Virus record (IMG/VR): IMGVR_UViG_2703718773_000013
Length of the DNA stretch: 14,562 nucleotides
Strand: one strand, 5' to 3'
From: a virus
Lineage: Duplodnaviria; Heunggongvirae; Uroviricota; Caudoviricetes
In this document: piece after piece, positions 1 through 14,562 of the stretch
Position numbering within the stretch: the stretch's first letter is position 1
Layout: every line of letters begins with the position of its first letter
Translations under genes and position numbers: made by a program
The notes under the pieces: model-generated
Seen by the model: the letters and a program-made list of their open reading frames with translations, nothing else
What the model was told of the DNA's origin: nothing
Databases searched by the model: none

Positions 1-2579
<2,579 letters not shown>

Positions 2580-2605
<26 letters not shown>

Positions 2606-3125
2606 TCAGCAACCCCGGTATCAGTTCATCCAGCGCGGCTGCTTTGTTCATGGCTTTGATGATATCCCGTTTCAGGAAATCAACATGTCGGTTTTCCAGT
2701 TCCGGAAAACGCCGCTGCACCGACAGGGGGATCCCGTCGAGAATACTGGCAATTTCACCTGCGATCCGCGACAGCACGAAAGTACAGAATGCGGTTTCCA
2801 CCACTTCAGCTGAGTCTCTGGCATTCTTCAGTTCCTGTGCGTCGGCCTGCGCACGCGTAAGTCGATGGCGTTCGTACTCAATAGTCCCTGGCTGGAGATC
2901 TGTCTCGCTGGCCTGCCGCAGTTCTTCAACTTCCCGGCGCAGCTTTTCGTTCTCAATTTCAGCATCCCTTTCGGCATACCATTTTATAACGGCGGCAGAG
3001 TCATAAAGCACCTCATTACCCTTGCCACCGCCTCGCAGAACGGGCATTCCCTGTTCCTGCCAGTTCTGAATGGTACGGATACTCGCACCGAAAATGTCAG
3101 CCAGCTGCTTTTTGTTGACTTCCAT
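2580..3125 (-). CDS. Nu1: Terminase small subunit gpNu1
   Basis: 181 aa ORF MEVNKKQLADIFGASIRTIQNWQEQGMPVLRGGGKGNEVLYDSAAVIKWY..., recalled as lambda Nu1. ATG at 3125-3123. cos lies immediately upstream. Confidence 0.95.
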
Positions 3126-3139
3126 TGTTCATTCCACGG

Positions 3140-3302
3140 CCAAAAACAGAGAAAGGAAACGACAAAGGCCCAAAAGTTCGTTTTCAGCACCTGTCGTTTC
3201 CTTTCTTTTCAGGGGGTATTTTAAATAAAAACATTAAGTTACGACGAAGAAGAACGGAAACGCCTTAAACCGGAAAATTTTCATAAATAGCGAAAACCCG
3301 CG
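3140..3302. promoter_or_regulatory. cosB-like terminase binding region with repeated Nu1-type R elements
   Basis: Between the Nu1 start and cosN there are three copies of a CGTTTCC-type motif in alternating orientation: 3146-3163 cagagaaaggaaacgaca, 3195-3206 cgtttcctttct, 3251-3264 agaacggaaacgcc. The segment matches what I recall of the lambda left end in reverse complement. Confidence 0.7.
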
Positions 3303-3314
3303 AGGTCGCCGCCC
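3303..3314. other. cosN: 12-nt cohesive-end sequence (reverse complement of GGGCGGCGACCT)
   Basis: aggtcgccgccc at 3303-3314 is the exact reverse complement of the lambda 12-nt cohesive end. Flanks resemble the lambda left end (cgcgggttttcgctatttatgaaaatttt, reverse complement) and right end (cgtaacctgtcggatc...). Confidence 0.85.
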
Positions 3315-3513
3315 CGTAACCTGTCGGATCGCCGGAAAGGACCCACAAAATGATAATAATTATCATCTACATATCACAACGTGCGTGTACGCCATCAAAC
3401 CACGTCAAATAATCAATTATGACGCAGGTATCGTATTAATTGATCCGCATCAACTTAACGTAAAAACAACTTCAGACAATACAAATCAGCGACACAGAAT
3501 ACGGGACAACCTC

Positions 3514-3705
3514 ATGTCAACGAAGAACAGAACCCGCAGAACAACAACCCGCAACATCCGCTTTCCTAACCAAATGATTGAACAAATTAACATCGCTCTT
3601 GATCAAAAAGGGTCCGGGAATTTCTCAGCCTGGGTCATTGAAGCCTGCCGTCGGAGACTAACGTCAGAAAAGAGAGCATCTACATCAATCAAAAGTGATG
3701 AATAA
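3514..3705 (+). CDS. Small ribbon-helix-helix (Arc/CopG-like) protein, 63 aa
   Basis: ATG at 3514 (track ORF starts at an upstream GTG). The protein MSTKNRTRRTTTRNIRFPNQMIEQINIALDQKGSGNFSAWVIEACRRRL has a basic N-terminus followed by an R-F-P..I..AL.....S.N..V pattern typical of RHH folds. SD is weak (gggacaacctcATG). Opposite strand to the late operon. Confidence 0.5.
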   Translation: MSTKNRTRRTTTRNIRFPNQMIEQINIALDQKGSGNFSAWVIEACRRRLTSEKRASTSIKSDE

Positions 3706-3958
3706 TGAATATCCCGGTTTCTTTACCTCCCCTCCCACCCCGCACAGGACTGGCGAACGTGTGGGACAAATATGTGAGTCATAAACGCCTTATCTTCAGA
3801 AATGCAGTTGGCATCCGAACAGGACGATATTGTAACTTCACCTAATTACGAGGCATTGCAGTAGTTGAATTGTAGTTCTGTATTAGCCTGACAGTGACAG
3901 AATGCGATATTGACTCTGTCACAGGTGAAATAGTTTGAATGGTTAGCAGTTATGGCGA

Positions 3959-4165
3959 TCAGTCAACCACCAGGGAATAATCCTTCGAATTCTTATCGTG
4001 CTTCACCAACGCTGCCTCAATTGCCCTGAATGCTTCCAGAGACACTTGATGTTCTATACATGCAATTACAACATCCGGATAACTCATAGAAATGGTGCTA
4101 GTGAGCATAGTTTTTACACGGACCTGATCCAAGGATGAGTCATCAGTGTATTGATCTTTATGCAT
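3959..4165 (-). CDS. Hypothetical phage protein (right-arm ORF, 68 aa)
   Basis: ATG at 4165-4163, 68 aa [26 protein letters not shown]... Position and size correspond to the small forward ORF near the lambda right end, as recalled. Confidence 0.55.
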
Positions 4166-4460
4166 TTTGTCGCTCCATGCGTTTGCTCTTCACTTGCGGC
4201 TAAAAATATAACGTCAAATCACTCAGCATGAAAGTGTGAAAGTTTCAGCGCGTTTCCCTTACATAATCTGTCGTTTGTATTCTCTCCAGGCATACCGGAA
4301 AGACTAGGTATTGTCACACAACCAATACCACCGACTATCGAGATTTATATCTATTCGGTAATGTTTAAATATAACAAAACCCCGTAAAAACGAGGTTTAT
4401 GGGTAAATTGTATTGTTGAATAGCATCTGATAAGAAATTGATGCTAATACTATAAACACA

Positions 4461-4634
4461 CTAGATTAAATCAATCTTGATATCATAGCTTTCAAGACCA
4501 GTCATTTTTTCCCGTGCAGTAAACTGGATACTGGTAACTTCTTTCCCGGTCTTTTTCTTAAGCTCAATAATTTTTTTTGTTATATATTCAGAAATATCTG
4601 CTTCTGTTTTTGTTTTTAACTCTTCAATGTTCAT
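4461..4634 (-). CDS. gnsB: GnsA/GnsB-family small protein, 57 aa
   Basis: MNIEELKTKTEADISEYITKKIIELKKKTGKEVTSIQFTAREKMTGLESYDIKIDLI resembles my memory of E. coli GnsA/GnsB. SD aaagaggaa sits 5 nt before the second ATG (4634). The longer track ORF, with an upstream TTG/ATG, is probably not the true start. Confidence 0.75.
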   Translation of the reverse strand: MNIEELKTKTEADISEYITKKIIELKKKTGKEVTSIQFTAREKMTGLESYDIKIDLI

Positions 4635-4806
4635 CATTTCCTCTTTTAGTCTGTTATGACTTTCCTGGTACACAGTAGTGTCAATTATATGGAGCAAACG
4701 TATAAAAGATAAGATGAAACATCGCAATAATCAACATACGACAGTCTAAATTTCGCACAAACAGATAAAGATGATTATCCTTTATTATCAAGGCATTAGA
4801 ATGAAA

Positions 4807-5037
4807 TCAATTCAAGAGTCTCATTGCTGCTTCCAGAATTTCTTCTGAAGTTACATGTCGATCCGCTGCTACATAAATGACTTTATGATCTCCGGTCAGA
4901 GATGGAAACCCTGCAGCCATTACAGTGAGATGTGTTGTTTCGCCATTTGGATATTCACGCATGATGGTGTTAACTCCGGTCATCACTGGCACTACCATTG
5001 CTGGTTCAGAGTTAAAAAAAACTATTATTTTTTTCAT
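4807..5037 (-). CDS. Hypothetical small protein, 76 aa (sits where ynfN lies in Qin)
   Basis: ATG at 5037-5035 giving MKKIIVFFNSEPAMVVPVMTGVNTIMREYPNGETTHLTVMAAGFPSLTGDHKV... The track ORF begins at an upstream GTG. Lies between the gns-like and cspI-like genes. SD is weak. Confidence 0.45.
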   Translation of the reverse strand: MKKIIVFFNSEPAMVVPVMTGVNTIMREYPNGETTHLTVMAAGFPSLTGDHKVIYVAADRHVTSEEILEAAMRLLN

Positions 5038-5081
5038 GATGTTACCGTAATATGTGAGTATCCATCGACTAGACACTAAGC

Positions 5082-5101
5082 AAAAAAGCTCCCGAAGGAG
5101 C
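5082..5101 (-). terminator. Rho-independent terminator downstream of the cspI-like gene
   Basis: Stem gctcc (5088-5092), loop cgaa, stem ggagc (5097-5101). On the minus strand it is followed by a six-U tract (complement of aaaaaa at 5082-5087). Confidence 0.6.
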
Positions 5102-5308
5102 CTTCATTTTCACTTTCTTAAATCTAACGACAGACGGCTAACATTTAAGTATTGTGAAATATTATCAAATGTAATCATCATTGATTTACAAAAGATACAT
5201 TTTGCCCCGAAAGGATTCCTGTCAGAAACATCAAAAGATGATGTTCTATACTGAGAACCATGGCAACACGGGCATCTAAAGTGAATATGGTTTGTAATAT
5301 TTTCTACC

Positions 5309-5521
5309 TCAAAGTGCCACTACATGAACAGCCGCGGGGCCTTTAGGTCCGTTCTCAATACCAAATTCGACTTGCTGATTCTCAGTTAACGTTTTGAAAT
5401 CGTTGCTCTGAATAGCTGAGAAATGGACAAACACATCTTTGCTACCATCTTTCGGCGTGATGAAACCAAAACCTTTTTCAGGGTTAAACCATTTCACTAA
5501 ACCAGTCATTTTGTTAGACAT
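5309..5521 (-). CDS. cspI: Cold-shock protein, CspA family (CspI-like), 70 aa
   Basis: [70 protein letters not shown] contains the RNP1-like KGFGFI and RNP2-like VFVHF motifs. Long upstream untranslated region, typical of csp genes. Confidence 0.9.
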
Positions 5522-5889
5522 CATTATTACCTTTTGAAGAAGTGAGCCCTTGGGCAGAATGGTCCGAAAAAAATATCAGAGAGAAAAACCAACAAGGAAA
5601 TCTCAAGAGGTACAAATAATAAAATTATAACAATGACTGCTTCAGATAATTTTGTAACAAACCAGAACACCATTAACGCATGATTAACCAACCATAGCAA
5701 GGATTACTTTTGTAAAGAAAAACACACGAATGAAACAATAGCTTTATTTATTAATAAAACGTGTCATTCTGTCTAATGACCTTTTATCTTACCCTTAAGA
5801 TTTCAAGGATTTTGACTCATGGAAGAGTCCTTTTTATTTAAATTTCACATTCAGCGCTAAAAATAATCCGATTTAATGTTAATCTACAT

Positions 5890-6911
<1,022 letters not shown>

Positions 6912-7016
6912 GGATATTTATCAGGATTTATCGGTTTCTGAACCCTGGATATGTTTATCTGTCCCGGCCTGTTGAATCAGGCGGGGAAAAGGTAAAGACA
7001 ATCAAGAGGATTATTT

Positions 7017-7289
7017 ATGGACAATAACACCATTTCTCTACAGGAGTTGCTCGACTGCATTTCAAAGCTTCGGGATGATGTAAATGCCCTCACTGTTGCA
7101 TTTTCATATTTGGCCTTATCAATTCCCAGAGAACAAATGCAACCAACACTGGCATCGCTCCTGCTTGAATCACGCAACCCCAAATGGTCCCAGGAACAAC
7201 AAAATTCTTTCAAGTGGCTGGCGGCATTACTGGAAGAAAAATATGCTGGTAAAATTACCATTTCGGTGGAGTCTTCAGAGAATCAGTAA
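7017..7289 (+). CDS. Hypothetical 90 aa protein, antisense to the late operon and convergent with the ydfR-like gene
   Basis: ATG at 7017 preceded by a strong SD aagagga with 6-nt spacing. Balanced, helix-like composition. Its 3' end overlaps the ydfR-like gene by 35 bp. No clear sigma70 promoter found upstream. Confidence 0.4.
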   Translation: MDNNTISLQELLDCISKLRDDVNALTVAFSYLALSIPREQMQPTLASLLLESRNPKWSQEQQNSFKWLAALLEEKYAGKITISVESSENQ

Positions 7290-7599
7290 TTCTTCCTGGT
7301 AGCTTTCCTTTGTAGGTTATCCACACATTCTGCGCCTCTAAAATTACGGGGCGCTTTTCCGGCGACTGCTCATCCCCTTCACATAACCCGGCTGCAACTT
7401 CCAGGAAGACCTGTCTGATGCTCCTTCTGGCTGCTGCCTCATAAAACTCCAGCGCGGCACCTTCAACACGGTCCAGCGAGATGTCCAGGTCAAAAATTTC
7501 ACCGTCAAAGCGTTTTTTGTCCCTTAATGCTACAGTTACCGCAACTTTATTCTCAAAATTGCGGATCCCTTTCACAATCAGTTCATAGTTTTGTGTCAT
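7255..7599 (-). CDS. YdfR-like protein (DUF1327-type as recalled), 114 aa, between holin and endolysin
   Basis: ATG at 7599-7597 with SD ggagag 9 nt upstream; begins 5 nt after the holin stop. Protein MTQNYELIVKGIRNFENKVAVTVALRDKKRFDGEIFDLDISLDR... The Qin prophage has ydfR at this position (from memory). Confidence 0.65.
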   Translation of the reverse strand: MTQNYELIVKGIRNFENKVAVTVALRDKKRFDGEIFDLDISLDRVEGAALEFYEAAARRSIRQVFLEVAAGLCEGDEQSPEKRPVILEAQNVWITYKGKLPGRITDSLKTPPKW

Positions 7600-7603
7600 T
7601 GAA

Positions 7604-7819
7604 TTACTCTCCCCGTGCAACCTTACGCTTGTCTTCTTTAATCTTGAAATAAAGGTTTGTCAGGTACGTCAGCAAGCCAAATACCAGACTACCCAGCACA
7701 CCGATTGCAGCCCACTGTGACGGAGTTACTTTATCGAGTAACTGCAATGCCCAGAAACCAGCATTACCAGCCGATGTGCCATAGGCGATACCTGTTGTTA
7801 ACTTATCCATTGATTTCAT
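7604..7819 (-). CDS. S: Class II holin, phage-21 S21 pinholin type with dual-start motif
   Basis: 71 aa [71 protein letters not shown]. The Met1-Lys-Ser-Met4 dual start and two transmembrane segments match S21 as recalled. SD ggtgagg upstream. Confidence 0.9.
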
Positions 7820-8006
7820 ATCCTCACCCCGATGTACACAGATGGTGCAATATGTTTGAAAAGATCGGAGTCTATGGGGTAGTTTTTATAGCAAACGTTG
7901 TTCTCAACGGCGCTAAAAAACAGACACATTAAAAATGTGGGTAATTATTTTAAAAGAAAATCATATATTAAATAATAATACGAGATATGTTTTCATATTT
8001 AGTGTA

Positions 8007-8028
8007 CTGTATACGGCCATTTATACAG
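8007..8028. promoter_or_regulatory. Inverted repeat CTGTATA-N8-TATACAG overlapping the ribosome-binding site of the zinc-ribbon ORF (candidate operator)
   Basis: ctgtata (8007-8013) and tatacag (8022-8028) are perfect reverse complements, and the right arm overlaps the aggaaaag SD of the ORF starting at 8038. Spacing between CTGT and ACAG is 14, so it is not a canonical LexA box. Confidence 0.35.
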
Positions 8029-8037
8029 GAAAAGCCT

Positions 8038-8208
8038 ATGTCAGAACGTAAAGACTCAAAATCACGCCGTAATTATCTCGTTAAATGTTCCTGCCTAAAC
8101 TGCACCCAAGAGTCAGAACACAGTTTTTCAAGAGTACAAAAAGGTGCCCTTTTGATCTGCCCTCATTGCAACAAAGTATTCCAGACAAATCTTAAAGCTG
8201 TAGCTTGA
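8038..8208 (+). CDS. Small zinc-ribbon protein, 56 aa
   Basis: ATG at 8038 with SD aggaaa. Protein MSERKDSKSRRNYLVKCSCLNCTQESEHSFSRVQKGALLICPHCNKVFQTNLKAVA has two Cys pairs (CSCLNC ... CPHC) and a basic N-terminus. The track ORF extends further 5'. Confidence 0.45.
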   Translation: MSERKDSKSRRNYLVKCSCLNCTQESEHSFSRVQKGALLICPHCNKVFQTNLKAVA

Positions 8209-8261
8209 TTGATTTTATTCGTAACAAGTATTTTTTATATTTTAATAACATATTTAAAGCA

Positions 8262-8290
8262 GATAATAAAAAACCCGCCTGAGCGGGTTT
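8262..8290 (-). terminator. Rho-independent terminator (minus-strand sense) downstream of the cspB-like gene
   Basis: Stem aaacccgc (8271-8278), loop ctga, stem gcgggttt (8283-8290). The minus-strand RNA ends in a U-rich tract (complement of taataaaaaa). Confidence 0.6.
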
Positions 8291-8571
8291 AATATTGTGG
8301 TACTTTTTGTGGGAGTCATCCACTTACGCACTTTGTTTTGCTATGCCAGCAGTTAGCTTCTGCTGTAAAACTATTCATGCAGCAAACCTGCACTTCACCA
8401 CAATGGTTAGCATACTTTTCCTGATTAAGTTATTGCCAAATATGCTGGCCATTGTTTCATGTATTGGACCTCCTTACTCTTTATTAAAGAGATCCAATAT
8501 TCACCACTCTGTCTGTATCTCCACTCAGGCATCAGCCTTCTTCGTTATCGTATACAGACAAACTATGAATT

Positions 8572-8787
8572 TTAATCAGTAATTATGACATTTGCTGCTG
8601 CAGGACCTTTAGCACCACTCTCTACAGAGAAGGTAACCTTTTGACCTTCAAATAAGGTTCGATAATTATCATTCTGAATCGCAGAAAAATGCACAAACAC
8701 ATCTTTACTACCATCAACAGGAGAAATAAAGCCAAAACCTTTATCAGCGTTAAACCATTTTACTAAACCAGTCATTTTATTTGACAT
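8572..8787 (-). CDS. cspB: Cold-shock protein, CspA family (CspB-like), 70 aa
   Basis: [67 protein letters not shown]... Divergent from the cspF-like gene, as in Qin (from memory). Confidence 0.9.
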
Positions 8788-9087
8788 TCTACATTCCTTA
8801 ACTTGAGCCTTTCGGCATAAATGGCTTGTATAACAGAAACGACTTCGTACTTAATTGGAGAGACTCAAAGAAGGAATAAGTGAATAACACCTGAAATGAG
8901 AACTGCTTTAGTAAACTACTTCGTATATCGTCTGTTCTTCAAACCGACGCAATCATTAACGCATAGTTGAACATATGAAGCAATGTTTATTTTAGACATC
9001 CAGCCATCTTCAACCCCATCAAAAAACTATAGCTTTCTTCAGGAACGTGTGTATAGTGCGCCAAGTTATCAGTATTAAGGAATTTTT

Positions 9088-9300
9088 TTGTCCCGTAAAA
9101 TGACAGGAATTCTCAAAACCTTTGACGGCAAAAGCGGCAAAGGTCTTATAACCCCATCCGATGGTCGTATCGATGTCCAGCTTCATGTTTCAGCGCTCAA
9201 TCTCCGCGATGCAGAAGAAATTACCACCGGATTACGCGTGGAATTTTGCCGGATAAATGGTCTGCGTGGACCATCAGCTGCCAATGTTTACCTTTCATGA
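9088..9300 (+). CDS. cspF: Cold-shock-domain protein (CspF/CspH-like), 70 aa, apparent TTG start
   Basis: [70 protein letters not shown]. The first codon is TTG at 9088, with SD aaggaa 7 nt upstream. An alternative ATG at 9100 would give MTGILK... Confidence 0.8.
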
Positions 9301-9584
9301 GCTATATTAAAGCTTTAACTTCAAGCCCCATCGAATCAAACATGGAGAGTTTTCATGAATAAACCCGTCTGTCTTGATGACTGGTTGATTGGCTTTAAAA
9401 GCTTATGCTGTACTTTGACCTTAATAGCTCTGCTAATAATGTAATAAGCAGACTCATTGTATCTATGGACATTGTACTGGAAGAAAACATTTTAAACATC
9501 AGGCAAAAAACAAAGTCACCCGATAAATAATAAGTAAACTAACATGAATCCCGTAATGAGATTCAACATCTCTATTACCCTATT

Positions 9585-9618
9585 TAAAGCACAAAAACCC
9601 GCTCATCAGCGGGTTTTC
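9585..9618 (-). terminator. Candidate tR' terminator downstream of pR' (hairpin readable in both directions)
   Basis: Stem aaaaccc gc (9594-9602), loop tcatca, stem gcggg tttt (9609-9617). The minus-strand RNA is followed by uuuuugugcuuu. Lies about 100 nt downstream of the Q stop, where lambdoid tR' is expected. Confidence 0.6.
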
Positions 9619-9662
9619 TACTTTTTCTTAACTTCGGGTATACAAAGCCCATCGTTGAAAAA

Positions 9663-9691
9663 ATTTTATCCATATTTTTTGAAAAATGCAA
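9663..9691 (-). promoter_or_regulatory. Candidate late promoter pR' (-35 TTGCAT, 17-bp spacer, -10 TAAAAT)
   Basis: Minus-strand reading ttgcat (9691-9686), 17 nt, taaaat (9668-9663), immediately downstream of the Q stop at 9723. The Q utilisation site should overlap it. Confidence 0.55.
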
Positions 9692-9722
9692 GCATCACGT
9701 CGCCATCTTCGGCGAAAATCAC

Positions 9723-10475
9723 TTATCTCGTCACCTTTCTCAATTGTGCTTCAGCGTAAGATTCCTCCTGCCAGCACTTTGTAACCAGTTTATCAATGAC
9801 ATTTGCATATCCTTTATACCACTGATAATCACTCAGGTCCGGTACCAGCTTCTGGACATGATGCCGCGCCAGTGTGGTTGGTAAACGACTAAACCGTTTT
9901 CCATTGCAACGCCCACAAATCTTATAAACAGGTGTGCCATGAAGCCGGGTCCTTTTTTCATCCAGGACAATACCTTTACCCTTACACCCTCTGCACGCTG
10001 TGCTGACTTCTCCCTTACCATGGCAATGCTGACATAGTTCCTTCACCCACTCTTCTTTGATAACAGATTCCCCGCTTCTGGAGTGTTTCACCACTTCGCG
10101 CAATACATTATGAAATCCAGTACCAGCACAATGCTCACAACGAGCCTTACTTGCCGCAGACCTGGAATAATCAGCAAAGGCAAAATTCACAAGGTAAGGA
10201 ATAATCTGTAGCCGGGTTTCTTCACTCAATTTATTCAATGTCGGGTTATCCAGTGCCATCGCGTAATTGAGCAGACCTTCAATCGCAAACTGAGGATCCT
10301 GAACACCAACTTTTGCCAGGAATAAGGCAAACCCAAGCGGTGCTTTCGACTGCACCATCCCCTGCGCAGCCATCACATCCGTAATCGTTAAACCACCAGA
10401 GCCTGTCGCCGGTGCGTCATCACTCAATTTTGGAGATTTTGGGGAGTAATATTTTGGTAAGGCTTCAAGGTTCAT
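9723..10475 (-). CDS. Q: Late-gene antitermination protein Q (QuuQ/Q21-like)
   Basis: 250 aa MNLEALPKYYSPKSPKLSDDAPATGSGGLTITDVMAAQGMVQSKAPLGFALFLAKVGVQDPQFAIEGLLNYAMALDNPTLNK... with Cys-rich zinc motifs (CEHCAGTG, CQHCHGKG, CRGCKGKG, CGRCNG). Resembles Qin QuuQ as recalled. Confidence 0.9.
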   Translation of the reverse strand: MNLEALPKYYSPKSPKLSDDAPATGSGGLTITDVMAAQGMVQSKAPLGFALFLAKVGVQDPQFAIEGLLNYAMALDNPTLNKLSEETRLQIIPYLVNFAFADYSRSAASKARCEHCAGTGFHNVLREVVKHSRSGESVIKEEWVKELCQHCHGKGEVSTACRGCKGKGIVLDEKRTRLHGTPVYKICGRCNGKRFSRLPTTLARHHVQKLVPDLSDYQWYKGYANVIDKLVTKCWQEESYAEAQLRKVTR

Positions 10476-10488
10476 GCTCGTTCTCCAC

Positions 10489-11484
10489 TTACGCCAGTAC
10501 GCCTATTGCCAGCGCACGATCGATAAAACGAAATATCAGCTCCAGCTGGGAGCCATACTTCTCTTCAAATGCCACGGTATCCGCATGCAGCTCGTCGTGA
10601 TGCTTTCTGCACAAAGGCAACACAAAAAGGTCATGCGCTTTTGTACCCATTCCCCCCTGACCGTGGCCTATCAGGTGGTGGGGATCATCAGCAGGTTTTC
10701 CACAACATGCGCACGGCTGCGTCTTAACCCAGCGCGTGTACTTTTCATTAACCCAGCGGTGACGTTTTGGGCGTAACATAAAAGACTCCGGCGACTCCGG
10801 ATCCACTTTCAGCGCCAGCACCTTTTTCGCCTTATCCTGGATGATGCTGGTGGCAGGAACCGAAGGCACAAGGTCACTTTCCCGGGTAACAGACGGCACA
10901 ACAGGCTTCGGTAATCTCAGTGCCTTACGGGCTGCACTTTCCGGTAAGGCATCCGCCAGATCATTACGAATCAGCCACCAGCACAGTTCCGGCATTGTCA
11001 CAACATGACTGTCATCAAAACCGAGATCCCGACGCACAACAGACAACACCCAGCGGGCACAGTTATCCGTTGCCATTGATTCCAGCCGTTCCGTGAACTG
11101 ATCGCGCAGCTGGTTATCGCAGTGCCAGCACAGACGGATTGCGCCCGGAGCGTGTCGCATTGTTGTCATGTTCTCGCTGTGCCAGTCGGAATGAGGCCAC
11201 TGGCAGCCTTTTTCACGAAGTAACCAGCTTTCAAGACATTCCACGCCACCAGCACGACGGATCACTGCCTCATTGCGGAACACGGCCCGAACGGCAGGAT
11301 CATCCGCCAGCGGTTGTGATGCCGCCGGAACGGCACCACTGGCGAAAGATGAATAACGTTCCGGCTCAGGCTCCAGCAGGACACGCCCCTGCATAAACAA
11401 GGGCATCAGCTCTGAACCTGGTCTGAACAATACGATCCCCATACGCGGGGCAATTTCAGGGGTCAGTAGTGCTCTCACGGTCAC
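10489..11484 (-). CDS. YdfU-like protein (DUF968-type as recalled) with C-terminal HNH-like Cys/His motif
   Basis: 331 aa track ORF starting at GTG. A GTG at 11478 (SD gagg 5 nt upstream) or the ATG at 11442 are alternative starts. C-terminus has CACCGKPADDPHHLIGHGQGG...PLCRKHHDELH, an HNH/zinc-finger-like pattern. Sits immediately upstream of Q, as in Qin. Confidence 0.7.
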   Translation of the reverse strand: MTVRALLTPEIAPRMGIVLFRPGSELMPLFMQGRVLLEPEPERYSSFASGAVPAASQPLADDPAVRAVFRNEAVIRRAGGVECLESWLLREKGCQWPHSDWHSENMTTMRHAPGAIRLCWHCDNQLRDQFTERLESMATDNCARWVLSVVRRDLGFDDSHVVTMPELCWWLIRNDLADALPESAARKALRLPKPVVPSVTRESDLVPSVPATSIIQDKAKKVLALKVDPESPESFMLRPKRHRWVNEKYTRWVKTQPCACCGKPADDPHHLIGHGQGGMGTKAHDLFVLPLCRKHHDELHADTVAFEEKYGSQLELIFRFIDRALAIGVLA

Positions 11485-11485
11485 C

Positions 11486-12301
11486 TCAATGAACGGTATC
11501 GAGCAGCTTTAACAGCTCAGGGAATCGGGATTCGAAGAAATGCGGCTGCGTCTCGCGCGGATTTGCAGGACTGGTGATGTTCTTGCCGAACATGCAGCCT
11601 TTCGCGGTCAGCGACCAGAATTTTTTGATGTTGTTAATCGCGGTACGACTGTATCGTTCGCGTTGTTCAACGATCCCCAGCTTCGCCATCTGGTGATATG
11701 CCTGATTAGCCGTCAGGCGGATACCATACTGCTTCAGCAGTGCACTCAGCGACAGCGTAGGGCGGCTTGAACCATCTGGCGCATCAGCAGGTGCATCAAT
11801 GGCATAGATCGGCATAAGTTCAGGAAGACCAGCTACCTTTGATAATTTCTGGTATGCACCAAGTTTCGAGGAGTTTGACAGATTTAGAGTCTTTGCTGCT
11901 GATTCAAGCAGAATGACCCCGGATTTAATTTTGTCGGATGTGGTTTCTTCTGGTGATGAATTATGAAGCGCATCAAAAGTACGTATCACTTTTAAGCTGA
12001 ATGCCGGGCTGATCCACATTGCATATGCATAGACCAGCTCTTTACAGACATACGTCCCACCATTGCGCCCCTGAATGGTGATGACAGGAATACTACGGGA
12101 ATCTCCCGTAGTTTCTTCTTCCAATAATTCCACAAGAGCCTTCGTTTCAGGACGACGCATAAACTCGTGAACTTCCAGCGAACGGGAGGAGCGATTCTCA
12201 CCAGCGGCAAGAAGAGCAGCTTTCTGAAGGTCGTTAAGACAGTAGTTAGATTCGAAGTACTGGCGCACAGAAACGCCATCAATTACAAGCAACTGATTCA
12301 T
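11486..12301 (-). CDS. KilA-N domain protein (putative antirepressor-type regulator)
   Basis: ATG at 12301 with SD ggag 7 nt upstream (track ORF begins at GTG 12313). N-terminal region LLVIDGVSVRQ...IQGRNGGTYVCKELVYAYAMWISPAFSLKVIRTF matches the KilA-N (APSES-like) signature GRNGGTW...WLSP.F..WV. Confidence 0.75.
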   Translation of the reverse strand: MNQLLVIDGVSVRQYFESNYCLNDLQKAALLAAGENRSSRSLEVHEFMRRPETKALVELLEEETTGDSRSIPVITIQGRNGGTYVCKELVYAYAMWISPAFSLKVIRTFDALHNSSPEETTSDKIKSGVILLESAAKTLNLSNSSKLGAYQKLSKVAGLPELMPIYAIDAPADAPDGSSRPTLSLSALLKQYGIRLTANQAYHQMAKLGIVEQRERYSRTAINNIKKFWSLTAKGCMFGKNITSPANPRETQPHFFESRFPELLKLLDTVH

Positions 12302-12398
12302 TGGTTTCTCCACAAATTTTTATCCACGAGCGGGACTGCACTCCCTTTTCGTTGATGCCGGATGAACTTACTGCGATTTTTAATAGTTATCAAGGATA

Positions 12399-12418
12399 CA
12401 CTGTTCATAAATACAGTA
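12399..12418. promoter_or_regulatory. LexA (SOS) box, CTGT-N8-ACAG, about 100 bp upstream of the KilA-N gene
   Basis: cACTGTtcataaatACAGTa has CTGT at 12401-12404 and ACAG at 12413-12416 with an AT-rich 8-nt spacer. It is the only canonical CTGT-N8-ACAG match I found in a manual scan of the window. Possible -35 (tgaaca) and -10 (tattaa) elements overlap it on the minus strand. Confidence 0.65.
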
Positions 12419-12463
12419 TCTTTAACGAGGTAATACCCAAATTTAGGGTGTTGCTCAATTCCG

Positions 12464-12859
12464 TTACCGAGTTGCTAATTTGCAACTCGCTTTTTCGTAC
12501 TTACTGATAGTGATCTCGACCTTCCCCTCCGGGATAACCGGTCCCCACTCCACCAGCATTCTTTTCACCTGACTGTCGTCTTCCCACACACCCGCGTGGG
12601 TCAGGGCGTCAAACAGCGCCTTGTTATAGTTGTCCAGATCGCGGATCCGGTTATCCGGAGGAAACAACACGATCTCCACTGAAGCAGGTGCCGACGTTGG
12701 TTTCGGCAGACGACGTAACTGCTCAACTATTGCTGCACACGCCGCGCTCTGGAATTTTCGCCCCGCCGCGCTTATCAGGCTCTTACCAGCAAACGCCCCT
12801 TTGTTGGGGTGTCGCCAGTACGTGTTCACGCTGGGCGGAAAAGGCAGGAGCAGCTTCAT
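12464..12859 (-). CDS. rusA: RusA-family Holliday junction resolvase
   Basis: 131 aa MKLLLPFPPSVNTYWRHPNKG...VEIVLFPPDNRIRDLDNYNKALFDALTHAGVWEDDSQV has the RusA hallmarks (PPS.N.Y, RRDLDN, DAL). Start overlaps the stop of the upstream methyltransferase gene. Confidence 0.88.
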   Translation of the reverse strand: MKLLLPFPPSVNTYWRHPNKGAFAGKSLISAAGRKFQSAACAAIVEQLRRLPKPTSAPASVEIVLFPPDNRIRDLDNYNKALFDALTHAGVWEDDSQVKRMLVEWGPVIPEGKVEITISKYEKASCKLATR

Positions 12860-13596
12860 ACTTTCAGGCCTCTCTCATGTAACCAATGGGCTGCACGCAG
12901 CCTAGCGTTTTCCTCACCGGCAAGCAGTGAGCGGATAATCCCGACCGCCTCGCTGTCGTCGTCCTTCACCACGGTATGAAGCGTGATCCCCCGGGCCACA
13001 CCACGCTTTATCGTGATGACGCCTTTTTTCTCCAGTGCGCGAAGATGCTCCACCGCTGCATTCACTGAACGGTATCCCAGCATGGTTGCCACCTCCTGAT
13101 TGGTTGGCGGGAAGCCACGTTCTTTCTGATAAGAAATCAGCATATCCAGCACCTGCAAACGCCCGCGAATAAAAGCAATATGGTCTGCATCTTCCGGCCA
13201 CCACACTTCGCTGGTGGCAGCTTTGATCAGGAAAACATAGCGCCCGCCTTTATCACGCATAGCACTGGCATGTTTCATGATGTAACGCATGCCGGTGATG
13301 TATTGCCCCTCATGCTGACTGGCGCGGCTGTACGGGGGATTGCCAAAGGCAGCACCTTTAAGCTCCGCAAGACGTTCTGACCAGTCATGCGCCAGCGCGT
13401 TGTCTTCCGCAGTGTAATAAGCGGCACATTTGGCGTTATCACCATCAGTAAACAGATCCAGAACAAACGGGCCAAACAGGGTGTTAATTCCCCAGAAAAT
13501 GTTGTCCGGCGTGCGCCACTGATCGCCCACTTCCTTCAGTTCATGGGCTGGTTTGTTCCGCAGCTCCACCAGCGCCTGGCAATATTTATTACTCAT
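12856..13596 (-). CDS. Phage Dam-type N6-adenine DNA methyltransferase fused to a C-terminal LexA-like winged-helix DNA-binding domain
   Basis: ATG at 13596 with SD ggggg 5 nt upstream (track ORF starts at GTG 13629). The N-terminal ~155 aa carry the catalytic NPPY motif (AAFGNPPYSRAS) and resemble prophage Dam methylases. The C-terminal QKERGFPPTNQEVATMLGYRSVNAAVEHLRALEKKGVITIKRGVARGITL aligns with the E. coli LexA N-terminal domain at roughly 60% identity by eye. No S24 peptidase domain follows. Confidence 0.75.
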   Translation of the reverse strand: MSNKYCQALVELRNKPAHELKEVGDQWRTPDNIFWGINTLFGPFVLDLFTDGDNAKCAAYYTAEDNALAHDWSERLAELKGAAFGNPPYSRASQHEGQYITGMRYIMKHASAMRDKGGRYVFLIKAATSEVWWPEDADHIAFIRGRLQVLDMLISYQKERGFPPTNQEVATMLGYRSVNAAVEHLRALEKKGVITIKRGVARGITLHTVVKDDDSEAVGIIRSLLAGEENARLRAAHWLHERGLKV

Positions 13597-14084
13597 TAAG
13601 CCCCCACGTAATTCCCTGACAGATACCACTCTTCACCCGATGCAGCGCGCTTGCTGCTTTTCCGTAAGCACCGCTCACGATGCGCCAGAAAATTGTTTCG
13701 TTCTGGCTGGGAGTGGCTTTCACGGAATGCCGCCATCCACACCGTTGCAGCTCGACGGAATAAGCCCCTGGACTCCAGTTCTTCAGCCTGGCGGGTCAGG
13801 CACAAAATCACCCGGGGGTCGTTAGTGCCGACATAGAAATTGCGCACAGGTCTGGTTTCACGAACAGATTGTGGTTCCGGCTCCTGCGCTCTCTCAGTCA
13901 GGCGCGGGAAATGTCTGCGTGTATCTCCTTCACAACGGTGAGCCACACGCCCACTCTGACGTAACTTGCTTGCTGACTGCAGAACGCGCTGCCGTGAGTA
14001 ACCAGCAAAAGCATCTGCAATGTCTCCGGAAGTACAGCCCGGATGGGCTTCAATGAATTTCTGAACGTCATTCAAAAGACTCAT
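13596..14084 (-). CDS. Putative regulator with N-terminal wHTH-like region and C-terminal PerC-like domain (YfdN-like)
   Basis: ATG at 14084 with SD aggggg 6 nt upstream. C-terminus LESRGLFRRAATVWMAAF...HRERCL...LSGNYVGA resembles the PerC/Pch family signature (GLWRRAA..W ... YVG) as recalled. Stop overlaps the methyltransferase start (ATGA). Confidence 0.6.
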   Translation of the reverse strand: MSLLNDVQKFIEAHPGCTSGDIADAFAGYSRQRVLQSASKLRQSGRVAHRCEGDTRRHFPRLTERAQEPEPQSVRETRPVRNFYVGTNDPRVILCLTRQAEELESRGLFRRAATVWMAAFRESHSQPERNNFLAHRERCLRKSSKRAASGEEWYLSGNYVGA

Positions 14085-14086
14085 GA

Positions 14087-14562
14087 TCACCCCCTGAATC
14101 CTGCCGGGATCTGGCTGTAGTCCACGTTGTCGTAACTGGCTTTGAAGTACGGGTCTTCACGTTTTTCTGTGTGCGTGCTGACGGACGGCGATAAGCGCAG
14201 GGAAAGCTCATCCCATTTTTCCCGCAACTTCGACGGGCTGAGCACGTTACGGCACCAGAACGGATCGCGGCTGACGCGGCTGTACATCTCGCAGATTTGT
14301 TTGTGAGTACGACCATCCTGCACACACATCAGGCGAATTTCGTTTGCCCATGCTGTCCAGTTCGGTTCTTTGGGACGAACCACCTCGCCGTCACATTCGG
14401 CGGCCTGCTCGTACAGGGCAATGATTTTTTTCCAGAGCCACTGTGCGCAGGTCAAATCATCCTGCGTTCCCCACTGGCGCTTTTTAGGGCTGAATACAAC
14501 CGCATCAGGATGGCGAGTTAAAAAATCCTGTTCAGCCGTCTGCGTGTCCGGTTGCGAAGCGT
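14087..14562 (-). CDS. Replication-region phage protein, C-terminal part; 5' end lies outside the window
   Basis: The reading frame is open from the window edge (14562) to the stop at 14087; the track lists only its in-window TTG at 14455. Sequence ...LTCAQWLWKKIIALYEQAAECDGEVVRPKEPNWTAWANEIRLMCVQDGRTHKQICEMYSR... Position is upstream of the nin-like region. Function not recognised with certainty. Confidence 0.5.
   Translation of the reverse strand, partial: ASQPDTQTAEQDFLTRHPDAVVFSPKKRQWGTQDDLTCAQWLWKKIIALYEQAAECDGEVVRPKEPNWTAWANEIRLMCVQDGRTHKQICEMYSRVSRDPFWCRNVLSPSKLREKWDELSLRLSPSVSTHTEKREDPYFKASYDNVDYSQIPAGFRG

Follow-up and report, generated by a model that had tools for sequence, protein, structure and literature searches.

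The holin and endolysin genes of this E. coli prophage are separated by two further genes, a YdfR-family gene (ydfR) on the late strand and a conserved 90-codon gene (orf90) on the opposite strand. Both the genes and their arrangement had been annotated before: they make up a common accessory module of YdfR-family and PHROG 2411 genes and are no anomaly of this cassette. We favour a reading, one that we judge evenly poised between right and wrong, in which the soluble YdfR protein acts on RNase E and/or RNA at a late stage of infection, orf90 is a moron, and neither gene is required for lysis.

Layout of the lysis cassette

In the window (the whole 14,562-nt stretch of DNA analysed here), the lysis cassette lies on the minus (late) strand in the order holin, ydfR, 343 nt, endolysin and Rz-like spanin (Table 1). 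The region of interest, positions 6912-7603, comprises the 692 bp between the holin and endolysin genes, and the coordinates and gene order given for it by the initial annotation proved accurate within one base. Its endolysin-proximal part, the gap between ydfR and the endolysin gene (6912-7254), is exactly 343 nt long, up to the endolysin ATG at 6911. The 1442-bp stretch from endolysin to holin is 100% identical to a prophage of Escherichia coli O55:H7 CB9615 (NC_013941.1) and to about twenty other RefSeq genomes; in CB9615 the genes are annotated as essQ (the holin), ‘YdfR family protein’, ‘hypothetical protein’ (on the opposite strand), rrrQ and rzpQ, and a search of the literature on essQ and rrrQ found nothing informative. 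Neighbouring annotated genes are cspI, cspB, cspF, ynfU, a Q-like antiterminator and terminase, and the gene layout of the surrounding region is of the same type as in the Qin prophage of E. coli K-12. No late-strand terminator was predicted between the holin and endolysin genes, which makes co-transcription of the intervening late-strand gene with the lysis genes probable, as had been proposed. Rfam gave no credible match in 6800-7900, the sole matches in the window being two cspA thermoregulators elsewhere.

The holin is of class II (phage 21 S-type) and also matches phrog_9876/phrog_20. Its N-terminus, MKSM, is a dual start (Met1/Met4), through which the holin encodes its own antiholin, and its peak 19-residue Kyte-Doolittle average is 1.72. 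The N-terminus of the endolysin is hydrophobic and rich in G and A (Kyte-Doolittle 1.67 at residue 9), and its translation has the spacing E35-x8-D44-x5-T50, as a SAR endolysin would show.

Table 1 Features of the lysis cassette and of the holin/endolysin junction, in window coordinates.
Feature	Position	Strand	Length	Matches and remarks
Rz-like i-spanin	5890-6381	minus		PF10721; phrog_312
SAR-type endolysin (phage lysozyme)	6378-6911	minus	177 aa	PF00959, E 8.3e-25
Leader directly before endolysin start	6912-6967	minus	56 nt	conservation
Inserted segment	6968-7259		292 bp	pairwise blastn breakpoints against PhiR40_1, which has 19 bp instead
Shine-Dalgarno of orf90, AAGAGG	7004-7009	plus		7 nt before orf90 ATG
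orf90	7017-7289	plus	90 aa	phrog_2411; RefSeq WP_001315200.1
ydfR-family gene	7255-7599	minus	114 aa	PF07041 (DUF1327); phrog_406; RefSeq WP_000193257.1 ‘YdfR family protein’
Class II (phage 21 S-type) holin	7604-7819	minus	71 aa	PF04971 ‘Bacteriophage P21 holin S’, E 1.1e-33
Shine-Dalgarno of ydfR, GGGGAGAG	7607-7614	minus		within holin 3' end, 8 nt before ydfR ATG

The late-strand gene is a YdfR homologue in the endolysin's place

A profile search of the 114-aa protein, proposed at the outset as a check, returned PF07041 with 144.9 bits (cut-off 25; E 8.9e-43) over profile positions 1-92 of 93, and phrog_406 is matched over the full length of the protein; by these matches the gene is a true YdfR/DUF1327 homologue and no chance ORF. 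The link that the initial annotation had drawn to ydfR of Qin goes beyond shared position, with residues 1-74 being 82% identical to those of K-12 YdfR (P76160) before the two sequences diverge at residue 75. The K-12 gene has in common with the window gene its family, its spot right after an S21-type holin and a 4-nt spacer, whereas its product is 103 aa rather than 114 aa long with a different C-terminal part, its stop codon overlaps the endolysin start, and both orf90 and the 56-nt leader are absent. Other cassettes with ydfR directly after the holin are those of mEp460, PhiR40_1, 2H10 and CFT073.

The holin stop codon TAA (7604-7606) is followed by the spacer TTCA (7600-7603) and the ydfR ATG (7597-7599), so that the next gene does start close behind the holin, as described, at a distance of 4 nt and not 5 nt; the Shine-Dalgarno sequence ascribed to it is indeed present in the holin 3' end. 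Stx2a/933W-like phages such as ArgO145 have a homologous class II holin and SAR-type lysozyme, the same S 3' end and the same 4-nt spacing, but in them the gene after the holin is the endolysin itself, with neither ydfR nor orf90 present. The adjacency of the two genes, which the initial annotation had cited for phage 21, was confirmed on ArgO145. The holin end reads ...acggggagagtaagctgATG (endolysin) in ArgO145 and ...acggggagagtaattcaATG (ydfR) here. Because the endolysin start of the adjacent form has the sequence context that ydfR occupies in the window, ydfR has taken over the endolysin's ribosome-binding site. Moreover, since holin and endolysin genes lie 4 nt apart in Stx2a-type phages and such adjacent cassettes are common in viable Stx phages, comparison of the cassettes indicates that ydfR and orf90 are both dispensable for lysis.

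Codons 1-76 of ydfR (7372-7599) encode a conserved N-terminal domain and codons 77-114 (7255-7371) a tail. The structure model of the protein has three strands and a helix (50-73), with pLDDT <50 in the tail. The family is built of modules: the N-terminal domain, conserved over ~76 residues, is joined either to a conserved 35-residue segment ending in ...SLKTPP or to other sequences, and variable tails or long extensions come next, which gives family lengths of 103, 104, 114, 116, 161, 176, 183 and 263 aa. Nucleotide diversity of the N-terminal domain DNA is low (pi 0.017, where the endolysin 5' coding DNA has 0.087), and this strong conservation argues for selection on the protein. One IMG/VR prophage has a ydfR broken by an insertion sequence.

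The peak 19-residue Kyte-Doolittle averages of YdfR (0.84) and of the orf90 protein (0.93) reveal no hydrophobic segment in either, and both proteins are predicted to be soluble. Sequence searches of the two proteins against PDB chains gave no match below E 0.3, NCBIfam gave no meaningful match and the PADLOC defence models none at E up to 1. A toxin-antitoxin or anti-phage defence pair was considered and found no support, given the absence of a PADLOC match and the lack of a growth defect on overproduction of K-12 YdfR (PMC13232886). Likewise not supported was a membrane antiholin of the S21-71, lambda S107, T4 RI or P1 LydB type, in view of hydropathy peaks below the 1.72 of the holin and no similarity to holins. 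The initial suggestion of an antiholin-like factor is thus not supported in its membrane form, YdfR having no hydrophobic segment and the holin having a dual-start antiholin of its own.

Prevalence of ydfR and orf90

DNA matches were counted in 5426 complete E. coli genomes. Holin DNA was present in 5161 genomes at 16467 places, ydfR N-terminal domain DNA in 4340 genomes (80%) at 8488 places, with up to nine per genome, and the orf90 region in 1139 genomes (21%) at 1252 places, the bearers of orf90 including CFT073, NCTC86 and E. coli B derivatives. As judged from 8488 against 16467 places, ydfR accompanies roughly half of the phage-21-type holin genes in E. coli, and the view of this cassette as ‘interrupted’, in the sense of unusual, has to be given up. 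Among 60 evenly spaced records out of 469 matching phage records, about half had adjacent holin and endolysin genes (span 738 bp), about a quarter had ydfR variants between the two, and orf90 occurred only in Chlobot, vB_EcoS-783R2 and phiSTEC1575-Stx2k. A scan of one genome per bacterial species placed YdfR relatives only in Escherichia and Shigella, save two metagenome bins. The YdfR matches in these bins, labelled Veillonella and Bacillota, are 76-82% identical over residues 1-74, like those of Escherichia/Shigella loci, and the bins probably carry E. coli contigs.

A conserved gene on the opposite strand

The 343 nt upstream of the endolysin gene had been described as non-coding on the late strand, which is borne out insofar as that strand holds no conserved gene, but the opposite strand carries the conserved orf90. 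This gene lies tail-to-tail with ydfR, overlapping its 3' end by 35 nt, and its product matches phrog_2411 with residues 1-90 on profile positions 1-90 of 90 (E 4.9e-57). The GAGG core of its Shine-Dalgarno sequence is invariant in 21 unique sequences, the ORF is intact (89-90 codons) in 23 of 25 unique sequences, and start, frame, Shine-Dalgarno sequence and length are kept across sequences with 85-100% identity. The 94-codon ORF on the late strand (6977-7261), considered as the gap's gene, was rejected; it contains stops in NCTC86, phiSTEC1575-Stx2k and several IMG/VR groups, and orf90 stays open where it is broken. Values of dN/dS were 0.17-0.37 for orf90 and 0.09-0.45 for the late-strand ORF, which shares the wobble positions of orf90, so that dN/dS alone cannot separate the two; on synonymous resampling of orf90, such a shadow frame stayed open in 19% of the trials. 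When 1.84 billion representative proteins were searched with a profile, full-length relatives of 81-97 aa were recovered at 30-45% identity, and a second search placed these in Serratia, Sodalis, Citrobacter, Chania, Gibbsiella and Chimaeribacter. Because the ORF is kept while its shadow breaks, and because remote protein homologues exist, orf90 is evidently a real protein-coding gene, a member of an unnamed Enterobacterales family of ~90-aa proteins, and the pattern of substitutions indicates purifying selection on it. The structure model is a four-helix bundle (pLDDT 70.8) whose structure matches are limited to generic helical repeats, and the G+C content of the gene is 0.43, against 0.47-0.51.

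Homologues of orf90 occur in other settings as well. Those of Serratia and Chimaeribacter belong to the chromosome, where they have a fixed place between dinI and bssS, and are not prophage genes; at the one Serratia locus read, the homologue is preceded by a terminator-like hairpin after dinI. In a Citrobacter prophage, the homologue is found on the upstream side of the holin, in opposite orientation to the late genes; it is tail-to-tail with a gene of 63 aa, and the end of the 63-aa product (ITGSLRAPIKL) resembles the end of the window YdfR (ITDSLKTPPKW).

Most likely, orf90 is a moron, a self-contained cargo gene that would be expressed alone, possibly in the lysogen; it is present in some and absent from others of otherwise homologous phages, with sharp homology breakpoints. 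The initial annotation had considered a cargo gene riding the late transcript, a description that suits ydfR; orf90 would be cargo as well, on the other strand. The bor gene of lambda is an autonomous moron on the opposite strand beside the lysis genes. As in bor-type morons, orf90 is small, self-contained, variably present and in opposite orientation within the late region; unlike bor, it has no signal peptide or lipobox, overlaps its neighbour tail-to-tail and has no recognisable promoter or terminator. Simple consensus-match scans found no consensus sigma-70 promoter or intrinsic terminator above chance for orf90, a point against its presumed independent expression, and no plus-strand terminator was predicted between orf90 and the holin.

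A recombination-prone slot and a conserved endolysin leader

PhiR40_1, in which the order is holin, 116-aa YdfR, 63 nt and endolysin, is homologous to the window on both sides of the 292-bp segment. The segment carries the Shine-Dalgarno sequence and codons 1-81 of orf90 and alters the YdfR C-terminus from ...PPESQP to ...PPKW, and the last orf90 codons run antisense through ydfR sequence that is common to phages without orf90. To judge from these breakpoints, orf90 arrived on the 292-bp insert. The order endolysin, orf90, ydfR is found in 80 of 80 IMG/VR loci with orf90, and the holin was detected in 76 of the 80, that is, wherever the contig reached it and the sequence was close enough.

Comparison of the holin-to-endolysin spacing across relatives, another check proposed initially, yields several arrangements and no single spacing: 4 nt in ArgO145 and most Stx2a phages, ydfR alone in K-12, mEp460 and PhiR40_1, long YdfR fusions (161-263 aa), and ydfR with orf90 as in the window. 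In phiSTEC1575-Stx2k, what comes after the holin-ydfR-orf90 block is an unrelated lysis module, with two holin-like genes and an M15 peptidase. Taken across these relatives, the alignments mark a recombination-prone slot where holin meets endolysin in the phage-21-type cassettes of Escherichia lambdoid prophages.

The 56 nt directly before the endolysin start are strongly conserved, with pi 0.010 in 41 unique sequences, against 0.087 for the adjoining endolysin coding DNA and 0.090 for the adjoining non-coding part of the insert. On the late strand, this leader reads ACAGAUAAACAUAUCCAGGGUUCAGAAACCGAUAAAUCCUGAUAAAUAUCC-AUG; it contains three repeats of the GAUAAA type and lacks a Shine-Dalgarno sequence close to the AUG. 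It is common to PhiR40_1 and, in its start-proximal 44 nt, to 2H10, both of which lack orf90, and in phiSTEC1575-Stx2k the same leader stands before an unrelated gene. Its predicted RNA fold is no better than that of shuffled sequence (z -1.43) and it matches no Rfam family. The leader may control translation, serve as a linker for recombination between modules or act as an opposite-strand promoter.

Possible roles of YdfR and orf90

The inserted gene had been said to have no described function, which is no longer quite true. In a two-hybrid screen, residues 1-72 of K-12 YdfR were recovered three times (Göpel and co-workers, RNA Biology 2026, PMC13232886); in the same study, two-hybrid signals were seen between full-length K-12 YdfR and RNase E 1-597, RNase E 1-598 was recovered along with purified Strep-YdfR, and the YdfR eluate held large amounts of DNase-resistant nucleic acid, for which the authors did not exclude a contaminant. 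Overproduction of K-12 YdfR did not slow growth and changed few transcripts (PMC13232886). The segment mapped in K-12 as RNase E-binding is the part conserved in the window YdfR (82%, residues 1-74). Phage proteins that act on RNase E include T7 gp0.7, T4 Srd and phiKZ Dip (PMC4980113), and Srd, also a small protein, binds the same N-terminal catalytic half as K-12 YdfR (PMC4980113, PMC13232886). They suggest how YdfR might act; YdfR showed no sequence or fold homology to T4 Srd, phiKZ Dip or T7 gp0.7.

A protein predicted to be soluble, a holin with a dual start, cassettes that do without ydfR and the binding of K-12 YdfR to RNase E together argue for a late cytoplasmic role on RNase E or RNA. 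Under this proposal, ydfR, having taken the endolysin's ribosome-binding context, would be expressed from the late transcript along with the lysis genes and would yield a small soluble cytoplasmic protein, its N-terminal domain formed by three strands and a helix and its tail flexible. To judge from the homology with K-12 YdfR, this protein would most likely bind the RNase E catalytic half and/or RNA during late infection and thereby modulate RNA decay or RNA use rather than membrane hole formation, while orf90 would be an independent opposite-strand gene, brought by the 292-bp insert that also remodelled the last ydfR codons. We caution that the interaction data concern the K-12 protein only, mostly as overproduced fusions, and that the window YdfR departs from it C-terminally, beginning at residue 75. 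That ydfR always comes directly after the holin could just as well point to a role in lysis.

Such a role, raised by the initial annotation as that of a lysis timing modulator, would make YdfR a cytoplasmic lysis regulator that binds the pinholin (for example, through its basic cytoplasmic C-terminal tail) or the unreleased SAR endolysin and so tunes lysis time. A parallel is T4 RIII, a soluble protein that tunes lysis via holin T. The position of ydfR speaks for this alternative: the gene adjoins the holin stop on a Shine-Dalgarno sequence that otherwise serves the endolysin, its K-12 counterpart overlaps the endolysin start with its stop codon, and the same position recurs in every YdfR-bearing cassette read, with ydfR DNA found in 4340 of 5426 genomes. 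In addition, the Keio ydfR deletion scored in the envelope-leakage screen of Paradis-Bleau, where ydfR appears solely in supplementary hit tables (PMC3879167), but that phenotype may reflect a polar effect of the kanamycin cassette or read-through from it into the downstream SAR endolysin gene. Moreover, YdfR has no transmembrane segment, the dual start of the holin already supplies an antiholin, by place counts about half of the homologous holins lack ydfR DNA in their vicinity, and in many viable Stx phages the endolysin follows the holin after 4 nt; overexpression of K-12 YdfR left growth unimpaired (PMC13232886) and no YdfR-holin interaction has been reported. On balance, we consider a lysis regulator unlikely. 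We attach the same low probability to the view that ydfR and orf90 are both essentially neutral or host-benefit cargo with no part in the lytic cycle, kept because the junction tolerates insertions and recombines often, in which case whatever they do would benefit the lysogen, for instance in the cold or under envelope stress. The highly variable junction content, the modular YdfR C-termini, the ydfR copy interrupted by an insertion sequence and the restriction of the family to Escherichia and Shigella are all consistent with this, as are the orf90 homologues that are ordinary chromosomal genes in Serratia and a statement that Qin lysis genes are up-regulated in the cold (PMC13232886). Against it stand the conservation of the YdfR N-terminal domain across thousands of prophages and the strong Shine-Dalgarno sequence in a late operon, which implies that heavy expression is confined to the close of the lytic cycle.

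Less probable again is that the 343 nt act mainly as RNA, as a leader for endolysin translation and/or as antisense RNA that keeps leaky expression of holin and ydfR low in the lysogen, with orf90 incidental. The leader, about nine times less diverse than its flanks, with three GAUAAA repeats and no Shine-Dalgarno sequence, is retained in phages without orf90, and orf90 converges on ydfR with the 35-nt overlap and no plus-strand terminator before the holin, all of which would suit such a role; however, the frame, start, Shine-Dalgarno sequence and length of orf90 are kept among the 85-100% identical sequences, its protein homologues in other genera (30-45% identity) exist without such an antisense arrangement, and the leader neither folds better than shuffled sequence nor matches Rfam. 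A further elaboration, to which we give the least credence, would have YdfR serve as a late RNA-binding RNase E adaptor on the phage's own lysis transcript, for example via the invariant leader with its GAUAAA repeats, where mRNA decay or translation would set the holin:endolysin ratio and with it lysis timing, and would have orf90 serve as a lysogen-expressed counter-regulator acting as protein or antisense RNA.

Implications

Lysis cassettes with YdfR-family genes reside in prophages of ~80% of complete E. coli genomes, and the binding of K-12 YdfR to RNase E, reported in 2026, offers a concrete and testable hypothesis for the role of YdfR within them. The case of orf90 illustrates that an apparent gap in a late operon can conceal a conserved gene. 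Annotators and phage engineers may regard the holin/endolysin boundary as a natural site of insertion, in which the inserted gene takes the endolysin's ribosome-binding site. Also of note, though without bearing on the classification, are the orf90 family, the conserved endolysin leader and the modular junction. Should YdfR prove to be an RNase E adaptor on the lysis transcript, lysis control would gain a new layer at the post-transcriptional level, one that most E. coli genomes carry.

Variation within and around the lysis cassette

Lysis regions related to that of the window differ in content (coordinates are collected in the table below). The lysis region of phage phiSTEC1575-Stx2k is a hybrid. 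It has an S21-type holin, ydfR and orf90, the conserved 90-aa gene lying tail-to-tail with ydfR (phrog_2411). After these, in place of the lysozyme, comes a further, unrelated lysis module, in which two genes are holin-like and another encodes an M15 metallopeptidase. In one IMG/VR prophage, ydfR is split at about codon 54 by an IS3-family-like insertion sequence, whose transposase ORFs are 72 and 295 aa long, and this prophage otherwise matches the window. In some Stx phages the gene immediately 3′ of the holin encodes 161 or 263 aa, and 511 nt without annotation separate it from the endolysin.

The 56 nt directly 5′ of the endolysin start are strongly conserved, with pi ~9-fold lower than in the flanks (0.010 versus 0.087 and 0.090). 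This leader contains three GAUAAA-type repeats and no Shine-Dalgarno sequence. In phiSTEC1575-Stx2k, an unrelated gene sits behind the same leader.

Cold-shock genes of the prophage, cspI and cspB, lie on either side of the cassette, and to them belong two cspA-type thermoregulator RNA leaders. An ORF nested within the Rz gene in a different frame has a lipobox-like LTSC motif and is likely to encode an Rz1-type o-spanin, the rzoQ equivalent; its counterpart is unannotated in the RefSeq record of E. coli O55:H7 strain CB9615, whose annotated prophage is 100% identical to the window. A small cysteine-rich ORF 5′ of the holin, corresponding to ynfU, is one more small gene antiparallel within the late region.

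Coordinates of features in the window and in comparison loci (L-numbers, each with its own coordinates)
Feature	Location	Strand	Remark
Endolysin leader	window 6912-6967	minus	late strand
cspA-type thermoregulator RNA leader	window 5282-5678	minus	Rfam RF01766, 113.8 bits
cspA-type thermoregulator RNA leader	window 8509-8948	minus	Rfam RF01766, 156.7 bits
Embedded ORF in Rz gene	window 5934-6230	minus	
ynfU ORF	window 7987-8208	plus	putative zinc-binding protein
Hybrid lysis region	L007 1285-3303		phiSTEC1575-Stx2k
Interrupted ydfR	L027 2950-4200		IMG/VR prophage
Post-holin gene	L099 1332-2123		Stx phage
Post-holin gene	L100 1339-1824		Stx phage
Region of orf90 homologue	L103 4001-4430		Citrobacter freundii prophage
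orf90 homologue	L101 4001-4282		chromosomal, Serratia
orf90 homologue	L107 3501-3785		chromosomal
orf90 homologue	L109 3501-3770		chromosomal

orf90 homologues at other sites

The orf90 protein family has neither a Pfam entry nor a name. A prophage of Citrobacter freundii has an orf90 homologue 5′ of the holin, antiparallel to the late genes. This homologue is arranged tail-to-tail with a gene for 63 aa, whose product, ending in ITGSLRAPIKL, is similar to the extension that long YdfR variants have at their C-terminus. Homologues in Serratia and Chimaeribacter are chromosomal and occupy a constant site between dinI and bssS, in the order pyrC-dinI-X-bssS-solA.

Follow-up and report, generated by a model that had tools for sequence, protein, structure and literature searches.

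Gene X, a 90-codon reading frame on the + strand of a 14,562-nt stretch of viral DNA (IMGVR_UViG_2703718773_000013, analysed at its full length and referred to as the window), is a real gene; it is conserved and encodes a small, helical protein. It is probably a genuine moron-type cargo gene, seated in the gap between the ydfR-like and endolysin genes of a Qin/Rac-type lambdoid prophage and opposite the Q-dependent late operon. X would form its own transcription unit, running from a weak candidate promoter at 6927-6955 through a 5' stem-loop to a terminator-like hairpin at 7332-7358. Its product would be made in the lysogen and silenced after induction by convergent late transcription, as for lambda bor; an expression of X in lysogens only is plausible.

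X had already been annotated as a hypothetical protein, and it falls into PHROG 2411; the members of the family that belong to the core chromosome, outside any phage, are added here. X is present in roughly a fifth of the complete E. coli genomes, yet its family lacks any Pfam, NCBIfam or structural assignment. The anonymous "hypothetical protein" thereby becomes a defined target, namely a real three-helix protein that is probably cargo and not a lysis, toxin-antitoxin or defence component. Morons antisense to the late operon are common, and X is not surprising for prophage biology.

Position of gene X among the late genes

The genes that surround X in the window are arranged as follows.

7017-7289, + strand: gene X, 90 aa, ATG start (ORF listing, PGAP CDS, PHROG 2411)
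7255-7599, - strand: YdfR-family gene, 114-aa variant (Pfam DUF1327, E 9e-43), stop codon at 7255-7257
6378-6911, - strand: rrrQ-type lysozyme gene (Pfam), the next late gene downstream of the insertion
7604-7819, - strand: essQ class II holin gene (Pfam), the first gene of the lysis cassette
5890-6381, - strand: rzpQ (RefSeq annotation)

The 801 bases around X are 100% identical to prophages of many E. coli genomes, O55:H7 CB9615 among them, and the RefSeq annotation of the identical CB9615 sequence points to a Qin-like lambdoid prophage. On the - strand, the Q antiterminator gene (ydfT) is followed by cspB, essQ, the YdfR-family gene, rrrQ, rzpQ and cspI, and then by terminase and portal genes. 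The product of the YdfR-family gene matches Pfam DUF1327 with 144.9 bits (cut-off 25) over residues 1-112. Its residues 1-70 are homologous to K-12 YdfR, whereas residues ~71-114 form a different tail that ends in RITDSLKTPPKW, a motif common to small genes of other prophages that we call B. The order rrrQ(-), X(+), ydfR(-), essQ(-) is kept in 84 of 85 E. coli-type loci, and the single exception is an Stx2k phage with a different holin and M15 endolysin cassette to the left. The first-pass annotation had described a 90-aa frame opposite the late lysis operon, with a 3' end that overlaps the YdfR-family gene; the ORF listing, with the ATG start, confirms the frame, and the overlap indeed measures 35 nt.

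In every phage context examined (five, including the window), X lies antisense within the late region and beside lysis genes, although its exact position varies. It is found just upstream of the holin gene in C. freundii and C. meridianamericanus, between Rz and the terminase genes in the prophage type of L109 and L091 (directly after Rz in L109), and between two lysis cassettes in the Stx2k phage. Unrelated morons are known to cluster in the late region around the lysis genes, and bor, iraM, csp genes and ynfU occur at the loci of X. Host-like stress genes crowd the prophage region of the window (cspB, cspF, cspI, gnsB and ynfN), with iraM present in relatives.

Several other features of these loci were recorded along the way. 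An ynfU-like gene for a small zinc-binding protein with CxxC motifs lies at 8038-8208 (+), between essQ and cspB, and is another opposite-strand cargo gene of the same late region. Two Rfam cspA thermoregulator elements, at 8509-8948 (-) and 5282-5678 (-) (157 and 114 bits), cover the leaders and genes of cspB and cspI, so that prophage cold-shock genes flank the lysis cassette. The IraM anti-adaptor gene is located on the opposite strand upstream of the holin gene in the Stx2k phage and in an ETEC prophage (L097 4069-4392, +, and L101 4152-4487, +), and both of these loci also carry X. Within rzpQ, a frame at 5934-6230 (-) with a lipobox-like LTSC motif corresponds to an Rz1/rzoQ-type o-spanin; K-12 has it annotated as rzoQ, whereas RefSeq does not annotate it in the identical O55:H7 sequence (L001). 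In one IMG/VR prophage, ydfR is broken by an insertion of ~1.3 kb (L012 ~3424-4732, equivalent to window ~7438), whose size is typical of an IS3-family element such as IS629/IS1203.

A three-helix protein family in prophages and chromosomes

X corresponds to RefSeq WP_001315200.1, a "hypothetical protein" called as a CDS by PGAP in identical genomes. It matches PHROG 2411 with an E value of 4.9e-57, residues 1-90 aligning to positions 1-90 of the 90-position profile, and that profile also recognizes the relatives from Citrobacter, Serratia and metagenomes. Searches of Pfam, NCBIfam and PADLOC with X gave no match, and a Pfam scan of all 51 family members returned scattered sub-threshold noise only. 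The earlier statement that X could not be assigned to any family is accordingly right for curated families and wrong for PHROG 2411. The family is restricted to Enterobacterales and has a three-helix architecture, and PHROG 2411 gives it no function. A literature search retrieved no paper on the X family or on X expression, and nothing relevant for DUF1327/holin.

Close homologues of X (n = 65) come only from Escherichia and Shigella (E. coli, E. albertii, S. flexneri and E. ruysiae), keep the length of 90 aa and share 66-99% identity. More distant relatives came from two rounds of searching, first with a profile against 1.8 billion cluster representatives and then, with a wider alignment, by a word-indexed search. 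These proteins of 81-106 aa with 28-60% identity occur in Enterobacterales, in the genera Citrobacter, Serratia, Sodalis, Chania, Chimaeribacter, Gibbsiella and Acerihabitans. A scan of IMG/VR with the divergent family member P0033 gave no match.

Residues Y31, L32 and E51 are invariant throughout the family, which displays an A-F-S-Y-L-A-F core motif. The conserved core extends over residues ~8-77, and inside the Serratia group residues 10-75 are nearly invariant. AlphaFold2, run with the 51-sequence alignment, predicts helices at residues 8-34, 38-52 and 59-76 with a pLDDT of 82, and a disordered tail at 83-90 with a pLDDT below 50. Judged from its sequence, the protein is soluble and acidic (10 kDa, pI 4.6), with neither a signal peptide nor a transmembrane segment.

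Selection on the frame was assessed with 45 distinct haplotypes from 77 loci, comprising the window and IMG/VR prophage contigs. The pooled dN/dS of X is 0.39, compared with 0.36 for ydfR, and premature stops occur in 2 of the 45 haplotypes. Conservation of the reading frame in related prophages had been suggested as a check on the gene, and it is clearly present, with the length of the protein kept down to ~28% identity in addition to this dN/dS. Alleles that encode truncated proteins turn up fairly often in E. coli (clusters of 46-56 aa on tens of contigs), indicating that X is dispensable in many lineages.

As a rival candidate for the true gene we considered the frame 6977-7261 on the - strand, coupled to the stop of ydfR, and rejected it. 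Its third codon positions coincide with those of X, which accounts for its low dN/dS of 0.25-0.27 and means that dN/dS cannot tell the two strands apart. Taken at full length, this frame is interrupted by stops in 29 of the 45 haplotypes; in the L079 and L057 lineages it contains two internal stops, and X is intact. Its product has a Ser/Cys-rich composition, and Citrobacter harbors no counterpart of it. Interruption of this frame where X is intact, together with its lack of an equivalent in Citrobacter, identifies X as the coding strand.

The relatives outside phages offer a different view of the gene. In the chromosomes of Serratia marcescens and Chimaeribacter (Yersiniaceae) that were examined, the X orthologue is a single-copy core gene in the order pyrC-dinI-X-bssS-solA. 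It possesses its own ribosome-binding site, follows the dinI terminator and has no phage genes around it. The dinI-bssS gap of K-12, which shares this synteny, contains neither X nor a remnant of X. In another lineage, X adjoins DUF892 and DUF1883 genes and lies behind a CTATAAT -10-like box, and in Sodalis it is an isolated gene.

With low confidence, we propose as the most likely role of X that of a small cytoplasmic protein which would bind other proteins and modulate the stress or stationary-phase physiology of the host. It is the neighborhoods of the chromosomal orthologues (dinI and bssS in one case, DUF892 and DUF1883 in the other), and these only, that hint at such a role, which also fits the host-like stress genes crowding the same prophage region. 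Fold searches with X yielded generic helical matches only. The best PDB sequence-profile match, YibL, was rejected as a relative, the coiled-coil-like alignment being not significant (E 0.17).

The extra DNA, its junction and the candidate signals

Comparison of the window with cassettes that lack X delimits the DNA that these cassettes do not have, and comparison of the haplotypes reveals three common SNPs at its junction with ydfR.

6973-7259: DNA absent from otherwise colinear cassettes, consisting of 44 nt of leader and X codons 1-81
7255-7289: 3'-end overlap of X and ydfR, 35 nt, with three common SNPs among the haplotypes
7267: SNP, silent in YdfR, V84A in X
7279: SNP, silent in YdfR, E88G or E88V in X
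7283: SNP, D to G in YdfR, silent in X

The X-less cassette of RIVM_C037134 is homologous to the window up to 6972 and again from 7260, which defines the extra DNA as 6973-7259; in that of O157:H7 TX 376-2, homology reaches 6955 and resumes at 7264, giving 6956-7263. Both cassettes encode the same 114-aa YdfR, with the lysozyme gene following after ~50-60 nt. K-12 Qin is likewise devoid of X; its ydfR (103 aa) abuts rrrQ with an ATGA overlap, and homology to the window stops at ~7391 (ydfR codon ~70) and resumes ~10 nt before the rrrQ ATG. Since K-12 Qin and O157 have the same cassette without X, the gene behaves like moron-type extra DNA. The cargo status proposed in the first-pass annotation is thus sustained as far as extra DNA is concerned, X being missing from the K-12 Qin, O157 and RIVM cassettes, which are otherwise homologous.

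The whole X module is present in ~1130 of 5426 complete E. coli genomes, and ~1500 more have the ydfR tail only. Carriers include BL21 (in its Rac remnant, WP_000370546.1), CFT073 and O55:H7. The GC content of 6973-7259 is 42.5%, a small difference from the 45-51% of the flanks. A separate observation concerns the X-less O157:H7 locus L098, where the lysozyme-ydfR spacer contains the 9-nt direct repeat AGTCTTCAG twice, 10 nt apart (1486-1515). This repeat, at the place X would occupy, may be a deletion or slippage scar.

X codons 82-90 with the stop codon, as well as the hairpin at 7332-7354, are located in DNA common to the X-less cassettes, in which the stretch of codons 82-90 codes for the end of YdfR. 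The V84A and E88G/V substitutions are radical changes in the tail of X, a part that is not conserved among distant homologues; the Citrobacter protein ends at residue 83. As codons 82-90 lie in shared DNA, are predicted to be disordered and tolerate radical changes that are silent in YdfR, the 35-nt overlap most likely arose as a side effect of the recombination junction and not by design as a regulatory device.

The following signals accompany X.

7004-7010, + strand: Shine-Dalgarno sequence AAGAGGA (GAGG core at 7006-7009), 6 nt before the ATG
6955-6995, + strand: stem-loop in the presumed 5' leader of X, -23 kcal/mol, z = -3.7
6927-6955, + strand: weak sigma-70-like promoter candidate, TTTATC-17 nt-TATGTT, the best by PWM (score 6.8)
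7332-7360, + strand: terminator-like hairpin with a 7-bp G+C-rich stem and a 9-nt loop, then UUUUCC

The Shine-Dalgarno sequence had been described as near-consensus, which is slightly generous for what is nevertheless a good site at the spacing given. Its GAGG is kept in all 9 upstream-region variants that occur among the 45 E. coli-type haplotypes. The stem-loop contains an inner stem (6962-6971 paired with 6978-6987) that closes a 6-nt loop, TTGAAT. The Citrobacter and L091 copies of X also have a stem with a 6-nt loop, 31-70 nt upstream of the gene, and these stems vary on both sides (CAGTG/CACTG versus CTGTG/CACAG). No Rfam family was detected in 6900-7400.

A scan of 6700-7900 for the sigma-70 consensus gave no + strand site. 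The PWM score of the candidate at 6927-6955 corresponds to the ~99.94th percentile of all window positions, which implies dozens of equally good chance sites in the window. A CCTGGWTAT motif that contains the candidate -10 recurs upstream of the Citrobacter X copies, and this candidate would place the transcription start at the foot of the stem-loop. Inspection by eye of the sequence that precedes X, and of that before the Serratia and Chimaeribacter orthologues, revealed no LexA box.

At the other end of the gene, the terminator-like hairpin is situated 43 nt past the X stop, inside the ydfR coding sequence, and is followed by four U residues only. The terminator scan did not call the hairpin at 7332-7354 because its loop exceeds 8 nt. 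Clearer elements composed of a hairpin and a U-run follow X in L091 and L103.

Further elements in this region are noted for their own sake. A terminator-like hairpin with a T-run at 6874-6892 (+), in the part of rrrQ that encodes the N-terminal signal anchor and just upstream of X, would shield X from + strand transcription arriving from upstream. The strongest - strand sigma-70-like site of the region lies inside ydfR at 7556-7527 (TTGAGA-18-TAGCAT, 9/12 matches, PWM 10.8) and, if active, would drive Q-independent antisense transcription through X towards rrrQ. The window has a single perfect DnaA-box consensus, TTATCCACA at 7317-7325 (+), against ~0.1 expected by chance. It falls within the part of ydfR that encodes the tail, past the X stop and ahead of the terminator-like hairpin. 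This box is kept in the X-less RIVM cassette, and the O157 cassette has TTATCAACA. In three other phage contexts, an A-run and then a hairpin are found on the X strand upstream of X (L097 ~2823-2890, L084 ~2840-2880 and L091 ~4840-4870). These elements adjoin the next late gene and resemble intrinsic terminators when read on the late strand; the window lacks such an element because rrrQ starts immediately.

Alternative readings and known systems

The alternatives have to be weighed together with the convergent partner of X. In other phages this is the small gene B, which encodes 62-63 aa beginning with MTLEQ and ending in [KR][IL]TG[SD]LxxPxK and overlaps the 3' end of X by 14-20 nt. Just 11 clusters, from Citrobacter, Salmonella and metagenomes, make up the tiny B family, and B was not found alongside the chromosomal X genes. 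The tail motif [KR][IL]T[GD][SD][LI]xxPx is common to YdfR-114, to the B genes of L091, L109 and C. freundii L103, and to a fusion in C. meridianamericanus. The latter, L084 3239-3955 (-), is a 238-aa late protein with B-like C-terminal ~90 residues and an N-terminus that is loosely YdfR-like (27% identity by MAFFT, no Pfam match), which suggests that B-like tails are repeatedly fused onto YdfR-like proteins. Two broader relationships were tried and discarded. BLASTP between YdfR and the 238-aa Citrobacter or 62-aa L091 partner finds the ~17-aa tail only, and B against the YdfR-114 tail (26% identity over 42 aa, E ~7) is not significant beyond that tail. As the shared tail is the same DNA as the 3' end of X, the linkage between X and its partner is a physical one.

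A prophage of Salmonella enterica shows what a partial loss looks like. Its convergent B is intact (L106 4001-4192), and X is reduced to its last ~24 codons (QQNSFKHLAKELEERLGSSITIL), which are joined to the former upstream region in a deletion remnant at L106 4158-4421 (-). A YdfR-like 83-aa gene (phrog_2735/30780) lies next, upstream of the holin gene. A HicA/HicB pair is encoded 1-3 kb from B/X, between Q and the lysis cassette, in this prophage (L106 1073-1710) and in Citrobacter (L084 4087-4770). Its presence there, unrelated to X, marks the region as a cargo hot spot.

We think it unlikely that the phage's own life cycle, and not the host, benefits from X, for instance through lysis timing or the activity of YdfR or B. 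All five phage contexts do put X directly beside lysis genes, and a binding of K-12 YdfR to RNase E's catalytic domain, reported in one source (PMC13232886), may bear on such a role. X is nevertheless encoded on the strand opposite the late genes and therefore cannot be co-expressed from pR'. The Serratia and Chimaeribacter orthologues have no phage genes around them, and the late region receives unrelated morons (bor, iraM, csp genes and ynfU) at the same loci.

A further possibility, which we consider distinctly unlikely, is that X and B together form a conserved cassette whose lysogenic member, X, and late member, B or YdfR-B, exclude each other in expression, and that X is a host stress protein adapted by phages. 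Here, convergent transcription would enforce the exclusion, with B fused to YdfR in E. coli, and the arrangement recurs in at least four unrelated prophage backbones, antisense within the late operon and beside the lysis genes, with a conserved 5' stem-loop. The C-terminal peptide [KR][IL]TG[SD]LxxPxK would be a portable element grafted onto different late proteins, and X might feed the state of the host into lysis or into RNase E-linked functions of YdfR or B.

There is little to recommend an X whose product is mainly RNA, in which the + strand transcript would act as an antisense of the late mRNA, from the 3' end of ydfR or B onwards, and damp leaky expression of lysis genes in lysogens, the frame itself being secondary. 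Each of the phage contexts does preserve a convergent overlap of X with the late transcription unit, and a conserved 5' stem-loop and downstream hairpins are at hand. Yet the protein itself is conserved down to 28% identity with its length kept, and it has a strong ribosome-binding site and a confident fold; moreover, the chromosomal orthologues have nothing antisense to them, and the overlap with ydfR amounts to only 35 nt.

Highly improbable, in our judgment, is a toxin-antitoxin or anti-phage defence module composed of X and its convergent gene (YdfR-114 here, B elsewhere), a pairing of which the first-pass annotation had been reminded by the layout. Phage X is repeatedly convergent with a partner, with 3' overlaps of 14-35 nt and a tail motif common to the partners, and HicAB is encoded nearby in Citrobacter and Salmonella. 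Against this, PADLOC-DB v2 contains 0 families matching X or YdfR at E <= 1, X has no Pfam match at all, YdfR matches DUF1327 only and NCBIfam returns nothing, leaving no toxin, antitoxin or defence assignment for either. X and ydfR are convergent and not co-transcribed. YdfR exists without X in K-12 and O157. The converse, X without YdfR, is seen in the prophages of Citrobacter and in others, and the core gene of Serratia and Chimaeribacter stands alone, lacking a B beside it. Salmonella retains an intact B beside a remnant of X, whereas E. coli retains an intact X with B only as the tail fused to YdfR. That B and X each persist alone argues against a toxin-antitoxin or defence pair, and the suggestion is not supported.

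Hardly any weight can be given to X being a non-functional leftover or an annotation artefact, either a chance antisense frame or a decaying remnant, as might be supposed from the premature stops in 2 of 45 haplotypes, several truncated E. coli clusters, a promoter that lacks the consensus and an opposite-strand frame, 6977-7261, that is largely open in close relatives too, because deep homologues exist in six or more genera, the Serratia-group core is nearly invariant, dN/dS is 0.39, and the opposite frame is broken in lineages with an intact X and absent in Citrobacter.

The reading of X as moron-type cargo, which we prefer, can be placed among known systems. Like type II toxin-antitoxin and compact defence systems, X is small, resides in a prophage and belongs to a tightly packed gene pair. 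Unlike type II toxin-antitoxin systems, X and ydfR are convergent instead of forming an operon, lack family matches and do not obligatorily co-occur. The chromosomal setting invites a comparison with DinI and BssS (80-95 aa), as the Serratia and Chimaeribacter orthologue of X is of similar size and forms a separate gene between theirs, and DinI homologues are also carried by prophages of the type that bears X. X differs from both in having no detectable homology to them, the link being one of neighborhood only.

The closest parallels are lambda bor and the prophage iraM gene. The promoter of Bor and its expression in lysogens are documented. X has no sequence or fold relationship to either of them, and unlike Bor, a secreted lipoprotein, it has no signal peptide or transmembrane segment. 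An own terminator is a trait of morons, and the terminator-like hairpin of X sits in DNA of the X-less cassettes too. Related prophages place Bor (Salmonella L106) and IraM (the Stx2k and ETEC prophages), both morons known to be expressed in lysogeny, in the same kind of niche as X. Like bor and iraM, X is a single small opposite-strand gene beside lysis genes and flanked by hairpins, and, as with them, it is present in some, not all, of otherwise homologous prophages.

Follow-up and report, generated by a model that had tools for sequence, protein, structure and literature searches.

The window, a 14,562-nt stretch of DNA (IMG/VR virus record IMGVR_UViG_2703718773_000013), is part of a lambdoid prophage in which all relevant genes lie on the minus strand. 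In the direction of that strand a PerC-like gene is followed by an open reading frame fusing Dam and LexA_DNA_bind domains, rusA, a gap of 162 bp, a KilA-N gene, a DUF968/HNH gene and the antiterminator gene Q, after which come the lysis and terminase genes (Table 1). The closest genome, that of Escherichia coli O103:H2 PV16-126 (99.9% identity), carries the region within an apparently complete lambda-like prophage, and Q is annotated in the 99.9% identical prophage as ydfT/antitermination protein. The block of LexA-like, RusA, KilA-N, DUF968 and Q genes is syntenic in many genera, and its distal part is tightly packed. The DUF968 ORF as listed has a GTG start and overlaps the KilA-N stop by 1 nt (in relatives the annotated start is an ATG 7 nt past that stop), 13 nt separate DUF968 from Q, and no credible sense-strand terminator was found between the KilA-N, DUF968 and Q genes.

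Table 1. Coordinates of genes and predicted elements around the rusA/KilA-N gap (window positions).
Feature	Position	Strand	Basis and remarks
Antitermination protein Q	9723..10475	-	Pfam Antiterm (1.5e-53); last gene of the block
DUF968/HNH-like gene (YdfU family)	10489..11484	-	Pfam DUF968 (3.4e-81) and HNHc_6
KilA-N gene, 271 aa	11486..12301	-	Pfam KilA-N; first gene downstream of the box
KilA-N ribosome-binding site GGAG	12311-12308	-	
Leader hairpin ACGAaaaGGGA-GTGCAG-TCCCgcTCGT	12326..12352	-	Fold; core 12345-12332; between the predicted +1 and the ribosome-binding site
Predicted sigma-70 promoter P2	12365..12393	-	-35 TTGATA 12393-12388, 17-nt spacer, -10 TAAGTT 12370-12365
SOS box (predicted LexA operator), 20-mer CACTGTTCATAAATACAGTA	12399..12418		CTGT-N8-ACAG core 12401-12416
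Weak alternative promoter P1	12413..12440	-	TTGGGT 12440-12435, 16-nt spacer, TACTGT 12418-12413; picked by eye; overlaps the box
rusA	12464..12859	-	Pfam RusA; last ~30 nt are part of the allele-specific module bringing the box
Truncated Dam methylase and LexA N-terminal-domain homologue, fused ORF	12856..13629	-	Pfam Dam and LexA_DNA_bind

The operon has one sizeable intergenic gap, which runs from the rusA stop (12464) to the KilA-N ATG (12301) and contains an SOS box that reads CACTGTTCATAAATACAGTA on the plus and TACTGTATTTATGAACAGTG on the coding minus strand, that is, a CTGT-N8-ACAG palindrome inside a TACTGTATATATATACAGTA-type 20-mer, as in gammaproteobacterial LexA operators. A preliminary description of this DNA had placed the sole CTGT-N8-ACAG match of the window between rusA and the KilA-N gene, and both points held: the match is single against a chance expectation of 0.16 (at least one match arose in 27 of 200 shuffles), and both flanking genes are assigned by Pfam. 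Scoring with a LexA position weight matrix bore out the assignment as well. On a symmetrised matrix derived from a set of 28 published E. coli LexA sites, compiled by us rather than drawn from a curated file, the box reaches 21.46 bits, within the upper half of the 12.5-26.8 bits spanned by the 28 genuine sites, among which it would rank about 11th, while the runner-up in the window reaches 10.25 bits. First-order Markov simulations of 300 windows gave best scores with a mean of 9.5, a standard deviation of 2.5 and a maximum of 19.3, so that none reached 20 bits. The heterology index of the box is 5.1-6.6 (own set) compared with 2.1-12.0 for the sites (symmetrised set), again for our own compilation of sites. 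By sequence, the box is a real, canonical and statistically exceptional LexA site, and it is probably a functional LexA operator. It is intergenic and lies at a predicted promoter outside the immunity region, about 4 kb from cI/cro in the 99.9% identical prophage. A 36-codon upstream ORF, whose ATG at 12408 falls inside the box and whose end forms an ATGA overlap with the KilA-N start, was rejected on three grounds: a ribosome-binding site is missing, the ORF precedes the predicted +1, and an allele with an 11-nt deletion shifts its reading frame. Our literature searches turned up no paper on the box, on LexA in connection with KilA-N, or on truncated LexA homologues from enterobacteria, and the public records inspected annotate no regulatory feature at the box.

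The 162-bp gap characterises a single allele. Of 5426 complete E. coli genomes, 186 carry this allele (among them O104:H4 2011C-3493, O157:H7 NE122 and FRIK944, and strains of O103:H2 and O111:H8), and so does the Shigella serotype-converting phage SfIV. The box region of the window is 98.7% identical to SfIV and 99.5% identical to Escherichia phage PhiR49_1. The box itself is identical in 42 IMG/VR copies and two metagenome contigs and is retained in the variant with the 11-nt leader deletion (~39 genomes); in SfIV and E. coli AZ187 its outermost base is shifted towards consensus, which raises the score to 23.4 bits. Most relatives have a short gap of 16-19 bp without a box, e.g. SfV, SfII, Stx2a_WGPS2, Ayreon, Salmonella 118970_sal3 and a Morganella phage, and the KilA-N protein of the window is only 61-70% (E. 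coli, Shigella, Salmonella) or ~53% (Morganella) identical to its short-gap homologues. Similarity to the SfV, Stx2a and Salmonella phages stops ~30 nt short of the rusA stop, which indicates that gap, box and KilA-N allele entered together by recombination. This module adjoins at least three immunity types and at least three Q types. Related prophages carry further strong SOS boxes at a dinI-like gene, at a DNA methyltransferase gene and inside cI, hence LexA control of internal promoters may be common in this phage group.

Dyads of this kind also recur well beyond E. coli. We collected full-length homologues from other Enterobacterales and compared ~25 long-gap with 18 short-gap loci. In the 200 nt upstream of the long-gap genes there are 10 sites of at least 11 bits where ~0.2 would be expected (background rate 12 in 264,489 positions), while none of the 18 short-gap loci has such a site upstream of KilA-N. 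The dyad persists although its flanks are unalignable between genera. Outside E. coli and Shigella its right half invariably makes a good half-site for LexA, (A/C)CAG(T/C), whereas in the left half CTG is often replaced by GTG, ATG or TTG, and scores range from 7 to 16 bits, with the exception of a 19-bit dyad in Edwardsiella. Because the closest relatives outside E. coli have GTG, ATG or TTG left halves (7-15 bits), the ancestral dyad may serve another protein. As a predicted operator, the window site is the best LexA match within a family of weaker dyads.

The preliminary description had the box overlapping plausible promoter hexamers, which applies to weak candidates, whereas the best promoter, P2, begins 5 bp downstream. 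On a rough hexamer matrix of our own, the fraction of window candidates on either strand matching or exceeding P2 is 0.0000; a simple consensus scan misses it because its -10 matches at only three of six positions. With a predicted +1 near 12358 and a leader of ~57 nt, the box would occupy about -60 to -41, centred at ~-50.5. The candidates that overlap the box are P1, which is absent from the top hexamer-matrix candidates, has a -35 of TTGAAT in strain AZ187 and is not conserved in Klebsiella or Raoultella, and a second weak one, ATGAAC-17-TATTAA. By comparison, the geometry of P2 (dyad, 5 nt, -35, 17 nt, TAAnnT -10) is kept in six relatives despite diverged spacers, with the hexamers TTGAAA/TAATGT in Klebsiella, TTGAAG/TAATCT in Raoultella, TTGCTA/TAATGT in Kluyvera and TTGAAA/TAATGT in Leclercia, and with poor -35 hexamers (ATGCTC) and a TGnTAAGGT extended -10 in Kosakonia and the IMG/VR contig L134. 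A second class of relatives has the dyad in the classical repression position: in Erwinia it covers -17 to +2 of a strong TTGCCA-17-TATATT promoter, and in Buttiauxella-type loci it lies inside the promoter spacer. The predicted leader measures ~54-59 nt in both promoter classes. Thus, the predicted promoter adjoining the dyad is well supported by conservation.

The leader contains a further conserved element. Of 32 homologous loci, 27 have a hairpin with a TGCAG loop no more than 100 nt upstream of the ATG, in 21 different stem/loop combinations, while elsewhere in the same 32 loci 17% of TGCAG occurrences have hairpin-type flanks; stems were counted directly, since differences in loop length blurred the RNAalifold result on a MAFFT alignment. 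In phages with a short gap the leader hairpin sits within the rusA 3' end. The hairpin at the end of rusA in the window was rejected as a sense-strand terminator, as no U-run follows it. Searches of Rfam gave no match in the gap, either at gathering thresholds over the whole window or at permissive thresholds over 12250-12520.

We lean towards the view that the box is a host LexA operator on an internal promoter of the early-right operon of this lambdoid prophage. In the lysogen, LexA on the box would abut the upstream edge of P2, overlap P1 and hold the promoter region down. DNA damage and the ensuing self-cleavage of LexA would then permit transcription from ~57 nt upstream of the KilA-N gene through KilA-N and DUF968/HNH into the late-gene antiterminator Q. 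The tight packing of these three genes and the lack of a credible sense terminator suggest that a promoter released by LexA would feed Q. This route would run independently of, and parallel to, the RecA-stimulated self-cleavage of CI and would provide a direct SOS input to the distal early genes and Q; upon infection of an undamaged cell, KilA-N, DUF968 and Q would be reached only by read-through from pR. Inferred in this scheme are the occupancy of the box by LexA, the site of transcription start, repression exerted from ~-50, co-transcription reaching Q and any phenotype. LexA usually occludes its promoters from a position other than ~-50.5 upstream of a -35, and as P2 places the box there, repression could be weak; it might act via alpha-CTD/UP-element contacts or via the weak overlapping promoter. 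Other points speak against the model as well: freeing Q through LexA cleavage by itself would carry the costly risk of lysis with no phage produced, and the candidate P1, which does overlap the box, is a poor and unconserved promoter.

It is possible, though in our judgement unlikely, that the dyad is mainly an operator for a LexA homologue encoded by the phage, with host LexA as a secondary, competing ligand. The preliminary description had pointed to a LexA-domain protein made from the same strand just upstream, and a LexA_DNA_bind ORF is indeed found there, but its fusion to Dam results from a 236-nt deletion private to the window. Relatives, including the 99.9% identical prophage, encode separate Dam (217 aa) and LexA-like (108 aa) proteins. 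The latter consists of the LexA N-terminal winged helix and a C-terminal tail of ~35 aa without an S24 domain and is 42% identical to residues 10-86 of E. coli LexA (Pfam LexA_DNA_bind, 1.9e-14), with a recognition helix RSVNAAVEHL versus RSPNAAEEHL in LexA and a wing ARG versus SRG. The LexA-like protein of the window keeps S39, N41, A42, E45, R64 and G65, which we take to be the DNA-contacting residues in the LexA-DNA structure. If the operator were shared, which we consider doubtful, host LexA would silence the KilA-N/DUF968/Q promoter in the lysogen, and after induction the uncleavable homologue, made from pR two genes upstream, would take over the box and possibly every host SOS box. With host LexA destroyed, the homologue might either activate P2 from ~-50, in the manner of GIL01 gp6, or shut off the promoter and the host SOS regulon again, outcomes that we hold to be equally doubtful.

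Several features fit an operator for the phage homologue. Every locus with window-type geometry (the window, L179, L011, L134, L005, L017, L183, L188 and L189) has the LexA_DNA_bind gene immediately before rusA, as do the Buttiauxella-type loci, and S39, N41, A43, R64 and G65 are invariant in the LexA-like family. In six diverged genera the distance from the end of the dyad to the -35 is exactly 5 nt, and in these the dyad departs from the LexA consensus (GTG..CAG); the combination of poor -35 and extended -10 in two of the six fits activator dependence. Dual control is a live alternative given the precedent of gp6, which is 44% identical to its host LexA and activates promoter P3 from a palindrome at -43.5 while LexA represses P3. 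On the other hand, the LexA-like gene is equally common where KilA-N lacks the dyad (SfV, SfII, Stx2a_WGPS2, Ayreon, L018, L185), dyads occur without the gene (Yersinia YeP3, Serratia, Rahnella, Erwinia, Pantoea, Rosenbergiella), and O157:H7 NE122 has the exact box without it. Moreover, the flanks of related loci yielded no additional copies of the window-type dyad, residue 45 does not covary cleanly with the left half-site of the dyad, the gene is a deletion fusion in the window, and the window site matches host LexA better than it matches the GTG-type dyads. Were the operator shared, this would be, as far as we found, the first LexA mimic of a Gram-negative lambdoid phage controlling Q.

The preliminary description had read the locus as a LexA-gated antirepressor switch in which the KilA-N protein binds CI and induces the prophage, as in Gifsy, 186 and N15. 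LexA gating is plausible, but the antirepressor assignment is unsupported, and we consider this reading improbable. In its favour, the LexA box is not part of the immunity region but sits ~1-2 kb beyond the replication genes, in a general position like that of the Gifsy box, and KilA-N N-terminal domains are present in some annotated antirepressors such as Ant of the P22-like phage Emek (43% identity over residues 5-121), where KilA-N is fused to the C-terminus of P22 Ant. However, the only link is the KilA-N domain, which is widely shuffled. The protein matches Pfam PF04383 over residues 10-114 (E 1.3e-15, 57.6 bits) and PHROG 129 ‘transcriptional regulator’ (4e-109), and its AlphaFold2 model (mean pLDDT 76.6) shows a KilA-N fold at the N-terminus that a helical linker joins to an alpha/beta domain at the C-terminus. 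The C-terminal half of the 271-aa protein has no match in Pfam (E<=10), NCBIfam or a PDB sequence search, and Foldseek against the PDB gave nothing below E 0.7 for the model, with weak winged-helix (DdrC, MarR, PadR) and Mbp1-like hints; such non-significant, winged-helix-like fold matches of the C-terminal domain count against an antirepressor. Pfam, NCBIfam and PDB returned no match of the protein to ANT, Tum or other antirepressor families.

The repressors argue in the same direction. The immunity region lies outside the window itself, and we examined the CI repressors of four box-carrying prophages (O104:H4, O157:H7 NE122, PhiR49_1 and SfIV), which fall into three types. Each contains a Peptidase_S24 domain (E 6e-19 to 1.5e-26) in which the catalytic serine of GDSM and the conserved lysine are present, together with an AG-type cleavage region, and they are thus lambda-type, self-cleaving repressors for which an antirepressor would be unnecessary. 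In Gifsy, by contrast, the repressors are uncleaved and antirepressors are therefore required for induction (PMC3121763). The module furthermore lies beside at least three unrelated immunity regions, a promiscuity that is hard to reconcile with a repressor-specific antirepressor, although Gifsy antirepressors do act on non-cognate repressors (PMC3121763). Finally, KilA-N is fixed in the rusA/KilA-N/DUF968/Q block of phages without the box, and its recurrence at this place of the operon in many phages points to a general function in the lytic cycle. Most likely, the KilA-N protein is a DNA-binding factor of the lytic cycle.

That the palindrome arose by chance or is vestigial, without a regulatory role, and that KilA-N is expressed only via read-through from pR would surprise us. 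Most relatives do without box or gap, and the E. coli copies are too alike to reveal purifying selection on the box: AZ187 has one change in the 20-mer compared with ~1.1 expected (our own estimate from aligned sequences). Against chance stand the score, reached in none of the 300 simulated windows, the position in non-coding DNA beside the best promoter-like site, and the recurrence of dyads at the equivalent place in other genera whose intergenic regions cannot be aligned. Small antisense RNAs accompany several SOS-regulated loci, and a terminator-like hairpin, CGAGTTGCTAATTTGCAACTCG followed by the T-run CTTTTTCG, lies on the plus strand 50 nt past the box, but control by the box of a short plus-strand antisense transcript ending at 12468-12497 inside the rusA 3' end is extremely improbable given that the plus-strand promoter candidates are poor (best -10 GATTTT), Rfam gives no match and the hairpin is restricted to the box allele.

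If the favoured host LexA operator is functional, DNA damage would reach Q bypassing the CI/Cro switch, which could lower or reshape the induction threshold. Late-gene and lysis expression could then follow damage at the level of LexA rather than of CI, and the prophage could be coupled to cross-talk among co-resident prophages. As the allele is not rare (186/5426), effects of antibiotic-induced SOS on these prophages may depend on the box. Beyond the box, the locus draws attention to phage-encoded LexA DNA-binding-domain proteins as an unstudied family and to a leader hairpin conserved ahead of KilA-N genes.

The predicted operator joins a known class of LexA-controlled prophage promoters outside the immunity region. 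As in chromosomal SOS promoters, it is a 20-bp operator of the TACTGT-N8-ACAGTA type with a score within their range. In E. coli recA, sulA, umuDC and lexA the SOS box overlaps the -35/-10 hexamers or the +1, whereas the box here overlaps weak candidates only, and the strong predicted promoter has its -35 downstream of the box. Among prophages, Gifsy-1, -2 and -3 of Salmonella have LexA-controlled antirepressor operons, and 186 Tum and N15 AntC are cited alongside them (Lemire, Figueroa-Bossi and Bossi 2011, PMC3121763). Like Gifsy, the present locus belongs to a lambdoid prophage in which an internal promoter (a predicted one here), beyond the replication genes and not in the immunity region, carries a host LexA box, so that DNA damage would be sensed via LexA and not solely via the phage repressor. 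It differs in its downstream genes, which are KilA-N, DUF968 and Q instead of small antirepressors after a dinI-like gene, in the intact S24 domains of the repressors of box-carrying prophages, and in that no sense-strand terminator precedes the box, while a terminator-like palindrome does so in Gifsy. A second parallel is the late promoter P3 of the Bacillus thuringiensis tectivirus GIL01, which is controlled by host LexA and the phage homologue gp6 (Fornelos et al. 2018, PMC6182141). Both phages encode a truncated LexA homologue that is mainly a DNA-binding domain, with similar identity to host LexA (42% here, 44% for gp6), and both have a palindrome just upstream of a promoter, here a predicted one, to late functions, with the host LexA box or boxes at the same promoter. 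In GIL01 the gp6 palindrome, GaCACAC GTGTGaC at -43.5, is separate from the LexA boxes, which lie downstream, whereas here a single dyad is itself the canonical host-type box, centred at ~-50.5. The target operon also differs, encoding Q here and late genes in GIL01, as do the host phylum and the phage family.

The leader of the KilA-N gene carries a conserved RNA element. Of 32 homologous loci, 27 have a hairpin whose (G/T)TGCAG loop is conserved, located 15-45 nt on the 5' side of the ribosome-binding site of KilA-N. Its stem and loop occur in 21 different combinations; the stems therefore covary. In the short-gap phages, i.e. relatives with 16-19 bp between rusA and KilA-N, the hairpin sits within the final rusA codons (GGCGG-GTGCAG-CCGCC), and Morganellaceae possess a related hairpin with TRTACGG or ATGCGG as the loop. 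No matching family was found in Rfam. The element may act as an RNA operator bound by a protein, or mark a site of processing.

Two further features lie close to the SOS box upstream of KilA-N. A terminator-like hairpin on the plus strand, 50 nt past the box, belongs to the allele-specific segment, and its sense-strand reading has no U-run. The short upstream ORF that starts within the box is probably spurious, because it is devoid of a ribosome-binding site and its frame is broken in the 11-nt deletion allele.

Features of the window and of related loci
Feature	Locus	Position	Strand	Remark
KilA-N leader hairpin	window	12326-12352	-	core GGGA-GTGCAG-TCCC at 12345-12332
Hairpin of the window's leader type	L004 (SfV)	about 2455-2475		also in L005, L014, L022, L037, L134 and others
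Terminator-like hairpin	window	12468-12497	+	CGAGTTGCTAATTTGCAACTCG then CTTTTTCG; antisense to rusA 3' end
36-codon upstream ORF	window	12298-12408	-	ATG within SOS box; stop in ATGA with KilA-N start codon
SOS box inside cI-like XRE/S24 repressor gene	L012; L174 (O104:H4); L177; L178	10737; 1839; 1842; about 25720
SOS box downstream of Q	L004; L007 (Morganella phage); L174; L015; L023; L042	5675; 5520; 11448; 6156; 5951; 5460
LexA_DNA_bind gene	L012; L004; L181, L183, L185-L190	14294-14620; 1769-2095;
Dam/LexA-domain "fusion protein" ORF	window	12856-13629	-	arose by 236-nt deletion
cspA thermoregulator RNA family, two full-length matches	window	8509-8948; 5282-5678	-	156.7 and 113.8 bits

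SOS boxes also occur at other positions in related prophages. One immunity type, to which the closest relative of the window belongs, has a very strong box (TACTGTTTTTACATACAGTA, 24.9 bits on the LexA matrix) within the prophage repressor gene, approximately 210-230 nt into the coding region. Strong boxes (20.6-24.2 bits, e.g. TACTGTAAAAATAAACAGTG) were likewise located 3' of Q in six loci. For three of these (SfV, the Morganella phage, and O104:H4) the box overlaps the beginning of a gene for a DNA methyltransferase; the remaining three (L015, L023, L042) are unannotated. Moreover, the related locus L012 has two boxes, at 27278 and 27306, preceding a dinI-like gene.

The late region of the prophage contains cold-shock gene inserts, to which both matches to the cspA thermoregulator family correspond; in the closest genome these inserts are cspB and cspI.

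The fusion of Dam with a LexA domain in the window results from the 236-nt deletion, which removed the Dam C-terminus together with the start (~8 codons) of the LexA-like gene, otherwise a separate gene for a 108-aa protein. This deletion was present in none of the relatives examined, including the 99.9% identical prophage of E. coli O103:H2 PV16-126. In many Enterobacterales, lambdoid prophages have a gene of the LexA_DNA_bind family directly 5' of rusA, and our literature search found no study dealing with this phage protein family. Its members are small (~106-116 aa) and consist of the LexA N-terminal winged helix followed by a short tail, with S39, N41, A43, R64, and G65 invariant across the family. 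They lack the S24 protease domain; in members of the E. coli type, an LLAGE motif is retained that aligns with the AAGE cleavage region of LexA.

Follow-up and report, generated by a model that had tools for sequence, protein, structure and literature searches.

The phage N-6-adenine-methyltransferase (PF05869/TIGR01712; WP_000066917.1, 217 aa) and the prophage LexA family protein (WP_000210181.1, 108 aa, PF01726 only, phrog_362) are the described proteins closest to the locus studied here. In the Qin-like lambdoid prophage to which the locus belongs, the usual order of the nin region is PerC/YfdN, N6-adenine methyltransferase (217 aa), LexA-family protein (108 aa), RusA and KilA-N. M.EcoVT2Dam, a relative of the Dam enzymes of lambdoid prophages, was reported to have GATC as its target (PMC6602927). 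Phages are already known to encode proteins in which a LexA DNA-binding domain stands without the peptidase; one of them, gp6 of the Bacillus tectivirus GIL01, was experimentally shown to activate a late promoter (PMC6182141). The known likeness of gp6 to the E. coli 108-aa protein is confined to the shared domain; gp6 is an activator, whereas the E. coli protein is a predicted DNA binder. No study of the latter was found in the literature. A methyltransferase gene that adjoins a small winged-helix gene, as is the case here, has been described in a Stx phage, where the two genes are co-transcribed and the prophage MT-A70 methyltransferase M.EcoPA8orf6770P needs the adjacent winged-helix subunit PNB-2 in order to methylate 16S rRNA (PMC10810198).

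In the window, that is, the whole stretch of 14,562 bp that was analysed, parts of a methyltransferase and of a LexA-family protein are found in one open reading frame (ORF) of 246 aa (Table 1). The ORF shares with WP_000066917.1 residues 1–146, the NPPY motif, the start codon and the site after PerC/YfdN, but it lacks residues 147–217 and runs on into the product of another gene. With WP_000210181.1 it has in common residues 10–108 and the place before RusA with a 4-nt overlap, while the start codon, the ribosome-binding region and residues 1–9 of that protein are missing. The winged helix-turn-helix and a largely conserved recognition helix are shared with E. coli LexA (1LEA, 3JSO, 1JHH); unlike LexA, the LexA-like part is without the S24 peptidase, the cleavage site and the LexA dimerisation domain, and has just two short helices past the wing. 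The two-subunit methyltransferase of the Koudelka laboratory was considered as the same system and rejected, being an analogy only: M.EcoPA8orf6770P is a DPPW enzyme of another family (MT-A70), has its partner gene upstream and is a subunit of its own, and the Dam gene here is dispensable beside the LexA-like gene.

From comparison of the sequences, the ORF is very probably a deletion chimera of two neighbouring prophage genes that is private to this strain or assembly, and not a conserved or selected architecture. On balance, it is best read as a private allele with a 236-bp deletion, an assembly error being the less likely alternative. Both merged genes were already known and annotated, and the chimera is no new family.

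Table 1. Features of the chimeric ORF and its surroundings, with positions in the window
Feature	Position	Strand	Remarks
Chimeric ORF, 246 aa, ATG start	12856..13596	-	Dam aa 1-146 + junction Leu147 + LexA-like aa 10-108
Dam-derived part, codons 1-146	13159..13596	-	100% identity to first 438 nt of the 654-nt PV16-126 methyltransferase gene (WP_000066917.1)
NPPY catalytic motif	13330..13341 (aa 86-89)	-	Sequence and translation
Deletion junction	13157..13158	.	AA (+ strand) / TT (coding strand), a clean match to neither flank; 236 bp missing versus all relatives
LexA-like-derived part, codons 10-108 + stop	12856..13156	-	100% identity to 3' 301 nt of the 327-nt PV16-126 LexA-family gene (WP_000210181.1)
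LexA-type winged helix-turn-helix	12988..13155 (chimera aa 148-203)	-	PF01726 positions 10-65; recognition helix ~13027-13065
Two predicted C-terminal helices of the LexA-like protein	12874..12963 (native aa 74-87, 93-103)	-	Structure model; not S24 peptidase
Lost invariant methyltransferase residues			I147 G148 F149 L151 P152 W154 F155 P157 K158 K161 Q162 V163 P164 G166 A167 F168 F169 A170 G171 G182 L193
PerC/YfdN-family gene, directly upstream	13596..14090	-	Stop overlaps chimera ATG by 1 nt (TAATG)
RusA resolvase gene	12464..12859	-	Start overlaps chimera stop by 4 nt, as in intact relatives
SOS-box-like palindrome CTGTTCATAAATACAG	12401..12416	.	Perfect CTGT-N8-ACAG in the 160-nt RusA/KilA-N intergenic region
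KilA-N-domain gene	11486-12301	-	

Domain content of the chimeric ORF

Searches with the ORF, which can also be read in a GTG-extended form up to 13629, returned the phage Dam family and the LexA DNA-binding domain, as had been expected in an earlier sequence-only reading of this DNA. In the first half (aa 18–151), PF05869 (Dam) of Pfam is matched at an E-value of 1.9e-38 with 132 bits against a cut-off of 28.1, over profile positions 3–125 of 169, and TIGR01712 of NCBIfam over positions 1–122 of 165 (194 bits, cut-off 97.05). The second half (aa 148–203) matches PF01726 (LexA_DNA_bind) at an E-value of 1.8e-14 with 53.7 bits against a cut-off of 23.7; the match runs over profile positions 10–65 of 65, positions 1–9 being missing. 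According to PHROGs, aa 1–148 correspond to phrog_111 (methyltransferase) and aa 147–246 to phrog_362, a 'transcriptional repressor' family of 106 aa, of which positions 9–106 are matched at an E-value of 7.7e-53. The LexA-like part is 97% identical to P0121 and aligns to residues 8–69 of the N-terminal domain of E. coli LexA (1LEA, 3JSO, 1JHH; E ~1e-12). A match to Peptidase_S24 (PF00717) was not found in the chimera with Pfam, the ORF stopping 43 aa past the wing, and the lexA model of NCBIfam (TIGR00498) gave 56 bits, which is below its cut-off of 110.95. Both domain matches are cut exactly at the point where the two parts meet, and this was the first sign of a break-and-join.

The domain content that had been proposed from the letters of the DNA was confirmed in these searches. 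This applies to the prophage Dam-type N-terminus with its NPPY motif (PF05869, TIGR01712 and the motif at aa 86–89), to the LexA-type winged helix at the C-terminus (PF01726, the alignment to LexA and the structural superposition of the native homologue), to the missing S24 peptidase, and to the missing C-terminus of the methyltransferase, the PF05869 match of the chimera ending at position 125 of 169. The junction between the domains had been placed at 13110–13140; its actual position is 13156–13159.

The intact methyltransferase matches PF05869 over positions 3–167 of 169, compared with 3–125 in the chimera. The latter is without about 26% of the domain (positions 126–169), and with it the invariant IGFxLPxWFxPK...GAFFAG block; of the 71 residues that were lost, 21 are invariant in an alignment of homologues with identities down to 77%. 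The TIGR01712 model and the PADLOC models PDLC03263 and PDLC03726 also reach well beyond the break, and the PADLOC match to the chimera covers positions 1–148 of 217; the matches obtained with the PADLOC defence library were generic methyltransferase matches only. Because domain coverage and conserved residues were lost, the truncated enzyme is expected to be inactive, and probably is. An AlphaFold model of the intact 217-aa methyltransferase, made from an 18-sequence alignment, had a mean pLDDT of 32.6, and a profile search against PDB sequences for a solved relative of the Dam family gave chance matches only.

A model of the native 108-aa LexA-like protein (pLDDT 78.7) showed helices at residues 6–22, 28–35, 40–52, 74–87 and 93–103 and strands at residues 56–58 and 66–68. 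It could be superposed on the N-terminal domain of LexA with an rmsd of 1.0–1.2 Å at about 50% identity (match to 1LEA and 3JSO). The recognition helix, SVNAAVEHLRAL, lies outside the deletion and is identical to that of LexA, SPNAAEEHLKAL, at 9 of 12 positions. In the model, the residues 1–9 that were lost make up the N-terminal stretch, which is disordered, and roughly a single turn of helix 1; the LexA-like moiety of the chimera would keep its winged helix save for this turn, together with the C-terminal helices. The start codon and the ribosome-binding region of the LexA-like gene were lost in the deletion, so that it is not a free-standing gene, and from the sequence its product would no longer be made except as the C-terminal portion of the chimera. 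If stable, the chimera could at most retain the DNA binding predicted for the native protein, and it gains nothing that would plausibly make it a targeted methyltransferase.

Parent genes and the deletion junction

The 1.7-kb segment 12400–14100 was matched at 97–99.9% identity in 2,696 of 5,426 complete E. coli genomes, and 1,612 of these 2,696 cover at least 80% of the segment. All 30 of the matches listed consist of two pieces over 1,937 bp, versus 1,701 bp in the window, and all 30 are annotated with two genes, a 'phage N-6-adenine-methyltransferase' and a 'LexA family transcriptional regulator/protein'. The same two-gene annotation is found in the phages mEp460, SfII and 1720a-02 and in Stx2-converting phages; dozens of phages carry the locus. 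In strain Z1322HEC0001 and in O103:H2 PV16-126, the products are the 217-aa methyltransferase WP_000066917.1 and the 108-aa LexA-family protein WP_000210181.1, and the two intact genes overlap by 4 nt and lie between the PerC/YfdN gene and RusA. The whole window is collinear with E. coli O103:H2 PV16-126, the only differences being 12 substitutions and one gap of 236 bp.

The missing 236 bp comprise 71 codons at the end of the methyltransferase gene and, from the LexA-like gene, the ribosome-binding site, the start codon and the first 9 codons. A deletion of this length would have joined the two overlapping genes and cut off the end of the methyltransferase. Since 236 mod 3 is 2 and the frames of the two genes are likewise offset by 2, what is left of them forms one continuous ORF of 246 aa, in which both portions, on either side of Leu147, are identical to the separately encoded proteins. 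The sequence-only reading had named an indel splitting the ORF into two genes as an observation that would refute it, and this is essentially what comparison with near-identical prophages brought to light.

The junction itself (13156–13159) can be read in two ways, either as a 236-bp deletion with a T>A change or as a 235-bp deletion with a 1-nt deletion. The extra 1-nt change is exactly what restores the frame, and it could hint at selection for read-through; the prior chance of an in-frame outcome is 1 in 3. Only two features are still unexplained by the deletion reading, the in-frame result and the odd additional base change. A slipped-strand deletion between direct repeats was rejected as the origin of the junction, the microhomology there being at most 1 nt. 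A variant parental allele behind the junction was likewise rejected, the standard flanking codons being present in all 83 Dam copies and all 125 LexA-like copies examined.

Some further observations were made on the surroundings. Ten of the 12 substitutions relative to PV16-126 are located at 372–624, within 250 bp of the portal and head-tail-joining genes, and the remaining 14 kb hold two; judged from the sequence, the cluster has the look of a small patch of recombination. Between PerC/YfdN and the LexA-like gene, Dam is an insert that some loci have and others lack (loci L003–L009 and 37 of the IMG/VR loci L010–L129), and the LexA-like gene has PerC upstream and RusA downstream regardless of Dam. 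Many single ORFs of 379–382 aa in the protein database contain both PF06069 (PerC) and PF05869 (Dam) (P0020–P0032, P0038–P0046), two of them, P0028 and P0030, being found on 12–28 contigs. Evidently, several genomes have PerC/YfdN and Dam in a single ORF.

Search for the same fusion and possible explanations

A 50-nt probe centred on the junction, built so that a match cannot be seeded from one half only, gave no match in 5,426 complete E. coli genomes or in 50,697 phage records. A 36-nt junction string likewise had no exact match in 185,579 GTDB representative genomes, JGI metagenomes and IMG/VR; in a control, the intact breakpoint sequence was present in at least 120 IMG/VR contigs. The exact chimera protein, with either start, was absent from a collection of 15 billion proteins and from a gene-position index. 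None of 120 viral contigs among the matches listed has the two domains in one reading frame, and about 70 of these 120 carry a full-length Dam followed by a full-length LexA-like protein. An exhaustive HMMER search of 1.84 billion cluster representatives revealed no diverged two-domain Dam-LexA family, the matches covering residues 1–148 or 146–246 of the chimera. Other Dam::LexA-like fusions do exist in the protein database (P0001–P0005, P0007–P0009, P0058, P0242), in clusters of one or two sequences each that were found on one to three contigs. They do not share a breakpoint: the breaks include a frameshift that links the two complete proteins, a deletion of 98 bp at a microhomology of 9 nt and a deletion of 362 bp, and several breaks fall inside the winged helix itself. 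The intact proteins form clusters of up to 3,007 members (Dam) and 2,527 members (LexA-like). The earlier statement that no described family has a Dam-LexA architecture holds, there being neither a recurring junction nor a two-domain family. The idea of a new functional architecture was not supported: by comparison with near-identical prophages the ORF results from a 236-bp deletion that merges two annotated genes, and its junction is unique in the collections searched.

An artefact of assembly or sequencing would mean that the true genome has two normal genes and that the gap arose, for example, from collapse among near-identical copies of lambdoid prophages. This was judged unlikely. The absence of the junction from all other collections searched would agree with it, as would the lack of real microhomology and the adjacent base change at the junction. 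Related genomes hold up to four copies of the module, including four places in PV16-126, which makes assembly hard, and the many odd chimeras of both genes in clusters of one or two sequences, among them P0254 with reversed order, suggest assembly noise at the locus. However, mis-assemblies usually break at repeats and seldom make a junction inside unique coding sequence, the remaining window is collinear with its nearest relative PV16-126, and in-frame deletions of independent origin affect this pair of genes in finished chromosomes too, e.g., CP068680.1. That the fusion is ancestral, the two-gene arrangement elsewhere having arisen by insertion, has next to no probability; nothing beyond logical possibility speaks for it, and the missing 236 bp encode the conserved positions 126–169 of PF05869 and 1–9 of PF01726, parts that are present in homologues down to about 50–60% identity.

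A functional, selected fusion could be a methyltransferase tethered to SOS-type operators, an uncleavable LexA mimic to which a domain has been added, or a Rosetta-stone sign that Dam normally works in a complex with the LexA-like protein. In its favour, the two parts are in frame, the winged helix-turn-helix is nearly intact with a recognition helix that agrees with LexA's as given above, a perfect SOS box is found about 440 bp downstream, Dam::LexA-like fusions recur in the databases, and the phage MT-A70 methyltransferase that needs its adjacent winged-helix subunit offers a precedent (PMC10810198). Even so, selection of the fusion is very improbable. The methyltransferase domain is about 26% short and its invariant residues are gone, the allele is unique, and the other fusions, in clusters of one or two sequences, are joined at other points, the winged helix-turn-helix being cut short in several of them. 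The precedent concerns an enzyme of another family (DPPW MT-A70), with the partner gene upstream (PMC10810198). Of the 120 viral contigs with the LexA-like gene among the matches listed, 37 are without Dam and have PerC immediately before the LexA-like gene. Dam is also missing beside two diverged homologues, P0202 of Citrobacter (63% identity) and P0178 of E. coli (77%), whose loci run in the order PerC, LexA-like, RusA, KilA-N, DUF968 and Q. As Dam is missing beside the LexA-like gene in so many loci, a functional link is unlikely, and the two proteins are probably not functionally linked. Among the matches listed, an SOS box is present within 1.2 kb downstream of the LexA-like gene in just 9 of 108 informative viral loci. 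The truncation of the methyltransferase domain and the rarity with which box and LexA-like gene co-occur both speak against a methyltransferase targeted to SOS boxes.

A slim chance may be granted to the view that either the chimera is stably expressed and, through the winged helix and C-terminal helices borne by its 146-aa methyltransferase remnant, binds SOS-type boxes without being cleavable, or the recurrent fusions are a Rosetta-stone sign of a partnership of Dam and the LexA-like protein, by analogy with the MT-A70/PNB-2 holoenzyme of Stx phages. The private deletion remains the preferred reading, and it carries a caution: a striking two-domain ORF in a prophage may be a private deletion between overlapping neighbours, and comparison with near-identical loci quickly settles such cases.

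The SOS box and the native LexA-like protein

The palindrome CTGTTCATAAATACAG is the sole CTGT-N8-ACAG in the window, where chance alone would give about 0.16; 27 of 200 shuffles contained at least one. It lies about 440–450 bp downstream of the chimeric ORF and about 85–100 nt upstream of the KilA-N gene. The box is found at the same place in loci L001, L002, L007 and L008, the RusA/KilA-N intergenic region being too similar between the compared loci to be informative. On account of its position and its rare co-occurrence with the LexA-like gene, it was assigned to the KilA-N module and appears not to be a dedicated target of the LexA-like protein; the action of that protein on the box, which had been suggested for this locus, was not supported in view of the 9 of 108 loci mentioned above. 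Most simply, the box would be part of a host-LexA-controlled promoter of a putative antirepressor-like gene, a kind of promoter that has been described (PMC3121763). A sigma-70 promoter scan of 12250–13700 returned no site. By eye, a candidate -35 (TTGAGC) and a candidate -10 (TATTAC) were noticed just upstream of the box (~12417–12470, minus strand). The KilA-N protein has a weak match to the PADLOC candidate defence family PDC-S22 (E 7.5e-10, 56 residues).

The uncleavable LexA mimic that the sequence-only reading had considered for the ORF does not belong to the fusion, yet it is plausible for the annotated 108-aa prophage protein, whose predicted domain content would make it an uncleavable LexA-type binder. 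The interest that remains lies not in the fusion but in this common enterobacterial prophage protein, with its LexA domain without the peptidase and a recognition helix near to that of LexA. The two helices past the wing (native aa 74–103) are conserved in homologues of Escherichia, Citrobacter, Salmonella and Hafnia (EENARxRA..WLHERG); a role of these modelled helices in dimerisation is only a guess. The search of cluster representatives also returned a protein of 141 aa (P0360), unrelated to the window, in which two LexA-type DNA-binding domains are arranged in tandem without the peptidase, and which represents a different, possibly real LexA-domain architecture.

Follow-up and report, generated by a model that had tools for sequence, protein, structure and literature searches.

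Introduction

Relatives of the protein studied here include the LEE activators PerC and Pch, of which PerC is encoded in the per operon on the EPEC plasmid pMAR2 and PchA/B/C and PchE belong to EHEC O157:H7. PerC (89 aa) and PchA (104 aa) are single-domain proteins; pchA is a moron beside lysis genes, and pchE lies in a P4-like element. The Pch proteins bind AT-rich DNA and displace H-NS/StpA at LEE1, even though they carry no recognisable DNA-binding motif (PMC4764244). Fukui et al. reported that H-NS was not co-precipitated with PchA (PMC4764244), so direct contact with H-NS is uncertain even for Pch. Members of the ANR (AraC negative regulator) family, namely Aar, Rnr and Cnr, consist of three helices and bind both AraC-type regulators and H-NS/Ler (PMC4983702, PMC10148876). 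They are stand-alone proteins of less than 10 kDa which act as anti-activators through protein binding.

The relationship of yfdN to PerC is already known, since the gene carries the NCBI PGAP label 'yfdN: PerC family transcriptional regulator' and was termed 'the K12 unique PerC homologue' in a 2018 paper (PMC5931665). The UniProt-style name remains 'uncharacterized protein YfdN', and our literature search found no published experiments on YfdN itself and only unrelated papers for SfV orf40. In this study, we analysed a yfdN copy in a stretch of 14,562 nucleotides of a Caudoviricetes genome (IMG/VR record IMGVR_UViG_2703718773_000013), hereafter the window. An original prediction made from the letters of the window had described this gene as a prophage regulator with a PerC-like C-terminal domain, placed next to a methyltransferase gene.

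Results and discussion

The yfdN coding sequence occupies positions 13596..14084 on the minus strand and encodes 162 aa from an ATG start to a TAA stop at 13598-13596, as given in the list of open reading frames. The three peptides quoted in the original prediction, LESRGLFRRAATVWMAAF, HRERCL and LSGNYVGA, were all found in its translation. PGAP and the K-12 annotation use instead a GTG start at 14090, which gives an ORF at 13596..14090 on the minus strand and a protein of 164 aa; the M-S-L start is invariant throughout the YfdN family. The window allele is identical in DNA to that of the prophage in E. coli O55:H7 strain CB9615, and the protein shares 96% full-length amino acid identity with YfdN (b2357) of the K-12 element CPS-53 and about 95% with SfV Orf40, all of equal length. 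It differs from its relatives by a few substitutions, such as H135 (R in relatives) and F109 (Y in relatives). The protein matched phrog_1324 over its full length (aa 1-161, E 5.2e-78), and dN/dS was 0.12-0.24 when the window allele was compared with the K-12 and SfV alleles. Judged by this substitution pattern, yfdN is a genuine gene on which purifying selection acts. The ORF is an ordinary yfdN copy of an SfV/CPS-53-type lambdoid prophage.

DNA matching yfdN was found in 3317 of the 5426 complete E. coli genomes (about 61%), as well as in phages SfV, SfII, SfIV, mEp460 and ST64B and in Stx2c phages. The family alignment showed that the two-domain layout described below is kept in 24 relatives, the most distant of them with 24% identity, and that the motifs M-S-L..FI..NPG and LAG.Y.G are retained.

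The yfdN gene belongs to the early-right operon. The replication-initiator gene immediately precedes it, the methyltransferase, LexA-like, RusA and Q genes come after it, and the junctions abut or overlap. Neither a sigma-70-like promoter nor a terminator-like site on the coding strand was found in the yfdN region. The same gene order as in the window occurs in CB9615, phage SfV, K-12 CPS-53 and metagenomic relatives, which bears out the prophage context given in the original prediction. The K-12 and SfV loci likewise have a replication gene upstream of yfdN and a Dam-type methyltransferase gene downstream.

The upstream junction lies at 14087..14094 (minus strand) and consists of the TGA stop of the replication gene at 14089-14087, the GTG at 14090-14088 that overlaps it, and a Shine-Dalgarno-like GGGGG run at 14094-14090, 5 nt upstream of the ATG at 14084. 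In divergent relatives the junction between the two genes is a 4-nt overlap. The 3' part of the replication-initiator gene, which is of the HTH_36 plus Phg_2220_C type and equivalent to K-12 yfdO, covers 14087..14562 on the minus strand and leaves the window at its end. It matched phrog_391 'replication initiation O-like' (E 9.5e-58); the CB9615 annotation has a 313-aa gene at this position and K-12 has yfdO in the same place.

This neighbourhood raises the question of whether YfdN acts with the upstream initiator and not in transcription, either as an accessory protein of replication or as an exclusion factor, comparable by its position to lambda Ren or P. In about 9 of the 13 family branches examined, yfdN directly follows the Phg_2220_C/HTH_36 gene and in most cases overlaps it at the start and stop codons. 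The gene orders seen in these modules contain no helicase loader annotated as a gene of its own, and the N-terminal part of YfdN weakly matches phrog_142 'Ren-like exclusion protein' (E 0.008). However, the Ren match is marginal, other members of the family are located away from replication genes, and the C-terminal module is common to PerC/Pch, which are known to act on transcription. YfdN is not a replacement for P, as one member is preceded by a lambda-P-type gene. We regard a role in replication or exclusion as decidedly unlikely.

The downstream gene is an ORF of 246 aa at 12856..13596 on the minus strand. The original prediction had coupled it to yfdN by an ATGA overlap; the junction in fact reads TAATG, in which the yfdN stop and the start ATG have 1 nt in common, at 13596. 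The ORF had also been taken for a methyltransferase-LexA-domain gene. It is composed of aa 1-146 of a Dam-type N6-adenine methyltransferase joined, near 13156, to aa 11-108 of a protein that consists of a LexA DNA-binding domain only, and Pfam accordingly found positions 3-125 of the 169 positions of the Dam profile plus LexA_DNA_bind. About 235 bp of CB9615 (L001 15622-15856) are missing from the window. All of the best 12 E. coli matches gave a two-piece alignment over a span of 981 bp, with the two genes apart in each, and there are two genes in every close relative listed. By these alignments the ORF is a chimera created by a deletion of about 235 bp, an artefact of this prophage copy and not a designed fusion; in this fusion of the methyltransferase to the LexA-like gene the window differs from the K-12 and SfV loci.

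The neighbours of yfdN were compared in 13 family branches, that of the window included. A methyltransferase gene directly follows yfdN in seven of them, with overlaps of 1-4 nt, and these methyltransferases belong to three Pfam families, Dam (PF05869), D12 (PF02086) and MT-A70 (PF05063). In one further member, a single small gene separates the yfdN-family gene from type I hsdM/hsdS genes upstream of it. The association with three different families would suit a protein that partners the adjoining DNA methyltransferase, either in DNA targeting or specificity or in the control of its expression or activity. On the other hand, yfdN is followed by the LexA-like gene in one member (P0170) and by Q in another (P0131), and stands in other contexts in two more (P0187, P0219). 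In some E. coli gene calls yfdN and RusA form one fused gene, which implies that there are prophages lacking the methyltransferase gene, and yfdN is intact and conserved next to truncated methyltransferase genes such as K-12 yfdM and that of the window. Because the LexA-like and RusA genes co-occur with yfdN equally regularly, the association with methyltransferases may be plain module synteny. An obligate pair was rejected, as some members have no adjoining methyltransferase; the regulatory pair suggested in the original prediction is thus compatible with the seven branches and not required by the others. In our judgement a functional partnership with the methyltransferase is unlikely.

The N-terminal part of YfdN (aa 1-60; 13905..14084, minus strand) is predicted by AF2 as a winged helix-turn-helix domain with helices at 3-13, 19-25 and 31-44 and a beta-hairpin at 47-60, and pLDDT was 86-92 across these residues. 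Foldseek against the PDB showed that aa 3-60 resemble the winged helices of ArsR, SmtB, MarR, MepR, SlyA, BlaI, PerR and Z-alpha, with an rmsd of 1.6-3 A over 56-69 residues (about 2-2.5 A over 58-69 residues for ArsR, MarR, BlaI and MepR) and a probability of about 1.0; the E values of this short domain were 0.07-0.3. The model and these matches thus agree on the three helices and hairpin of a MarR/ArsR-like winged helix. HMM searches gave weak matches only, all under the curated cut-offs, namely phrog_1687 MarR (6.5e-5) and BilQ (0.0025) for YfdN and, for the homologue P0164, HTH_24 (E 3e-4, 20.6 bits against a cut-off of 21.9). YfdN is predicted to share the fold of MarR/ArsR-type factors, with no profile match strong enough to place it in a named HTH family. 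It lacks the MarR-type dimerisation helices and, unlike those factors, has one winged helix that a linker connects to a helical module of unrelated kind. The winged-helix look noted in the original prediction is in keeping with both the confident model (pLDDT about 90) and the weak MarR and HTH_24 matches. The structural evidence supports a winged helix at about aa 1-60, and its binding to DNA is a prediction.

The linker (aa 63-84; 13833..13898, minus strand) is rich in Pro and Glu and is predicted to be disordered, with pLDDT below 50. Its columns in the family alignment are gapped and non-conserved, and both its length and its sequence vary across the family.

The C-terminal part contains a three-helix module (aa 90-148; 13641..13817, minus strand) with a PerC-type motif, A100-x2-L-E-x2-G-x2-R-R-A-A-x2-W116 ... 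R129 ... R136-x2-C139, and is the counterpart of the N-terminal half of PerC/Pch. AF2 placed its helices at 90-105, 109-122 and 126-148 with pLDDT of about 90. No significant structural match to this module was found, the best being to helices of a generic, TPR/MIT-like kind (E above 0.4). The Pfam profile PerC (PF06069) matched aa 98-149 with E 7.3e-8 and 33.0 bits, above the gathering cut-off of 22.6 bits, so the C-terminal resemblance named in the original prediction holds. In BLASTP, YfdN was 39% identical to PchA over 44 aa (E 7e-7) and 35% identical to EPEC PerC over 46 aa (E 6e-6), which makes a helical segment of about 46 residues with 35-39% identity common to these proteins. The A, L, E, G, RRAA, W, R and C columns are invariant in an alignment with PerC, PchA, PchE and six other members. 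These alignments show homology between the C-terminal module of YfdN and the first half of PerC/Pch.

The match covers only positions 5-56 of the 90 positions of the profile, whereas PerC, PchA and PchE match positions 1-89 with 143-153 bits. The second conserved PerC/Pch block, A..T...MG[I/L]....FR (profile positions of about 57-90), is absent from YfdN in the alignment. YfdN is also not a small single-domain protein of about 90-105 aa such as PerC and PchA; as had been noted, it is larger, its 162 aa comprising in addition the winged helix, the linker and a tail of its own. This tail (13599..13640, minus strand) contains W-Y-L-S-G-N-Y-V-G and is specific to the family, with the consensus L-A/S-G-x-Y/F-x-G. 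The tail motif is conserved in the two-domain YfdN family to 25-30% identity and does not occur in PerC/Pch, and the AF2 confidence of the tail is low. PchE was considered as a YfdN-type protein and rejected, because it is a full-length PerC domain of 90 aa in a P4-like element.

Both YfdN and PerC/Pch are carried on mobile elements. The nearest genomes for the window yfdN include O55:H7 CB9615 and one O103:H2 strain, serotypes which are usually LEE carriers. Together with the conserved motif residues in the Pfam match, this would be expected if YfdN activated ler (LEE1) in the manner of PerC/Pch and so coupled LEE expression to prophage induction in an EPEC/EHEC host. Uhlich et al. deleted yfdN as a precaution from an MG1655 ler::lacZ reporter strain (PMC5931665). 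Apart from the half-length match and the missing second block, three further points oppose this reading. The full-length PchD and PchE themselves activate ler barely or not at all. LEE-negative K-12 has the gene too, DNA that matches it is found in 61% of complete E. coli genomes, and phages of Shigella and Salmonella encode homologues. It is moreover a core gene of the early-right operon, unlike perC in its per operon, the moron pchA or pchE in its P4-like element. No specific connection of the gene with the LEE island emerged. YfdN is thus very unlikely to be a LEE activator, and the earlier equation with PerC/Pch was overstated, given the half domain, the score of 33 against 143-153 bits and the occurrence in K-12.

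The module was also compared with the ANR family, whose members likewise have a module of three helices and some 50 residues. Their published signature, A10, E14, A22, W26, A29 ... R47 ... C51, aligns with A100, E104, A112, W116, A119 ... C139 of YfdN. The NCBIfam model ANR_neg_reg (NF033650) matched aa 96-129 of YfdN with 19.1 bits (E 8.6e-4), below the curated cut-off of 32 bits, and proteins of the PerC and YfdN families matched it repeatedly and in one register with 13.6-28.5 bits, also below the cut-off, and E values down to 1e-6. By curated score YfdN is therefore not an ANR protein, nor is it a stand-alone protein of less than 10 kDa, its three-helix module being the C-terminal domain of an 18-kDa protein. 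In the reverse direction Aar did not match the Pfam family PerC, and hhalign of the PerC/YfdN alignments with a narrow Aar-only alignment was not significant (probability of about 1.5%, E 0.03); the homologue search for Aar gave just 6 close relatives. Since both of these tests were negative, the ANR link comes from the sub-threshold NCBIfam matches alone.

Conclusions

We favour, with modest confidence, the view that YfdN is a delayed-early DNA-binding regulator or anti-silencer and not a dedicated LEE activator. Upon prophage induction YfdN would be made as a delayed-early product, and its winged helix would bind DNA. The PerC-type module may then make protein contacts, either in self-association or with nucleoid or regulatory proteins such as members of the H-NS family. 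By such contacts YfdN could regulate or anti-silence phage promoters, and possibly host promoters, as Pch relieves H-NS silencing. A broader and rather doubtful extension is that the module shared by YfdN, PerC and Pch is the same ancestral module as that of the ANR anti-regulators and that YfdN is its winged-helix, DNA-tethered version; YfdN might then be a widespread phage-borne modulator of xenogeneic silencing that is switched on at prophage induction and maybe coordinated with the orphan methyltransferase that often comes after it.

Public annotation and the literature already record the gene, its label as a PerC-family member and the prophage setting, which have little value as discoveries. 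The PerC label on yfdN should not be read as 'LEE activator', because YfdN has just half of the domain in common with PerC and the gene also occurs in LEE-negative strains. A winged helix joined to a PerC/ANR-like module is a layout that offers a concrete hypothesis for YfdN, whose gene matches DNA in most complete E. coli genomes.

Results

The region belongs to a lambdoid prophage, and 3274-14562 is 99.9% identical, except for one deletion, to a prophage in E. coli O55:H7 CB9615. The remaining 1-3273 encodes two lambda-type terminase proteins, Nu1 (Pfam E 4e-101) and gpA (8e-73), and has no BLASTN match in the CB9615 prophage (E ≤1e-10), which places a mosaic breakpoint near 3273. In the CB9615 prophage, outside the window (L001 23657-27484), the anti-phage defence sirtuin gene dsr1 adjoins the integrase.

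The yfdN ORF is present as originally predicted, on the minus strand at 13596..14084 (162 aa, ATG at 14084), with all three quoted peptides in its translation. A GTG start (13596..14090, minus strand, 164 aa in the ORF listing) is used by PGAP and the K-12 annotation and overlaps the upstream stop as GTGA; a GGGGG run lies 5 nt upstream of the ATG, and the M-S-L start is invariant across the YfdN family. The dN/dS was 0.12-0.24 against the K-12 and SfV alleles, and yfdN is a genuine coding gene under purifying selection.

The gene is a very common prophage gene that is annotated already. Its allele is identical in nucleotides to that of CB9615, annotated "yfdN: PerC family transcriptional regulator", and its product is 96% identical to K-12 YfdN (b2357, cryptic prophage CPS-53), with yfdO and yfdM as neighbours in both. 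Of 5426 complete E. coli genomes, 3317 contain DNA matching 13300-14562. YfdN is also encoded by phages SfII, SfIV, mEp460, 1720a-02 and Stx2c- and Stx2a-converting phages; the SfV copy is orf40, annotated "transcriptional activator", the Salmonella ST64B homologue shows 69% identity, and phrog_1324 of PHROGs matches over the full length (E 5e-78). A 2018 paper named yfdN "the K12 unique PerC homologue" (PMC5931665). Our literature search found screens and lists and no functional study of YfdN itself: overexpression caused glycogen excess in a screen, the gene is tabulated among expression changes in work on how CFT073 responds to nitric oxide, and it was assigned to a predicted interactome cluster.

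The PerC-like C-terminus was borne out by an HMM search, in which Pfam PerC (PF06069) scored 33 bits (E 7.3e-8) over aa 98-149, above the gathering score of 22.6. YfdN was compared with PerC of EPEC (pMAR2) and with PchA and PchE of O157:H7 Sakai; pairwise BLASTP put identity at 39% with PchA (44 aa aligned) and at 35% with EPEC PerC (46 aa aligned). The resemblance is not due to chance. Residues A100, L103, E104, G107, R110, R111, A112, A113, W116, R129 and C139 (YfdN numbering) are invariant in the alignment and R136 nearly so. The resemblance is partial: PerC, PchA and PchE each cover all 90 profile positions with 143-153 bits, whereas YfdN covers positions 5-56 only. Where PerC/Pch have a further conserved block, A..T...MG[I/L]....FR, YfdN has its own tail, WYLSGNYVG. 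A YfdN family profile recovered just 157 clusters (E ≤0.001) from 1.84 billion representative proteins, including two-domain proteins of 140-165 aa that keep both domains and the tail at identities down to 24%, and PerC-type proteins of 60-113 aa that stand alone and align with profile positions ~96-146 only. YfdN is therefore a member of a separate subfamily of two-domain proteins on the margin of the PerC family.

An AlphaFold2 model based on 12 homologues predicted an N-terminal domain (aa 3-60; helices 3-13, 19-25 and 31-44, beta-hairpin 47-60; pLDDT 86-92), a disordered linker (aa 63-84; pLDDT <50), a C-terminal module (aa 90-148; helices 90-105, 109-122 and 126-148; pLDDT ~90) and a low-confidence tail (aa 149-162) without confident structure. 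Foldseek against the PDB matched the N-terminal domain to the winged helices of ArsR, SmtB, MarR, MepR, SlyA, BlaI/MecI, PerR and Z-alpha (rmsd ~2-2.5 A over 58-69 residues), with E-values of just 0.07-0.3, which is usual for a domain of 60 residues. Weak HMM matches agree (phrog_1687 MarR, 6.5e-5; BilQ, 0.0025; HTH_24 in homologue P0164, 3e-4), and the proposed winged helix is structurally supported. Modelled alone, the C-terminal domain also gave a confident three-helix fold; its structure search returned nothing beyond generic TPR/MIT-like helical proteins (E >0.4), and the family profile had zero matches among PDB sequences.

The gene order, replication initiator (HTH_36/Phg_2220_C), yfdN, methyltransferase, LexA-DNA-binding-domain protein, RusA, KilA-N, DUF968 and Q, is that of the early-right operon of SfV-type phages, and a scan of 12300-14562 found no sigma-70-like promoter and, on the minus strand, no terminator-like site. 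The 122-aa ORF at 14087-14455 is just the C-terminal end of the replication-initiator gene (313 aa), which is cut by the window end; in K-12 this fragment is annotated as yfdO. Between yfdN and the gene downstream the junction reads TAATG, with an overlap of 1 nt, rather than the ATGA once proposed.

The downstream "methyltransferase-LexA" ORF (12856-13596, 246 aa), taken earlier for a single gene, is an in-frame chimera, rather than a designed fusion, with a junction near 13156. The window lacks ~235 bp present in CB9615 (L001 15622-15856), and this deletion fused the first 146 of the 217 methyltransferase residues to residues 11-108 of the LexA-like protein; the NPPY motif is kept, while the Dam-type methyltransferase has lost its last 71 aa and the LexA-like protein its first 10. 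Two separate genes are found in 12/12 best E. coli matches. The ~108-aa LexA-like protein (window 12856-13182; L001 15321-15647; relatives' loci L006 6278-6607 and L014 3450-3824) is a LexA DNA-binding domain alone, without the S24 peptidase domain, and is kept just upstream of RusA across the phage module.

Twelve divergent family members and the window gave 13 branches for neighbourhood analysis. A methyltransferase lies immediately 3' in seven, with a 1-4-nt overlap and from three Pfam families: Dam PF05869 (window, P0229, P0182), D12 PF02086 (P0164) and MT-A70 PF05063 (P0153, P0175, P0165). Elsewhere a LexA-like gene follows without a methyltransferase (P0170), the downstream gene has no Pfam match (P0205, P0163) or the context is another one (P0187, P0219). 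P0131 (39% identity; L022 1-2980) lies directly before the Q antiterminator, and a single small gene separates it from type I restriction-modification hsdM/hsdS genes upstream, another methylation-related neighbourhood. In divergent relatives the methyltransferase occupies L006 5444-6268, L008 5456-6109, L016 3474-4142, L011 3462-4013, L013 920-1450 and L020 761-1342, and in every case its overlap with the YfdN-like stop codon is 4 nt; families are swapped and function is retained.

Discussion

The original observation is confirmed and its interpretation partly supported. The adjacency behind the suggested regulatory pair with the methyltransferase recurs in 7/13 branches, but it is not obligatory, and yfdN stays intact beside truncated methyltransferases in K-12 (yfdM) and the window. 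A functional tie to methylation is possible, and noteworthy because the position is kept while the methyltransferase family changes; plain module synteny could also explain it. The replication gene (Phg_2220_C/HTH_36), upstream in ~9/13 branches, is the steadier neighbour, and this constant coupling, with a weak phrog_142 match (E 0.008), would fit a replication or Ren-like accessory. Both a methyltransferase partner and a replication accessory have less support than a regulator.

A dedicated LEE activator, the role suggested by PerC/Pch, is unlikely. YfdN has only half of the PerC domain, the full-length PchD and PchE themselves activate ler barely or not, and yfdN is carried by LEE-negative K-12 and by Shigella and Salmonella phages; nothing specific ties it to LEE.

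The NCBIfam ANR_neg_reg model (AraC negative regulators) matched YfdN, five relatives among those tested, PerC, PchA and PchE in one register (E 0.046 to 1e-6), at 13.6-28.5 bits, under the 32-bit cut-off. The regions concerned are window 13638-13793 (aa 98-149), L002:2492-2758 (PerC), L005:43369-43680 (PchA) and L004:8773-9042 (PchE). The ANR signature from the literature, A10, E14, A22, W26, A29 ... R47 ... C51, aligns with YfdN A100, E104, A112, W116, A119 ... C139. ANRs have three helices and bind AraC-type regulators, H-NS and Ler (PMC4983702, PMC10148876). The link of PerC/YfdN to ANR is only suggestive, because the ANR protein Aar has no Pfam PerC match and hhalign against an Aar-only alignment was not significant. 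Our literature search found no statement of a PerC-ANR relationship, and the term-matched passages of the ANR papers are silent on PerC.

Pch binds AT-rich DNA and lowers H-NS/StpA occupancy at LEE1; its effect is lost once the silencers are deleted, and it has no recognisable DNA-binding motif (PMC4764244). Such anti-silencing is how the best-studied relatives of YfdN act on transcription. For YfdN, domain layout, operon position and purifying selection are established. As a regulator, it would be a delayed-early product made on induction, whose predicted winged helix may bind DNA and whose PerC-type helical module may make protein contacts.
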